The position numbers and the translations under genes are program-made. A stretch of DNA of 64,000 nt from a bacterium (GTDB lineage Bacteria; Sysuimicrobiota; Sysuimicrobiia; Sysuimicrobiales; Humicultoraceae), in contig DASYRG010000008.1 in the NCBI GenBank assembly GCA_036004665.1, positions 82,754-146,753 on the forward strand, given 5' to 3'. Below, one piece after another: positions 1 through 64,000 of the stretch. How positions within the stretch are numbered: position 1 is the stretch's first letter; each line of letters opens with the position of its first letter. The notes below the pieces were generated by a model that ran no database searches, was not told the origin of the DNA, and saw only the letters and a list, made by a program, of their open reading frames with translations.

Positions 1-1
1 C

Positions 2-295
2 GACCCGGCCTCTGCGGCCACGGTTCCCACAACGCCGGCGCAGCCCGCCGTGCCCCATGCGCCTGCGGCCTCTCCAGCGCCCGTCGCGGAGCCGGTCCTC
101 CCTGAGATGCCGATGCTGCTGCCCAAGAAGGGCGTCTGCCAGGCTTACTTCATCAACCGGCACTGCTGGGAGGTGCCGGAGGCCTTCTGCAACACGGCGC
201 TTCAGGTGTGCATGACGCGGGAGTGTCCCGTCTACCACCTCCACAAGGACGAGCTGGAGCGGCGCTTCGCCGCCAAGTACCGGCACTTCTGGTAG
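2..295 (+). CDS. 3' part of a gene entering from upstream of the window: Pro/Ala-rich linker followed by a six-cysteine C-terminal domain (CQAYFINRHCWEVPEAFCNTALQVCMTRECPVYHLH); function unknown
   Basis: Frame 2 is open from position 2 to the stop at 293-295; the ORF-track ATG at 50 is internal; the cysteine spacing suggests a metal-binding domain. Confidence 0.4.
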   Translation, partial: DPASAATVPTTPAQPAVPHAPAASPAPVAEPVLPEMPMLLPKKGVCQAYFINRHCWEVPEAFCNTALQVCMTRECPVYHLHKDELERRFAAKYRHFW

Positions 296-567
296 ACGGC
301 ACGTCGGCCTCGACGCTGACAAGACGACGCTACTGCTCGGCCTGCTGCTCCTGGTGGTCGACACGCACAGCCCGGGCGGCTCCACCCGCTCCGCTCATCG
401 TCATCCTTCTTGGTTTGGCCATCCCCTTCTGGAACACTCCGCTCCGCCTGCTCGGCGGCGCCGTCCAGTTCATCGGGTTCGCCTGGATCGGCGGAGGGAT
501 CCTGACCTCATCTGACCAGAGCGTGCATCTAGGCCGGGAGCGATCCGCCTGACGGCAGTGGTGGGAG

Positions 568-1875
568 ATGAGGCCGCATCACCCTGTTGTGACGATTGAG
601 GACCTCTCTCAGCATGTCGGGGAGACGGTGGAGCTGCGTGGGTGGCTGGTCACGCGCCGCAGCAGTGGGGGAATCCACTTTCTCCTCCTGCGCGATGGCA
701 CGGGTGTCGTGCAGGCGGTCGTCTCGGGGAAAGGGGCCGACGTGGACGCCTTCGGGCGGGCCGATCACCTCCCCCAGGAGAGCAGCCTCATCGTCACAGG
801 GACGGTGCGGGCTGACCGGCGTGCGCCCGGCGGGGTGGAGCTGACCGTGCGGGCGCTCACGCCGCTCCAGGAAGCTGCCCCCTACCCGATCACGCCCAAG
901 GAGCACGGGGTGGAGTTCCTGATGGACCACCGCCACCTCTGGCTTCGGTCGCCGCGCCAGTGGGCGATCATACGCGTGCGCGCGGAAGTCATCCGCGCCG
1001 CCACGGCCTTCCTCGAGGGCGAGGGCTTCCTGCGCGTCGACACCCCGATCCTCACACCGGCGTCCGTGGAGGGGACCACCACGCTCTTCGACGTGGACTA
1101 CTTCGACCTGGGGAAGGCCTACCTGGCCCAATCCGGCCAACTCTACAACGAGGCGACGATCGCGGCGTTCGGCCGCGTCTACTGTTTCGGCCCCACCTTT
1201 CGCGCCGAAAAGAGCAAGACCCGCCGCCACCTCATCGAGTTCTGGATGCTCGAGCCGGAGGTCGCCTACCTCGGCCTGGAGGGCTACATGGACCTGGCGG
1301 AGTCGTTCGTCGCCGCCATTGTCCGTGACGTGGTGGCTCACCGCGCCCGCGAGTTGGACACCCTCGGCCGGGATCCAGAACCCTTACGGCGGGTGCTCCC
1401 GCCCTTTCCCCGGATCACCTACGACGAGGCCAGGGAGATCCTAACCTCGGCCGGCAAACCGATCCCCTGGGGGGAGGACTTCGGCGGCGACGAAGAGACG
1501 GTCATCTCCGCGCGTTTCGATCGACCCGTGTTCGTCCATCGCTATCCCGCGCGCGCCAAGGCATTCTACATGGAGCCTGACCCGGATCGGCCGGAGGTGG
1601 TGCTCTCGGCGGACCTGCTAGCCCCGGAAGGGTACGGAGAGATCATCGGCGGCGGCGAGCGCATCTGGGATTTGGCGCTGCTGGAACGGCGGCTGGCCGA
1701 GTGGGGGCTGCCGCGGGAGACCTACGAGTGGTACCTCGACCTGCGCCGCTACGGCGCTGTGCCGCACTCCGGCTTCGGTCTCGGCATCGAGCGCACCGTG
1801 GCCTGGATCTGCGGCCTCGAACACATTCGTGAGGCCATTCCTTTTCCCCGGCTGATCAACCGGATTACTCCCTAG
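568..1875 (+). CDS. asnS: asparaginyl-tRNA synthetase (class II aaRS)
   Basis: 435 aa; motifs [24 protein letters not shown] and GGGERIWD with C-terminal [12 protein letters not shown] are typical of AsnRS. Confidence 0.85.
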
Positions 1876-1996
1876 AGCTGCAGACCACACCTACGCAAAC
1901 CGAACGATGGGATGCGGTTTGCTCCGGTGTGGCCCGCAGCCACACGGAGTACGTCCGCTGATGAGTCGTGGAAGCGGATGACACCCGGCCTGTGTG

Positions 1997-2066
1997 AGAG
2001 CAGAAACGCACGCCCTCAGAAACTGTATCCCGTAGTTCGGTTTAAGAGGGCGTGCGTTTCTGCTCT
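1997..2066. repeat. nested-hairpin intergenic element, copy A: perfect 21-bp outer stem (AGAGCAGAAACGCACGCCCTC) around a 28-nt loop carrying the conserved core in reverse orientation; lies between the convergent asnS and 2070..2663 genes and probably acts as a bidirectional terminator
   Basis: Inverted repeat 1997-2017 / 2046-2066; loop AGAAACTGTATCCCGTAGTTCGGTTTAA is the reverse complement of the core seen in copies B, C and D. Confidence 0.7.
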
Positions 2067-2069
2067 TGC

Positions 2070-2663
2070 TTAGGTCGGATTCTCGTCCGCCTCCGGAGAC
2101 CCCACCGCCGCTGAACCGGGTTCTGAGGGTTCCAGGTCGGCGAGCAGAGTCGACCAGGCAGCGGCGAGCTCTTCCTCCGACGCATACGGCTGAGCCGTCA
2201 CCGCCCCTTCGCTCTCCCGCGTGACGATGACGCCCGCCGCCGCCTCAAGCGCCCGCAGCTCTCCGGCATCGACCGGGGGCTCCCCGTTCGTCTGCGCGTC
2301 TTCCAGGGCTTCGCGCGTCCGCCGCGCAATCTCTGCGCCGTCGCGCAGCAGGGCGGCCCAGAGGTGCCCCTCTTCGACCTCTGGCCCCGCGACCTCGTCG
2401 GCACCCTCCTGCGCCAGCGCCAAGAGGATGGGGGCGAGGGATCGGTCGAATTGACGCGGCGTCGTTTCCGGTGCCGCCTCCATCGTCGTGGGAGTGCGCC
2501 GGCGCCGGGTCCGCGCGCGCTTCGCCGGCGTCGCGCCCTCCTTGCCGAGCGCGGTGCGGGTCCGGGCCGGCAGATGGGCGATCGTCCGTTTCCGTTTCGC
2601 CGCCCTGATCGCTTTCTTGACGTTCGTGCGGGCTGCCGCCCGCTGTTTTCTGGTGGCCATCAC
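2070..2663 (-). CDS. hypothetical protein with a strongly basic N-terminus (ATRKQRAAARTNVKKAIRAAKRKR...) and an acidic C-terminal half; possibly a nucleic-acid-binding protein
   Basis: 197-aa ORF; good RBS (GAGGGAGGGTG) upstream of the ATG on the minus strand; ends 3 nt from hairpin element A. Confidence 0.6.
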   Translation of the reverse strand: MMATRKQRAAARTNVKKAIRAAKRKRTIAHLPARTRTALGKEGATPAKRARTRRRRTPTTMEAAPETTPRQFDRSLAPILLALAQEGADEVAGPEVEEGHLWAALLRDGAEIARRTREALEDAQTNGEPPVDAGELRALEAAAGVIVTRESEGAVTAQPYASEEELAAAWSTLLADLEPSEPGSAAVGSPEADENPT

Positions 2664-2755
2664 ACCCTCCCTCTACTGCTTATCTCACCCCGCGATCGTG
2701 GACACCGTTTCCATCGAGAGGTTACCCCGGACCGCGGTCCACGAATCGCCGTTGA

Positions 2756-2784
2756 TTGTCTCTGCGACCTCGCTGTGGTATAGT
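2756..2784 (+). promoter_or_regulatory. sigma-70-type promoter of the rimP-nusA-infB operon: -35 TTGTCT, 17-nt spacer, extended -10 TGgTATAGT
   Basis: Hexamers at 2756-2761 and 2779-2784 with TG at -15/-14; the hypothetical gene 2070..2663 runs divergently from this region. Confidence 0.55.
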
Positions 2785-2839
2785 GTGTGACGAAGACCGA
2801 TCCGGAGAGGCACCGGATCGCCCATCGTAGGGATACGGA

Positions 2840-2865
2840 GTGGGTTGCGGCCCGCTCTTTTTTTT
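2840..2865 (+). terminator. leader hairpin (GUGGG-UUGCGG-CCCGC) followed by a U8 tract; candidate intrinsic attenuator of the nusA operon
   Basis: Five-bp GC stem followed by TTTTTTTT at 2858-2865; an 8-T run is striking in a ~70% GC genome and lies between the promoter and the likely rimP start. Confidence 0.5.
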
Positions 2866-2880
2866 GAGCCGACTAACGAC

Positions 2881-3414
2881 GTGGCGAAAACACGGAGTCT
2901 CATCGCGGAGCAGGTGGCCGACCTGGCCAGGCCGATTGCAGCCCGCTGGGGTCTGGACCTCGTCGACGTGGAGGTGCTGGGTGAGGGACCCCGGACCGTC
3001 GTCCGCGTCCTGGCCGATGGAATCGACGGCGTGACGGTGAACGACCTGGCGCGGGTGTCCGAGGCGTTGTCCGGCCAGCTGGACGCGCACGACCTGATCG
3101 CGCACGCCTACACGCTGGAGGTCAGCTCGCCGGGGTTGGACCGCCCGCTGCGGAGTGAGGCCGACTTCGCACGCTTTGCGGGACGGTCCGTCGAGATCTG
3201 GGTCGACCCTCCGCTGGAAGGGCGGCGCCACTTCAAGGGGCGTTTGCTCGGTCTCCGGGGGATTGGCGGGCAGGAAGTGGAGCTGGAGCTGGGCGCCGGA
3301 GCGGGAACGGAGACGGTGCGGCTGGCCCGCGACCGGGTGACGGCAGCCCGACTGGTGGTGGACCAAGAGATGCTGAAGCAAGACCTGGCCAAAGGAGGCC
3401 GGAGAGACGGATGA
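2881..3414 (+). CDS. rimP: ribosome maturation factor RimP (start uncertain: GTG at 2881 or 2914; the ORF-track TTG at 2845 would read through the U8 tract)
   Basis: RimP-like segment WGLDLVDVEVLGEGPRTVVRVLADG; immediately upstream of nusA. Confidence 0.75.
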   Translation: MAKTRSLIAEQVADLARPIAARWGLDLVDVEVLGEGPRTVVRVLADGIDGVTVNDLARVSEALSGQLDAHDLIAHAYTLEVSSPGLDRPLRSEADFARFAGRSVEIWVDPPLEGRRHFKGRLLGLRGIGGQEVELELGAGAGTETVRLARDRVTAARLVVDQEMLKQDLAKGGRRDG

Positions 3415-4757
3415 ACGCGGAACTCGTGCGCGCGCTGGAGCAGCTGGAAGAGGAGAAGGGGATCAGCAAGGAGGTCATCGTCGAAGCGATTGAGGCCGCC
3501 CTGCTCTCCGCCTACAAGAAGAACTTCGGCGTCACCGCCCAGAACATGCGGATCGAGGTCGATCGGGACACCGGCGAAGTGCGGGCCTTTCAGATCCGCA
3601 CCGTCACCGAAGAGGTTGAGGATCCCACGACCCAAATCGCCCTGGCCGAGGTGCGGCAGTATGACCCCTCCGCAGCCATCGGCGACATGGTGGAGTTGGA
3701 GGTGACGCCCAAGGACTTCGGCCGGATCGCTGCCCAGACGGCGAAGCAGGTCGTCGTCCAGCGGCTGCGCGAGGCGGAGCGGGAGATGGTCTACAAGGAG
3801 TTCCGCGACCGCGAAGGCGACATCGTCACCGGGGTGGTGCAGCGGATCGAGCGGAAGAACGTCTATCTCGATCTGGGGCGGATCGAGGCGGTGTTGCCGC
3901 CGCCCGAGCAGATCCCGCGGGAATCCCATCGCCAGGGCGAGCGGGTGAAGGCGTATGTTGTGGAGGTGCGGCAGGGCACGCGCGGGCCGCAGATCGTGGT
4001 CTCGCGCACGCACCCTGGCCTCCTCAAGCGGCTCTTTGAGCTGGAAGTGCCGGAGATCTATGAAGGCATCGTGGAGATCAAGGCGATCGCCCGCGAAGCC
4101 GGGGCGCGCAGCAAGATCGCCGTGGCCTCGCGCGACAAGAACGTGGACGCCGTCGGCGCCTGCGTGGGGCCAAAGGGATCGCGCGTGCAGGCGATCGTGG
4201 ACGAACTGCGCGGCGAGAAGATCGACATCATCCTCTGGAACATCGACACGGCGCTCTTCGTCGGCGCCGCGCTCTCGCCGGCCAAGGTGGTGCGCGTCGA
4301 CGTCAACGAGGAGACGAAGACCGCCCAGGTGATCGTGCCCGACCACCAGCTCTCCCTGGCCATCGGACGTGAGGGGCAGAACGCCCGGCTGGCCGCGAAG
4401 ATGACGGGCTGGCGGATTGACATCAAAAGCGAAACCCAGTTGAAGGAGATCGAGGCGCAGAAGCTCTTCATTGACCTGCCGCCCGAGGAGGCGGCCGCGC
4501 CGGCGCCGGTCGGCGAGGCGGCCGCGTCGGAGGCAGCGTCCGAGGGCGCGACGCCGGCCGACCAGCCGTCTCCGCCTGTGGAGGCTCCGGTCCCGGCAGA
4601 CGCCTCCGGGGGAGAGGCGGAGGAGCCTGCCGCGGCGGTCGAGGGAGAGGGGACGAAAACGGCCGCGAGGGAGGCCGGCGGCGCAGAGGACGGGGAAGCG
4701 GGCGCGGAGGAGGAAGAGGAGAAAGCGGCGCAACCCGCGGGGGAGACCGCGGGTTAG
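3411..4757 (+). CDS. nusA: transcription termination/antitermination factor NusA with an Ala/Glu-rich acidic C-terminal tail
   Basis: 448 aa; S1 and KH regions (GDIVTGVVQRIERKNVYLDLG, KIAVASRDKNVDAVGACVGPKGSRVQAIVDEL); ATG overlaps the rimP stop. Confidence 0.9.
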   Translation: MNAELVRALEQLEEEKGISKEVIVEAIEAALLSAYKKNFGVTAQNMRIEVDRDTGEVRAFQIRTVTEEVEDPTTQIALAEVRQYDPSAAIGDMVELEVTPKDFGRIAAQTAKQVVVQRLREAEREMVYKEFRDREGDIVTGVVQRIERKNVYLDLGRIEAVLPPPEQIPRESHRQGERVKAYVVEVRQGTRGPQIVVSRTHPGLLKRLFELEVPEIYEGIVEIKAIAREAGARSKIAVASRDKNVDAVGACVGPKGSRVQAIVDELRGEKIDIILWNIDTALFVGAALSPAKVVRVDVNEETKTAQVIVPDHQLSLAIGREGQNARLAAKMTGWRIDIKSETQLKEIEAQKLFIDLPPEEAAAPAPVGEAAASEAASEGATPADQPSPPVEAPVPADASGGEAEEPAAAVEGEGTKTAAREAGGAEDGEAGAEEEEEKAAQPAGETAG

Positions 4758-4768
4758 GAGAGAGCACC

Positions 4769-5107
4769 GTGCCGCCTCGAGTCCACAAGATCCCCCAGCG
4801 CATGTGCGTGGGCTGCCGGGAGATGCGCGCCAAGCGTGAGATGGTACGCGTGGTCCGCACACCCGGCGGGGAGATCCAGGTCGATCCCACGGGGAAGGCG
4901 GCGGGGCGTGGGGCCTATGTCGATCCCCGGGACGCCTGCGTGACCGCCGCCATCCGGGACCGCCGGCTGGCCCAGGCCCTCGAAAGGGAGATTCCGGCCG
5001 AGATCGCCGAGGCGCTGCGCGCCGCCCTCACCCGGCCGGCCGGGTCGGCCGAACCAAAAGTCATCAGGATTCCCGCGACACGCGGACGGAGTGCACAGAG
5101 GACATAG
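4769..5107 (+). CDS. ylxR: YlxR/DUF448 RNA-binding protein
   Basis: 112 aa; conserved MCVGCR motif; sits between nusA and infB as in Bacillus. Confidence 0.8.
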   Translation: MPPRVHKIPQRMCVGCREMRAKREMVRVVRTPGGEIQVDPTGKAAGRGAYVDPRDACVTAAIRDRRLAQALEREIPAEIAEALRAALTRPAGSAEPKVIRIPATRGRSAQRT

Positions 5108-5110
5108 CGC

Positions 5111-7660
5111 ATGCGCGTCTACGAACTGGCCAAAGAACTGGGGCTCAGCAGCAAGGACCTCATCGAGGTCCTCGGGCAGCTGATGGTTTCGGTCAAGAGC
5201 CACTCCTCCACACTCGACGAGGTGACCGAGCGCCGCGTCCGGGAGGAGGTCGCGTCCCGACACGCCTCGCGCCAGACCGCTGCTGGCAAAGCCACCACCG
5301 GAAAAGCTGCCGCCGGCAAGGCATCGGCGAAAGCCGCTCCGGCGAAGGCGGCGAGGGCCCCGGCCAAGCCGACCCTGGACACGCCCGCCGCATCCCCAGA
5401 ACCTGCGCGCGCCGACGTGAAGACGCCGACGGGAGAACGCATCCTCTCGATCCGCAAGATCGTCGCTCCGCCCCCCGAACCGGCGGCGGAGCCGGCCGCG
5501 CCTGCTCCAGCCGAGGCCGCTGCGGGTGAGCCCTCCCGCGCGCCCGGGGTCCGACCGCAGGAACTCGAGCGCCCGGCGGCGGCCGCGCCCAGTGCCGCCC
5601 CGGCGGTGCCCAAGGCGCCGGCTATCGGAGAGGGGGCGCCGATCCGCATTGCCCCGGTGAAACCCCCGACGCGGGAGGCCGCCCGTGAAGCCGCCCGCGA
5701 GACGGTCGCGCCCGCGGAGATGGCGCAGATCTTTGAGCCGACCGCCGCACCTCCGCTTCCGCCGGCCGAAACCCCGCCCCGGGAGGTGCGCCCCGTCACG
5801 CCGCCTTCGGCGCCGAGGCGGCCCGAACGCCGGCTCCCTCCGCCACCACCACCGCGGCGGTTCCATGCCGAACGGCGCCAACGGCGCACGGAGGCTAGGC
5901 CCGAACCAGTGCCGGAGGTTGCCCCCGTTCTGCCGGAGTCGATCAGCCTGACGGGTCCCATCGGCGTCGGCGAGCTTGCGGTGAAACTAGGCATGCCCGT
6001 CGGCGAAATCGTGAAGAAACTGCTCGAGTTCGGCATGCTGGCGGGGATCAACCAGCAGCTCACCGAGGAGGCGGCCGCCAGGACCATCAAGGCCTTCGGC
6101 GTGGCCGTCCACGGGCCGGAAGCGGCAGGCGCCGCAGGCCCGCGCGCGGCGGCCCCGGTGGACGAGGCGGCGGTGGCGCGTGCGCCGGTCGTCACGGTGA
6201 TGGGGCATGTCGACCACGGGAAGACCAGCCTGCTGGATGCCGTCCGCGCCACCTCCGTGGCCGCGCAGGAGGTCGGCGGCATTACCCAGCACATTGGCGC
6301 CTCCACCGTCGACGTCGACGGGCGGCGCATCGTCTTCATCGACACGCCCGGCCACGAAGCCTTTACCGCGCTGCGGGCCCGCGGCGCCCGCGTCACCGAC
6401 ATCGCCGTCCTGGTGGTGGCGGCGGACGACGGGGTGATGCCGCAGACGGTCGAGGCGGTTGACCATGCCCGCGCCGCGGGCGTGCCCATCATCGTGGCCA
6501 TGAACAAGACCGATCTGCCGCAAGCCAACCCGGATCGGGTGAAGCAGCAACTCTCCGACCTGGGCCTGGTCCCCGAAGAGTGGGGCGGGGAAACGGTCAC
6601 CGTGCCGGTCTCGGCGCGGCAGCGTCAGGGCCTCAAAGAATTGCTCGAGATGATTCTTTTGGTGGCGGACCTGCACGAACTGCGGGCCAATCCGGAACGG
6701 CCGGCTCGCGGCACCATCCTCGAGGCGCGAATGGACCGCGGCCGGGGCCCGGTGGCGACGGTCCTCGTGCAGGAGGGGACGCTGCGCGTAGGCGATGCGG
6801 TCATCGCCGGTGAGACGTTGGGACGCGTGCGCGCGCTGCTCGACGAACGCGGCGCCCGCGTGGGCACGGCCGGGCCGGCTACCCCGGTCGAAGTCGTGGG
6901 GCTGGAGTCGTTGCCCAACGCCGGAGACGTGCTGGAGGTGACATCCGAGGATCGAGCGGCTCGCGTGATGGCGCAGGAACGGGCCGACCGCCGCCGGGCC
7001 ACTGAGGGGGCCGCGCGCGGCGGCCTAGTCGAGCGCATCGGTGAGACGGGGCGGGTGGAGCTGCGCCTCATCGTCAAGGCCGACGTTCACGGCTCGGCGG
7101 AAGCCCTGCAGGCGGCCCTCGCCAGGCTGGAAGACGCCGAGGTGGCGGTCTCGGTCCTGCACGTCGCGGTGGGACCGATCACCGAATCGGACGTGATGCT
7201 GGCGGCGGCGAGTCGGGCGGTGATCGTGGGCTTCAACGTGCGCCCCGAGGCGGCAGTGCGGCGGTTGGCCGAGCAGGAGAAGGTCGAGATCCGCCTCTAC
7301 CGCATCATCTACGAGGTTCTCGACGACCTGGCGGCACTGGTGCGCGGGCTGCACGCCCCCAAGACCCAGGAGGTCGTCCTCGGTCAGGCCGAGGTGCGCC
7401 AGACCTTCGCCATCCCCAAGGTTGGGACCATTGCCGGGTGCTACGTCACCAGCGGGCGCATCCTCCGCGGCGCCTCCGCGCGGCTGCTGCGCGAAGGCGC
7501 GGTCGTCTATCAAGGGGCCATCAGCTCGCTGCGGCGGTTCAAGGACGACGTGCGCGAGGTGGCCGAAGGCTTCGAGTGCGGTATCGGGCTGGAGCGCTTC
7601 CAGGACATCAAAGCCGGCGACATCATCGAAGCCTATCAGATGCAGCAAGTCCCGGCCTGA
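5111..7660 (+). CDS. infB: translation initiation factor IF-2
   Basis: 849 aa; [12 protein letters not shown]-terminus, Ala/Pro-rich linker, GTPase motifs [17 protein letters not shown] and DTPGHEAF. Confidence 0.95.
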
Positions 7661-7684
7661 GCGCGCCGGCGGCAGGGAGGCCAG

Positions 7685-7966
7685 GTGATCGTCGGAGTGC
7701 TGCGGGCCGAGTTGTCCCTCGGCGGGGTGCGCAGCCTGAAGGACAAGCGGCGGATCATCCAGAGCCTGCTCGACCGGGCGCGGCGGCAGTTTCGCGTCGC
7801 GGCCGCCGAGGTGGAGGCGCAGGACTCCTGGCGGCGGGCCGTCCTCGGGTTCGCCTGCGTCAGTTCGGAGGGCGCCCACGCCAGTCAGATTCTGGCGCGG
7901 GTGACCGCGATGATCGAGCGGGAAGGCGACGTCACCCTGCTGGACGCCTCCAGCGAACTACTCTGA
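7685..7966 (+). CDS. ylxP: DUF503 protein (YlxP-like)
   Basis: 93 aa; GTG start; conserved position between infB and rbfA. Confidence 0.75.
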   Translation: MIVGVLRAELSLGGVRSLKDKRRIIQSLLDRARRQFRVAAAEVEAQDSWRRAVLGFACVSSEGAHASQILARVTAMIEREGDVTLLDASSELL

Positions 7967-7969
7967 GTT

Positions 7970-8458
7970 ATGAGCCTGCGACGGGAGAAGCTCCAGGAGC
8001 TGTTCAAAGAGGAGACCGGCGTCATTCTGCAGCGGCGCCTGCGCGACCCCCGCGTCGGGTTCGTCTCGGTCACCGACGTCGAGCTCAGCGGGGACCTGCG
8101 CCACGCCAAGATCTTCGTCAGCGTGCTCGGGGACGCAGAGACCAAGCACCGTACCATGGCCGCCCTCGAGGGGGCCGCGCGGTTCGTGCGCGGCGAACTG
8201 GGGCGGCGCGTGCGGATGCGCTACGTGCCCGAGGTCCTCTTCCGGCTGGACGAATCCATCGAGCGCGGAGCCCGCGTCAACGCGCTGCTGCGTCAGGTCG
8301 TTCCTCCGGCCGACCGCGCTCCCGAGTCCCCCGAGTCCGACCAACACCCGTCGCCTGCGGCTGAGGAAGACCCTTCGGCTGAGTCCGGGGAGCCCCCGGT
8401 CGAGCGAGATGATGATGCCGCGCGCCCGCATCGCCGCCTCCCTCCGCAACGCCGATAG
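7970..8458 (+). CDS. rbfA: ribosome-binding factor A with a C-terminal extension
   Basis: 162 aa; RRLRDPRVGFVSVTDVELSGDLRHAKIFVSVLG RbfA core. Confidence 0.85.
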   Translation: MSLRREKLQELFKEETGVILQRRLRDPRVGFVSVTDVELSGDLRHAKIFVSVLGDAETKHRTMAALEGAARFVRGELGRRVRMRYVPEVLFRLDESIERGARVNALLRQVVPPADRAPESPESDQHPSPAAEEDPSAESGEPPVERDDDAARPHRRLPPQRR

Positions 8459-9431
8459 GATCCTGCTGGTCAACCACGTCGATCCCGACGGGGATACCCT
8501 CGGCTCGACGCTGGCCCTCGCTCTGGTGCTGGAGAGCTTGGGCAAGCGCGTCACTGTCGGCAGCGACGGCGGCGTTCCTTCCACCTTCGCCTTCCTCCCC
8601 GGAGCGGACCGCGTGCTGCAGGAGCCACCGGCCGGCGCCGCGTTCGACGTCGCGCTGACGATGGAGTGCAGCACGCTCTCCCGCTGTGGCCGCTTCGCCC
8701 CGCTCGTCGCGCAGGCGCCCGTGATCGCCGCGATCGACCATCACGAGAGTCACACCCCATACGCGCACCTGGATGACTGGGACCCTGGGGCCGCGGCGGC
8801 GGGGGAGATGACGGCGGATCTGATCCGCCTCCTCGGCGTGCCGATCACGCCGCCGGTCGCGACCGCGCTGCTGACCGCCCTGGCCACCGACACCGGCGTC
8901 TTCCGCTTTCCAACGGTGCGGCCGGAGACGCTCCGCCTCGGAGCGGCCCTGATGGAGGCCGGCGGCAACCTCACGGAGATCGTGGAAGCCGTGTACGAGC
9001 AGCGGTCTCTGGCCGCCACCCGCCTGCTCGGGTACGCCCTCCTGCGGACGACCCTCTCGGACGAGGGCAGGGTCGCCTACGCGACGCTGACCGAATCCCT
9101 CCTCCGGGCGGCGGGGGCGGACACCGAAGATAGCGCGGGGATCGTCGGCGCCCTCCGGGCCATCGCCGGGGTCACGGTGGCGGTGCTGTTCGAGGAAACT
9201 CCAGAAGGCATCAGCGTCTCGATCCGCGCGCGCGCCGGTGTCCGGGCCAATCTGATCGCTGAGGCCCTGGGGGGCGGGGGCCATCCCGCCGCGGCCGGGT
9301 GCACGGTGCCGCCTCCCATCGAAGAGGCGGTCGCACGCACGCTGGAGGCCGTGCGGGAGGAACTGGCGCGCAGGCGCGAAGGGCGGCGCGACGCGGGACC
9401 TCCGGAAGCCGCCCGGACCTTCGGAGCCTGA
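8409..9431 (+). CDS. nrnA: DHH/DHHA1 phosphoesterase (NrnA-type nanoRNase / pAp phosphatase); start may lie downstream of the ORF-track start, which overlaps rbfA by 50 nt
   Basis: LLVNHVDPDGDTLGS DHH motif, IDHH, and a C-terminal GGGHPAAAG DHHA1 motif. Confidence 0.8.
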   Translation: MMMPRARIAASLRNADRILLVNHVDPDGDTLGSTLALALVLESLGKRVTVGSDGGVPSTFAFLPGADRVLQEPPAGAAFDVALTMECSTLSRCGRFAPLVAQAPVIAAIDHHESHTPYAHLDDWDPGAAAAGEMTADLIRLLGVPITPPVATALLTALATDTGVFRFPTVRPETLRLGAALMEAGGNLTEIVEAVYEQRSLAATRLLGYALLRTTLSDEGRVAYATLTESLLRAAGADTEDSAGIVGALRAIAGVTVAVLFEETPEGISVSIRARAGVRANLIAEALGGGGHPAAAGCTVPPPIEEAVARTLEAVREELARRREGRRDAGPPEAARTFGA

Positions 9432-9433
9432 CA

Positions 9434-10339
9434 ATGGACGGAGTCCTCAACGTCCTCAAGCCGGCGGGGATGACCTCCCACGACGTGGTCGACGTGCTGC
9501 GGCGACTGGCCGGTCAGCGCCGGGTCGGGCACACCGGGACCCTCGATCCCGGCGCGGCGGGCGTGCTGGTGCTGGTGCTCGGCCGGGCCACCAAGATCGC
9601 CGAGTTTCTCACGGCCTCTGACAAGGCCTACCGGGTGGAGGTCGCCTTCGGCGTCGCCACCGACAGCGGAGACGCGTTCGGAACAGTCGTGCGCACCACC
9701 GATGCGGCGGCTGTCACGGAAGGGCGCTTGCGAGATCTGTTGCCGCGGTTCACCGGAACGCTCCAGCAGACCCCGCCGCTGACGTCGGCCGTGAAGGTGG
9801 GCGGCGTCCGCCTCTACCGCCGGGCGCGCCGGGGAGAAATCGTCGAGGTGCCTCCCCGCGAGGTGACGATCCACCGCCTCGACCTGCTGCACTTCTGGGA
9901 GGGGCCACCCCCGCGAGCGATGCTGGATGTGGAATGTTCCAAGGGCACCTACGTGCGGGCCCTCGCCCGAGACCTCGGGGAGGCGCTGTCGGTCGGGGCG
10001 CACGCCTCCTTCATGCTCAGGCGGCGGGTGGGACGGTTCGCCTTGGAGGAGAGCCGCACGCTGGAGGCTCTGACGCGGCTCGCCGAGGAGGGAAGCCTGC
10101 CCGGCGCGCTGCTGGACATGGACGAGGCGCTGGCGGATCTCCCGGCGGTGGACCTCGCGCCCGGCCAGCGGCGGTCCGTCCTGGAGGGGATTCCCCTTCC
10201 GCTCTTTCGCGTACCGGACTGGCAGGCTCTGCCGCCGGGCGCGTCGATCCGGCTGCGCGACCGCGGCGCGCTGATCGCCCTGGGGCGCGTGGAGGCGGGA
10301 GCGCTGCGCCCCTTCAAAGTGTTGAGCGGTCCCTCTTGA
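9434..10339 (+). CDS. truB: tRNA pseudouridine-55 synthase
   Basis: MDGVLNVLKPAGMTSHDVV and GHTGTLDPGAAGVLV motifs; the ATG at 9434 follows the nrnA stop; the ORF-track start at 9299 overlaps nrnA. Confidence 0.9.
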   Translation: MDGVLNVLKPAGMTSHDVVDVLRRLAGQRRVGHTGTLDPGAAGVLVLVLGRATKIAEFLTASDKAYRVEVAFGVATDSGDAFGTVVRTTDAAAVTEGRLRDLLPRFTGTLQQTPPLTSAVKVGGVRLYRRARRGEIVEVPPREVTIHRLDLLHFWEGPPPRAMLDVECSKGTYVRALARDLGEALSVGAHASFMLRRRVGRFALEESRTLEALTRLAEEGSLPGALLDMDEALADLPAVDLAPGQRRSVLEGIPLPLFRVPDWQALPPGASIRLRDRGALIALGRVEAGALRPFKVLSGPS

Positions 10340-11272
10340 ATGGAGGTCCTCCGAGCGCTTGAGGGGCTGGTCGCGAGCAGCCGGCCGGTCACGCTGGCTC
10401 TGGGCATGTTCGACGGCGTTCACCTGGGGCATCGGGCGGTGCTCGCCCGGACGAAGGAGGAAGCGGCCCTGGCCGGGAGCCGGGCCGGGGCGCTCACCTT
10501 CGACCCGCACCCGCAGCGCGTGATCGCCCCGCCCCCCGATCCGATCCTCCTGACTACCGTCGATGAGCGCCTCGATCTCTTCGCCGGACTCGGCATGGAT
10601 CTCGCGGTGGTGCTGCGTTTTGATCAGACCCTCCGCGAGACTCCTCCCGAGGAGTGGCTCTCCCTACTCGGAGAGGCTGCCCGCGGCGGGGTCGTGTCCA
10701 GCGCGCACTACACCTTTGGACGAGATCGGGCGGGGACCGTTGACACGCTTCGGGCGGGGGCAGCACAGCTGGGCTTCGGCGTGACGGTCGTTCCCCCTGT
10801 GCACGTCGCCTCCACCCTGGTAAGCAGCACGCTGATCCGGCGCCTGGTGCGAAGGGGAGAGATGGAGGAGGCGGCGCGGTTCCTGGGGCGACGGTACCTG
10901 GTCCGCGGCCGGGTAGTGGAAGGAGAGCAGCGGGGCCGCACCCTGGGCTTCCCCACCGCCAATCTGGAGGTCGATTCCGACAAGATCCTTCCCGCCAAAG
11001 GCATCTACGCCGGTTGGTGCCGGTGGGAAGCCGACCTCGTCCCTGCGGCCATCAGTGTCGGAGTCCGTCCCACCTTTGGGCATGGGGCGCTGCTCGTCGA
11101 GGCGCACCTCCTCGATTTCGCCGGCGATCTCTACGGGCAAGAGATCGAACTGGTGTTTGCCTCGCGGCTCCGCGACGAACTGGCCTTTCGCAGCGTGACC
11201 GACCTGGTGGCTCAGATGGCGCGGGACGTCGCCCTCGTGCGGGAGGTCCTGGCGGGGTCTCCTCTATGCTAG
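10340..11272 (+). CDS. ribF: bifunctional riboflavin kinase / FAD synthetase
   Basis: 310 aa; [16 protein letters not shown] and the C-terminal riboflavin kinase region GFPTANL. Confidence 0.9.
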
Positions 11273-11394
11273 AATCAATGATGGCCCCGGCTGGGAGCGC
11301 CGAAGCTCCAACGGCTTCTCGGCTGCGGGCGTCGCTGTATCATCGCCCTCGCCGCCCCATGCGCGGATCCGGCGGGGGATCGGAGGAGCACCCA

Positions 11395-11664
11395 ATGAGT
11401 CTGCAGCGGGGGGAAAAGCAGTCGATCCTGACGGCCTACCGCCGTCATGAGGGCGACACGGGATCTCCGGAGGTCCAGATCGCCCTGCTCACCGAACGGA
11501 TCAACCAGCTCACTGAGCATCTGCGCGCGCACAAACGGGACTTTCACTCCCGCCGTGGCCTGCTGAAGATGGTGGGCCGGCGCCGCCGGCTCCTCACCTA
11601 TCTCATGAAGTCGGAGGTGGACCGCTACCGTCAGGTGGTGCAGCGGTTGGGGCTGCGCGGATGA
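11395..11664 (+). CDS. rpsO: 30S ribosomal protein S15
   Basis: 89 aa; [43 protein letters not shown]; GGAGGAG RBS 7 nt upstream; the ORF-track start at 11014 lies inside ribF. Confidence 0.95.
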
Positions 11665-11696
11665 ACGGCTGGTGGCATAGCATCGAGCACCGAGGA

Positions 11697-11786
11697 GATG
11701 GAGCGGGGGACTCCCCGCTCCGCTTGCTGTAGGCCCATGAGGCCCGGACCGGGGCCGAAGGTAAGCGGCCGGCGCAAGCCGGCCGC
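11697..11786 (+). promoter_or_regulatory. structured rpsO-pnp intercistronic leader: a 9-10 bp GC hairpin (GGAGCGGGG-GACU-CCCCGCUCC) and a 9-bp hairpin with a GCAA tetraloop; candidate RNase III / PNPase autoregulation site
   Basis: Strong hairpins seen directly; E. coli pnp is autoregulated through an RNase III-cleaved leader hairpin. Confidence 0.5.
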
Positions 11787-11817
11787 GACGTGAGCCAGTA
11801 ACCATCAGGAGGATGGC

Positions 11818-14226
11818 ATGATCGTTTCGACACAACGTCAGGTAGAGATTCAAGTCGGGGGGCGGACGCTCTCCTTCGAGACCGGGCTGCTGGCCCGCCA
11901 GGCCGACGGCGCCGTCGTGGTGCGGTACGGCGACAGCCTGGTCCTGGTGACGGCCACGGGCGCCGCCGAACCCCGCGCCGGCATCGACTTCTTCCCGCTG
12001 ACCTGTGACTACGAAGAGAAGATGTACGCCGCAGGGAAGATCCCCGGCGGGTTCTTCAAGCGGGAGGGCCGGCCTGGAGAAGGCGCCATCCTCACCGCGC
12101 GCCTGATGGACCGCCCGATCCGTCCGCTCTTCCCCAAAGGGATGCGCCACGACGTTCAGGTGATCGCCACCGTGCTCTCCACGGACCAGGAGAACGATCC
12201 CGCCATCCTGGCCGTCAACGGCGCTTCTGCGGCGCTGATGCTCTCCGGACTGCCGTTTGAGGGGCCGGTCGGCGCGGTGCGCGTGGGCCTCATCGACGGC
12301 ACGCTGGTGATCAACCCGACCATGCGGCAAATCGAGGAGCAGAGCTGGCTGGATCTAGTCGTGGCGGGGACGGCCGGAGCGATCATCATGATCGAGGCGG
12401 GGGCGAAAGAGGTCCCTGAGGAGCAGATGGTGGCGGCCCTCGACCTCGCCCAGACCGAGATCCGGCGGATCGTGGAGATTCAGAACAGGTTGGCTGAACT
12501 GGCGGCCAAACCCCGGCGGGAGATCCCCCTGGCCCTTCCCGATCCCGCGCTTGCCGCCGTCGTACGCGAGGCGGCCCTCCCGCAGATCGTCGAGGTCTAC
12601 AGGCACTCTGAGAAGATGGCGCGCGAGGAAGCGTTGCGAGACATCCAGCGCACGGTCGCGCAGACCCTGATGGAGCGTGATTCGGACCGCTACGGGGGCG
12701 CTGGCGCTGCCGTGGCGGACGTCGTCGATGCGCTGGCCAAGGAGGAGATGCGGCGCCGGGTCCTCGGGGAGGGGCGGCGCGCCGATGGGCGGGGCACGAC
12801 GGAGATCCGGCCCCTTACCATCCAGGTCGGGCTGCTCCCGCGGGCGCACGGCTCGGGACTGTTCCAGCGCGGGCAGACCCAGGTGCTCACCGTGACCACC
12901 CTCGGCACCGGCGAGGACGAGCAGAAGCTGGACAACCTGGGTCTGGCCGAACGCAAGCGGTACATGCATCACTACTCCTTTCCGCCTTTCAGCGTCGGAG
13001 AGGTCCGGCCGCTGCGGGGGGCGGGGCGCCGCGAGATCGGACACGGGGCGCTGGCGGAGCGGGCGCTGGCGTGGGCGATTCCCTCCGCGGAGGCCTTCCC
13101 GTACACCATCCGTCTGGTCTCGGAAGTGCTGGAGTCGAACGGCTCCACCTCGATGGCCGCCGTCTGCGGCTCGACGCTCGCCCTCATGGACGCGGGCGTG
13201 CCCATCCGAGCGGCGGTCGCCGGCATCTCCGTGGGGCTGATCACCGACGATGCGGGCCGGGCCGCCCTCCTCACCGACATCCTGGGGATGGAGGACGAGA
13301 TGGGCGACATGGACTTCAAGGTCGCCGGCACGCGGGACGGGATCACGGCGATTCAACTGGACCTGAAGATCAAGGGGCTGAACCGGGAGCTGCTGCTGGG
13401 CGCCCTAGCCCAGGCGCGGGATGCCCGCCTGACCATCCTGGACCGGATGACCGAGGTCCTGCCCGGGCCGCGGACAACGCTCTCCCCCTACGCGCCGCGC
13501 ATCCTGACGATGGAGATCAACCCCGAGCGCATCCGCGAGGTGATCGGTCCCGGCGGCAAGGTGATCAACAAGATCACGCAGGAGACCGGCGCCAAGATCG
13601 ACATTGAGCAGGACGGCCGGATCGCCATCGCCTCGGTGGACGAGGCGGCGGCGCGGCGGGCGATGGCGATGATCGAAGAGATCGTCCGCGAGGTGAAGGT
13701 GGGCGAGCTGTACCTGGGACGCGTCACGCGGCTGATGAACTTCGGCGCCTTCGTCGAGGTGCTTCCCGGCAAGGAAGGACTCGTGCACATCTCCGATCTC
13801 TCCGATGACCGGGTGGAGAAGGTCGAAGACGTGGTCAAGGTGGGAGACGAACTGCTGGTCAAGGTCAAGGAGATCGACAATCTCGGCCGCGTCAACCTGA
13901 CGCGGCGGGGGATCGGGGCCGACGAAGAGAGCGCGATCCCCCAGGGCATGACCGCCCCGCCGCTGCGTCCCCAGCGCGACGATCGGGGGCGAGGAGGAGG
14001 ACGGGGCGGACCGGGCCGACCGGGGCGGGGACGCAGCGGAGGAGGCCGCGGTCCCGACGGTGGCCGGGGCGGGCGTCCCCAGGGCCCGCGCAGCCAAGGG
14101 CGAGGTGAACACCGCGGCGCCGGCGCCCGCGGGGGGTCGGAAAGGCCGCGCGGGGGCGGTTCAGAGAGTGGGGGATCTGGAGGGGCTTCGGGAGAGGGCG
14201 GAGGCGGAACCGGCCCTGCACGCTGA
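11818..14226 (+). CDS. pnp: polynucleotide phosphorylase with a ~90-aa Arg/Gly-rich (RGG-type) C-terminal tail
   Basis: 802 aa; RNase PH, KH and S1 domains (GELYLGRVTRLMNFGAFVEV); low-complexity tail after the S1 domain. Confidence 0.95.
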   Translation: MIVSTQRQVEIQVGGRTLSFETGLLARQADGAVVVRYGDSLVLVTATGAAEPRAGIDFFPLTCDYEEKMYAAGKIPGGFFKREGRPGEGAILTARLMDRPIRPLFPKGMRHDVQVIATVLSTDQENDPAILAVNGASAALMLSGLPFEGPVGAVRVGLIDGTLVINPTMRQIEEQSWLDLVVAGTAGAIIMIEAGAKEVPEEQMVAALDLAQTEIRRIVEIQNRLAELAAKPRREIPLALPDPALAAVVREAALPQIVEVYRHSEKMAREEALRDIQRTVAQTLMERDSDRYGGAGAAVADVVDALAKEEMRRRVLGEGRRADGRGTTEIRPLTIQVGLLPRAHGSGLFQRGQTQVLTVTTLGTGEDEQKLDNLGLAERKRYMHHYSFPPFSVGEVRPLRGAGRREIGHGALAERALAWAIPSAEAFPYTIRLVSEVLESNGSTSMAAVCGSTLALMDAGVPIRAAVAGISVGLITDDAGRAALLTDILGMEDEMGDMDFKVAGTRDGITAIQLDLKIKGLNRELLLGALAQARDARLTILDRMTEVLPGPRTTLSPYAPRILTMEINPERIREVIGPGGKVINKITQETGAKIDIEQDGRIAIASVDEAAARRAMAMIEEIVREVKVGELYLGRVTRLMNFGAFVEVLPGKEGLVHISDLSDDRVEKVEDVVKVGDELLVKVKEIDNLGRVNLTRRGIGADEESAIPQGMTAPPLRPQRDDRGRGGGRGGPGRPGRGRSGGGRGPDGGRGGRPQGPRSQGRGEHRGAGARGGSERPRGGGSESGGSGGASGEGGGGTGPAR

Positions 14227-15518
14227 TGACGCAGCGGACTGAACACACCATCCTGCCGAACGGCATCCAGGTGATCACCGAGACGATGCCCGCGGTGCGC
14301 ACGGCCGCGGTGGGCATTTGGATCGGCACCGGCTCGCGCTACGAGGAGGCGGCCCTGGGGGGGATCTCCCACTTCCTCGAACACCTCTTCTTTAAAGGCA
14401 CGGAGAGTCGCACCGCCCTCGACATCGCCAGCGCGGCTGACGCCATCGGCGCGCAGCTCAACGCCTTCACCGACCGGGAAGGCACCGTCCTCTACGGCAA
14501 GGCGCTGTCGAACCACCTTCCCGCCGTCCTCGACCTGATGGCGGACATGCTGCTGCGCGCCTCCCTGGACCCCGAGGCCCTGGAGCGGGAGCGGCAGGTG
14601 ATCCTCGAAGAGATCAAGATGTATGAGGACTCACCGGACGAGCTCGTGCAGGATCTCTTTGCCCAGACCGTCTGGAACGGCCATCCCCTCGGCCGGCCGG
14701 TCATCGGCACGGTGGACACGGTGCGCGCCCTCACGCGCGAGGACTTCCTGCGCTACCGGGCGCAGCACTACCGGCCGGGCAACGTCATCGTGGCCGTGGC
14801 CGGCGACGTCCGCCACGCCGAGGTCGTCGGGCTGGTGGCCGAACGTCTCGGAGCGTGGGAGGGGGCGGTCCCCGCACGGCCAACCGAGCGTCCTTTGGTC
14901 CGTCCCGATATCTCGCTGCGCCCTAAAGAGACTGAGCAGGTGCACCTCACCGTGGGCACGCGGGGACTGCCGCAGGGAGACGAAGGGCGATACGTCATGG
15001 CTATCCTCGACGGAATCCTGGGCGGGGGGATGTCCAGCCGGCTCTTTCAGGAGATCCGGGAGCGGCGCGGCCTGGTGTACACCATTACCACCTACCACTC
15101 CGCCTACCGGGATGCCGGGCTCTTCGTCGTCTATGGGGCGATGAGCCCGCCGGCGGCGCCGCAGGTGACCTCGCTCATCATGGAAGAGTTCGAGAAGATC
15201 AAGGACCGGATTCCCCCCGAGGAACTGAGCCGGGCCAAGGAGTCCCTCAAGGGCGTGATCATGCTGTCGCTGGAGTCCACTGACAGCCGGATGTTCAACC
15301 TGGCGCGCTCGCAGATCTACTTCGGCCGGCAGTTCACCCTTGATGAGATCCTGGCGCGCATCGACGCGGTCACCGCCGAGCAGGTGCAGGCGATGGCGGC
15401 GGAGACCCTCATCCCGGAGCGGCTGGCGCTGGCGGCCATCGGACCGTTCCGCCCTGACGGATCCCTCTCCCGCACACTCACGCAGGCCTTCCGCGCGGAA
15501 AGCGCACTCACCGCGTAA
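14226..15518 (+). CDS. M16-family zinc peptidase (MlpA/YmxG-like)
   Basis: 430 aa; HFLEHLFFKGT inverted zincin motif; ATG overlaps the pnp stop (ctgATGa). Confidence 0.85.
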   Translation: MTQRTEHTILPNGIQVITETMPAVRTAAVGIWIGTGSRYEEAALGGISHFLEHLFFKGTESRTALDIASAADAIGAQLNAFTDREGTVLYGKALSNHLPAVLDLMADMLLRASLDPEALERERQVILEEIKMYEDSPDELVQDLFAQTVWNGHPLGRPVIGTVDTVRALTREDFLRYRAQHYRPGNVIVAVAGDVRHAEVVGLVAERLGAWEGAVPARPTERPLVRPDISLRPKETEQVHLTVGTRGLPQGDEGRYVMAILDGILGGGMSSRLFQEIRERRGLVYTITTYHSAYRDAGLFVVYGAMSPPAAPQVTSLIMEEFEKIKDRIPPEELSRAKESLKGVIMLSLESTDSRMFNLARSQIYFGRQFTLDEILARIDAVTAEQVQAMAAETLIPERLALAAIGPFRPDGSLSRTLTQAFRAESALTA

Positions 15519-15530
15519 GGGTCTCTAAGA

Positions 15531-15601
15531 GAGGATGAGAGCCGCACCCTCGGAAACCGAACTACAGGATCACGGTTTCCTTGGGTGCGGGTCTCATCCT
15601 C
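15531..15601. repeat. nested-hairpin element copy B: 19-bp outer stem with one mismatch, inner 8-bp stem GGAAACCG/CGGTTTCC, 13-nt apical loop AACTACAGGATCA
   Basis: Read directly; begins 13 nt after the M16 peptidase stop. Confidence 0.7.
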
Positions 15602-15655
15602 GCGTACAAATCCTCACCCGGTGGGCCCGTTACGAGCGGGGATCGCGTGCGTGTG

Positions 15656-15724
15656 AGGCTGAGGAACCCATCCGAGGAAACCGTGATCCTGTAGTTCGGT
15701 TTCGGAGGATGGGTTCCTCAGCCT
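15656..15724. repeat. nested-hairpin element copy C: 18-bp perfect outer stem of unrelated sequence; the core is the reverse complement of copy B's, matching 28 of 29 positions
   Basis: Read directly; ends 17 nt before the dapB GTG. Confidence 0.7.
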
Positions 15725-15740
15725 GAGAGGTACGTTCGCC

Positions 15741-16547
15741 GTGACGGACGCGATCCGGGTGGTTGTGAGTGGTGCGGCGGGGAGAATGGGGCGCGCGGCC
15801 GTGCGCGCCATCGCCGGCAGCGCCGATCTGGCGCTCACTGGTGCGGTGGGACGCAGCCGGGCGGTCGGCGACGATGCCGGCCTGACCGCGGGGCTCTCCG
15901 CTCTCGACGTCCGGATCGACGACGACCTTGCATCCCTGCTGGATCGCACGCGCCCCGACGTGCTGGTGGAGTTCGCCCCAGGCGCCGCGGCGGCGGCGCA
16001 TGCGCGGACGGCCATTCCGCGGGGCGTGCGTCCGGTGATCGGCGCGACCGGCCTCGCCCCCCAGGACGTTCAGGATCTCACAGGGCTGTGCGAAGCCCGC
16101 CGGGTCGGCGCCGTCATCGCCCCCAACTTCGCTCTGGGGGCGGTCCTGATGATGCAGTTCGCGCGCGCCGCCGCGCGGCACTTTCCCCACGTTGAAGTGA
16201 TCGAACTCCACCATGACCGTAAGCGCGACGCCCCCTCCGGCACCGCTGCCAAGACCGCGCAGATGATTGCCGACGCCCGGGGCGAGGCGCCAGTGCCGAA
16301 GGTCCAGGAGGAAGAGACCGCGGCGGGGGCGCGGGGCGGGACGGTGGGCGGCGTGCGGGTGCACAGCGTCCGCCTGCCCGGGCTGGTCGCCCATCAGGAG
16401 GTCATCTTCGGCGGTGCTGGCCAGGCCCTGACCATCCGCCATGACTCCTTCAACGAAGAGTCCTTCATGCCAGGGTTGCTGCTGGCGATCCGCCGCGTGA
16501 TGTCCTTGAGCAGCCTGGTCTACGGCCTGGAGAACCTGCTCGAGTAG
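15741..16547 (+). CDS. dapB: 4-hydroxy-tetrahydrodipicolinate reductase
   Basis: 268 aa; IRVVVSGAAGRMGRA NAD(P)-binding N-terminus; GTG start. Confidence 0.85.
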   Translation: MTDAIRVVVSGAAGRMGRAAVRAIAGSADLALTGAVGRSRAVGDDAGLTAGLSALDVRIDDDLASLLDRTRPDVLVEFAPGAAAAAHARTAIPRGVRPVIGATGLAPQDVQDLTGLCEARRVGAVIAPNFALGAVLMMQFARAAARHFPHVEVIELHHDRKRDAPSGTAAKTAQMIADARGEAPVPKVQEEETAAGARGGTVGGVRVHSVRLPGLVAHQEVIFGGAGQALTIRHDSFNEESFMPGLLLAIRRVMSLSSLVYGLENLLE

Positions 16548-16564
16548 GCCCCGACCGTCTCTCT

Positions 16565-17677
16565 ATGCGTATCGAGCGCATCGAGGTCTACGGCTACGAC
16601 CTCTCCTATGCACACGGAGAGTACGTCATGTCGGGTGGCCGCGCCGTCAGCCGTCTGCCCTCGACCGTCGTCCGCGTCCTGACCGATACGGACGCGGAAG
16701 GGTATGGGGAGGTCTGCCCGCTGGGTCCCACCTACCTACCCTCGTTTGCCGAAGGGGCGCGGGCGGCCCTGCGCGTGCTGGCTCCCGCGCTGATCGGCGC
16801 CGACCCCCTCAACCTGGCGGCCGTCGGCGAGCGGCTCGACCACGCGCTGCGCGGGCACGAGTATGCGAAGAGTCCGCTGGACGTCGCCTGCTGGGACATT
16901 CTTGCCAGAACCGCGGGCCAGCCGCTGACGACACTGCTGGGCGGGGTGCGGCAGACCCAGTTCGCTCTCTACATGGCCGTCCCGCTCGGTCCGGCGGAGG
17001 CGATGGTCGAGTACGTCCTCGCCCGCCGGGCTGAGGGCATCCACCGGTTTCAGTTGAAGGTTGGGGCGGATCCACGGGAGGACGCCGCGAGGGTCCGGCG
17101 CGTCGTGGAGGCAACCCAGGAAGACGACGTGGTCATCGCCGACGCCAACGGTGGGTGGCGGCTCAACGACGCACTCGTCGCGGCGCGGTTGCTTGAACCG
17201 ATGTCTCGCGTCTACCTGGAGCAGCCCTGTCCCACACTCGAAGAGTGCGCGTGGATCCGGTCGATCACCTCTCTGCCGATGATCTATGATGAGATCGTCA
17301 CCGATGTCCCCTCGATGCTGGCCGTCGTGCGGGAGGGTGGAGGCGGAGGGATCAATCTCAAGATCAGCCGGGTCGGTGGCCTCAGCCGGGCGCGAGTGCT
17401 CCGTGATCTGGCTGAAGCCCTGGGCATCGCGTTGACGATCGAGGATTCCTGGGGCGGGGACGTGGTGACCGCGGCAGTGAGCCATCTGGCCGCGACGGTG
17501 AGGCCGGAGGCGCTCTTTACCGTCTCCTTCATGAACGACTGGGTGAACGAGCATGTCGCCGGCTATCAGCCGCGCTCCCGGGGCGGCTTTGGCGCCCCTC
17601 CGGCGCAGCCCGGACTGGGTATTGACGTCGACCGGTCCGTTCTGGGCGCGGCACTCTTCGTCACTCCGGACATCTGA
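16565..17677 (+). CDS. enolase-superfamily enzyme (mandelate racemase / muconate lactonizing enzyme family; possibly a dipeptide epimerase-like protein), embedded in the dap operon
   Basis: 370 aa; MR/MLE N-terminal and TIM-barrel regions with the expected K and D/E metal ligands (KVGADP, IADANGGW, LEQPC). Confidence 0.7.
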   Translation: MRIERIEVYGYDLSYAHGEYVMSGGRAVSRLPSTVVRVLTDTDAEGYGEVCPLGPTYLPSFAEGARAALRVLAPALIGADPLNLAAVGERLDHALRGHEYAKSPLDVACWDILARTAGQPLTTLLGGVRQTQFALYMAVPLGPAEAMVEYVLARRAEGIHRFQLKVGADPREDAARVRRVVEATQEDDVVIADANGGWRLNDALVAARLLEPMSRVYLEQPCPTLEECAWIRSITSLPMIYDEIVTDVPSMLAVVREGGGGGINLKISRVGGLSRARVLRDLAEALGIALTIEDSWGGDVVTAAVSHLAATVRPEALFTVSFMNDWVNEHVAGYQPRSRGGFGAPPAQPGLGIDVDRSVLGAALFVTPDI

Positions 17678-17717
17678 CGCAAGGAACGCTTCGAACGCGC
17701 AGCGAAATTTCGAGAGA

Positions 17718-18782
17718 ATGAGCGGGGAAGGATTCACGGTCGCCGTCGTCGGCGCCACCGGCGTGGTCGGGAGTGAGATGGTCCGGGTTCTCTCCCAACG
17801 CGGTTTTCCCGTCAGACGTCTCCGCCTCTTCGCGACCGCGCGCTCTGCCGGTCGACACCTCCCCTTCGGGGATCACGACCTCGAGATTGAAGAGACCTCG
17901 GCGGCGGCCCTGGCCGGCCATGAGGTCGTGCTCTTCGCCGGAGGGGACGATGCCAGCCGGCAGTTCGCCTGGACCGTCGCCGACGGCGGCGGGGTGGCGA
18001 TCGACAACTCTTCTACCTGGCGGCTCGACCCCCGCGTGCCGCTCGTCATCCCCGAAGTGAACGCGCACCTCCTCGCCACCCACCAGGGGGTCATCGCCAA
18101 CCCCAACTGCACGGCCGCCACGATCGTGATGGTGCTCGCGCCGCTGCATCGCGCGGCCGGCATCAAGCGAGCGGTGGTGGCGACCTACCAATCGGTCTCC
18201 GGAGGCGGCGCCGACAACGTGCGCGCCCTGCTCGAGCAGACCCGGGCGCTGCTGGACGAGGCGGACGCCCTCCAGTTCGGCCCCCTAGACCGGATCGAGC
18301 GGGCGGCGGGCACGCCGCACCCGCTCGCCTTCAATGTCCTGCCGCAGTGGAAGTGGGGCCCAGACGGGTACACCGAAGAGGAGCTGAAGATCGTCGTCGA
18401 GACCCACAAGATCATGGACGCCGACTTTCCGGTGCTGCCCACCACCGTGCGGGTGCCGGTGCTGGTCGGCCACACCGTGGCGATGCATCTGGACCTGGAG
18501 CGTCCACTCCCGCCCGAAGAGGCGCGCCGGATTCTGGCGGCGAGTGCGGGAGTCGAAGTGGTGGACGCCCCCGAAGCGGGCCGATTCCCCACACCGGTGC
18601 TCAGCGCGGGGCGGGACGAGGTGCTGGTGGGACGCATCCGCCGCGATCCCACCTCGGCCACCGGGCTGCTCCTGGTCGCCGCGGGCGACAATCTGCGCAA
18701 GGGCGCCGCCCTCAACGCGGTGCAGATTGCGGAAGCCCTCGTGGCTCAGCGGCTGCTGCCGCGGGCACCGGCACGGGCGTGA
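17718..18782 (+). CDS. asd: aspartate-semialdehyde dehydrogenase
   Basis: FTVAVVGATGVVGSEMVRVL N-terminus, NPNCTA active-site Cys; ATG at 17718; the ORF-track start at 17553 overlaps the enolase-family gene. Confidence 0.9.
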   Translation: MSGEGFTVAVVGATGVVGSEMVRVLSQRGFPVRRLRLFATARSAGRHLPFGDHDLEIEETSAAALAGHEVVLFAGGDDASRQFAWTVADGGGVAIDNSSTWRLDPRVPLVIPEVNAHLLATHQGVIANPNCTAATIVMVLAPLHRAAGIKRAVVATYQSVSGGGADNVRALLEQTRALLDEADALQFGPLDRIERAAGTPHPLAFNVLPQWKWGPDGYTEEELKIVVETHKIMDADFPVLPTTVRVPVLVGHTVAMHLDLERPLPPEEARRILAASAGVEVVDAPEAGRFPTPVLSAGRDEVLVGRIRRDPTSATGLLLVAAGDNLRKGAALNAVQIAEALVAQRLLPRAPARA

Positions 18783-18819
18783 TCGAGCAGGGGAGGAGAG
18801 TCAAAGGACTGCCGTTCGC

Positions 18820-20067
18820 ATGTCCGTGATCGTCCAGAAATACGGCGGCGTGCTGCTTGCCACGCCGCAGGGACGGGAGGAGGTGGCCGCCCAGGTCATC
18901 GCCACCCGCAGCGAGGGCGCTCGGGTAGTGGTTGTGGCCTCCGCCATCGGTCGTGAAGGAGATCCGTACGCGACCGACACGCTGCTCGGTCTGGCCACCC
19001 AGGTCGACCCGACCGTTTCCCCGCGCACCCTGGACCTGCTGCTCAGCTGCGGCGAGATCATCTCCACGGCCCTTCTGGCGCACACGCTCGAGCGCGCGGG
19101 CGCCCCAGCGGTGGCGCTGACCGGGTTGCAGGCCGGGATCCAGACGACCGGGGATTTCGGTGAGGCCCGCATCCTGCACATCGACCCCATCCCGATCCGC
19201 GCCCACCTCGACGGCGGCCGCATCGCCGTGGTGGCCGGGTTTCAGGGGGTGACCGCCGAGCAGGAGGTGACCACGCTGGGGCGCGGCGGCAGCGACACCA
19301 CCGCCATCGCGCTGGGCGCGGCGCTGCCGGCGGATCTGGTGGAGATCTACAAGGACGTGGAAGGAGTCATGACCGCCGATCCCAAAGTTGTGCCAGAGAG
19401 CCGCGTGATCTCGCAGATCTCCTACGATGAGGTCTCGCAGATGGCGGCCCTCGGCGCGCGAGTGATCCATCCGCGCGCGGCAGACATCGGCCGCGAGCAC
19501 GACGTGCGGGTGGTCATCCGCCGGATGGGGTCCGGACGGACCGGAGGCACTCTGTTGGTGCGCGGCCCTGAACTGGGCGTGCCGATCAGCGACGGACGCC
19601 CGGTGATCGCCCTCGCCCATCTGCCCGACGTCGTACAGCTGCGGCTGCGCCGTCCGGCGGGCGAATCCCTCACCCATCCCCTCAAAGCGCTGCGGCGGCT
19701 GGCCGCCGAGGGGATCAGCATCGACCTGATCACGCTGATGTCCGACCTGCTCGCGTTCACGGTCCGGGAAGAGGACTACGAGCGCGCCGTGCGGCTCCTC
19801 CAGGGCGAAGGCTACGAGGCCTCCGTGACCCGTCCCTGCGCCAAGGTCTCGATCATCGGCGCGGGGATGCGCGGCGTCCCCGGCGTGATGGCCAGGGTGG
19901 TGAAGGCGCTCGAGGCGGCGGAGGCGGAGATCCTGCAGACCGCCGATTCGCACACCACCATCTCCTGCCTGGTCCGGCGGGAGCAGATGGAGCGGGCCCT
20001 GCGCGGCCTGCACGACGAGTTCGGGCTGGGTGAGGCGGTGGCGTCGGAACGGGAGGCTCCTGGCTAA
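18820..20067 (+). CDS. lysC: aspartate kinase with C-terminal ACT domains
   Basis: MSVIVQKYGGVLL N-terminus, GRGGSDTTA motif; the ATG at 18820 is in frame with the ORF-track ORF that starts at 18544. Confidence 0.9.
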   Translation: MSVIVQKYGGVLLATPQGREEVAAQVIATRSEGARVVVVASAIGREGDPYATDTLLGLATQVDPTVSPRTLDLLLSCGEIISTALLAHTLERAGAPAVALTGLQAGIQTTGDFGEARILHIDPIPIRAHLDGGRIAVVAGFQGVTAEQEVTTLGRGGSDTTAIALGAALPADLVEIYKDVEGVMTADPKVVPESRVISQISYDEVSQMAALGARVIHPRAADIGREHDVRVVIRRMGSGRTGGTLLVRGPELGVPISDGRPVIALAHLPDVVQLRLRRPAGESLTHPLKALRRLAAEGISIDLITLMSDLLAFTVREEDYERAVRLLQGEGYEASVTRPCAKVSIIGAGMRGVPGVMARVVKALEAAEAEILQTADSHTTISCLVRREQMERALRGLHDEFGLGEAVASEREAPG

Positions 20068-20163
20068 ACAGACGAGGGAGAGGGAGGTCTCCAACGACAG
20101 CGGACAAGCGGCGCTCGAGGGCGCTCGAGGGCCCGCGAACAGAGACGACAGGAGGGGAGCGCG

Positions 20164-21057
20164 ATGATGCAGTTCGGGTACGTGATCACCGCGATGGCGA
20201 CGCCGTTTGACCGGGAGGGGCGGCTCGATGAGCGCCGCGCCGGGGAGCTGGCGCGCCGGCTGGCCGAGCACGGCAGCGAGAGCCTGGTGGTCGCCGGGAC
20301 CACGGGCGAGTCGCCGACCCTCTCCGATCAGGAGAAGATCACGCTCTTCCGCATCGTCAAAGAGGCGGCGGGAGGGCGGGCCAAGGTCATCGCCGGGACG
20401 GGCACCTACGACACCGCCCACTCGATCCACCTGACGAAAGAAGCCGCGCGCGCAGGGGCCGACGGCATCCTGCTGGTCAACCCCTACTACAACCGGCCCA
20501 GCCAGGATGGGCTCTACGCGCACTTCCGTGCGGTCGCTGAATCCACCACGCTGCCTGTGATCCTCTACAACATTCCCGGCCGCACTGGCGTGAACTGCCT
20601 CCCTGATACCGTGGCCCGCCTGGCCGAGGTTCCTAACATCGTGGGGATCAAGGAAGCGACCGGCAGTCTCGACCAGGCCTCCGACGTCCGCAAGCGCACG
20701 CCCCGGGACTTCGTCATCTACTCCGGGGACGACAGCCTGACCCTGCCGATGCTGGCGGTAGGCGGGACGGGGGTGGTGAGCGTCGCCTCCCACCTGGCCG
20801 GCGAGGAGATCGGCAAGATGATCCGCGCGTTCCACGGTGGCGACACCTCCACCGCCCTGGCGCTGCATCTGCGGCTGTGGCCGCTGTTCAAGGTCCTCTT
20901 CATCACGACCAACCCGGTTCCGCTCAAAGCCGCGCTCCGTCTGGCCGGCTTCGACGCGGGCGCCCCGCGGCTGCCGCTCGTGGAGGCCACACCGAAGGAG
21001 CAGGAGCAGATCCGCTCGGTGCTGGCGGAGCTGTCCCTGCTGCCTGTGGCCGTCTGA
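20164..21057 (+). CDS. dapA: 4-hydroxy-tetrahydrodipicolinate synthase
   Basis: 297 aa; VVAGTTGESPTLS, YNIPGRTG and catalytic Lys region GIKEATG. Confidence 0.9.
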   Translation: MMQFGYVITAMATPFDREGRLDERRAGELARRLAEHGSESLVVAGTTGESPTLSDQEKITLFRIVKEAAGGRAKVIAGTGTYDTAHSIHLTKEAARAGADGILLVNPYYNRPSQDGLYAHFRAVAESTTLPVILYNIPGRTGVNCLPDTVARLAEVPNIVGIKEATGSLDQASDVRKRTPRDFVIYSGDDSLTLPMLAVGGTGVVSVASHLAGEEIGKMIRAFHGGDTSTALALHLRLWPLFKVLFITTNPVPLKAALRLAGFDAGAPRLPLVEATPKEQEQIRSVLAELSLLPVAV

Positions 21058-21656
21058 TCGCTCCTCGGAATCCCGCAGCGACACGGCACGCCCTCGAGTC
21101 CCTGCACGGGCAGATTCGCCGCTGCCGGCGTTGCCGGCTGTGGCGGACCCGTCTGAAGGCGGTCCCGGGGGAAGGCCCGGCCACGGCCACGGTGATGCTG
21201 GTGGGGGAAGGCCCCGGCAGACAGGAGGACGAGCAGGGGCGGCCCTTTGTGGGGGCCGCCGGCCGCGTGCTCGACGGGATACTGGCCGCGGCCGGGCTGT
21301 CCCGGGAGGATGTCTACATCACGAACGTCGTGAAGTCTCACCCCACGGAGCGTAAGAGCGGTCCCAACAGGGCGCCCCGCCCCGATGAAGCCGCCGCCTG
21401 CCGGCACTGGCTGACCCAGCAGGTGGCGATCCTGCGGCCGCGTCTGATCGTGACGCTGGGCGCGCATGCGCTGGCGGCCTTCGACCCAACGGCGAGGCTC
21501 TCGGCGGTGCACGGCCGGCCGTTCCAGCGGGAGGGGCTTACCATCCTTCCGCTCTTCCACCCCGCGGTCACCTTTCATGGGGTCTCCCCGGAGACGCTTC
21601 GCGCGGACGCCCGCAAGATTCGCACCCTCCTGGCCCGGCCGAAGGCGAACCGGTGA
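21054..21656 (+). CDS. udg: family-4 uracil-DNA glycosylase (Fe-S type); no ATG/GTG/TTG at the expected N-terminus, so the start is uncertain
   Basis: CRRCRL...GEGPGRQEDEQGRPFVGAAGRVL and HP..RKSG motifs typical of UDG family 4. Confidence 0.7.
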   Translation: MIAPRNPAATRHALESLHGQIRRCRRCRLWRTRLKAVPGEGPATATVMLVGEGPGRQEDEQGRPFVGAAGRVLDGILAAAGLSREDVYITNVVKSHPTERKSGPNRAPRPDEAAACRHWLTQQVAILRPRLIVTLGAHALAAFDPTARLSAVHGRPFQREGLTILPLFHPAVTFHGVSPETLRADARKIRTLLARPKANR

Positions 21657-23389
21657 CCGCCGCACCCACCCGGCGGGGTCCCCCGCGGAGCCGCCGGGCG
21701 CGGCCTCGCGCTCACCAGGAGAGGCCGGCGCCGGCCAAGGGCGGCGGGCAGCTGCAGATCATCCCCCTGGGCGGCGTCGGGGAGATCGGCAAGAACGCCA
21801 CCCTGATCCAATCTGGGAGCGACGCCCTCCTCGTCGACGCCGGACTGCGTTTCCCCGAAGAAGAACTGCTGGGGATCGACCTGGTCATCCCCGACTTCTC
21901 CCTGATCGCCCAGCGGCACGTGCGTCTGCATGGGGTGGTGCTCACGCACGGCCACGAAGACCACATTGGGGCGCTGTCCTTTCTGTTGGACCGTGAACAC
22001 CCCATGGTCGTCGGCTCGCCCCTGACCGTGGCCATGGCAAAGGAGCGCGCCGCCGAGCGCAGTAAGGAGGCGCGCTGGCGACCCACCGCCTACCGCGAGG
22101 AGGTCGGGCTCGGTCCGTTCCAGGTCGAGCTGGTGCGGGTCAGCCACAGCATTCCCGGCGCGGCCGCGGTGGTGGTGCGCGCGGGCGGACGCGCGGTCGT
22201 GGTGAGCGGCGACTTCAAGTTCGATCAGACACCCGTCGACGGACAGCCCACGGACGTGGCCCGGCTGGCGGAGGTGGGGGAGGCTGGCGTGACGGCGCTG
22301 TTGCTGGACAGCACGAACAGCGAGCGACCCGGCTACACGCCGTCGGAGCGGGTGGCGGGGGAGGCGCTGGCCCGCCGGGCCGAGGGGGTGGGCGGACGCA
22401 TCATCGTCACAACGTTTTCCAGCAACGTGCACCGCCTGCAGCAGGTGATCGATCTGGGCGCCGCTATCGGCCGCCGCGTCGGCGTGGTCGGCCGGTCGAT
22501 GGAGCAGAGCGTGCGCATCGCCCAGGCGACCGGCCATCTCAAGGCGCCCAAGGGCGTGCTCGCCACGGTGGAAGAGGTGCGCCAGCTCCCCGACGACCGC
22601 GTGATCATTCTCATCACCGGCAGCCAAGGGGAGCCGCTCTCGGGCCTTTCCCGCGTGGCGGCGGGCACCCACCGCGCCCTCAGCCTCAAGCGCGGGGACA
22701 CCGTTATCTTTTCGGCGTCGGCGATCCCCGGCAACGAGGCGGTGGTCGCGCGGACGATCGACAATCTCTTCCGCCGCGGCGCGGAGGTGATCTACGGGCG
22801 CGAGAGCGGGGTACACGTCTCCGGGCACGGGGCGGCGGAGGAGTTAAAGCTGATGACCAACCTGCTGCGCCCGCAGGTGTTCATCCCGGTGCACGGGGAG
22901 TACCGGATGCTCGTCCAGAACAGCCGCCTGGCGGCGCAGACTGGCATCCCCGCCTCCCGCATTCTTCTGGGGGAGAACGGCACGATCTTCGAGTTCGGGG
23001 CGCACCCCCGCATCTCGGGAAGGCTGCAGGCGGGCAACGTCCTCGTCGATGGGCTGGGTGTGGGCGACGTCGGCGCTATCGTTCTGCGGGACAGGCAGCA
23101 CCTCGCCCGCGATGGGATGGTCATCGTGCTGCTGGGACTGGATCAGGCCACCGGGGAGGTCGTCAGCGGGCCCGACGTGGTCTCCCGCGGCTTCGTCTAC
23201 ATGCGGGAAGCGGAGCCGTTGTTGGCCGAAGTACGCGGGCGTGTCTCCGACACGATCAAGGGCCTGCAGAAGACACAGGGCACCGACTGGGCCGAGGTGA
23301 AGCGCGCCATCCGCGACGACCTGAGCCGGTTTCTCTACGACCGCACCCGCCGGCAACCGATGATTCTCCCTATGGTGGTGGAAGTCTGA
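21653..23389 (+). CDS. rnj: ribonuclease J (metallo-beta-lactamase / beta-CASP)
   Basis: 578 aa; LTHGHEDHIG motif and beta-CASP region; GTG start overlaps the UDG stop; follows dapA as rnjB does in Bacillus. Confidence 0.9.
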   Translation: MTAAPTRRGPPRSRRARPRAHQERPAPAKGGGQLQIIPLGGVGEIGKNATLIQSGSDALLVDAGLRFPEEELLGIDLVIPDFSLIAQRHVRLHGVVLTHGHEDHIGALSFLLDREHPMVVGSPLTVAMAKERAAERSKEARWRPTAYREEVGLGPFQVELVRVSHSIPGAAAVVVRAGGRAVVVSGDFKFDQTPVDGQPTDVARLAEVGEAGVTALLLDSTNSERPGYTPSERVAGEALARRAEGVGGRIIVTTFSSNVHRLQQVIDLGAAIGRRVGVVGRSMEQSVRIAQATGHLKAPKGVLATVEEVRQLPDDRVIILITGSQGEPLSGLSRVAAGTHRALSLKRGDTVIFSASAIPGNEAVVARTIDNLFRRGAEVIYGRESGVHVSGHGAAEELKLMTNLLRPQVFIPVHGEYRMLVQNSRLAAQTGIPASRILLGENGTIFEFGAHPRISGRLQAGNVLVDGLGVGDVGAIVLRDRQHLARDGMVIVLLGLDQATGEVVSGPDVVSRGFVYMREAEPLLAEVRGRVSDTIKGLQKTQGTDWAEVKRAIRDDLSRFLYDRTRRQPMILPMVVEV

Positions 23390-23395
23390 CAGATG

Positions 23396-23467
23396 GGTGG
23401 TGAGCGGATGGGGTCGGGGCCGCCGAACGACGGGATCACGGCGTCCCTCGCCCATCCGCTCACCACC
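23396..23467. repeat. nested-hairpin element copy D: 17-bp outer stem GGTGGTGAGCGGATGGG/CCCATCCGCTCACCACC, a diverged inner stem, apical loop AACGACGGGATCA
   Basis: Core CCGAACGACGGGATCACGG matches copy B at 17 of 19 positions; the outer and inner stems differ from B but still pair. Confidence 0.65.
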
Positions 23468-23574
23468 ACCCGCAGGCTTGACCACCAAAGGGAGAAGGCG
23501 TCAAGCTGCCGAAGTGGACTGACATCGTACGTGAAATCGGCAGAAGTTCGTCGGACCCTTCACCGGAGCAACGT

Positions 23575-24366
23575 ATGGCGCAGATGATCATTCTGGGAAT
23601 CGTTCAGGGTCTCACCGAGTTCCTCCCCGTCAGCAGTTCTGCTCACCTCGTCTTCGCCGAGCACTTTCTCGCGCTGCCGCGGCCGGGCGTGGTCCTGGAG
23701 GCCGTCCTGCACCTGGGCACCGCGCTGTCGGCGGTCGTGCTCTTCTGGCCGGAAGTGCGCCGTCTGGTCCGGGCGGCGATCGGGCGGGATGGGGCCAGCC
23801 TCGACGCAGGGTACCGGCGGCTCGCCTGGCTGCTCCTCGCCGCCACCGCGCTCACGGGTCTGATCGGTCTGATCTTCCAAGGGTCCTTTGAGCGGATGTT
23901 CTCTTCGGTCAGAGGCACCGCGGTGCAGCTGATGATTACCGGCGTCATCTTGCTGCTCGCCCGCGAGCGGGGGAGGCGGCGGATGGTGGACGCCCGGTTC
24001 CCGGACGCGGCCGCCCTGGGTGTGGCGCAGGGGATCTCGATCGTCCCCGGGATCTCCCGCTCCGCTCTCACGATCGCTGTGGGCCTCTGGCGCGGGCTGA
24101 CGCGGGAGGAAGCGGCCCGGTTTTCCTTTCTCATGGCCATCCCAGCGCTCGTGGCCGCCGGACTCTTCGCCCTGCGCGACCTGGGGGAGGCCTTCATCCT
24201 TGGTTACACCCCGGTGGAACTGGCGGTCGGGTTTGCGGTCTCGGCCCTCTTTGGCATGATCGCCATCCGCTGGCTGATGGACTGGATCCGCCGCGGCCGC
24301 CTCCTGCTCTTCGCCGTCTACTGCTGGGCCGCGGGGCTGGCCGTCTTCCTCTGGACGTTCCGTTGA
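23575..24366 (+). CDS. uppP: undecaprenyl-diphosphate phosphatase
   Basis: 263 aa; MAQMIILGIVQGLTEFLPVSSSAHL N-terminus. Confidence 0.9.
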   Translation: MAQMIILGIVQGLTEFLPVSSSAHLVFAEHFLALPRPGVVLEAVLHLGTALSAVVLFWPEVRRLVRAAIGRDGASLDAGYRRLAWLLLAATALTGLIGLIFQGSFERMFSSVRGTAVQLMITGVILLLARERGRRRMVDARFPDAAALGVAQGISIVPGISRSALTIAVGLWRGLTREEAARFSFLMAIPALVAAGLFALRDLGEAFILGYTPVELAVGFAVSALFGMIAIRWLMDWIRRGRLLLFAVYCWAAGLAVFLWTFR

Positions 24367-26723
24367 GGCGATCGGCGGCCCGCCGGCGCAGGCCACGCAC
24401 CACGCGACGCAGCGGCGCCGGGCTGTTGCTGCTGCTGGCAGGCGTGCTGCTGGCGTTGGGATTCCTGCCGCGGGCAACGGGGGCGGCGCTGCTGTTGGGA
24501 CGGTGGCAGCGACTGGCTCTTGGGATCGCGGCTCCCGCGATTCCGCTCCTCACCGTCCTCAGCGGCGTCCTGATCGTCCTGGCCAGAGGGCGCGCGCGGT
24601 TTACCCCCCGGGTGCAGGGACTGCTGCTGGGAGCCGTGGCCGCCGCCGCGGCCGTCCACGCCTTCGTGCCGGCTGGGCGCGAATTCGCGGCCGCCCGGGC
24701 GGGGCAGGGCACCGGCGCAGTGGGGGCGGTGCTGGCATGGGCCGGCCGCGCTCTGGTGGGGGAGGTCGGGCTGTGGGTCCTGATCGTGCTGGTGAGCTCG
24801 ACGGCCGCGTTGAGATTGCTCATGGTGCCGCTTCCCCGCGTCATCGACTGGCTTCTGGCCTCGGGACGGACGGTGGTGTGGAGTGTCAGGGCTCTGCTGC
24901 GGGCTGGGGTGGCGGTGGCCCGACTGGCCCTGGCCGGCGTCGGGGCAGCGGCGCACGGCCTGTACGTGCTGATGAGAATCGGGTCCCGCGAGAGTCTCCG
25001 GGCTGCCCGCGCGATCCGGGCCGCTCAGGCCTCACGCCGAAGACAGGCCGCCGTGTCGCCCGTCGAGGAATCAGAGCTGGCGTTCGAGTCCGCCGGAAAT
25101 GGGGCGCAGGCCGCTGCCCTCGAAGAAGTACTTCTGCCCCTCCCGGCTGCCGTCGCCGTCGGGTCGGGGAGCAGCACGGTGGAGCCCCGCCCGGTGCCTC
25201 CGGCCGCCCGGCGGCGGCCCCAGCAGGCGCGTGAGCGGGTCCATCAGGAGTCGCTCCTGCCCGAACCCCCTTCCGGACCGGAGACGGAGCGGCGCCGAAT
25301 GGGCGCGGTCTATGAGCGCCCGCCCCTCGAGCTGCTCGGCGATCCGCTGCGCGGCACGCGAGCCCCGCGCAGCGATCCGGGCGAGACTGCGCGCGCCCTC
25401 GAACAGACCCTGGCGAGTTTCGGCGTCGAAGCGAAGGTGGTGCACTGGGAGCAGGGACCGGTGGTGACCCGGTTCGAGGTGCACCCGGGCTCCGGCGTGA
25501 AGGTACAACGGATCACCAGCCTCACCAATGACATCGCCTTGAACCTGGCCGCGCCCAGCGTACGTATCGAGGCGCCGATCCCCGGGAAATCGGCCGTCGG
25601 CATCGAGATCCCCAATCAGAAATCGAGCCTCGTGCACATCAAGGAGATCCTCACGCAGCCATCCTTTCAGACGCAGGTCGGCTCGCTGATCGTCGCCCTC
25701 GGCAAAAACCTCACCGGCCAGCCGATCGTCGCGGACCTGACGGAGATGCCGCACTTGCTCATCGCCGGCGCCACCGGCTCGGGCAAGTCGGTGGCGCTCA
25801 ACGCCATCATCGCCAGCCTGCTCTTCCGCTACACTCCCGACGAGGTCCGCTTCGTCATGATCGATCCCAAGCGGATCGAGTTGACCAACTACAATGACAT
25901 CCCGCATCTGCTCATCCCCGTCGTCACCAACCCGCGGGCGGCCGCCGGCGCGCTGAAGGAGATGCTGCGCGTGATGGAGGAGCGCTTCGAGCGCTTCGCC
26001 GCCGCCGGGGTGCGCAACATCCAGGCGTACAACGAACTGGCCGACGCCGACCCGCTGCCCTTCATCGTCATCATCGTGGACGAACTGGCCGACCTGATGA
26101 TGGTGGCGCCGGCCGACTTCGAGGACGTGATCGTCCGCCTAGCGCAGATGACCCGCGCCACCGGCATCCACCTGGTCGTCGCCACGCAGCGCCCCTCGGT
26201 GGACGTGATCACCGGGCTGATCAAGGCCAACATCCCTTCCCGCATCGCCTTCGCCGTCAGCAGCCAGGTAGACAGCCGGACGATCATCGACGGCCCGGGA
26301 GCGGAGAAACTCCTGGGGCGCGGCGACATGCTCTTCCTGCCGATGGGAGCGTCCCGGGCGGTGCGGGCGCAGGGGTCCTTCATCGGGGACGGGGAGATTC
26401 AGGCGCTTGTCGACTGGTGGCGCGGACAGGGCAGACCGACCTTCGACGAGTCCATCCTCGCCGCCGGGCGGCAGTCCGCCGCCGGCGAGGGCGGGGAGGA
26501 CAGCGAGCGCTTCACCGAGGCCGCCCGCATCGTCGTGCGCTCAGGCTATGGATCGGTCTCCCTGCTACAGCGCAAGATGCGCATCGGCTACGTCACCGCC
26601 GCCCGGCTGGTCGATCAGCTGGAGGCGCGCGGCATCGTCGGCCCGGCGCAGGGCAGCAATCCGCGCGAAGTGCTGATGGGACTGGACGCGCTCGAGCGGA
26701 CCATCCGAACCAAAACCCCCTAG
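24363..26723 (+). CDS. ftsK: DNA translocase FtsK/SpoIIIE
   Basis: 786 aa; N-terminal TM helices, motor domain IAGATGSGKSV and C-terminal gamma (winged-helix) domain. Confidence 0.9.
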   Translation: MRRSAARRRRPRTTRRSGAGLLLLLAGVLLALGFLPRATGAALLLGRWQRLALGIAAPAIPLLTVLSGVLIVLARGRARFTPRVQGLLLGAVAAAAAVHAFVPAGREFAAARAGQGTGAVGAVLAWAGRALVGEVGLWVLIVLVSSTAALRLLMVPLPRVIDWLLASGRTVVWSVRALLRAGVAVARLALAGVGAAAHGLYVLMRIGSRESLRAARAIRAAQASRRRQAAVSPVEESELAFESAGNGAQAAALEEVLLPLPAAVAVGSGSSTVEPRPVPPAARRRPQQARERVHQESLLPEPPSGPETERRRMGAVYERPPLELLGDPLRGTRAPRSDPGETARALEQTLASFGVEAKVVHWEQGPVVTRFEVHPGSGVKVQRITSLTNDIALNLAAPSVRIEAPIPGKSAVGIEIPNQKSSLVHIKEILTQPSFQTQVGSLIVALGKNLTGQPIVADLTEMPHLLIAGATGSGKSVALNAIIASLLFRYTPDEVRFVMIDPKRIELTNYNDIPHLLIPVVTNPRAAAGALKEMLRVMEERFERFAAAGVRNIQAYNELADADPLPFIVIIVDELADLMMVAPADFEDVIVRLAQMTRATGIHLVVATQRPSVDVITGLIKANIPSRIAFAVSSQVDSRTIIDGPGAEKLLGRGDMLFLPMGASRAVRAQGSFIGDGEIQALVDWWRGQGRPTFDESILAAGRQSAAGEGGEDSERFTEAARIVVRSGYGSVSLLQRKMRIGYVTAARLVDQLEARGIVGPAQGSNPREVLMGLDALERTIRTKTP

Positions 26724-26917
26724 AACTCGTAGATACGATCGGTCGGATCTCAGGGTCGTGTCGGTTGAAATGCCGGGGGGCCCCGCGGTTCACGCGCGAG
26801 GCGCTGGGGTCGTTGAAGGAGGGTTCGCTCCCGGGCCGCGAATACTCAATAGAGCCATCCGCGAGAGAGTCTCAAACCGCGCCGGAGGAACGCCGGCAGT
26901 TCTCAGGAGGTGGAGGC

Positions 26918-27979
26918 ATGGGTAGACTGCTCCGCATGGGAGCAGCCCTGGTCATCGCTGGGCTGCTCCTGATGAGTACCGTGGCCAGTCAAAGGGCAGT
27001 TGCGCAGGCGCCAAAACTCAAGGTCGGTCTGGTCTATGACGTGGGCGGGCGCGGGGATCTGTCCTTCAACGACATGGCCGCGGCCGGCTTCGACAAGGCG
27101 AAGAAGGACTTCGCCGCCCGGCTGGGCGACGTCCGCGAACTCGAGCCCACCGCCGGCGGGGAGAACCGCGAAGAGCTCCTGCGGTTGTTGGCCGGGGAGA
27201 AGTTCGACCTGATTCTCGGCATCGGGTTCCTCTTCACCGACAGCATCACCCGCGTGGCCAAGGACTTCCGCGGGGTCAAGTTCGCCATCGTGGACGGGTT
27301 CATCCCCGACCAGCCCAACGTCGTCAGCCTGCTGTTCGATGAGCACGAGGGCTCGTTTCTCGTGGGCTGCGCCGCGGGCCTGAAGACCAGGGTAAACAAG
27401 GTTGGCTTCGTCGGCGGGATGAAGATCCCCCTGATCGAAAAGTTCGAGGCCGGCTTCGTCGCCGGCGTGAAGTACTGCAACCGCAAAGCTCAGGTCTTCA
27501 GCGACTACGCTGGCACGACCGGCGAGGCGTTCCGCGACCCGGTCAAGGGCAAGGAGCTGGCCAGCGCCCAGTACGACCGCGGCGCGGACATCATCTACCA
27601 CGCGTCCGGCGGTACCGGCATCGGCGTCTTTGAAGCTGCCGTGATCAAGAAGAAGCTGGCCATCGGCGTGGATGCCGACCAGTCGCTCACCGTGAAGGCG
27701 GACCAGCGCAAGCAGATTCTCACCAGCATGCTCAAGCGGGTGGACGTGGCCGTTCACGAGGCAATCCGTTCCGTGGTCAACGGGAACTACAAGGGCGGCA
27801 TCCGTACCTTCGGCCTGAAGGAGGGCGGGGTCGGCTACGCCGTAAACCAGTATAACAAGGCGATGATCCAGGACATCGTGCCGCGCCTGGAAGCCATCAA
27901 GAAGGACATCATCGCCGGCAAGATCAAGGTGCCCACCGACAAGAAGACGCTGGACGCCTTCATCAAGGCGCTGAAGTAA
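26918..27979 (+). CDS. BMP-family (PnrA-like, nucleoside-binding) ABC transporter substrate-binding lipoprotein
   Basis: Signal peptide MGRLLRMGAALVIAGLLLMSTVASQ; KVGLVYDVGGRGDLSFND BMP signature; the ATG at 26918 is in frame with the ORF-track ORF. Confidence 0.8.
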   Translation: MGRLLRMGAALVIAGLLLMSTVASQRAVAQAPKLKVGLVYDVGGRGDLSFNDMAAAGFDKAKKDFAARLGDVRELEPTAGGENREELLRLLAGEKFDLILGIGFLFTDSITRVAKDFRGVKFAIVDGFIPDQPNVVSLLFDEHEGSFLVGCAAGLKTRVNKVGFVGGMKIPLIEKFEAGFVAGVKYCNRKAQVFSDYAGTTGEAFRDPVKGKELASAQYDRGADIIYHASGGTGIGVFEAAVIKKKLAIGVDADQSLTVKADQRKQILTSMLKRVDVAVHEAIRSVVNGNYKGGIRTFGLKEGGVGYAVNQYNKAMIQDIVPRLEAIKKDIIAGKIKVPTDKKTLDAFIKALK

Positions 27980-28033
27980 CGTCCGCGTTTGCGGACGGAA
28001 GCGGCCCGGGGGGAGCGATCCCCCCGGGCTTGT
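27980..28033 (+). terminator. two tandem GC hairpins (7-bp then 10-bp stem) followed by UUGUGUGUG, between the substrate-binding and ATPase genes; candidate intra-operon terminator/attenuator
   Basis: Hairpins read directly at about 27980-27997 and 28004-28029. Confidence 0.5.
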
Positions 28034-28158
28034 GTGTGATGGGACCGAGGCGTCAGCGACCCTCTGGAGACCTGGTCAGTGGGGGTACCGGAGGGTCAAG
28101 ACCCTCCGGAGGCATCGAGGGGGAAGGCCGGACGACCCGGCGAATGCTTGGGGGGCGC

Positions 28159-29700
28159 ATGGCCTCCCCCGATCTCTTTCTCGAACTGCGAAACATCAGC
28201 AAGCGGTTTCCCGGCGTCGTCGCCAACGACAAGATCAGCCTGGCCGTCCCCACCGGGGAGATCCACGCCTTGGTCGGAGAGAACGGGGCGGGCAAGTCCA
28301 CCCTGATGAAGATCCTCTACGGCCTCTACCAGCCGGACGAAGGAGAGATCATGGTGCGAGGGGCGCCGGTGCGCATCGCCGGGCCGCGGCGCGCGCTGGA
28401 GCTGGGCATCGGCATGGTGCACCAGCACTTCATGCTCATCCCCGTCTTCACGGTCGCTGAAAACGTCATCCTGGGAAGCGAACCGGGGCGGCGGGCCCGT
28501 CTGGATACCGCTCGGGCGATCGAGCAGATCGAGCTCGTGACCAGACAGTACGAGTTCGACCTCAACCCACGCGAACTCGTCGCCAACCTCTCCGTGGGTG
28601 AGCAGCAGCGCGTGGAGATCATCAAGGTCCTCTACCGTGGCGCGGAACTGCTCATTCTCGACGAGCCGACCGCCGTGCTGGTGCCCCAGGAGGTGGAGGA
28701 GCTCTTCGCCAACCTGCGCCGGCTGCGCGACCAAGGCAAGACGATCATCTTCATCAGCCACATCCTCGACGAGGTGCTGGCGATCGCCGACCGTGTGACC
28801 GTGCTGCGGCGCGGCCGGGTGGTGGGCACTGTGCCGTCGGTGGAGACGACGAAAGGGCAGCTCGCCGAGATGATGGTCGGGCGCCCCGTGCTGCTGCAGG
28901 TCACGCGGCCGGAGATCACGCCCGGGGAGGTGCGGCTGGCCGTCGAGGAACTGGTGGTGCGCGGGGCCCACGGTCGGCCGGTCGTGCGCGACATCACCCT
29001 ATCGGTGCGCCGCGGAGAGATCTACGGGATCGCCGGCGTCCAGGGGAACGGACAGACGGAGCTGGTCGAGGCCATCGTCGGCCTGCGGCCCATCGCCTCC
29101 GGCACCGTGCGGGTGGACGGGAACGACGTGACGCGGGTCGGCACCCGCCGCGTGCGCCTGGCCGGTCTCGCCCACATCCCGGAGGACCGGCACCATCGGG
29201 GCCTGGCGCTGCCCATGCAGGTCCGGGAGAACCTCGTCCTTGGCCATCACCGCCGCGGGCTCTTCACGAACGGTCCGCTCCTCGATCTGGCGGAGATCGA
29301 GGCCTTCGCCCGCGAGCGCATCCGGGACTATGACATCCGCTCCCCCGCGACGACCACGCCCGCCCTCGCGCTGTCGGGCGGCAATCAGCAGAAGGTCATC
29401 GTGGCGCGGGAGTTCGCTTTCGCCCCCGGGGTCCTGCTCGCCGCGCATCCGACCCGCGGATTGGACGTCGGGGCGACCGAGTTCGTCTGGCGGCAGCTGA
29501 TGGGCGCCATGGCCCAGGGCATGGCGGTCCTCCTGGTCTCAGCCGACCTGGACGAGATCCTCTCGCTCTCCGACCGGATCGGGGTGATGTACCGCGGCGA
29601 GCTGGTGGCCGAACTCTTCCCGGGGGAGGCCACGCCGCAGGAGCTGGGACTGTACATGACCGGGACGAAGCGCGCCCCGACCGAGCAGGCCGCCGGATGA
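28159..29700 (+). CDS. ABC transporter ATP-binding protein with duplicated ABC domains (sugar/nucleoside type); the start could be the ATG at 28144
   Basis: GENGAGKSTL and GVQGNGQTEL Walker A motifs, two LSGGNQQ-type signatures. Confidence 0.85.
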   Translation: MASPDLFLELRNISKRFPGVVANDKISLAVPTGEIHALVGENGAGKSTLMKILYGLYQPDEGEIMVRGAPVRIAGPRRALELGIGMVHQHFMLIPVFTVAENVILGSEPGRRARLDTARAIEQIELVTRQYEFDLNPRELVANLSVGEQQRVEIIKVLYRGAELLILDEPTAVLVPQEVEELFANLRRLRDQGKTIIFISHILDEVLAIADRVTVLRRGRVVGTVPSVETTKGQLAEMMVGRPVLLQVTRPEITPGEVRLAVEELVVRGAHGRPVVRDITLSVRRGEIYGIAGVQGNGQTELVEAIVGLRPIASGTVRVDGNDVTRVGTRRVRLAGLAHIPEDRHHRGLALPMQVRENLVLGHHRRGLFTNGPLLDLAEIEAFARERIRDYDIRSPATTTPALALSGGNQQKVIVAREFAFAPGVLLAAHPTRGLDVGATEFVWRQLMGAMAQGMAVLLVSADLDEILSLSDRIGVMYRGELVAELFPGEATPQELGLYMTGTKRAPTEQAAG

Positions 29701-30848
29701 GCTCGAGCACCCGCTTTTTCTTCCTCCAGGCCGGGGCCCTGGGCCTGGCAATCCTGTTCGGTGCCCTGGCCGGGTCGGTCATTCTGCTGGCGATCAACGA
29801 GAATCCGCTCGAGATCTACCCCCTGATCGTGCGCTTCAACCTGGCGCGCATCGACAGCGTCGCCGCCATCTTCTACCGGGCCACGCCGCTGATCCTGGCC
29901 GGGCTGGCCACCGCGCTGGCCTTCCGCGCGAACCTCTTCAACATCGGGGTGGAGGGGCAGGCCTACGTCGGCGCCGTGGCCGCCGCCTTTGTCGGCTTCG
30001 CCGTGGGCGGCCTGCCCAGACTCGTGCACCTCCCGCTGACGATCCTCGCGGGCATGCTGGCCGGGATGCTCTGGGCCCTCCTGCCCATCGTGCTCAAGCT
30101 GCGGCGGGGCGCGCACGAGGTCATCACCACGATCATGATGAACGCGATCGCGGGCGCCCTCGTCCTGTATCTCCTGGAACCCGGCCTGCTGCGGGATCCG
30201 GCGCAGGCCGGGACCCCGCGGGTGCGCACTCCCGACATCCTCCCCAGCGCCCTAATGCCGCTGCTGCACCCGGCGCTGTCGGCGATTGGGTTGGAGATTC
30301 CCGGTTCCTCCCGGCTGAACTGGTTTCTCCCGCTGGGGATGGCGCTGTGCGTCTTCTTCTTTTGGGTCCTGCGGCGCTGGCGGTTCGGCTTCGAAGTGCG
30401 CGCCGTGGCCCACAACCCGAGCGCGGCGGAGGCGGCGGGCATCTCCACCCAGCGCGTCCAGTTCCTCATTTTCCTCCTCAGCGGCGGCGTCGCCGGGATG
30501 GTGGGACTCTCCGACACCCTGGCCTTCTTCGGGTACTTCGACATCGATTTTCCCAAGGGGTACGGGTTTCTGGGCATCTCCATCGCTCTACTGGCCAAGA
30601 ACAATCCCCTCGGGGTGGTGGCCGCCGCACTGTTCATCGCCTTCCTCGACCGCGGCGCGCAGGGGGTGCAGGTCTTCGCCGGCGCCCCCCGCGAGGTCAT
30701 CACCATCCTCCAGGGGTTGATCATCCTGGCGATCGTGGTGGGGTACGAACTACTGACGCGCTACATCCGGGTGCAGCTCAAGCGCGAGGCGCAGATCGCC
30801 CCGCCGCTAGCGCCGGCCTTGGCCGCGACGGGAGAGGGAGGGGAGTAG
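29697..30848 (+). CDS. ABC transporter permease
   Basis: 383 aa; multiple TM segments; follows the ATPase with overlapping stop/start. Confidence 0.8.
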   Translation: MSSSTRFFFLQAGALGLAILFGALAGSVILLAINENPLEIYPLIVRFNLARIDSVAAIFYRATPLILAGLATALAFRANLFNIGVEGQAYVGAVAAAFVGFAVGGLPRLVHLPLTILAGMLAGMLWALLPIVLKLRRGAHEVITTIMMNAIAGALVLYLLEPGLLRDPAQAGTPRVRTPDILPSALMPLLHPALSAIGLEIPGSSRLNWFLPLGMALCVFFFWVLRRWRFGFEVRAVAHNPSAAEAAGISTQRVQFLIFLLSGGVAGMVGLSDTLAFFGYFDIDFPKGYGFLGISIALLAKNNPLGVVAAALFIAFLDRGAQGVQVFAGAPREVITILQGLIILAIVVGYELLTRYIRVQLKREAQIAPPLAPALAATGEGGE

Positions 30849-31820
30849 GTGGACCTGCTCCTCACTCTCGCCAGCGCCGCCCTGCTCGCCTCGGCCATCC
30901 GGCTGACGGTGCCCATCCTCCTGGCCGCCCTGGGGGCGGTGTTCTCTGAGCGCGGGGGCGTGGTCAACATCGGGCTGGAAGGCATGATGATCATGGGCAC
31001 CTTCTGGGGAGCTGCGGTGACACATTTCGTGGCCCGGGGGTTTCCCGGGCTCGTTGCGGCCGCCCCGGACCTGGCGCCGCTGGCCGGCATGCTGGCGGCG
31101 ATGCTGATGGGGGTGCTCTTCGCGCTCCTGCATGCGCTCGTGACGATCACCTTCCGCGTCGACCAGATCATCAGCGGCGTCACCATCAACCTGCTGGCGG
31201 CGGGGCTGGCCCGCTTCCTCAACATCATCTTCTTCCGGGTGGCCACCCAGTCCCCGGGGGTCGGCGGGTTCACGGCGATCGACATCCCGCTGCTCGACCG
31301 CATCCCCTGGCTCGCGCCGCTGGTCACCGGCACCTCCCCGGTGATCCCGGCCGCCATCGCCCTCGTCGTTGTGGGACAGTGGGTGCTGCGACGCACGCGG
31401 TTCGGGTTGCGGCTGCGCTCCGTCGGCGAGCACCCCCTCGCCGCCGACACGCTCGGGGTCAACGTCATCTTGATGCGCTACCTGGGCGTGCTGATCAGCG
31501 GCGCCCTGGCCGGTCTCGCCGGCGGCTACCTGGCGATTGAGCAGGGGCGTGGCTACCTGGAAGGGATGACGCAGGGGCGCGGCTTCATCGCCCTCGCCGC
31601 GATGATCTTCGGCAACTGGTGGCCTCTGGGCGCGCTGGGCGCCTCGGCGCTCTTCGGCTACTTCGACGCGTTCAGCCTGCGCGTGGTGAACCTGCGGGTC
31701 CCCTACCAGTTCATCACCGTCCTGCCCCACATCGCCACGATTCTGGTACTGGCGGGTTTTGTCCGCCGCGCTCAGATGCCCGCCGCCGACGGCATCCCCT
31801 ACTCCAAAGAAGAGGAGTAA
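30849..31820 (+). CDS. ABC transporter permease
   Basis: 323 aa; GTG start directly after the previous stop; polytopic. Confidence 0.8.
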   Translation: MDLLLTLASAALLASAIRLTVPILLAALGAVFSERGGVVNIGLEGMMIMGTFWGAAVTHFVARGFPGLVAAAPDLAPLAGMLAAMLMGVLFALLHALVTITFRVDQIISGVTINLLAAGLARFLNIIFFRVATQSPGVGGFTAIDIPLLDRIPWLAPLVTGTSPVIPAAIALVVVGQWVLRRTRFGLRLRSVGEHPLAADTLGVNVILMRYLGVLISGALAGLAGGYLAIEQGRGYLEGMTQGRGFIALAAMIFGNWWPLGALGASALFGYFDAFSLRVVNLRVPYQFITVLPHIATILVLAGFVRRAQMPAADGIPYSKEEE

Positions 31821-31827
31821 CCGGTCC

Positions 31828-33078
31828 ATGGCCGGCCCGTTCGACCTGGTGGTCGCCAACGCGCGCCTGCGAGGCGGGGGGCCCGGAGATTCTCTCACCC
31901 ACATCGGCATCCGCGACGGACGCATCGTCGCGCTCGGCCCCGCGCCCCTGGCCGGACACATCGTCGTCGATGCGGTTGGGAACTTGGTCAGTCCCTCCTT
32001 CGTCAACGCCCACCTCCATCTGGACAAGGTCTATACGAGCGGACTGGCCGGCGAAGAGGCTCGCCGGCGGTACGCTGGAGGACGCATGGAAGGAGCGGCG
32101 GCGGCGGTCGACCTCGCCGCCCGGGTGAAGGACCAGTACGACGAGTCCTGGATCTACGCCAACGCGCGGCGCGCGCTGACCGAGGGGCTCAGGCATGGGG
32201 TGACGCACCTGCTTGCCTTCGCCGACACCGATACCCGTGCCCGCCTGGAGGGGATCAAGGCTCTGCTGCGGCTGCGCGAGGAGTGGAGGGGGAGGGTGGA
32301 GGTGCGGGTCGTCGCTTTCCCTCAAGACGGCGTCGTGCGCGACGCGGGAGCGGAGGCCTACGTCCGAGAGGCCCTCGAGTTGGGCGCGGATCTGGTGGGG
32401 GGGATCCCCTGGATCGAGGAGACCGCCGGCGCGGCGGCCGAGCACGTCGACCGGATGCTGGCCCTCGCCCGCGCCTACGACCGGGACGTGGCCATGCTCA
32501 CCGACGACGCCGGAGACCCCGCACTGCGCACCACCGAGATGCTGGCGGCCGCGGCCATCCGGGAGGGTTGGGCCGGCCGCGTCATCGCCTGCCACGCCCG
32601 GGCGATGGCGCTCTATCCCGAACCGGCTGTGCGCGACCTCGTGGCGCTGGCCCGCCGGGCGGAGATGGCCTTCGTCACCGCCCCTCACACCGGTCCTCTG
32701 CACCTGCGCGCGGCTGACCTGCTGGCCGCGGGCCTCCCCGTCGCCCTGGGGCAGGACGACATCGCCGACGCCTACTATCCCTACGGCCAGCACAACCTCC
32801 TGGAGGTGGCGTTCCTCGCCTCGCACCTGCTCGGCTGGACCACGGCCGCGGAGATGGACACCCTGCTGGACATGATCACCACCCAGGGCGCCAGGGTGCT
32901 CCGCCTCACAGGCTACGGGCTGGACGTGGGAAAGGAGGCGCATCTCTGCGTGCTCCAGGGAGAGACACCCCAGGAGGTCCTGACGAGGCACGAACCGCCC
33001 AGTGTTGTGATCAGCCACGGCAGACTCGCCGCGGAGACTCACGCGCAGACTGAAATCCTGGAGACGCCCCGCCGATAA
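31828..33078 (+). CDS. amidohydrolase-superfamily protein (cytosine/aminopyrimidine deaminase-like)
   Basis: FVNAHLHLDK HxH metal site; AAGAGGAG RBS before the ATG at 31828. Confidence 0.7.
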   Translation: MAGPFDLVVANARLRGGGPGDSLTHIGIRDGRIVALGPAPLAGHIVVDAVGNLVSPSFVNAHLHLDKVYTSGLAGEEARRRYAGGRMEGAAAAVDLAARVKDQYDESWIYANARRALTEGLRHGVTHLLAFADTDTRARLEGIKALLRLREEWRGRVEVRVVAFPQDGVVRDAGAEAYVREALELGADLVGGIPWIEETAGAAAEHVDRMLALARAYDRDVAMLTDDAGDPALRTTEMLAAAAIREGWAGRVIACHARAMALYPEPAVRDLVALARRAEMAFVTAPHTGPLHLRAADLLAAGLPVALGQDDIADAYYPYGQHNLLEVAFLASHLLGWTTAAEMDTLLDMITTQGARVLRLTGYGLDVGKEAHLCVLQGETPQEVLTRHEPPSVVISHGRLAAETHAQTEILETPRR

Positions 33079-33099
33079 CTGCTCAATGCGGGATGCAGG

Positions 33100-33160
33100 C
33101 GTTGCAACGAGGATTTCTCGTGAATCAATGAGAATCAATATGTGTCAACATATACAAGTC
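33100..33160 (+). promoter_or_regulatory. AT-rich island with GAATCAAT direct repeats and a near-palindrome ATATGTGTCAACATATAC; candidate promoter/operator of the citrate-synthase-like gene
   Basis: Sharp local drop in GC; repeats read directly. Confidence 0.4.
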
Positions 33161-33178
33161 CGGGTGGAGGGATTCGGG

Positions 33179-34363
33179 ATGACGGTGGGATTCGAGCAGG
33201 GCCTGAGGGACGTCATCGCCGTCGAGAGCACGATCTGCCAGGTCGACGGCGCCGGGGGACGGCTGCGCTATCGGGGGTATGAAATCGGGGACCTCGCCGC
33301 AGGGGCCACCTTTGAGGAAGTGGTCGCCCTGCTCTGGGACGGAGAGCTCCCGGATCAGGAGGCCCTCTCCGACCTCCGAAGCGCGATGGGCGCAGGTCGC
33401 GCCCTGCCCCCGGAGGTCACCAGAGCCATGGAGGCCTACCCTCGAAGGGTGCACCCGCTGGAAGCGGTCCGCACCGCGATCTCCCATCTTGCCATGTACG
33501 ATCCGGACCGGGGAACGGGCGAAGCACCGCTGCGTCGCACCTGCCTGCGGCTGACCGGTCAGATCGCCTCGGTGGTGGGGGCGTGGCGGCGGATCCGTGA
33601 CGGGCAGCCGCCCGTGGCCCCACATCCTGCCCTCTCGCAGGCGGGAGACTTCCTCTTCATGCTGGGCGGCGCGACGCCGGATCGGAGTGCGACCGAGGCC
33701 ATGGACGCGCTGCTGGTGCTGCACGCCGAGCATGAATTGAACGCCTCGACCTTCGCGGCCCGGGTGGTCACCGCGACCTTCTCGGACGTGCACTCCGCGG
33801 TCACCGCGGCGCTGGGGGCGCTGAAGGGCCCGCGTCACGGCGGCGCCAACGAGGACGTCCTGGCGATGCTGGAAGAGATTGGAGCGCCGGAACGGGCGGA
33901 GGCCTACATCAGCGCGCGCCTGGCCGCCCGCGAGCGGATGACTCGGGCCGAACGCGCCGAGCCCCGCGCCCGCATTCCCGGGTGGGGCCATCCCGTCTAC
34001 ACGGTGGACGATCCGCGCGCGGCCCACCTGCGGGCGGTCGGCCGCCAGGTGGCGGTAGGGGCAGGAGTCGCGGCGCTCGCCGACACCGCGGAGGCGGTCT
34101 ACCGTGTGATGAAGGCGCGCACCAATCTGCCGGTCAACGTGGACTTCTTCTCCGCCGTTGTCTACCGAGCGTTGGACATCCCCATCGACCTCTGCACCTC
34201 GATCTTCGCGGTAGCGCGGATCGCGGGCTGGTGCGCCCACATCATCGAGCAGCACGGGGGCCGTCTCATCCGGCCGCGGGCCGCCTACGTGGGCCCGGCT
34301 CCACGCGCCTTCCTGCCGTTGCAGGCTCGCGTCGGCGCCCGACCTGCACCTGCTCGCTCCTGA
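33179..34363 (+). CDS. citrate synthase family protein (short ~390-aa type; citrate or 2-methylcitrate synthase-like)
   Basis: GYEIGDLAAGATFEEVVALLWDGELP N-terminal region; catalytic His/Asp regions (GWGHPVY). Confidence 0.75.
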   Translation: MTVGFEQGLRDVIAVESTICQVDGAGGRLRYRGYEIGDLAAGATFEEVVALLWDGELPDQEALSDLRSAMGAGRALPPEVTRAMEAYPRRVHPLEAVRTAISHLAMYDPDRGTGEAPLRRTCLRLTGQIASVVGAWRRIRDGQPPVAPHPALSQAGDFLFMLGGATPDRSATEAMDALLVLHAEHELNASTFAARVVTATFSDVHSAVTAALGALKGPRHGGANEDVLAMLEEIGAPERAEAYISARLAARERMTRAERAEPRARIPGWGHPVYTVDDPRAAHLRAVGRQVAVGAGVAALADTAEAVYRVMKARTNLPVNVDFFSAVVYRALDIPIDLCTSIFAVARIAGWCAHIIEQHGGRLIRPRAAYVGPAPRAFLPLQARVGARPAPARS

Positions 34364-34365
34364 CG

Positions 34366-34617
34366 ATGGTCGTCTGGATCGAGGAGCAGGCCTTTCTCAG
34401 CGCGGCGGAGGTCTGCGCTGCACTGGGAGTGAAGCCGCAAACGCTGTATGCGTACGTCAGCCGGGGGGTGCTGCACAGCTACCGTCAGGGCAAGCGCCGC
34501 GAACGGCTGTATCTGCTCCGCGAGATCGAGGCGCTGATGCGACTCCGGCCGGCCCGCGAGCGCGGACCGCGCCGGGTGGACCTCCCCCGCGCCGACGACT
34601 GGGTCGGGGAAGTCTAA
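34366..34617 (+). CDS. small HTH protein (MerR/excisionase-AlpA-like DNA-binding domain)
   Basis: 83 aa; LSAAEVCAALGVKPQTLYAYVSRGVL helix-turn-helix; ATG overlaps the citrate-synthase-like stop. Confidence 0.55.
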   Translation: MVVWIEEQAFLSAAEVCAALGVKPQTLYAYVSRGVLHSYRQGKRRERLYLLREIEALMRLRPARERGPRRVDLPRADDWVGEV

Positions 34618-37600
34618 CTCCCGCGAAGCGGAGCAGGCTCCTCTTCCTCGATCGGAGGAAGATCATCTTCCTTGCGGAGGATTGCTCCCCTGGGGCTGGC
34701 CAGGGCGATCGCGCGCAGGTCTTCCGGCAGCGAGTCGAAGACGCGACGCAGGAGCCCGCGCAGGGTCTCGCGGTCATCTGGGCGATGGAACCACTCCCAC
34801 AGCCGCTCATACCCCCCGAGCTGCAGCGTCACGTTTTGAATCGACTCCGCCTGGGCGATGCCCGCCCTGAGTCTCACCTCCGCCTCCCCGGGCCGCCCAT
34901 CGTGGTAGGCGAGGAGGGCCTCCAGAAGGGCCAGGCTGGCCAGGTGATGCGCCGCGCCCCAGCGCTCCACGCCCGGCCGCCGATCGCGCACGAAGGCGCG
35001 CAGGTCGTCGATGCGTCCGGCCTCGTAGAGCGCCTCCCCGACCGGTCCGATGACCTCGCCGTCGTCGGGGATGAAGATGTTCCAGGGCAGCGCCAGGATC
35101 CGGTCGATCGCGCGGTTCACTTCGGCCTGATCCCCATCCAGCCTGGCGGCGAGCACGCTGGAGAGCAGCCATATCTGCTGCCACCCGGGGTTGGCCGGCG
35201 CGTCGAGCGCCAGCGCCTCGGCCAGCAGGGCGCGGGTGCGTCCCACGTCGCCGATTTCGTAGATCACCTGGGCGAGGTACATCAGAGCAAAGGGCAGATG
35301 GATCTTGGCGGTCTCCCGCAGCTCCCTGACCATCTCTTCCAGGCGGCGGAGGGCTTCGCCCCAGCGGCCCAGCCCGAGGAGGACGGGAGCGATGAAGGAG
35401 ACGGTGAAGCCCATGCGCCGGCGATCGCCGATCGATTCGGCCAGCGCGAATGCCTCCTCGCCATAGCGCAGCGCCTCCGGATAGCGTCCCCAGTAGGCGT
35501 GGATGACGGAGAGGTAGCTGATGCTGGTGGCCTCCTTGGACTTGTCGCCGGCCCGGCGTGCGGCGGCGAGCGCCTCCTGAACCGCGGCCAAGGCCTCCTC
35601 GCCGTTCGCTGCGGCGAAGTGCCCCATCGCCATCAGGTTCAGGCCGCGGGCGACACCGGAAAGATCCCCGGCCTGGCGCAGGAAGGCGATGCCCTCCGGC
35701 AGCCGCGGGTCATGGAGGACGATCTCTCCCCGGTCCCACCCGACGTTCGCCAGGTCGAGCAGAGAGAGGCCGAGCGTGCGCCGGTCTTCCGTCTCGCGCG
35801 CCAGGATCGCCGCCCGGGAGAAATGCTCCTCTGCCTCGTCGAGCCGCAACTCACGGTGGTGGATAAAGCCCACACGCTGCTCCATCTGTGCTTCCAGCCT
35901 GCGGTCGCCTGCCGCCCGCGCCAGCGTCAGGGCCTGGGAAAAGTCCGTGAGGGCGTCGGGATAACTGCCGCGAAGTTGATGGACCTCGCCGCGGTCGCGG
36001 GCCAGAGTCGCGAGCTCACCCGGAGGGAGGCCCGCCCGGCTCGCCGCCTCGAGGGCCTGATCGAAGAGGCGGAGCGCGTCCTCATTGGCATAGAGTCGGC
36101 GCGCCTTGTTGGCCGCGCGGTGGAGGTAACCGGCCGCGCGCGCATCGTCCCCGGCCGCGCGTGCGTGCTCGCCGAGGATGTCGATCACATCCTCGGTGCG
36201 TTCGCCGAGTGTCCCCTCCAGCCAGCGGAGGGCCTCGGCGTGCGCTCGCTGGCGCTGGGTCTTCGGCAGCAGCCCGTAGGCGACGTCGCGGGTGAGGATG
36301 TGTCGGAAGGCGTACTCCGGTTCGCCGATGGCCGAGCGGGGCCGAGCAACCACGAGCTCCTTGCTGATCAGGGCGTCGATGGCCGGCTGCACTGCGTTCT
36401 CCTCGAGACCGGCGAGGGCACGCACGGCGGAGGGCCAGAAGGCCCGCCCCAGCACCGAGGCGGCCTGCAGCGCTCGGCGTTCATCGGGGGGGAGCCTGTC
36501 GATGCGGGCGGTCAGCACGGCCTGGACGTTGTCAGGAATCGCGCCGCCCGGTCCGCCCCCTTCCATCAGCATCCGCACGAGCTCCTCGACGAAGAGGGGG
36601 TTCCCCTCGGCGCGCTGGGCCACAGCCTGACGCATTTCGGCGGCGAGGCCCTTGCTGCTGAGGGCGGCCACGAGGGCCTCTGCCTCCTCGGGGCGGAGCG
36701 GTTTCAGTTCAAAGGAAATGGCGTTTCGCCCGCCGCCGCCCCAGTTGCGCCGCCGCTCCAGCAGCTCCGGCCGGGTGAGACACATGACGAACACCGGCGC
36801 CTCGGCGATGCGTTCCACCATGGCCGAGATGAGGTCGAGGACCCCATCGTCCGCCAAGTGCAGGTCCTCCAACGCGAGAATCACCGGCCGGGCGGCGGCG
36901 AGTCCCACCAGCACCCCCTGCCACGCGTCGAAGAGCGCGCGGCGCAGCTGCTCCGGGTCGGCGGCGGCCTCGGGACCGCCATCGGCGGCGCCGAAGGTGA
37001 GGAGCAATCCCTCTAGTAGGGCCTCGCCCCCCTCGCCGAGCGCCGCGGTCAACCATTCGCGCATCTTCGACCGTACGATTTCGGGGCGATCAGTATCCAT
37101 CAGCCCGGCCTGTATCCGCAGGATCTCCAGCAGGGCGTGGTAGCCGATCTGCCCGCCGAAGGCCACGCCGCGGCCCCGCAGCACCAGGGGCGGCGGATCA
37201 TCGTCGCGCACTTCGGCCAGGAATTCCCGCAGGAGGCGGGATTTGCCGACGCCCGCCTGCCCGAACACTGTCACCATCTGCACCAGGCGGTCCTCCCGGC
37301 TGCGCTGGTAGAGATGGCGGAGCAGGCCAAGTTCGCCGTGGCGACCGACCAGAGGAGCGGCGATCCGGTGGTCCTCGGGCGACTCCGGGAGAGGCGCCAG
37401 GGCGGTCCAGACCATCAGAGGGGCGGACTTCCCCTTGACCGTGAGCGGAGGCAGCGGCCGGTAATCGATCGCCTCCTTCGTCGCCCGGTAGGTGCGCTCC
37501 CCCACCACCACGCTCCCGGCGGGCACGTTCTGCATGATGCGCGCGCCGCTCGTCACGGCGTCGGCCACGAGGAAGTCCCGGTCGAAGGTCGACCCCGATG

Positions 37601-38150
37601 CCGCCACGACCTCTCCGGTGTTGATACCGACCCGCACGGCCAGCCGCACTCCCACCGTGGCGGCGAGATGCTCGTTGAGGACGGGGAGGGCGTCGCGGAC
37701 GGCCAGCCCGGCGCGCACCGCGCGCTCGGGATCGTCCTCGTGCGTGACGGGGAGGCCAAAGACGGAGAGCACCTCGTCCCCGATGAGATTGGCCACCGTC
37801 CCGCCGAAGCGTTCCACGGCATGTTGCACGACGGTGTAGAACTGCCCGACGACCATTCGGGCGTCTTCCGGATCGAGCTGTTCCGTCAGCGGTGTGGAGT
37901 CGGCCAGATCGACGAAGAGGACGGTGACCACCTTGCGCGCCTCCGCCGTGAGCACCGGCCCGGCGGCTGGAGGATGGGCGTGAGCCGCGAGGGGGATGCC
38001 GCAGTTGGCGCAGAAGCGCGCGCCCTCGGCGACCGGGGTGCCGCATTCGGGGCAGAGCTCCTGCTGGGGTTTGCCGCAGTTGGCGCAGAAGCGGGCGGTG
38101 GGCGAGTTGGGCTGACCGCAGTTCCAGCAGGGCCGGGTGTCGGTGATCAT
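34614..38150 (-). CDS. multidomain signalling protein: N-terminal double zinc ribbon, class III adenylate/guanylate cyclase domain, STAND/AAA ATPase and a long TPR-like C-terminal region (start taken at MITDTRPCWNCG)
   Basis: CWNCG...CANCG...CPECG...CANCG ribbons; cyclase VTVLFVDLADSTPL...NTGEV; Walker A GQAGVGKS; the ORF-track ORF extends to 38450, but the ATG at 38150 lies directly before the zinc ribbon. Confidence 0.8.
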   Translation of the reverse strand: MITDTRPCWNCGQPNSPTARFCANCGKPQQELCPECGTPVAEGARFCANCGIPLAAHAHPPAAGPVLTAEARKVVTVLFVDLADSTPLTEQLDPEDARMVVGQFYTVVQHAVERFGGTVANLIGDEVLSVFGLPVTHEDDPERAVRAGLAVRDALPVLNEHLAATVGVRLAVRVGINTGEVVAASGSTFDRDFLVADAVTSGARIMQNVPAGSVVVGERTYRATKEAIDYRPLPPLTVKGKSAPLMVWTALAPLPESPEDHRIAAPLVGRHGELGLLRHLYQRSREDRLVQMVTVFGQAGVGKSRLLREFLAEVRDDDPPPLVLRGRGVAFGGQIGYHALLEILRIQAGLMDTDRPEIVRSKMREWLTAALGEGGEALLEGLLLTFGAADGGPEAAADPEQLRRALFDAWQGVLVGLAAARPVILALEDLHLADDGVLDLISAMVERIAEAPVFVMCLTRPELLERRRNWGGGGRNAISFELKPLRPEEAEALVAALSSKGLAAEMRQAVAQRAEGNPLFVEELVRMLMEGGGPGGAIPDNVQAVLTARIDRLPPDERRALQAASVLGRAFWPSAVRALAGLEENAVQPAIDALISKELVVARPRSAIGEPEYAFRHILTRDVAYGLLPKTQRQRAHAEALRWLEGTLGERTEDVIDILGEHARAAGDDARAAGYLHRAANKARRLYANEDALRLFDQALEAASRAGLPPGELATLARDRGEVHQLRGSYPDALTDFSQALTLARAAGDRRLEAQMEQRVGFIHHRELRLDEAEEHFSRAAILARETEDRRTLGLSLLDLANVGWDRGEIVLHDPRLPEGIAFLRQAGDLSGVARGLNLMAMGHFAAANGEEALAAVQEALAAARRAGDKSKEATSISYLSVIHAYWGRYPEALRYGEEAFALAESIGDRRRMGFTVSFIAPVLLGLGRWGEALRRLEEMVRELRETAKIHLPFALMYLAQVIYEIGDVGRTRALLAEALALDAPANPGWQQIWLLSSVLAARLDGDQAEVNRAIDRILALPWNIFIPDDGEVIGPVGEALYEAGRIDDLRAFVRDRRPGVERWGAAHHLASLALLEALLAYHDGRPGEAEVRLRAGIAQAESIQNVTLQLGGYERLWEWFHRPDDRETLRGLLRRVFDSLPEDLRAIALASPRGAILRKEDDLPPIEEEEPAPLRGS

Positions 38151-38223
38151 GGCTGTAATCCGTTCATGGCAGGGGATTCCCAACCGCGGGAGGGAACCCT
38201 CCGGCGTCAAGGAGGAATCCCGG

Positions 38224-39162
38224 CTGAAGACATTATCGGTCATCGCCGCCGGCGGCGCCAACGTCGACGTCAAGGTCCGCACGGCGTCGCCGCCCACCGA
38301 GGGCCGCTCAACGCCGGGGGAGGTCCATCTCGCCCCGGGGGGAGCGGCGCGGAACGTCGCAGAAGCGCTCGCGCGGATGGGGGCGGAGGTGGCGCTCCAC
38401 ACCGCCGTGGGCGCGGACGCCTTTGGCGACTGGCTGATCGCCGTGACCACCGCTGCCGGCGTCGACTGCGCCGCGGTTTTTCGCGGTCCTGGTCAGACAG
38501 GGATCTACGTCACCGTCAACGGCGCCGGCGTCGCCGACGCGTCACTCGTCGAATCGCTGGACCCCGCGTGGCCCGCGTGGCCCGGGACGGAGGGGGTCGT
38601 GCGCGTACTCGATGCCAATCTCTCCGCCTCCGTGATCGCGCGGCTGGCCGCCCCGGCGTCGGCCTCGCGGCTCGTCCTCATTGGTACCTCGCCGGCCAAA
38701 GTCGCGCGCCTACGACCGCTGCTGCGGGACGCATGGCTGCTCTGTCTGACCGCCGCGGAAGCAGCAGCGCTCCTGGGCGCGGGAGCGCATGCTGGTGGAG
38801 AACCGCTCGCCCGCGCGGTGGCGGCGTTGGGACCGGCGCAGGTCCTTCTCACGGAGGGCGCTCGGGGACTGGGTCTGCTGGCCGACCCTCATCCCAGCGC
38901 AGCGCGGGGAAGATGGTGGACGCACCCGGCCCGCCCAGCTGTGGCCCTCGTCGATCCCACTGGCGCGGGAGATGTCGCGGCGGCCGCGCTCACCTTCGGG
39001 CTCGCCGCAGATCTGGCGCCCGAGCGCATTCTCGCCGCGGCCGCGGAGGCGGCGGCGATGACCGTCGGGACCTGGGGGAATGTGCCCCCAGAAGTGGGAA
39101 CTGTATGGAAAGGGATCAGTGAGGGTCCCACAGGTTCGCGCAGTGAACCTGTGGGGAGTTGA
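38224..39162 (+). CDS. PfkB-family carbohydrate/nucleoside kinase (probable pseudouridine kinase); the start is uncertain (AAGGAGGA RBS 8 nt before a CTG; upstream in-frame ATG at 38149)
   Basis: LSVIAAGGANVDV N-terminal motif, C-terminal GAGD motif (DPTGAGDVAAAA); co-operonic with psuG. Confidence 0.7.
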   Translation: MKTLSVIAAGGANVDVKVRTASPPTEGRSTPGEVHLAPGGAARNVAEALARMGAEVALHTAVGADAFGDWLIAVTTAAGVDCAAVFRGPGQTGIYVTVNGAGVADASLVESLDPAWPAWPGTEGVVRVLDANLSASVIARLAAPASASRLVLIGTSPAKVARLRPLLRDAWLLCLTAAEAAALLGAGAHAGGEPLARAVAALGPAQVLLTEGARGLGLLADPHPSAARGRWWTHPARPAVALVDPTGAGDVAAAALTFGLAADLAPERILAAAAEAAAMTVGTWGNVPPEVGTVWKGISEGPTGSRSEPVGS

Positions 39163-39181
39163 AGGAAGGGAGCGCACACCG

Positions 39182-40114
39182 ATGAAGCCGCAGAGTGCGA
39201 TTCCACTCGACGTTAGCGATGAGATCCAAGTGACCCTCGGTCTGGGGGGACCCGTTGTCGCGCTGGAGTCGTCGGTGATCACCCACGGCCTGCCCTCTCC
39301 TGCCAATCTGGAGGCTGCTCGGCGGATCGAGCGGGCGGTCAGGGAGAGAGGGGCGGTGCCCGCGGTCGTGGCGCTGGTCGAAGGGACGGTGCGGGTCGGT
39401 CTCTCCGCCGAAGACCTGGGCTTTCTCGCCGCCCGGGGCGTTCGCAAGGTGGCCCGGCGCGACCTGGGCGTGGCCATCGCCCGGTCCGCCAGCGGCGGCA
39501 CGACCGTTTCGGCCACCCTGGCCGTGGCACACGCCCTCGGCGTCCGCGTTCAGACGACGGGGGGGATCGGCGGCGTGCACATCGGCGCCGAGCGAACCTG
39601 GGACGTCTCGGCGGACCTCGATGAATTGAGCCGGCGCCCCCTCGTCCTCGTGTGCTCCGGTCCCAAAGCCATCTGTGACGCGGGGGCGACGTTGGAGGCG
39701 CTGGAGAGCCGGGGCGTCACCGTGGCCGGCTACCGTACGACCCGCTTCCCGCTCTTCTACATCGCTGACAGCGGTTTCGCCGCGCCCTGGACGGCGGAGA
39801 CTCCCGCCGAGGTCGCGGCCATCTCGCGTGCCAAGGAACGGCTGGGCGATCCGAGCGCCCTGCTGGTGGCAAATCCCCCGCCGCCCGGGTCGGCGCTCGA
39901 TCCGGCCGCCGTCGCCGACGCGGTGGGACGCGCGATCGCTCAGGCCGAGCGTGAAGGCATCCGCGGGGGAGATCTCACGCCGTTCCTCCTCACGGAAGTG
40001 GACCGTCTCACCGGAGGCCTCGCAGTCGAGGCCAATCTCGCGCTGCTCGAGGCGAACGCCGCCCTGGCGGCCGAGATCGCCGTGGCGCTGACTGAGGAGC
40101 GCCTTCCGGCCTGA
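39182..40114 (+). CDS. psuG: pseudouridine-5'-phosphate glycosidase
   Basis: 310 aa; indigoidine synthase A-like (ALESSVITHGLP, GGIGGVH). Confidence 0.85.
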   Translation: MKPQSAIPLDVSDEIQVTLGLGGPVVALESSVITHGLPSPANLEAARRIERAVRERGAVPAVVALVEGTVRVGLSAEDLGFLAARGVRKVARRDLGVAIARSASGGTTVSATLAVAHALGVRVQTTGGIGGVHIGAERTWDVSADLDELSRRPLVLVCSGPKAICDAGATLEALESRGVTVAGYRTTRFPLFYIADSGFAAPWTAETPAEVAAISRAKERLGDPSALLVANPPPPGSALDPAAVADAVGRAIAQAEREGIRGGDLTPFLLTEVDRLTGGLAVEANLALLEANAALAAEIAVALTEERLPA

Positions 40115-40155
40115 TCAAAGGAAGACCCGCTCTGCGGATGTAAAGAAGACCCATC

Positions 40156-40959
40156 GTGCCGGACGACCGTCCAGGACTGGGCGAGAGCCTCCGCCGCGCC
40201 CGGGAGGCCCGCGGACTCTCCCTCGCCCAGGCCGAACGCCTGACCAAGATCCGCGCCGTCTATCTCGACGCGCTCGAGGAGGAGCGGTTTGCCACGCTCC
40301 CGCCGCGGCCGTACGCGAAAGGCTTCGTGCGCATCTACGCGGCGGCCCTCGGCCTCGACCCCGGTGCCCTGCTCGATGCCTTCGACGCGCATCTCCCGGC
40401 GGTGGCGCCGACGCCGCTGAGCCAGGCCGCCGAGATCCCCCTGGAACCGCCGGCGCCGCCGTCCCGGCTGCGGCGGCTGGTCACGATGGCGCTCTGGATC
40501 CTCATTCCCGTGGTCATCGCCCTCGCCGTGGTCCTCTACGTCAACGTCCGAGACTTCGTGCGGACGGGTCCACGCGCGGCGTCCTCACCGTCACCTGCCC
40601 CTGCGCCGGCGAGCCCACCTCCGAGTGTCCTCCCGGGGGCAGTTCCATTGCCCGCCGCCTCTCCGTCGCCTGCGGCAACGCCGGTTCCCCCAGCCCCGCA
40701 GGCGGTGGAGGGAATTGCGGTGGCCCTCGCGGTGACCGAGGAATCCTGGCTGCGGGTCACCGTGGACGGACGGCGCATCTTCCAGGGCCTCATGTATCCG
40801 GGCGACACCGCAACATGGACAGCGCAACGGGAACTGGAGGTCAGGATTGGCAACGCCGGCGGGGTGACGTTGATCGTCAACGGCCGCGACCTCGGCCTCG
40901 CGGGGCGTCCCCGCCAGGTCGTGACGCGGCGCTTCACCGTGACGCCCGAGGAACCCTAG
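40156..40959 (+). CDS. rodZ: RodZ-like cytoskeleton protein (XRE HTH + TM + DUF4115)
   Basis: LGESLRRAREARGLSLAQAE HTH; TM segment LVTMALWILIPVVIALAVVLYV; C-terminal DUF4115-like domain. Confidence 0.75.
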   Translation: MPDDRPGLGESLRRAREARGLSLAQAERLTKIRAVYLDALEEERFATLPPRPYAKGFVRIYAAALGLDPGALLDAFDAHLPAVAPTPLSQAAEIPLEPPAPPSRLRRLVTMALWILIPVVIALAVVLYVNVRDFVRTGPRAASSPSPAPAPASPPPSVLPGAVPLPAASPSPAATPVPPAPQAVEGIAVALAVTEESWLRVTVDGRRIFQGLMYPGDTATWTAQRELEVRIGNAGGVTLIVNGRDLGLAGRPRQVVTRRFTVTPEEP

Positions 40960-40962
40960 GGC

Positions 40963-42201
40963 GTGCGCGCCGAGCTCCTCTCAGTCGGCACCGAGCTCCT
41001 GCTCGGCGAGATCACGGACACCAACGCCGCCTACCTCGCTCGGATCCTGGCCGAAGCGGGAGTGGATCTCTTCTTCAAGCAAACGGTCGGAGACAATGTC
41101 ACCCGCCTGGGCGAGGCGGTGCGGCTGGCCCTGACCCGCGCGGAGCTCATTCTCATCACGGGTGGGTTGGGCCCAACGGAGGACGATCTCACCGTGGCCA
41201 CGGTGGCGGCGACGCTGACGTTGCCGATGCTCCGGGACGAGGAGGTCGCCGAGACCATCCGGGCTTTCTTCGAAATACGGCGGCGGCCCGCTCCTCCGTC
41301 GGTCTACAAGCAGGCCCTCGTCCCCGCCGGCGCCCATGTCATCCCGAACCGCCGCGGCACCGCCCCCGGCGTGGTTGTGACGCACGATGGGGCGACGATC
41401 GTGATGATGCCCGGCGTCCCCAGCGAGATGGAGGGCATGGTGGAGGAGTTCCTCCTGCCCTGGCTGTCCGAGCGGACCGGCGAGACGGTCATCCGCTCCC
41501 GGGTGCTCAAGGTCACCGGCCTCGGCGAATCGGCGGTGGAAGAGCGGATCAAAGACCTGCTGCGCCTGCCCGCGCCGACGATCGCGCCCTACGCGAAGCT
41601 GGGCGAGGTGCATCTGCGGCTCACCGCCAAAGGGTCCCCCGCCGAGGTGGAGGCGCACCTCACCGCCGGCGAGGCCGCCGTCCGCGATCGCCTGGGTGAC
41701 ATGGTCTTCGGACGGGACGACGACAGCCTGGAGGCCGTGACCGGCCGGCTGTTGCTGGACCGGTCCATCACGGTGGCCGTGGGCGAATCCTGCACCGGCG
41801 GCCTGATCGCCGATCGCCTGACGGCGCTTCCGGGAAGCTCGGCATACTTCCGCCAGGGCGCCGTTGCCTACAGCAACCAGGCCAAGACGGCGCTGCTGGG
41901 TGTGCCTGTCGAGCTCATTGAGCGCCACGGGGCGGTGAGCGCGCCCGTGGCGGAAGCGATGGCCCGCGGCGCGCGCGAGGGAACCGATAGCGACCTGGGG
42001 GTCGGTGTCACGGGGATCGCCGGCCCCGCCGGGGGCAGCCCCGAGAAACCGATCGGGTTGGTCTTTATCACCCTGGCCGATCGCGCATCGGCGGCGAGCC
42101 GGGAATGGCGGTTCGGCGAGCAGCCCGGCCGCCGCGGGATCCGCTTCCTCGCCAGCCAGGCCGCGCTCGATCTGATCCGTCTCCACCTGCTGCGGTCCTG
42201 A
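40963..42201 (+). CDS. cinA: competence/damage-inducible protein CinA (MoCF-binding N-domain plus C-terminal NMN deamidase)
   Basis: 412 aa; MRAELLSVGTELLLGEITDTNAAYLA N-terminus; GTG start. Confidence 0.9.
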   Translation: MRAELLSVGTELLLGEITDTNAAYLARILAEAGVDLFFKQTVGDNVTRLGEAVRLALTRAELILITGGLGPTEDDLTVATVAATLTLPMLRDEEVAETIRAFFEIRRRPAPPSVYKQALVPAGAHVIPNRRGTAPGVVVTHDGATIVMMPGVPSEMEGMVEEFLLPWLSERTGETVIRSRVLKVTGLGESAVEERIKDLLRLPAPTIAPYAKLGEVHLRLTAKGSPAEVEAHLTAGEAAVRDRLGDMVFGRDDDSLEAVTGRLLLDRSITVAVGESCTGGLIADRLTALPGSSAYFRQGAVAYSNQAKTALLGVPVELIERHGAVSAPVAEAMARGAREGTDSDLGVGVTGIAGPAGGSPEKPIGLVFITLADRASAASREWRFGEQPGRRGIRFLASQAALDLIRLHLLRS

Positions 42202-42205
42202 GCGC

Positions 42206-42832
42206 TTGCACGCTGGAGGCGTGGCCCCGCCGCCGCCGCACCGCCACCGGATCTTCATCGCCGTGCACCTGGAAGAGGCCTTGCGCACCGAGATCGTCCG
42301 GCTGGAGGACCGTCTCCGCCAGGCTGGCGCTCCGCTGCGGTGGATTGCCGCCGAGAACCTGCACTTCACGGTGCGTTTCTTAGGAGAGATCGCACCCGCG
42401 CAGATGGCGCAGGTTCGTCTGGCCACCCGCGAGTCCGCCGCGGGAAGTCCACCGTTTCGCCTGACGCTTCAGGGCGTGGGGGCGTTTCCGTCGCTGGCGC
42501 GGCCGCAGGTCATCTGGATCGGCGTGAGCGAGGGGAGCGAACGTCTCGCCGCAATCTCCGCCCGTCTCGACGACGCGCTTGCCCGACACCGCTTCCCGCG
42601 GGAGGGACGACCTTTCGTCGCCCATCTCACCATCACGCGGCTGAAGCACCAGGGGCGGTGGGGCGAGATCGTCCGCGCGCTCGCTGGATTCAAGGACGTC
42701 GCGGTGGGGGCCCAGCAGGTGCACGCGCTGGCCATCATGGAGAGCCATCTCCACCCCAAGGGCGCCAGGTACACCACGGTGGAGGAGGTTCCTCTGGAAG
42801 GAACCTTGAATCTTCCTGAGAAGCACCGCTAG
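42206..42832 (+). CDS. thpR: RNA 2',3'-cyclic phosphodiesterase / 2'-5' RNA ligase (2H family)
   Basis: Two H-x-T motifs (HFTVRFLG, HLTITR). Confidence 0.8.
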   Translation: MHAGGVAPPPPHRHRIFIAVHLEEALRTEIVRLEDRLRQAGAPLRWIAAENLHFTVRFLGEIAPAQMAQVRLATRESAAGSPPFRLTLQGVGAFPSLARPQVIWIGVSEGSERLAAISARLDDALARHRFPREGRPFVAHLTITRLKHQGRWGEIVRALAGFKDVAVGAQQVHALAIMESHLHPKGARYTTVEEVPLEGTLNLPEKHR

Positions 42833-42929
42833 ATCTGGTGCGAGGAACGGCCGATCACCCCAGGACTTGGTGCGAATGCGCCAGGACATCCCCCACAGTC
42901 ATCGGCCGGATCATAAGCGGTTTGCAGAG

Positions 42930-42958
42930 TTGACATGCGAACATTTGTTTGGTACGGT
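42930..42958 (+). promoter_or_regulatory. recA promoter (-35 TTGACA, 17-nt spacer, -10 TACGGT) with an embedded Cheo-type LexA box CGAACATTTGTTTG (42938-42951)
   Basis: Matches the Gram-positive SOS box consensus CGAACRNRYGTTYC except at one position; overlaps the spacer in the classic way. Confidence 0.75.
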
Positions 42959-43013
42959 TCCTGCGCGGGACGCCACAGAACGGTCCCGGCGGCACGCCGT
43001 GTGCTGAGGGAGG

Positions 43014-44099
<1,086 letters not shown>

Positions 44100-44100
44100 G

Positions 44101-44793
44101 ATGCAGATCGGACGGATCCGGCCGGCGGGACGAGGCGGCCACCTGCGCGCGGTGACGCTCGCTGATGGCCGCCGCTTCCTGGTGGACGCCGAACGCGCTC
44201 TTCCCCTTGCGCTCACGGAAGGGATGGAGATCGAAGCGGATCTGCAAGCGCGACTCGCCGCCCTGGCCGAAGAGACCCGCGCCCGGGAGACCGCCTTGGC
44301 GCTCCTCCGCTACCGGCCGCGCAGCCGCACCGAGCTGGAAGGTCGGCTCCGGCGCCGCGGCGTCGCCCCAGGTCCCGTCGACGTCGTGCTCGCGGAACTG
44401 ACGTCCTCCGGTGCCATCGACGATCGCCGTTTCGCCAGGCTCTGGATCGAGAGCCGTCTCGCCGGGGGCAGGAGCGGGCCGCACCGGTTGCGCGCCGAAC
44501 TCCGTCTCAAGGGCATCGATCCCGCGATCGTTGACGAGACGCTGCGTGCGGCGCTGCCGCCGGAGCAAGAGGCGCAGCTCGCGGCGGCGGCTGCCGACCG
44601 CTACCTGGCGCGCCGGCAGTCGCTCCCCGTCGAGGTCCGGCTGCGCCGGCTCGTGGGTCTGCTCAGGCGCCGCGGCTTCTCCACCGGCGTCATCGCCCCG
44701 ATTCTCAGAGAGAGCGCACGGCAGGTGCGGGGCCGGCGCAACGCAGGATCGCTTCGGCGCCGGGCGCAGCACGAGGTTCTGGACACTCCGTGA
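44101..44793 (+). CDS. recX: RecA regulator RecX
   Basis: 230 aa; helical repeat architecture; ATG 2 nt after the recA stop. Confidence 0.8.
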   Translation: MQIGRIRPAGRGGHLRAVTLADGRRFLVDAERALPLALTEGMEIEADLQARLAALAEETRARETALALLRYRPRSRTELEGRLRRRGVAPGPVDVVLAELTSSGAIDDRRFARLWIESRLAGGRSGPHRLRAELRLKGIDPAIVDETLRAALPPEQEAQLAAAAADRYLARRQSLPVEVRLRRLVGLLRRRGFSTGVIAPILRESARQVRGRRNAGSLRRRAQHEVLDTP

Positions 44794-47700
44794 GTGCGCT
44801 CCCGTTGCGGCGACATCCCGACCGGCCCGACGGCGGCCAGCTCATCCTGGAATTCGCCGCCAGAGAGACGCTGCAGGATCAGTCCGCCGACCGGACGATC
44901 GACCGGGGGGTGGATCGGCCCACCGAGCGTCTCACGGATCGGGCGCTGGAAGGACTGAACGAAGAACAGCTCCGCGCGGTGACCTTCGGGGAGGGACCGC
45001 TGCTCATCGTCGCCGGAGCCGGCACGGGGAAGACCTCCGTGATCACCCGGCGCATCGCCTGGTTGATCGCCGCCCGGCAGGCGCGCCCCTCCGAGATCCT
45101 CGCCCTCACCTTCACCGACAAGGCCGCGGCCGAGATGGAGGAACGCGTCGACGTGCTCACGCCCTATGGCTATACGGACATCACCGTCGGGACCTTCCAC
45201 GCATTCGGCGACCGGGTCCTGCGGCAGCACGCGCTTGAGCTGGGCCTGCCCCCCGACGTGCGTGTCCTCTCGCGCGCCGAGCAGGTGCTCTTCCTCCGGG
45301 AACGCCTCTTCGAACTCCCGCTGCACTACTACCGCCCCCTCGGTGACCCCACCCGCTATGTCGAGGCGCTCATCGCGCTGTTCAGCCGGGCTAAGGACGA
45401 GGACGCGGGGCCCCAGGACTACCTGGCCTTCGCCGAGCGCGTGGCCGTCGCTGCGGCCCAATCCCCAGAGGACGCGGAACTCGCCGACGCCGCGCGGAAG
45501 CAGGCCGAGCTGGCGCAGGCCTACCGCCTCTACCAAAGCCTGCTGGGACGCGAAGGGCTCCTCGATTTCGGCGATCAGATCACCCTGCCGCTCCGGCTCT
45601 TTCGGGAGCGCCCGGGCGCGTTGCGAGCCTATCAGGAGCGGTTCCGCTACATCCTCGTCGACGAGTTCCAGGACACCAACTACGCGCAGTTTCAGCTGGT
45701 GCAGCTGCTCGCCGGTCCCCACCACAACGTCACCGTCGTCGGCGACGACGACCAGGCGATCTTCAAGTTTCGAGGAGCGTCGATCAGCAACATCCTTGGG
45801 TTCACCGCGACGTACCCCGAGGCGACGCAGATCGTGTTGACGCGCAACTACCGTTCACCGCAGCCGGTGCTCGACGCCGCGTACCGGTTGATCCAGCACA
45901 ACAACCCGGACCGGTTGGAGCTGCGCAACCAGATCGACAAACGGCTCATCGCGACCCCTGGCGGCCCGGACGTCCAGCACCTACACTTCGACACGCTCAG
46001 CGGCGAGGCCGACGGGGTGGCGGCGCACATCGCCGAGCGGGTCTCTTCGGGGGCGTACCGCTACAAGGACTTCGCCATCCTGGTACGCAGCAACAACGAC
46101 GCCGATCCGTTCCTGCGCGCATTGAACATGCGCGGCGTCCCCCACCGCTTCACCGGCAGCCGCGGCCTCTACAACCGGGAAGAGATCCGTCTCGTCCTGG
46201 CGTTCTTGCGGGCCCTCGCCAACCCCGGGGACAACCTCAGCCTCTACTACCTGGGCATCTCGCCGCTGTATCTGATCAGCCCGACCGACCTTGCGAAGGC
46301 GCTGGCCTACGCCAACCGGCGCAACCGCACCCTCGAGTACGTCTTCCGCCGGCTGGAGGCCTTCGCCGACCTGGCCGAGGAGATTGGCCCGGAGACGCGG
46401 GCGGCTCTGGCCCGTCTGCTCGACGACCTCGAGGAGATGCGTCGCCTGATGAAGGATCACCCCACGGGCCGGGTCCTCTATACTTACCTCGTCACCCGGA
46501 CGGGGTTCGTGGGGCGGCTGGCGACCTCCGAGAACCCCGTCGACGAGATGGCCGTGCGCAATCTGGCGCGGTTCTTTGACCTCGTCGCCCGGTACGGGGA
46601 GATCGCCGCCTACGACCGCGTCCCCGAGTTCGTCAAGCACCTCGACGATCTCATCGGCGCCGGCGACGACCCCGCCGTGGCTGAGGCCGATCCGGACACC
46701 GATGCCGTCGCCGTCCTCACCGTGCACAAAGCCAAGGGGTTGGAGTTTCCGGTCGTCTTCTTGGTCTCGGCCGTGGCGGACCGCTTTCCGACGCGCAACC
46801 GCGGCGAGCCGATCCCGCTCCCCGATCCGCTGGTGAAGGACGTGCTGCCGCAGGGAGACTTCCACCTGCAGGAGGAGCGCCGCCTCTTCTACGTGGCGAT
46901 GACGCGGGCGATGAGAGAACTGTACCTGACCACCGCCCGGGACTATGGGGGAGTCCGTGCCCGCAAGGTGAGCCGCTTCGTGCTGGAGGCCCTCGATCGT
47001 CCGGCGCCCGAGGTCGTCGCCTTTCGCGCCGCCCCCACCGAGACGATCCAGCGCCATGCCCCGCCGGCGGAGGGCCAGCAGTTTCTCGCCGGGATGATCC
47101 CGCCGGAGGAACCACTGAGCCTCTCGTTCCGTCAGGTGGACGACTACGCCACCTGTCCGCTGAAGTTCAAGTACACGCACATCCTCCGCGTACCGCTGCT
47201 CCGCGACCACCGGGTCGTCTATGGCAGCGCGGTGCACGAGGCGGTGCGAGAGTACAACCGGCGCCGCGCCCGTGCTCAACCGGTCTCTGCCGCGGACCTG
47301 ATTCAGATCTTCGAGCGCGCCTGGATCAACGAGGGGTTCATCAGCCGCGAGCACGAGGACCAGCGGATGGAAGAAGGGCGGCAGGTCCTGCGCACCTTCT
47401 TCGAGTTCCAGGAGGGACAGGGGCGACGCCCCACCTTCGTCGAGGCGCCCTTCTCGTTCCACGTCGGTCTCACGCGGGTGAAAGGACGCTGGGACCGCGT
47501 CGACCTGCGGGGCTCTGGCGCCGTCGTCATCGACTTCAAGACGAGCGACGTGCGCACGCAGAAAGACGCCGACCGCCGCGCCCGGGAGTCCCGCCAGCTG
47601 GGCATCTACGCACTGGCGTATCGTGAGGTCTACGGGCGTCCGCCCGACCGGCTCGAACTGCACTTCCTCGGTCCCCAGCAGGTGCTGGTGGGGGAAACGG

Positions 47701-47882
47701 GGGCGGACGAGAAGATGCTGGCCGAGGCCGCCGAGGTGATCGACCACGCCTCCCGGGGCGTGCGGACGCAGAACTTCATCGCCACCCCCGACTACTACAC
47801 TGCCTGCCGCTACTGCGCCTTCAACTCCATCTGCCCCTACACGGCGACGGGCGATCCGGTGCTGCCGGAGGCGCCGGAATGA
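44790..47882 (+). CDS. single-chain UvrD/PcrA-type SF1 helicase fused to a C-terminal AddB/Cas4-like PD-(D/E)xK nuclease with a 4-Cys Fe-S cluster
   Basis: 1030 aa; AGAGTGKT, TFHAFG and later helicase motifs; C-terminal C...DFKT...CRYCAFNSIC; GTG start overlaps the recX stop. Confidence 0.85.
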   Translation: MSALPLRRHPDRPDGGQLILEFAARETLQDQSADRTIDRGVDRPTERLTDRALEGLNEEQLRAVTFGEGPLLIVAGAGTGKTSVITRRIAWLIAARQARPSEILALTFTDKAAAEMEERVDVLTPYGYTDITVGTFHAFGDRVLRQHALELGLPPDVRVLSRAEQVLFLRERLFELPLHYYRPLGDPTRYVEALIALFSRAKDEDAGPQDYLAFAERVAVAAAQSPEDAELADAARKQAELAQAYRLYQSLLGREGLLDFGDQITLPLRLFRERPGALRAYQERFRYILVDEFQDTNYAQFQLVQLLAGPHHNVTVVGDDDQAIFKFRGASISNILGFTATYPEATQIVLTRNYRSPQPVLDAAYRLIQHNNPDRLELRNQIDKRLIATPGGPDVQHLHFDTLSGEADGVAAHIAERVSSGAYRYKDFAILVRSNNDADPFLRALNMRGVPHRFTGSRGLYNREEIRLVLAFLRALANPGDNLSLYYLGISPLYLISPTDLAKALAYANRRNRTLEYVFRRLEAFADLAEEIGPETRAALARLLDDLEEMRRLMKDHPTGRVLYTYLVTRTGFVGRLATSENPVDEMAVRNLARFFDLVARYGEIAAYDRVPEFVKHLDDLIGAGDDPAVAEADPDTDAVAVLTVHKAKGLEFPVVFLVSAVADRFPTRNRGEPIPLPDPLVKDVLPQGDFHLQEERRLFYVAMTRAMRELYLTTARDYGGVRARKVSRFVLEALDRPAPEVVAFRAAPTETIQRHAPPAEGQQFLAGMIPPEEPLSLSFRQVDDYATCPLKFKYTHILRVPLLRDHRVVYGSAVHEAVREYNRRRARAQPVSAADLIQIFERAWINEGFISREHEDQRMEEGRQVLRTFFEFQEGQGRRPTFVEAPFSFHVGLTRVKGRWDRVDLRGSGAVVIDFKTSDVRTQKDADRRARESRQLGIYALAYREVYGRPPDRLELHFLGPQQVLVGETGADEKMLAEAAEVIDHASRGVRTQNFIATPDYYTACRYCAFNSICPYTATGDPVLPEAPE

Positions 47883-47929
47883 TGATGCTGCCGGGCCCCT
47901 TGAAATGAGGGGCAGTCGGATACCTTGAA

Positions 47930-49039
47930 ATGATCCGGCTCCTGCACACCGCCGACGTGCACCTGGGGATGGCCTTCCCCGCCCTGGGCGAACGCGGCCG
48001 CGACCACCGTGAGCAACTCAAGCGGACCTTCGCCCGCCTCGTGGAGCTGGCGCTGGCCGAGCGCGTCCACGTCCTCATGGTGGCCGGCGATCTGTTCCAC
48101 TCCCACCGGCAGTCTGAGGCCACCCTGGGTTTCGTACGCGAGCAGTTCCTCCGCCTCCATGACGGTGGAGTCCGGGTCGCGCTGCTGGCGGGCAATCACG
48201 ACCGGTTGGGTGAGGGGAGCGTCTGGGCGCGGGCGCGCCTCGAAGAGGCCTGTGACAACGTGACGTTGTTCGGCGCCGCTCCCCAGGTGAAGGTCTACCC
48301 CGATCTCGAACTGGCGGTCCTCGGGCAGTCGGTTGGCGCGGACGGACCGCAGTCCTTGCGGTCCTGGCCGCGGGAGCGTCCTGCCCGCTTTGCGGTCGGT
48401 TTGGCGCACGGCGGCGCCTACCGCGAGGGGGTTGTGGACGCGGGGACGATTCACCCCGCCGACGTGCGGGCCCTGGGGCTGGACTACCTCGCCCTCGGCG
48501 ACTGGCACAGCGCCCAGCAGGTGACCGGTCCGCCGACACCGGCCTGGTACGCGGGCGCGCCGGAGTTCCTGGCCATGGACCAGGAGGCGGGAGCTGCCCT
48601 CCTCGTGACGATTGCCGCGCCCGGACAGGCGGAGGTCAGCGCGGTGAAGGTCGGGCGGCGGCGGTACAGGCGCGTGGAGCTTGACGTCACCGGCACGGAT
48701 CCCGATCGAGTCCGCGCCCGCGTCGCCGCTGAAACGGAGGCCGACGTGGTCCTGGACGTCGTGCTGACCGGCACGGTGACGCCCGAGCAGACCCTCGACG
48801 CGCGGGAGCTCGAGGAGTCCCTGGCGGAGGGTTGCTTCCGCGCGCGCGTGCGGAATCAGGCGCGCCTCTGGCTCGATCAGGCGACGCTGGATGCCTTCCC
48901 GGAGCGGACACTGGTGGGCCGCTACATTCGCCTTCTGCGCGCGCAGGCGCAGGCCGCGCCGCAGGAGGAGCAAGAGATCATCGAGGAAGCCCTCCAGACC
49001 GGGGTGGGCCAGCTCCTGGCCGAGGCGGGCGGAGACTAA
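47930..49039 (+). CDS. Mre11/SbcD-family calcineurin-like phosphoesterase (short, SbcF/YhaO-like)
   Basis: 369 aa; MIRLLHTADVHLG and GDLFH motifs. Confidence 0.85.
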   Translation: MIRLLHTADVHLGMAFPALGERGRDHREQLKRTFARLVELALAERVHVLMVAGDLFHSHRQSEATLGFVREQFLRLHDGGVRVALLAGNHDRLGEGSVWARARLEEACDNVTLFGAAPQVKVYPDLELAVLGQSVGADGPQSLRSWPRERPARFAVGLAHGGAYREGVVDAGTIHPADVRALGLDYLALGDWHSAQQVTGPPTPAWYAGAPEFLAMDQEAGAALLVTIAAPGQAEVSAVKVGRRRYRRVELDVTGTDPDRVRARVAAETEADVVLDVVLTGTVTPEQTLDARELEESLAEGCFRARVRNQARLWLDQATLDAFPERTLVGRYIRLLRAQAQAAPQEEQEIIEEALQTGVGQLLAEAGGD

Positions 49040-51273
49040 TGCGGCTACTGGCCCTGCGCCTGCGTCACTTCCGCCGTTTCGAGGAGGCGGAGTACCGTTT
49101 TGATCCCGGCCTGAACCTGCTGATCGGGCCCAACGAGGCCGGCAAGTCCACGCTGCGCCAGGCCATCCTGGCGGCCTTCTTCGTCAACCCGGCCACGACC
49201 GCCAAGAAGATCGCGGAGTGGCGCCCCTGGGGGAGCGACCGGTTGGGCTCGATCGCCCTGGAGTTCGAGCTGGACGGCAGACGGTTCGAACTGCGCAAAG
49301 ACTTCGAGCACCGCGGGCTGGAGCTCCGCGACCTGCTCCACGGCGTCTCCTATGAACCGACGAAGGTGCAGGAGCGGTTGCAGGCGGCGCTGGGCTTATC
49401 GACCGAACCGCTCTATCGCTCCACGGCCATGATCGAGCAGACCGAACTGACGGTCCTTCGCGCCGGCGCCGCGGATATCGGTCAGCGCCTCTCCCGCATC
49501 ATCCAGGCTGGGCCCGGTGACGCCGAGGCCGGCGCGGTCATCAAGAGGTTCGACAAGGAGCTCGCTGACCTGGAGAAGGGCCTGGACGGCCGTCCCGTCA
49601 AGACGGCGGGCCTCATCCGCGGATTGCAGGAAGAGGTCGCGGCCTTGACGCGGGAACGGGACGCCTTGCGGCGCCGCGTCGAGGTCCTGGAGAGCCACCG
49701 GGAGGAGCTCAGGCGGATCCGCATCGAGGCCGACCAGGCGGCCACCGAGCTCGCCGACCGAGAGGCCCTGTTTCGAGAGAACGAGCGGCTGCTGCGCACG
49801 CAGCGTGAGCTGGAGCACCACCGCTGGGAGGCGCAGCAGCTGTCGGAGAAGGTCAGCGCGGTCGACGCCGGGTACGAACGGCTGGCGGCGATCGCCCGCG
49901 CGATGGAGGAGCTGCAGGCCAGCGGAGTACCCGACGACGCGGCTGTCGCCCGCATGCACGCGGCGGCCGGCCGGCTGCAGCAGCAGGAGAAGACCTCAGA
50001 CGAGCTGGCCCGGAAGGTGCGCGCAGCGGAGGAGGGGGTGCGAGCCCTTGCAGATTCACCAGGGAACGCCGGGGGGAGGAGCCGTGCGCCGGTGGCCGGG
50101 TGGCTCCTCGTCGCCCTGGCCGTCCTCGTCGCCGCTGCCGCATTTGGATGGTCACTCCTCTTCCTCTGGCCGGTCGCGGTCGCGGCCGGCGCCGTGGGAG
50201 TCCTCGTCATCGTTCGCGCGGCGCGACAGCGATGGCATGCTGACGAGGCTGCCCGCGCGCGTGACGGCGCGCTCCTGCGGCTGGAGGGCGCCGGGCAGGA
50301 CCTCCTCGCGGCGGGGGAGGAACTGACGGCGGCGCGGACGATTCTCCATCGGAGCGTGATCGCGGCCGGGAGTGGAACGATGGAGGACGCGCTGGAGCGT
50401 CACTCGCGGATGCGGCAGCTGGAGACCGAGCGCACGGCCGCGGAGAACCAGGTGGCAGCTCACCTAGGAGGACGGGAGGTCGAGGAGGTGCGCGAGGCGC
50501 GTGACCGGAAACGCGCGGACGTGGCGGGACACGAGATTCAGCTCCGCGACGGGGAGGCGAAGCGCCTCACCGGTTTGGAGGTCACCCAGCTCGAGCGGAC
50601 GGTCAGAGAACTGACGCAGCGGGTGCACACCCTGGCGGGGCGCCGGGAGTACCTGGAACGGGAGACCGCTCAGGGCGCCCCCGACGACGAGGCGCTGGCC
50701 GCCGTGGAAGAGCGGCTGGCCGAACGGCAAGAGGGGTTGGAAATCGCTCGCCGGCGGGACCGCGTCCTCCGCCTGGCGGTGGAGGGGCTGCGCGAAGCCC
50801 GGCAGCAGACGCTCATCCCGGCCCGCCAGCGGGTAGAGGAGCGCGCCGGGGAGTACCTGACCCTGCTCACCGGGCGCGCGTACGACCGGGTCCGCATCAC
50901 AGAGCCGCCCCTGAAGGTGGAAGTCTGGGCGGAGGGGGCCGGTCAATGGGTGGAGCCGTCGGAACCGCTCCTCAGCCGGGGCACAGCCGACCAAGTGTAC
51001 CTGGCCGTTCGCCTGGCGCTGGTGGAAGTGCTCTCGGAGGGACGGCACCCCCCGCTGCTGTTGGATGATCCATTCGGCTCTTTCGACCCCGAGCGGTTGT
51101 CCGCGGCGATGGCCCTCCTGCGGCGCGTCAGCGAGAGCTACCAGGTACTGCTCTTCACCTGCCGGCCGGAGTACGAGCCCTTCGCGGACCGCGTCATCCC
51201 CATCGATGCGGCAGCGCCGCCCGCCCCGGAACTCCCCGGCCCGCTCTGGCAGCCGCCTCCCCAGACGCACTGA
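49039..51273 (+). CDS. SbcC/Rad50-like AAA ATPase with coiled-coil region and internal hydrophobic (putative TM) segments (SbcE/YhaN-like)
   Basis: 744 aa; N-terminal LLIGPNEAGKST Walker A, C-terminal LLLDDPFGSFD D-loop; hydrophobic stretch WLLVALAVLVAAAAFGWSLLFLWPVAVAAGAVGVLVIV; ATG overlaps the previous stop. Confidence 0.8.
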   Translation: MRLLALRLRHFRRFEEAEYRFDPGLNLLIGPNEAGKSTLRQAILAAFFVNPATTAKKIAEWRPWGSDRLGSIALEFELDGRRFELRKDFEHRGLELRDLLHGVSYEPTKVQERLQAALGLSTEPLYRSTAMIEQTELTVLRAGAADIGQRLSRIIQAGPGDAEAGAVIKRFDKELADLEKGLDGRPVKTAGLIRGLQEEVAALTRERDALRRRVEVLESHREELRRIRIEADQAATELADREALFRENERLLRTQRELEHHRWEAQQLSEKVSAVDAGYERLAAIARAMEELQASGVPDDAAVARMHAAAGRLQQQEKTSDELARKVRAAEEGVRALADSPGNAGGRSRAPVAGWLLVALAVLVAAAAFGWSLLFLWPVAVAAGAVGVLVIVRAARQRWHADEAARARDGALLRLEGAGQDLLAAGEELTAARTILHRSVIAAGSGTMEDALERHSRMRQLETERTAAENQVAAHLGGREVEEVREARDRKRADVAGHEIQLRDGEAKRLTGLEVTQLERTVRELTQRVHTLAGRREYLERETAQGAPDDEALAAVEERLAERQEGLEIARRRDRVLRLAVEGLREARQQTLIPARQRVEERAGEYLTLLTGRAYDRVRITEPPLKVEVWAEGAGQWVEPSEPLLSRGTADQVYLAVRLALVEVLSEGRHPPLLLDDPFGSFDPERLSAAMALLRRVSESYQVLLFTCRPEYEPFADRVIPIDAAAPPAPELPGPLWQPPPQTH

Positions 51274-51288
51274 GTCTCATAGGGTTTC

Positions 51289-51318
51289 TTGACCTGTTTT
51301 GGACCTCTCCCTTACAAT
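51289..51318 (+). promoter_or_regulatory. rny promoter: -35 TTGACC, 17-18-nt spacer, -10 TTACAAT
   Basis: Near-consensus hexamers read directly 16 nt after the sbcC-like stop; a GC hairpin (CGCCCCC/GGGGGCG) follows in the leader. Confidence 0.55.
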
Positions 51319-51486
51319 GGCTGAGATAGGGTAGAGTGCGCTCATTTCCGCTCGAATGGCAGGTGATGCGCGCGGCGTTCTGAGCAGGTCGACGGTCGCC
51401 CCCGCCGGGGGCGCCGTTTCATATGGGCCCGGTCGGGACCGGTCGGGCCGAGGAGGTGACCACCCATCGACGCCCTCGTCATTGGG

Positions 51487-53004
51487 TTGCTCATCGGGGT
51501 GGGGGCGGTCGCGTTCCTCCTTGGATTCTTCCTGCGCAAGAGCGTCGCCGAGGCGCGGATTCAGTCCGCCGAAGTCGCCGCCCGCAAGATCGTCGAAGAG
51601 GCGGCGCGAGAGGCCGAAGCACAAAAACGGGAGGCCGTCGTTGAAGCCAAGGACGAGGCCTTCCGTCTGAAACGAGAGGCTGAGCATGAGATTCGCGAGC
51701 AGCGGGCCGAGATCCAGCGCCTCGAGCGGCGTTTGGTACAGCGTGAAGAGAATCTTGAGCGACGGGGAGAGGTCCAGGAGAAGCGCGAACGGCTGATCGC
51801 GCACAAGGAACAGGAACTGAGCGAGGCGCGCGAACAGGCCGAAGCCCTCAGGGAACAACAGCGGACCGAACTGCAACGCATTTCCGGCCTCACCGCCGAG
51901 GAGGCGCGGGAGCACCTCCTACGCCAGGTCGGGGACGAGGCACGCGGTGACTCCACCGCGCTGATCAAGAAGATCGAATCGGAGGCGCGGGAGGACGGCG
52001 ATCGCCGGGCCCGGGAGATCATCGCCCTGGCCGTCCAGCGCGTGGCCGCCGACCACACCGCCGAAGTCACCGTCTCGGTCGTCCCCCTGCCCAACGAAGA
52101 GATGAAGGGGCGGGTGATCGGCCGGGAGGGGCGCAACATCCGCACGCTGGAGTCCCTCACCGGGGTCGATCTGATCATCGACGACACCCCAGAAGCGGTG
52201 ACCCTCTCCTCCTTCGATCCGGTGCGGCGGGAGATCGCCAGGCTGGCGCTGGAGAAACTGATCGCCGATGGGCGCATCCACCCCGCCCGCATCGAGGAGA
52301 TGGTGGAGAAGTCTCAGCGGGAGCTGGAACAGCGCATCAAGGAGGAGGGGGAGGGGGCCGCCTTCGAGGCCGGCGTGCATGGCCTGCATCCGGAGGAGAT
52401 CAAGATCCTGGGGCGCCTGAAGTTCCGCCACTCCTACGGTCAGAACCTGCTGCAACACTCGGTCGAGGTGGCGTTGCTGGCCGGTCTGCTCGCCACCTAC
52501 CTGGAAGCCGATCCGGCTCTGGCGCGGCGCGCCGGCATCCTGCACGACATCGGCAAGGCCCTCACCCACGAGGTAGACGGCACCCACTCCGCCATCGGGG
52601 TCGATCTCTGCCGCCGCTACCACGAGCCGCCGGAGGTGATCAACGCGATCGAGTACCACCACGGGGACGCCGAGGCCACCTGCGTGGAGGCGATCCTGGT
52701 CGCGGCGGCGGATGCAATCTCAGCCAGCCGTCCCGGCGCGCGCAAAGAGACCCTGGAGATGTTCATCAAGCGCAATCAAAGCCTGGAGCAGCTGGCGACC
52801 TCCTTCCCGGGCGTGGAGAAGGCATTCGCCATCCAGGCGGGACGGGAGGTCCGCGTCATCGTCAAACCGACCGAAGTGGACGACCTCTCCGCCCAGGCCC
52901 TTGCCCGCGACCTGGCTAAGAAGATCGAGGCCGACCTGGAGTACCCGGGACAGATCAAAGTCACGGTCCTGCGGGAGACGCGGGCCATCGAGTACGCCCG
53001 TTGA
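51487..53004 (+). CDS. rny: ribonuclease Y (N-terminal TM, KH and HD domains); the true start is probably about 7 codons upstream, but there is no canonical start codon there
   Basis: Near-colinear with B. subtilis RNase Y ([11 protein letters not shown]..., HD motif LLHDIGKA, ...AVEYAR C-terminus). Confidence 0.9.
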
Positions 53005-53005
53005 C

Positions 53006-53791
53006 TTGAAGATCCTGATCATCGGGGATATCACGGGCAAGCCGGGCCGGCGGATCCTCAAGGCGCTGCTGCCGCAGCTGCGCCGACGGCACGGGGCCCA
53101 ATTGGTCATCGCCAACGGCGAGAACGCGGCAGGGGGCATGGGCATCACCGAAGAGACGGCCGAAGAGATCTTTGCCGCGGGGGTGGACGTCATCACCGGC
53201 GGCAACCACACCTGGCGCAACCGCGACGTCTATCCATTTCTGGACGGGCACCCTCGGGTCCTGAGGCCGGCGAACTACCCCCCGGGCGCGCCGGGGCGAG
53301 GCGCGGCCACCGTCGAAACGGACGGAAGGACGGTGGGAGTGCTGAACCTGCAGGGACGGGTGTTTATGGGAGAGCTGGACGACCCTTTCCGCGCCGCCGA
53401 TGAACAGGTGGCGGAGCTGCGCCGGCGCAGCTCCGTCATCATCGTGGACTTCCACGCCGAGGCGACCTCCGAGAAAATCGCGATGGGCTGGCACCTCGAC
53501 GGGAGGGTCTCGGCGGTCGCCGGCACGCACACGCACGTCCAGACCGCCGACGAGCGCGTCCTCCCGGGAGGGACCGCGTACATTACCGACGTAGGGATGA
53601 CTGGACCGCGCGACGGCGTGATCGGCATGGACCGGGAGGTCATCCTGGAGCACTTCCGCTCCGGCCTGCCCAGCCGGTTCACGGTGGCCGGCGGGGCAGT
53701 GCAGTTGAACGCCGTCGCGATCGAGGTGGACGGGGACGGCCGCGCCCAGGCGATCGAACGCATCGCCGCGCTCCAGGAGCCCGGAGACTGA
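53006..53791 (+). CDS. ymdB: YmdB-family 2',3'-cyclic-nucleotide phosphodiesterase (TIGR00282 metallophosphoesterase)
   Basis: TTG start; LKILIIGDITGKPGR and GENAAGGMGIT motifs; follows rny as in Bacillus. Confidence 0.85.
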   Translation: MKILIIGDITGKPGRRILKALLPQLRRRHGAQLVIANGENAAGGMGITEETAEEIFAAGVDVITGGNHTWRNRDVYPFLDGHPRVLRPANYPPGAPGRGAATVETDGRTVGVLNLQGRVFMGELDDPFRAADEQVAELRRRSSVIIVDFHAEATSEKIAMGWHLDGRVSAVAGTHTHVQTADERVLPGGTAYITDVGMTGPRDGVIGMDREVILEHFRSGLPSRFTVAGGAVQLNAVAIEVDGDGRAQAIERIAALQEPGD

Positions 53792-53793
53792 CG

Positions 53794-54657
53794 ATGCGTG
53801 TCGACCTGCACACCCACACCACGGCCAGCGACGGGCTGCTCACCCCCGAGCTGCTGGTCGCCCTGGCCCGCACCGCCGGCGTCGGAGTCCTGGCGGTCGC
53901 GGACCACGACTCGACAGACGCCGTGGACCGGGCGCTGGCCGCGGGCGCGGCGGCGGGCATCGAGGTCTTCCCCGCGGTGGAGCTGAACACCGACGTCCCG
54001 GGGACGGAGGTGCACGTGCTGGGGTACCTGCTCGACCATCACGTCTCCTGGCTGCAGGATCTCCTCAGCCGTCTCCGGGAGGGGCGGGTGCACCGCGCCG
54101 AACGGATGGTGGAGAAACTCTCCGCGCTCGGGGCGCCGATCGCCATGGAACGGGTGCTGGCCTTCGCCGGTGGAGGGTCGGTGGGCCGGCCACACGTTGC
54201 CCGCGCCCTCGTCGAGGCGGGCTGGGTGCGGGAAACCGCCGAGGCGTTCAACCGATTCATCGGCCGGAACGGTCCCGCCTACGTCGAGCGGCTCAAGGTC
54301 ACCCCGGGCGAAGCGGTGCAGATCATCCGCCGCGCCGGCGGCGTGCCGGTGCTGGCTCACCCGGGGTGGCTGGGGGATGATGCCGCAGTGGAGTCGCTCC
54401 TGGGCGACGGCCTGGAGGGCGTCGAGGCCTATCACCCGGATCACTCCCCGGAGATGGTCGAGCGGTACGTAGGCGTGGCTCGGCGGCATGGCCTGCTGGT
54501 TACGGGAGGGACCGACTTCCACGGCGCGGACCTGGCTACCCGCGTGCCCCTGGGCAGCCAGTATGTTCCCCCCGAGGCGCCGGCTCGGCTGCGCGAGCGC
54601 GCGCAGGGTCGGCGCGCCGACCCGGACCCGCCCCCGCTTCAGCTTGCCGCCGAGTAG
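53794..54657 (+). CDS. PHP-domain phosphoesterase (TrpH/YciV-like)
   Basis: MRVDLHTHTTASDG N-terminal PHP motif. Confidence 0.8.
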   Translation: MRVDLHTHTTASDGLLTPELLVALARTAGVGVLAVADHDSTDAVDRALAAGAAAGIEVFPAVELNTDVPGTEVHVLGYLLDHHVSWLQDLLSRLREGRVHRAERMVEKLSALGAPIAMERVLAFAGGGSVGRPHVARALVEAGWVRETAEAFNRFIGRNGPAYVERLKVTPGEAVQIIRRAGGVPVLAHPGWLGDDAAVESLLGDGLEGVEAYHPDHSPEMVERYVGVARRHGLLVTGGTDFHGADLATRVPLGSQYVPPEAPARLRERAQGRRADPDPPPLQLAAE

Positions 54658-54668
54658 GAAGGAAGCGC

Positions 54669-56063
54669 GTGGGAGCCTCCGATCCCCGCCTCCGGCTCCT
54701 CCCCTCGGTGGAACGCGTCCTCTGGCAGTTGGAGTCCTCGGGCCGCCTCGACGGCATTCCCCGGCCGCTGGCCGCTCGGCTGGTCCGTCAGGCGGTTGAG
54801 ACGGCGCGCAGACGCTTGATCGAGGGGCGCGCCGTGGAGGAGTGGACCTCGGAGCAGGTCGTCGAGGAGTCCGCGCGACTGCTCGCGCGCTACGGCCACC
54901 CCTCCCTGGTCCGCGCCCTCAACGCCACGGGCATTCTCATCCACACCAACCTGGGACGGGCCCCCCTGAGCGCCGCCGCCCGGGAGGCGGTGGAGAAGGT
55001 CTTGCCGGGCTATGCCCTCCTGGAGACCAATCCCGAGACCGGCGAACGGGGCTCGCGCCAGGCGCACATCGAGGCGATGCTCCAGGAGATCTCCGGCGCC
55101 GAGGCCGCCATCGCCGTCAACAACAACGCGGCGGCGGTCACCCTGGGGCTGGCGGCGCTCGCGGCGGGCCGCCGGGTCATCGTCTCCCGCGGCGAGCTGG
55201 TTGAGATCGGCGGCTCCTTTCGCATGCCCGACGTCATGGCGCAGAGCGGCGCCGAGTTGGTCGAGGTGGGGACGACCAACCGGACCCACCTCGCGGACTA
55301 CGAGCGCGCGATCAGTCCCGAGAGCGCCCTCCTCCTGAAGGTCCACCGCAGCAACTTTGCCATGTCGGGGTTCGTCCACGAAGTGGCCGTCCGCGATCTC
55401 GTGGCGCTGGGCGCTGCTTCTGGCGTCCCCGTCATGTACGACCTGGGCAGCGGAGCGCTGGTGGACCTGACCGAGCGGGGCCTCCCGGCCGAACCGACGG
55501 TGCAGGAGGCCGTGGCCGCCGGATGCGCCCTCGTCACCTTCAGCGGGGACAAGCTCCTCGGCGGGCCACAGGCCGGCCTGCTGGTGGGCCGGGCCGACGC
55601 GGTCGACCGCTGCCGCCGCCATCCCCTGGCGCGGGCGGTCCGGATCGGGCGCCTGGACCTGGCCGCCCTCGCCGCCACGCTGCGCCATTACCTCACTCCT
55701 GATGAAGCCTGGAGGGAGATCCCGGTCCTGCGCATGCTCGCGGTCGGCGTGGAGGAGTTGACCGATCGGGCACGGCAACTGGCCAGCCGGCTCACGGCCA
55801 TACTCGGAGAGGCCGCCGAGGTCATCGTAGTCAGGGCGGAGGCGCAGACGGGAGGAGGCGCCCTCCCCGGCCTCTCGCTGCCGTCGGCGGCGGTGCGGGT
55901 GCGGCCGAGGAGCGCCACGGCCGATCGCTGGGCGGCCGCGTTGAGACAGGGACGGCCGCCCGTGGTCGTGCGGATCCAGGAGGACGCCCTCGTGGTCGAC
56001 CTCCGCACGCTCGCCCCCGAAGAGTTCGAGGCGCTCGAAGGCGCCTTCGCCGCGGTGCGGTGA
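54669..56063 (+). CDS. selA: L-seryl-tRNA(Sec) selenium transferase
   Basis: 464 aa; [16 protein letters not shown] and [13 protein letters not shown] (PLP lysine region). Confidence 0.9.
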
Positions 56064-58060
56064 GCGGGTCACCGCCTTCTGTCGTCGCGGAAGCGGCCCC
56101 CTTCGTCATCGGCACGGCGGGCCACATCGACCACGGCAAGAGCGCGCTGGTCCGCGCCCTCACGGGGATCGACCCCGACCGGCTCCAGGAGGAGAAGCGG
56201 CGCGGGATGACGATCGATCTCGGATTTGCCCACCTCGATCTGCCCGACGGCCGCCGCGCGGGTATCGTCGATGTCCCCGGCCACGACCGGCTGATCCGCA
56301 CCATGCTCGCGGGGGCCGGGGGCATGGACCTCGTGTTGCTGGTGGTGGCGGCGGACGAGGGGGTCATGCCGCAGACGCGCGAGCACCTGAACATCCTGCG
56401 CTTCCTGCGGCCCCGCGGGGGCATCATCGTGCTCACGAAGATCGACCTGGTCGATGACGCCGCCTGGGTCGCCCTGGTAGAAGAGGAAGTGCGCCGCCTC
56501 ACCGCAGGCACTTTCCTCGATGGCGCGCCCCTCATCGCGACCTCTGCCCGCACCGGCGGGGGTTTGGAGGCGCTGGTGGCGGCGATCGGCCGGAGCCTGG
56601 ACGCCCTCACCGCCCGCTCCGCAGACGGCGCGGTCCGTCTGCCGATCGACCGGGTTTTCACCATGGCCGGTTTTGGCACCGTCGTCACCGGCACGCTCTG
56701 GAGCGGCCGCATCCGCGCGGGGGATGCGTTGACGGTCCTCCCGCTGGGTGATACGGCACGGGTGCGACAAATCGAGCGGCACGGCGTGCGGGTCGAGGAG
56801 GTCACGGCCGGGTCGCGCGCCGCCCTCAACCTCGCCGGGGTGGAGCGGGAGTCGCTGGCCCGGGGCTCGGTGCTTGCCACCGCCGGGACGCTGCGACCAT
56901 CTCTGCTGCTGGATGCGCAGGTCCGTCTCCTGCCTGAAGCGCCGGTCGTCCCTCACCTGTCGCGGCTGCGATTCTACCTCGGTACGGATGAGGCGCTGTG
57001 CCGCATCGCCCTCCTGGACCGGGATCGTCTGGCGCCGGGAGAAGAGGCGCCGGCGCAACTGCGCTTCGAGCAGCCGGTGGTCGCGGCGCGGGACGACCGG
57101 TTCGTTCTGCGCCGATACTCGCCGCTGGAGACGCTGGGGGGTGGAGAGGTCGTGGCAGTGGACCCACCGCGCCGCCGCCGGGGCGCCGCCGCCGCCGAGA
57201 CGGTCGCCGCCCTCGCCGCGGCCCCGCCTGAGCGACTGCTGCGGGAGGCGGTCGCGGCCCGTGGCCTCGCCGGTGCCACCGCGGAAAGTCTGGCCCCGCT
57301 CCTCGCCGAACCGCCCGCCGCACTGGTCGCGAGGCTGCGCCCCCTGGTGAGCGCGGGCGATCTGCTCCAGGCGGGTGAGCGCTTCTATGCGCGGGAAGTG
57401 AAGGATGAGGCGAGGGAGGCCCTCCTCCGACTCCTTGACCAGACTCACCGGGAGCAGCCCTGGCGCCTCGGCCTGCCCCGCGACGAGATCCGAGGGCGGG
57501 CGCTGAAAGGGGCCGACGATCGCCTGGCCACCACCGTCTTGGATCATCTGACCGCCTCCGGCGCCATCGGCGTGACACGCGGGTTTGTTCACCGCTCGGA
57601 GCACCGTCCCCGCTATCGGCCGGAGGAAGCGGTGTGGCGGGAGATCATCTATAGGACGATCGGCGAAGGCCGGTTCGCCCCGCCGGGACTGGCCGAAGTG
57701 GAGGGTCAGACTTCCGGCCGGGGGGAGCAGGGCCCAGGGCCAGGCGGGAAGGCGTTTCAGGTGGCGGTGCAGTCCCTGCGGGAGGAAGGAGCGCTGCTCG
57801 AGGTCGCCCCGGGGATCCTCTTTGCGACGGGCGCCCTCGAAGAGATCCGCCAGACGATCGTGGCGCGGATTCAAGAGAGGGGAGCGATCACGGTCGCCGA
57901 CCTCCGCGACACGGTGGGAACGAGCCGGAAGTATGCGCTGGCGCTACTCGAGTACTTCGACGGAATCCGGCTCACCCGCCGGATCGGTGACCGCCGGGTC
58001 CTGGCGGGCCGGGCGGCAGAGGCGTCTCCGTCTCCATCCGCTCCGCGCCCTCCTCGGTAG
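56060..58060 (+). CDS. selB: selenocysteine-specific elongation factor
   Basis: 666 aa; GTP-binding [24 protein letters not shown]; C-terminal winged-helix SECIS-binding repeats. Confidence 0.9.
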
Positions 58061-58063
58061 CCC

Positions 58064-59248
58064 CTACCTCGCCTCCTCGACTTTTCCGGAGAGCACCTTC
58101 CACGTGGCCTGCCATTCGGCGCCGGCGCCGAGACACGGTCCGGTGGCCGCGAGGTCGATGGCCACCTCCACCCGCGCGTTGGGGGCGAGTTCCCCGACGC
58201 GCACGGTCCCTTTGCGGACGTCGGTGAAGGTCCTGGGGACCTGGGGAAAGGTGCTGCCCACCGGGGTCACAGTGCAAGTCCGGCGCATCTCGATTTCTAC
58301 GACCAGTCCGGTGATCTTCAGGGAGCTGCGGTTTGTCACAGCCGCAAAGGTGCCGCTGCCGCGTTCGGCCGTCGCCCCCAGCACCGTCACTTCCAGGAGA
58401 CGCTCGAGGACGAGAGTGGTGAACGCCCCGGCATCCTTCACGTCCTGAGCCGCTTCCGCCAGCGCGACGGTGGGCCGGTTCATCGGCCGCACCGTGACGA
58501 TGAAGCGCGCGACCACATCATCGATCGTCAGGCGGACTTCAAAAGACCCCGCCCGTCCGCCCCCGATCGGATTGGGTACGAGGGTGGTCGTCCCTTCGCC
58601 CACTCGCCCGCCGTCCGGCCCGAGCAGGACCACCTGGACGAAGAGTGCCAGCGGAGGTCCGGCGTTGGAGACGGACCCGACGACCACGAAGGTCGTGCCT
58701 TCGACCCGTCCGCTGAGAGAGCGGAAGGCGACGGCGCTCTCGGTCCCCGGCGGCGGGGGCGCCACCCTGGCCGGCACGGCGTCGGGACGGAAGACCTCGA
58801 TCAGGGTGACACGGCCGTCGGTGAGCACGAATTCGACTCCGGTGAACGGGAAGACGTAGCGGACCACCGCGCCCGCGCGCCCCCGAAGGCTGCCGGGAGC
58901 ACGCTCGTACGCCAGGCGCACGCGGGCTTCGCTGTCGCCGACGCGCACCCCCTGGCTCGTCACACAGGTGGGATGGCGTGTGGCGACGCGGCTGACCTGA
59001 CCGCTCTCCGTCGTGATCTGCGCCAGCGTCGTGGTAAAGAGGTAGACGGTCTCCGCGGCCCGCACGCCGATCACGCGGCCGGCCGGACTGCCTGTCAGGC
59101 GGAGTGCTTCGGCGGTCGGCATTCCAATGCGGATCGTTCCTATGCCCACGCCCTCCGCGACGAGACAGGGAATAGGAGCCGAGAGGACGGGTGAAGGACC
59201 TGCGGCGGCGAGCAGCGCGGCGGCGAGCAGCGGGACGGCGAGACGCAT
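58064..59248 (-). CDS. secreted hypothetical protein with an N-terminal signal peptide; no recognisable domain
   Basis: Start taken at MRLAVPLLAAALLAAAGPSPVLSA with a perfect GGAGGAG RBS; beta-rich composition; the ORF-track ORF extends 18 codons further upstream. Confidence 0.6.
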   Translation of the reverse strand: MRLAVPLLAAALLAAAGPSPVLSAPIPCLVAEGVGIGTIRIGMPTAEALRLTGSPAGRVIGVRAAETVYLFTTTLAQITTESGQVSRVATRHPTCVTSQGVRVGDSEARVRLAYERAPGSLRGRAGAVVRYVFPFTGVEFVLTDGRVTLIEVFRPDAVPARVAPPPPGTESAVAFRSLSGRVEGTTFVVVGSVSNAGPPLALFVQVVLLGPDGGRVGEGTTTLVPNPIGGGRAGSFEVRLTIDDVVARFIVTVRPMNRPTVALAEAAQDVKDAGAFTTLVLERLLEVTVLGATAERGSGTFAAVTNRSSLKITGLVVEIEMRRTCTVTPVGSTFPQVPRTFTDVRKGTVRVGELAPNARVEVAIDLAATGPCLGAGAEWQATWKVLSGKVEEAR

Positions 59249-59345
59249 ACACTCCTCCGAAAACGTGTGATGGACGACGGCCCCGCGCGTTCTTGGAGCC
59301 ATGATAGCATACCCTTAAAGGATCATTTACCCCGCTCTATCCCGC

Positions 59346-59440
59346 GGAGGGCAGTATCCGCTGGTGCGGGTCCCGGTCTTCAACACCGGTGGCGGGGCCT
59401 CGGGTTCCGCGCTGGGTTCGATTCCCAGGGCCCTCCGCCA
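59346..59440 (+). tRNA. selC: tRNA-Sec (anticodon UCA), selC
   Basis: GGAGGGC acceptor pairs with GCCCTCC-G-CCA; 6-bp D-stem ATCCGC/GCGGGT with 4-nt loop; anticodon loop CUUCAAC; 6-bp long variable arm; T-arm CTGGG-TTCGATT-CCCAG; CCA is encoded. Confidence 0.8.
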
Positions 59441-59514
59441 TCACTGCGCCATGCTCTCACCACGAGCAGCCCCCGAGGCTGCCTCACGCCCACGCGTCGT
59501 CAAACCGTCGCCGC

Positions 59515-60690
59515 ATGGGCAGATATGTAAGCGTGAGTCTGACTCTGGGTCTCCGCATTGCCGACCGCTACGTCACGCGCGAACTCCTCGGTCCATTCTT
59601 TCTCGGGGTGGGGGGGTTCATCGTGGTGCTCGCCGGCGACATCCTCTACACGCTGGCGGAGTTCCTGGCCACAGGACAGATCAGACTGGGTGTTCTTCTG
59701 GCACTCCTGGCGTACAAGCTTCCCGCCATTCTGGTGGTGACCTTTCCGGTGTCCACCCTCTTTGCCATCCTCCTGGGAGTGGGGCGCCTGGCGCGAGACC
59801 GGGAGGTGCAGGCCTTTCGCCTGGCTGGCCGCTCACTCACCCGGATCTTTCTCCCCGTGCTGCTCTTCGCAGCGGTGATGGCCGGCGCGGGCTTTGCGAC
59901 GAACGAGTTCTTCGCGCCGTGGGCCAATCAGCGGGCCAACGCGCTGCTGCGCCGGGCCGCCTTCGGCGAGGCCGGGCCGCTGATCCGCCAGCAGGTCTTC
60001 TTCCGGGACAGCGGCGACCGGGTGTTCTACGTCGAGCAGGTCGACAGCAGCCGGAAAACACTGCGCAACGTCATGATCTACGATGCGAGCCGTCCCCTCC
60101 CGCGGGTGATCACGGCCCGCGAAGCGTCTTGGGAGCCGTCCCGCGAAGCCTTCGCGGAGCCCTCGCTCTGGCGGCTGCGCGATGGCGTGGTGCGTGAGCT
60201 CGACGAGCAGGGCTTCACCCGGTTTGAAACGCGCTTCGCCAGCCTGGATCTGGCGGTGGCGGTCGAAGAGGCCACTCTCACCGGCGACGAACGCCGCCCC
60301 GACGAGATGACCGCCCGGGAGCTGCAGAGCCGGCTGCGCCTCTTCAGCCCCGGGGACCTGCCGCCGCGGCTGGCCATGGAGTTCCACCGCAGGTTCGCGG
60401 TCCCCCTGACCAGCGTTGTCTTCGCCTTGCTGGCCGCCCCGCTCAGCCTGCACGTCGCCCAGGGGCGCTTCCTCAGCATCGGCATCAGCATCGTGTTGCT
60501 CTTCATCTATTACGCCGTGATGTCGATCGGGCGAGCCCTCGGCGCCACCGGCGCCGTCACGCCGGCGCTGGCCGCGTGGCTGCCCAACCTGCTCTTCAGC
60601 CTGGGAGGGCTGACGATGTGGGCGCGGGTGGAGGGAGGATGGCCGCGTCCTCTCCTCCCGATCGCCGCCCTGCGGAAACTGGTCAGATGA
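59515..60690 (+). CDS. LptF/LptG-family (YjgP/YjgQ) LPS export permease
   Basis: 391 aa from the ATG at 59515 (the ORF-track GTG at 59389 would overlap the tRNA); ADRYVTRELLGPFFLG N-terminal motif; 6 TM segments. Confidence 0.75.
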   Translation: MGRYVSVSLTLGLRIADRYVTRELLGPFFLGVGGFIVVLAGDILYTLAEFLATGQIRLGVLLALLAYKLPAILVVTFPVSTLFAILLGVGRLARDREVQAFRLAGRSLTRIFLPVLLFAAVMAGAGFATNEFFAPWANQRANALLRRAAFGEAGPLIRQQVFFRDSGDRVFYVEQVDSSRKTLRNVMIYDASRPLPRVITAREASWEPSREAFAEPSLWRLRDGVVRELDEQGFTRFETRFASLDLAVAVEEATLTGDERRPDEMTARELQSRLRLFSPGDLPPRLAMEFHRRFAVPLTSVVFALLAAPLSLHVAQGRFLSIGISIVLLFIYYAVMSIGRALGATGAVTPALAAWLPNLLFSLGGLTMWARVEGGWPRPLLPIAALRKLVR

Positions 60691-61187
60691 GCCGGACCGT
60701 GAGCCTGTTCCTCTCGGCCCTCCTCTTGCTCGTTGTGGGAGGGGCCGTCGGGTCTCACATGCGGGCCTCACGTTCGGCGCTCCCACACCCTCGAGCGGCG
60801 CCCGCGCCCTCCCACTCGCCCGCCCAACCCCCCCGCGGTGTGGCGGAACTGCGCGACACCACCCTGGTCGTGCGCCGCGCCGGGCAAAAGCAACTTGAGG
60901 TATCTGCCGAGCGTGTCTCGATCAGCAGTGATCAGCGGTACGCGATCTTCTCGGGGATCGTCCGGGCCTCGCTGAATCTGCGCGGGGGCCTCGCGCTGCG
61001 ACTGAGGGCCCCCGAGGCCTCCTGGGATGCGGCCCGGCGTCGCCTGGTGCTCCCCCGTGGCATCGAGATGGAAGCGGCCGGAAGCAGCATCCGCGCCGAC
61101 CGGCTGACGCTCGATCCAGACACCGCATCCCTGTTGCTGGAAGGTGACGTCCGGGTCACTTTTACGCTGGGTGGAGACGTGCCATGA
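60687..61187 (+). CDS. LptC-like single-pass membrane protein
   Basis: 166 aa; N-terminal TM anchor; ATGA overlap with the upstream stop; sits between lptFG and the lptA-like gene. Confidence 0.55.
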   Translation: MSRTVSLFLSALLLLVVGGAVGSHMRASRSALPHPRAAPAPSHSPAQPPRGVAELRDTTLVVRRAGQKQLEVSAERVSISSDQRYAIFSGIVRASLNLRGGLALRLRAPEASWDAARRRLVLPRGIEMEAAGSSIRADRLTLDPDTASLLLEGDVRVTFTLGGDVP

Positions 61188-62266
61188 CCCGCCGGACGCG
61201 CGGAAGAGTCGCGGCGCTCGCCACCGCCACCTGCCTGACCGTAATGGCCGCGGGGGAGACGCCGGGGTGGGGGCAGGGGATCCAGTTCGCCCCCGGCGAG
61301 CAGGGCCACCTCCGGGCCGACCGGGTGCGGTATGACGCCCGTACACAGGTGTTCTCGGCCGAAGGCGACGTCCAGCTCACCGTGGGGCGTCTGGAGATCC
61401 GCGCCGCCCGCCTGCGATTGGAGCGGCGCACCCAGATCGCCTACGCCTCCGGCGGGGTGACCGTCAGGGGGGACGACTTGGGACTCGCCGCGGCGCAGGT
61501 CAGTTATGAGATCAAGACGCGAATGGCCCGCGCGACCGGTGGAGCCCTCCTCACCCAAAGGGACGTGACGGTCCGGGCCCCCCAGGTCACGATCACCCTC
61601 ACCACCCAGCTGATTACCGCCTCCGGCGGAGTGACCGTCGTACAGGGGCGATCGACTCTGTCCGGCCATGCGCTCGCAGCCGACCTGATCTCCCGCCGGG
61701 CTGAGGTGGTGGGGGAGGCGGAGCTGCGACGCGCCGCCGCCCCCGACGCAGGGGCCACCTCCGATGCGGCCAGCGCGGCGGCCTCGAGGGAGGCGGTGAT
61801 CCACGCGCACCGGATGACCCTTCGCTGGAACCCTGATGAGGCCGAGGCCTCCGGGGGGGTGCGCATCCTCCAGGGGGAGCGTGTGGCCCGGGCAGAGCGG
61901 GCGCGCTATGTCGAATCGAGCGGGCGCCTGGATCTGGAGGGCGATGTCGTCGTGGAGCGCTTCGGGGAGCGCCCGCCCCTCTCAGGAGCGGGCCTGGCCG
62001 CCCACCGGTTGGTGGTCAGCCTGCGTGACGGGGGTATGGACGCCCACGGCGGCGTGCGCGTGACCCAGGACGGTCGCAGCGCGGCGGGGGAGCGCGCCGT
62101 CTATCAGGAACGGGAGCAGCGGGTCACCGTCACGGGGCGCGTGCTCCTGACCGACGAAGACGGCAACACGGTGCGCGCCGATCGTGTCGTCATCCTGCTC
62201 AATGAAGAATCGTTCGAGGCTTCCGGGAACGTCGAAACCGTGTTCAAGGTGAAGCCCGGCAAATAA
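61184..62266 (+). CDS. LptA/OstA-like periplasmic protein with tandem OstA N-terminal-like beta-jellyroll repeats
   Basis: Signal peptide; repeated motifs such as RADRVRYDARTQVFSAEGDVQLT and RAERARYVESSGRLDLEGDVVV. Confidence 0.65.
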   Translation: MTRRTRGRVAALATATCLTVMAAGETPGWGQGIQFAPGEQGHLRADRVRYDARTQVFSAEGDVQLTVGRLEIRAARLRLERRTQIAYASGGVTVRGDDLGLAAAQVSYEIKTRMARATGGALLTQRDVTVRAPQVTITLTTQLITASGGVTVVQGRSTLSGHALAADLISRRAEVVGEAELRRAAAPDAGATSDAASAAASREAVIHAHRMTLRWNPDEAEASGGVRILQGERVARAERARYVESSGRLDLEGDVVVERFGERPPLSGAGLAAHRLVVSLRDGGMDAHGGVRVTQDGRSAAGERAVYQEREQRVTVTGRVLLTDEDGNTVRADRVVILLNEESFEASGNVETVFKVKPGK

Positions 62267-62281
62267 GGCCCGGTCCCCCCG

Positions 62282-64000
62282 ATGCCCGGCCGCCCCCTCC
62301 TTCTCCTCATCCTCTTCCTGGCCGCCGCCGGGGCTGCCCTGACCGCGCCGCGTCCCGCCGCCGCCCAGGAGACGCCGGATGGGCTGCCGGTGCGGATCAG
62401 GGCGGACAGCTTCCGGTATGACCGGCGGACGCGGGTGCTCACCGCCACGGGCAACGTGGTCCTCACCTTCCAGGAGGTGACGATCCGCGCCGACGCCCTG
62501 GTGGCCAATCTGGAGAGCGGCGACGTCACCGCGGAAGGCCACGTCCAGCTGGAGGTGGCGGGACAGTCCGTCTCCTCCGACCTCCTCAGCTACAACCTGG
62601 CGACCCGGTTCGGGACGCTCACCAACGCCCGCACGAGCTACACTGGGCCGCTGGTCCTCGGGTCGGTGCACCTGCGCGCGCAGCAGCTCGAAGGGATCCC
62701 CAACCAATCGGTGACGATCCGCGGCGGCTTCCTCACCACCTGCGACGAAACCGATCCGATCGTCCACCTCACCGCCGACGAGATCACCGTCTACCTGGGC
62801 GACCGGATCGTGGGCCGACGGGTCTCCGTCTGGCTGGGCGGCCGGCGCCTCTTCACGCTCCCGTCCTTCCTGATCTTCCTGCGGGAGCGGCGCGAGACCC
62901 GCCTCCTCCCGGTCCTCGGCTACAGCGAGGCGGAGGGGATCTTCGTCAAGACCACCTACAGCTACGCCCTCAACGCGCAGCACTACGGGTTCCTCTACGG
63001 GGACTGGATGGAGCGCCTGGGCGTAGGGACCGGCATCGAGCACCTCTACCAGATCGGTGGGACACGAGGGTCGGCCCTGGTCTACCGGCTTGACAACCGC
63101 CAGACCGGCGGGGTCGACCTGCGGGCGATCTTCAACCACCGACAGACCGTGAATCCCCACCTTGGGCTGGCGCTCTACGCGGACTACTCGCGGCGCAGCG
63201 CGGCCGGCGGGCCGCCGACCTCAGACTTCTTCGGCGCGCTCGACCTCCAGTACACGACGCCGCGCTCGAACACCTATCTCTTTGCCACCGCCGCCACATT
63301 TGCGCCGGGGTCCGCCTCAGTGCTGTCCGGGCGCCTGGCCCACGCGCAGGCGCTGAGTCCTCACCTGTCTGTGGAAGCGTTTCTCGACCTCAGCCGAGTC
63401 GAGAGCGTCGCGGGGACCGACGACGAGGCGGCGCCGCGTCTGGCGCTCCTCTACCTCGCGCATGGCGTCAACGCCTCACTGGTGACAGACATGCGCTGGG
63501 ACCTTGACGGCGATCGCTTTCCCTTCGATACGCGCTACTCCCTGGAACGGCTGCCGGAGCTGACGGTCTCGCTCGCCCCCATCTTTCTCGGCGGCGGGTT
63601 GACAGTGCAGCTCGATGGGGGGCTCGGCCGCTTCAGGGAGACGACGGTGGGAGCGGGGACCGCCGTCCTCGAGCTGGGACGGGCCGACGCCACGATCACC
63701 GTGAGCGGACCGGTGCCGCTGGGGTCGGGAACGCTCGGCGTCCGTACGCAGCTGCGCGGCAGCTGGTACAGCAATGGGGCGTCCCGCATCTTCTACAACG
63801 GCCGCCTCGAGTATACGTGGCCCCTCGGCGTGGGGGTGGTGAGCCGCCTGGGCTATTCGGGACAGGGCGCCTCTGGAATCAGCCCGTTTGTCTTCGATCA
63901 GATCACGGCGATGTTCAGTGCAGCCGACGCGACGCTCTTCTACCAGCGCCCAGGGCTCTTCGCGCAGGCTACCGCCTTCTACGACCTCCAGCTGCGGCGG
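62282..64000 (+). CDS. LptD-like outer-membrane protein, 5' partial (runs off the window)
   Basis: Signal peptide MPGRPLLLLILFLAAAGAALTAPRPAAAQ; OstA-N-like motif IRADSFRYDRRTRVLTATGNVVL; the frame is open to position 64000; not in the ORF track because it has no stop. Confidence 0.7.
   Translation, partial: MPGRPLLLLILFLAAAGAALTAPRPAAAQETPDGLPVRIRADSFRYDRRTRVLTATGNVVLTFQEVTIRADALVANLESGDVTAEGHVQLEVAGQSVSSDLLSYNLATRFGTLTNARTSYTGPLVLGSVHLRAQQLEGIPNQSVTIRGGFLTTCDETDPIVHLTADEITVYLGDRIVGRRVSVWLGGRRLFTLPSFLIFLRERRETRLLPVLGYSEAEGIFVKTTYSYALNAQHYGFLYGDWMERLGVGTGIEHLYQIGGTRGSALVYRLDNRQTGGVDLRAIFNHRQTVNPHLGLALYADYSRRSAAGGPPTSDFFGALDLQYTTPRSNTYLFATAATFAPGSASVLSGRLAHAQALSPHLSVEAFLDLSRVESVAGTDDEAAPRLALLYLAHGVNASLVTDMRWDLDGDRFPFDTRYSLERLPELTVSLAPIFLGGGLTVQLDGGLGRFRETTVGAGTAVLELGRADATITVSGPVPLGSGTLGVRTQLRGSWYSNGASRIFYNGRLEYTWPLGVGVVSRLGYSGQGASGISPFVFDQITAMFSAADATLFYQRPGLFAQATAFYDLQLRR

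Follow-up and report, generated by a model that had tools for sequence, protein, structure and literature searches.

In Escherichia coli, the eighth layer of the acceptor arm of tRNA-Sec falls within the EF-Tu antideterminant region, and genomic islands, the LEE among them, integrate at the gene of this tRNA, selC. Three nucleotides (C15, G20a and G48) are fully conserved in bacterial tRNA-Sec and form a base triple specific to this tRNA, and the stem of the variable arm ranges from 6 to 9 bp in bacteria (Itoh et al., PMC3711452). Documented 12-bp variants with a 7/5 branch have 7 residues from the T stem to the discriminator (PMC5330540). In Alphaproteobacteria, selC has been described as nested inside selB, with the argument that the levels of SelB and tRNA-Sec need to be balanced (PMC8124441).

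The locus described here lies in a window of 64 kb (the whole stretch of DNA that was analysed) from an uncultured, Armatimonadota-like bacterium whose DNA has 70% GC. The best explanation of the locus as a whole, to which we assign a probability of about 0.9, is a functional selC that works with the adjacent SelA and SelB. This reading builds on the observed identity and architecture of the tRNA, its conservation and covariation, the intact selA and selB genes, the gene order and a conserved intergenic motif. The features concerned are listed in Table 1.

Table 1. Features of the selenocysteine locus, with positions counted from the first nucleotide of the window.
Feature	Position	Strand	Evidence or remark
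selA, L-seryl-tRNA(Sec) selenium transferase	54669..56063	+	Pfam SelA E 5.5e-142; TIGR00474
selB, Sec-specific elongation factor	56060..58060	+	Pfam domains; TIGR00475
Orphan gene, uncharacterised 394-aa secreted-type protein	58064..59248	-	ORF, Shine-Dalgarno, family alignments
Conserved motif CATGATAGCATACC	59300..59313		Putative promoter of orphan gene and/or selC
selC, tRNA-Sec gene, anticodon UCA	59346..59440	+	ARAGORN, Rfam RF01852, fold, covariation, lineage conservation
LptF/LptG-family permease gene	59533..60690	+	Pfam LptF_LptG E 1.3e-84; GTG start revised

ARAGORN reported a single tRNA in the whole window, a tRNA-SeC with anticodon tca at position 35. The Rfam covariance model RF01852 (tRNA-Sec; gathering score 47) aligned over its full length (model positions 1-91 of 91) to 59346-59436 with a score of 67.7 bits (E = 1.2e-11), a match far beyond chance, and outscored the clan's general tRNA model, the best member of the clan alone being retained. 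tRNA-Sec was the sole Rfam family above threshold in the window, and a permissive Rfam rescan of 57800-61300 gave no further credible match beyond it. The original prediction had placed a tRNA-Sec gene at the coordinates that ARAGORN returned, with the anticodon UCA in the loop CUUCAAC, and had named a dedicated tRNA finder as the check. This check was run in equivalent form (ARAGORN together with the Rfam tRNA-Sec model) and the SeC call survived it, with the two independent detectors in agreement and the anticodon confirmed by both ARAGORN and the fold. The discriminator G73 (position 92 of the gene) stands directly ahead of an encoded CCA, which had also been predicted, and was invariant at all 23 distinct tRNA-Sec loci in which it was compared. 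The stretch is a genuine tRNA-Sec gene, a standard bacterial selC, and has all the defining features of tRNA-Sec that a sequence can reveal.

Intact, full-length selA and selB genes were found just upstream of the tRNA region, as predicted, and both products scored above the NCBIfam equivalog cut-offs. SelA reached 558 bits on TIGR00474 (cut-off 267.9) over profile positions 1-450 of 455, and SelB reached 366.5 bits on TIGR00475 (cut-off 242.25) with the Pfam domains GTP_EFTU, Beta-barrel_SelB, SelB-wing_2 and SelB-wing_3. The start of selB overlaps the stop of selA by 4 nt, and the tRNA begins 1,285 nt past the end of selB, in agreement with the gap of ~1.3 kb given originally. On the 5' side of selA and selB lie genes for RNase Y, YmdB and a PHP phosphoesterase (Pfam/NCBIfam), and the remaining window is made up of housekeeping genes (an aspS/asnS-type synthetase, nusA, infB, pnp, dapB, dapA, RNase J, ftsK, citrate synthase, recA, sbcCD and others). 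In a SelB search of GTDB genomes the best among the matches listed was ~50% identical, and a literature search on selenocysteine in Armatimonadetes returned nothing specific.

No selD was found within the 64-kb window by Pfam annotation of ~44 ORFs, and no selenoprotein candidate with an in-frame TGA was found among these ORFs and every pair of adjacent ORFs in the same frame. Such pairs included just two TGA junctions, one between infB and DUF503 and the other between a non-coding-looking ORF and the IndA gene that follows it. Selenoproteins may reasonably be expected elsewhere in the genome.

The tRNA was folded with ViennaRNA, and the MFE and centroid structures were concordant (gene coordinates 1-95). 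The acceptor helix has 7 bp (G1-C7 with G85-C91 in the MFE fold), beneath which A8 faces G84 in a pair that ViennaRNA leaves open. A 2-nt linker (G9, U10) leads into a D stem of 6 bp (A11-C16 with G21-U26, AUCCGC/GCGGGU) closed by the 4-nt loop UGGU, and the D arm is therefore folded as originally described. The anticodon stem has 5 bp (C28-U32 with A40-G44) below its 7-nt loop, and a C27·U45 mismatch is a possible sixth layer. The original prediction had under-counted the variable arm at 6 bp; the fold gives 8 bp (G47-C54 with G58-C65, strands GCGGGGCC and GGUUCCGC), two of them G·U, around a 3-nt loop, which falls inside the 6-9 bp range known from bacteria. A single linker nucleotide, G66 (equivalent to G48), joins this arm to a T stem of 5 bp (C67-G71 with C79-G83). 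The equivalents of C15, G20a and G48 (C16, G21 and G66) were invariant in an alignment of 16 sequences. In the anticodon loop, the window tRNA and that of one relative (L081) have C at position 38, where all other tRNA-Sec compared have A.

The eighth acceptor layer was compared across tRNA-Sec genes gathered from loci that were located via SelB and via the unknown protein encoded next to it. The acceptor helix GGAGGGC/GCCCUCC was identical in all 13 tRNA-Sec genes of the lineage, and A8 stood opposite G in 12 of them and opposite A in the remaining one. Among 13 tRNA-Sec genes located beside selB in other phyla, the same layer was purine-purine in nine (eight G·A and one G·G), and a Watson-Crick eighth pair was limited to Rokubacteria/Methylomirabilota and Desulfuromonas. 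Each acceptor strand of the window tRNA has 8 nt, with seven Watson-Crick layers and A·G as the eighth, and 8 nt (GGCCCUCC) lie between the T stem and G73 compared to 7 in the 7/5 variants, which points to the canonical bacterial 8+5 register. The branch would appear to be a bacterial 8+5 branch with a conserved non-Watson-Crick last layer, and stacking of the acceptor and T arms in 13 layers with A8·G84 as one of them is assumed by analogy. A8·G is a purine-purine juxtaposition conserved throughout the lineage and common elsewhere too, and no defect; it is ancestral to the lineage as a whole and no recent lesion. The A·G mismatch at acceptor position 8 recorded in the original prediction is real, but the doubt that it had raised over the 8/5 geometry does not hold, with the layer non-canonical in 13/13 genes of the lineage and purine-purine in 9/13 of the others.

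The same residues could be read as a 7+5 (12-bp) variant of tRNA-Sec, with A8 and G84 unpaired, a 3-nt linker between the acceptor and D arms and one extra 3' nucleotide. Natural 12-bp (7/5) variants of bacterial tRNA-Sec are documented (PMC5330540; PMC5389517), and A8·G84 (or A·A) gives no standard pair in any tRNA-Sec gene of the lineage and is left open by ViennaRNA. However, the eight residues from the T stem to the discriminator keep the register of canonical 8+5 tRNAs, and the GU linker equals that of the tRNA-Sec of Desulfuromonas (L070), which has a Watson-Crick eighth pair. The strict purine-purine occupancy of the layer, seen also as G·A in Firmicutes, suggests a stacked non-canonical pair over loose nucleotides. 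A 7+5 branch is for these reasons unlikely, and the 8+5 branch is retained here. The lineage adds to tRNA biology a group whose tRNA-Sec always has two purines facing each other in the last acceptor layer.

Covariation was scored in an alignment of eight lineage sequences, seven of them distinct. Standard pairs filled 91.4% of the cells, compared to 50-54% when the 3' partners were slid by ±1-2 columns and 36-53% when they were slid by ±3 columns. Six pairs, divided equally between the D stem and the T stem, were altered in both partners, and the covariation score was above that of 500/500 shuffles. Variable arms differed between sublineages by compensatory changes, the acceptor and anticodon arms were frozen, and the neighbouring proteins at the compared loci had diverged to 51-85% identity. 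These changes argue for clear purifying selection on the tRNA, in a pattern that fits a working RNA and speaks against a relic.

A decaying relic, in which the selC sequence persists as the Sec trait is being lost from the genome, would be in keeping with the finding of no selD or selenoprotein gene within the 64-kb window, with the non-canonical eighth pair and with the unusual C38. This is very improbable, since intact, full-length copies of selA and selB are present, the purifying selection and compensatory changes in the tRNA extend across loci with 51-85% identical neighbour proteins, and the A·G layer is ancestral to the lineage. Scarcely credible is a look-alike, whether a tRNA-Cys of the SelC* type or an allo-tRNA that would insert Ser or Cys at opal codons and need neither SelA nor SelB. 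tRNA-Sec-like tRNAs with UCA anticodons do occur in bacteria, but SelC* has U73 and allo-tRNAs have 8/4 or 9/3 branches (PMC5389517), whereas the window tRNA has G73, eight acceptor positions and a 5-bp T stem, sits in a conserved selA-selB locus in every relative, and is found where TGA is the commonest ordinary stop codon (15 of 31 genes in the window), which speaks against general opal suppression.

The setting of selC was compared across 14 distinct loci (the window, L081, L083, L085, L087, L088, L090 and L094-L100). The orphan gene was tail-to-tail with selB in all 14 loci, and tRNA-SeC was head-to-head with the orphan gene in all 11 loci whose sequence extends far enough. In L096, L097 and L100 the orphan gene was represented by two tandem paralogs, and a single-protein metagenome scan gave two loci. 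In the window, 3 nt separate the stops of selB and the orphan gene, and 97 nt of intergenic sequence separate the orphan gene from selC. In 13 of the 14 loci the two stops either overlapped, by 4 nt at most, or were up to 37 nt apart, distances so short that there is essentially no room for terminators. In the one exceptional locus they were 175 nt apart, with an extra ORF inside the gap. The divergent region between the orphan gene and selC measured 45-100 nt across the loci.

In two outgroup loci (L001 and L003) the orphan gene was absent and the tRNA lay ~90 nt after selB on the same strand. L003, which is labelled Armatimonadetes and has an RNase Y of 77% identity, shares the SbcC-RNaseY-YmdB-PHP-SelA-SelB synteny, and L001 shares at least SelB. 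The simplest history suggested by these arrangements would be an ancestral selA-selB-selC operon into which the orphan gene was inserted later, and then kept. It could have been retained merely because it is linked to an essential gene on either side, or for its function. That the orphan family is a working part of the selenium/selenocysteine system and no passenger is a doubtful proposition, put forward because the family fills the gap between selB and selC in each of the 14 loci, down to 32-37% protein identity, with a divergent region shared with selC. If it were true, the product might be an envelope protein handling selenium, or transcription of the orphan gene might couple the output of selC to antisense read-through into selB and so balance SelB and tRNA-Sec. 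The gene is a modest lead for accessory selenium genes.

On the other side of selC, the relatives lose synteny precisely at the tRNA 3' end. The window shares an Lpt block on this side with L081 and L085. L083 and L087 have a 147-aa ORF and then DUF305, and in L083 a TPMT gene separates the two and MutS-MutL lies beyond. In L098, a 148-aa ORF stands beside IlvD and MutS-MutL. In L099, a phage-type integrase and MerR/HMA/CopCD genes were found 196 nt from the 3' end of the tRNA, and no tRNA-derived repeat was found in the 7.7 kb of this island that were examined. No repeat of at least 14 nt of any tRNA segment was found elsewhere in the 64-kb window. An integrated element at selC in the window was considered and rejected, as the 3' neighbour is the core Lpt cluster and there is no tRNA-derived direct repeat.

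The predicted gene of an unknown secreted protein between selAB and the tRNA is a real ORF on the minus strand, with the Shine-Dalgarno sequence GGAGGA and an N-terminus (MRLAVPLLAAALLAAAGPSPVLSA) that resembles a Sec signal peptide. Its 394-aa product is identical to the NCBI entry 'MAG TPA: hypothetical protein VGR25_01985 [bacterium]' and had no match in Pfam or NCBIfam. A word-indexed search gave 13-17 close clusters only (51-100% identity), and an exhaustive HMMER search over 1.84 billion representatives gave 23 proteins at E<=1e-30, mostly aligned over the full length or nearly so, together with many proteins of ~160 aa aligned over the N-terminal domain alone. Members of this short group match BamE, CAP_assoc_N, DUF4309 and DUF7738. 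In the searches run, the family was found only in the Armatimonadota-like lineage, including a distant full-length subfamily (32-37% identity) from MAGs labelled Armatimonadota with which the window protein has four invariant Cys in common.

One member of the distant subfamily (P0172) is named 'FxLYD domain-containing protein', and its residues 210-273 scored 27.6 bits on NF038353 (cut-off 23). The window protein gave no match to NF038353 (FxLYD) even at E<=1, and its middle beta-sandwich is thus at best a divergent FxLYD-like domain. An AF2 model (mean pLDDT 70.5, with residues 35-87 below 50) shows two C-terminal beta-sandwich domains. Foldseek searches of the PDB with this model returned generic tandem beta-sandwich matches only (transglutaminase C-terminal barrels, TEP/C3 MG domains and arrestins) at a TM of about 0.2, and no assignment was based on them. 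These data take the product no further than a putative secreted or envelope protein that combines a BamE-like domain with two Ig-like domains.

Within the divergent region, the 14-nt motif is unique in the window and was present in all 12 of the fetched loci that cover this intergenic part, with the positions CAT.ATA.CATACC invariant in six aligned loci of the clade. The motif carries two back-to-back hexamers that resemble -10 elements, TAGCAT on the plus strand and TATGCT on the minus strand, and TG precedes TAGCAT at the extended -10 position (TGnTAGCAT, 59302-59310). The two hexamers are offset such that positions 2 and 6 of the opposite hexamers pair. Such pairing has been described in bidirectional promoters of bacteria that have start sites 18 bp apart (bioRxiv 10.1101/2020.01.31.928960). 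The motif lay 50-51 nt from the ATG of the orphan gene in six of the seven loci measured, the scripted distance being 45 nt in L081, where the ATG was probably mis-picked, and its distance to the tRNA varied from 28 to 60 nt. As the distance to the orphan ATG is fixed and that to the tRNA variable, the motif may belong primarily to the orphan gene. Its sequence suggests that it probably serves as a promoter for the orphan gene, for selC or for both.

Other loci carry further candidates. In L087, L090 and L095 the motif is without TG and an extra TAGAAT box lies 9-10 nt upstream of the tRNA, and in the loci of the distant subfamily a TACAAT box lies 24 nt upstream of the tRNA. Each sublineage appears to have a plausible -10 element for selC, although which of these is actually used is a matter of prediction. 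A scan of 57500-60500 gave no sigma-70-type consensus promoter on the plus strand and no intrinsic terminator near the tRNA, a result that says little for a non-model host of 70% GC.

A scheme for expression and use of the tRNA may be proposed from these elements. selC cannot share a transcript with selAB because the orphan gene lies between them on the opposite strand, and a promoter of its own in the 97-nt divergent region probably drives it, with TGnTAGCAT as the best candidate. The predicted plus-strand start near 59317 would give the tRNA a leader of ~29 nt for removal by RNase P, and the predicted minus-strand start near 59299 would give the orphan gene a 5' UTR of ~51 nt. SerRS would then serylate the tRNA-Sec (long variable arm and G73), the adjacent SelA would convert it to Sec-tRNA(Sec) (6-bp D stem and 4-nt loop), and the adjacent SelB would carry Sec-tRNA(Sec) to UGA codons that have SECIS hairpins after them. 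The extended branch of 13 layers formed by the acceptor and T arms would keep the tRNA-Sec off EF-Tu.

The gene downstream of selC encodes a permease whose assignment holds at the level of the LptF_LptG family. The product scored 206.5 bits on TIGR04407 (LptF; cut-off 230) and 179.6 bits on LptG (cut-off 240), and as both equivalog cut-offs were missed the gene is filed as an LptF/LptG-family permease only. The original prediction had called it an lptFG-type permease gene; the family was upheld, but the genes that follow are LptC-like (weak), LptA/LptC-like and LptD_N-like, and not lptG. The GTG at 59389 overlaps the tRNA and was rightly dismissed as an ORF artefact. The ATG at 59515 (74 nt after the tRNA) that had been favoured in its place is less likely to be the start than the GTG at 59533 (92 nt beyond the tRNA). 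On identical metagenome contigs, gene callers were divided between the two (391 aa from the ATG, 385 aa from the GTG), and residue 18 of the product from the ATG is the first of the LptF_LptG domain. In L081 and L085 an in-frame TAA closes the frame upstream of the GTG, which is conserved, and this points to the GTG as the most likely start in the window. Recognition of the tRNA averts a mis-annotation of the permease gene, the longest ORF of which overlaps it. A modest hairpin (59464-59481) lies inside the 92-nt spacer between the tRNA and the permease gene.

An uncultured Armatimonadota-like bacterium thus carries selA, selB and selC, which flags its genome for selenoprotein annotation, where UGA codons in frame would otherwise be mistaken for stops. 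A tRNA-Sec gene beside the genes for its own loading and delivery is expected biology, and current understanding is not overturned by this locus.

Compared to E. coli selC and the crystal structure of Aquifex aeolicus tRNA-Sec (PMC3711452), the window tRNA shares the UCA anticodon, the 8 + 5 branch, the 6-bp D stem with its 4-nt loop, the long extra arm, C15/G20a/G48, the 2-nt linker between the acceptor and D arms and G73. It differs from canonical 8+5 tRNAs in layer 7:66, which is A·G and not Watson-Crick, in a C·U mismatch at layer 26:44 and in C at position 38, and its D and anticodon stems are free of bulges. The Firmicutes-type tRNA-Sec of Clostridium ragsdalei (L004) and of an Oscillospiraceae locus (L066) share the selB-selC neighbourhood and a purine-purine eighth layer, but their purines are reversed, the 5' strand having the G (G·A or G·G), and their genes, of 97-98 nt, come straight after selB with no other gene in between. 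With the 7/5 and 8/4 variants of tRNA-Sec, SelC* and the allo-tRNAs (PMC5330540, PMC5389517) the window tRNA shares an imperfect 13-bp branch and a long D stem with a tetraloop, whereas those tRNAs have seven residues, T stems of 4 or 3 bp or U73, and the window tRNA has eight residues, a 5-bp T stem and G73.

At the level of gene arrangement, the nested selC of Alphaproteobacteria (PMC8124441) resembles the window in tying selC expression physically to selB. The window selC differs in lying outside selB, with an opposite-strand gene between the two and a -10-like element of its own. With islands inserted at selC the lineage shares the break in synteny of the relatives at the 3' end of the tRNA and the integrase of L099, but the 3' neighbour in the window is a core Lpt cluster with no tRNA-derived direct repeat. 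Other bacteria, too, have a purine-purine eighth layer and a selB-selC neighbourhood, and what is specific to this lineage, on the loci compared, is the orphan gene between selB and selC together with the compact, putative divergent promoter region.

The gene of the uncharacterised secreted protein (minus strand) and selB end tail-to-tail in the window, and the same arrangement of stop codons was found in the related loci L083, L085, L087, L090, L096, L097 and L100, where the two ends in most loci range from a 4-nt overlap to a gap of 5 nt. Terminators would not fit between the two genes, so the convergent transcripts must overlap, an arrangement which could exert antisense effects on selB. 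In three loci the selC-selB interval contains the distant subfamily of the secreted protein as a tandem pair of paralogs. The inserted gene was absent from the outgroup loci L001 and L003, whose short selB-selC spacers carry, respectively, GTGACTC-type inverted repeats that form a long hairpin and approximately five tandem GTTCCCC units.

Between the secreted-protein gene and selC lies a 14-nt motif, CATGATAGCATACC, containing back-to-back -10-like hexamers. It occurs once in the window and was conserved in the 12 related loci containing that intergenic part. The distance from the motif to the ATG of the secreted-protein gene was 50-51 nt in six of the seven loci measured; the scripted measurement gave 45 nt for the related locus L081, probably due to a mis-picked ATG. 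The tRNA-Sec genes of the window and L081 share a C at anticodon-loop position 38 (tRNA position 39), giving C32/C38 in place of C32/A38; every other tRNA-Sec gene compared has an A at this position.

Coordinates of features in the window and in the compared loci
Feature	Locus	Coordinates	Remark
selB/secreted-protein gene ends	window	58060-58064	tail-to-tail
14-nt motif	window	59300-59313	between secreted-protein gene and selC
Anticodon-loop position 38	window	59384	C
Start region of LptF/G-family gene	window	59515-59535	ATG at 59515 not conserved
Conserved GTG	window	59533	
Lpt cluster	window	60576-64000	past permease; unusual make-up
1,292-aa protein gene	window	34614-38492	minus strand
Tandem paralogs, distant subfamily	L096	299-2832	
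	L097	2642-4660	
	L100	129-2704	
Zinc-ribbon gene	L098	13555-13767	
	L099	12610-12825	
	L100	6022-6246	
147/148-aa ORF, TPMT, DUF305 regions	L091	1-4509	
	L083	4031-5713	
	L087	817-1981	
	L098	7363-7809	
Island-like region	L099	1-7870	
selB-selC spacer	L001	1858-1925	outgroup
	L003	7838-7872	outgroup

The original prediction placed the probable start of the LptF/G-family gene at ATG 59515. This codon showed no conservation, and in relatives an in-frame TAA separates the equivalent ATG from a conserved GTG. The unusual Lpt cluster beyond this permease gene includes an ORF of 203 aa that matches LptC only weakly (24.6 bits versus 38), an LptA/LptC-like protein of 360 aa and a protein of approximately 698 aa with an LptD_N-like domain. 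Neither lptG nor lptB was found within the window.

In distant Armatimonadota loci a zinc-ribbon gene of approximately 70 aa is located between the PHP gene and selA. The window has no such gene, with 11 nt from PHP to selA. Elsewhere in the window, the sole long minus-strand gene amid a plus-strand housekeeping stretch encodes a large protein of 1,292 aa, in which an AAA_16 ATPase and TPR repeats occur together with double zinc ribbons and an adenylate/guanylate cyclase domain.

On the 3' side of selC, the related locus L099 contains what appears to be a metal-resistance island inserted at selC; the 7.7 kb of island sequence searched yielded no direct repeat derived from the tRNA. In L083 and L087 a conserved secreted ORF of 147 aa, together with a DUF305 gene, abuts the tRNA, and in L098 a 148-aa ORF takes the equivalent place. 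In the window's genome the block of 147-aa ORF, TPMT and DUF305 lies approximately 7.5 kb further off, with an S8 peptidase as well as the Lpt genes in between. L083 carries a TPMT-family methyltransferase gene between the 147-aa ORF and the DUF305 gene; selenium and tellurium compounds are methylation substrates of bacterial TPMT enzymes.
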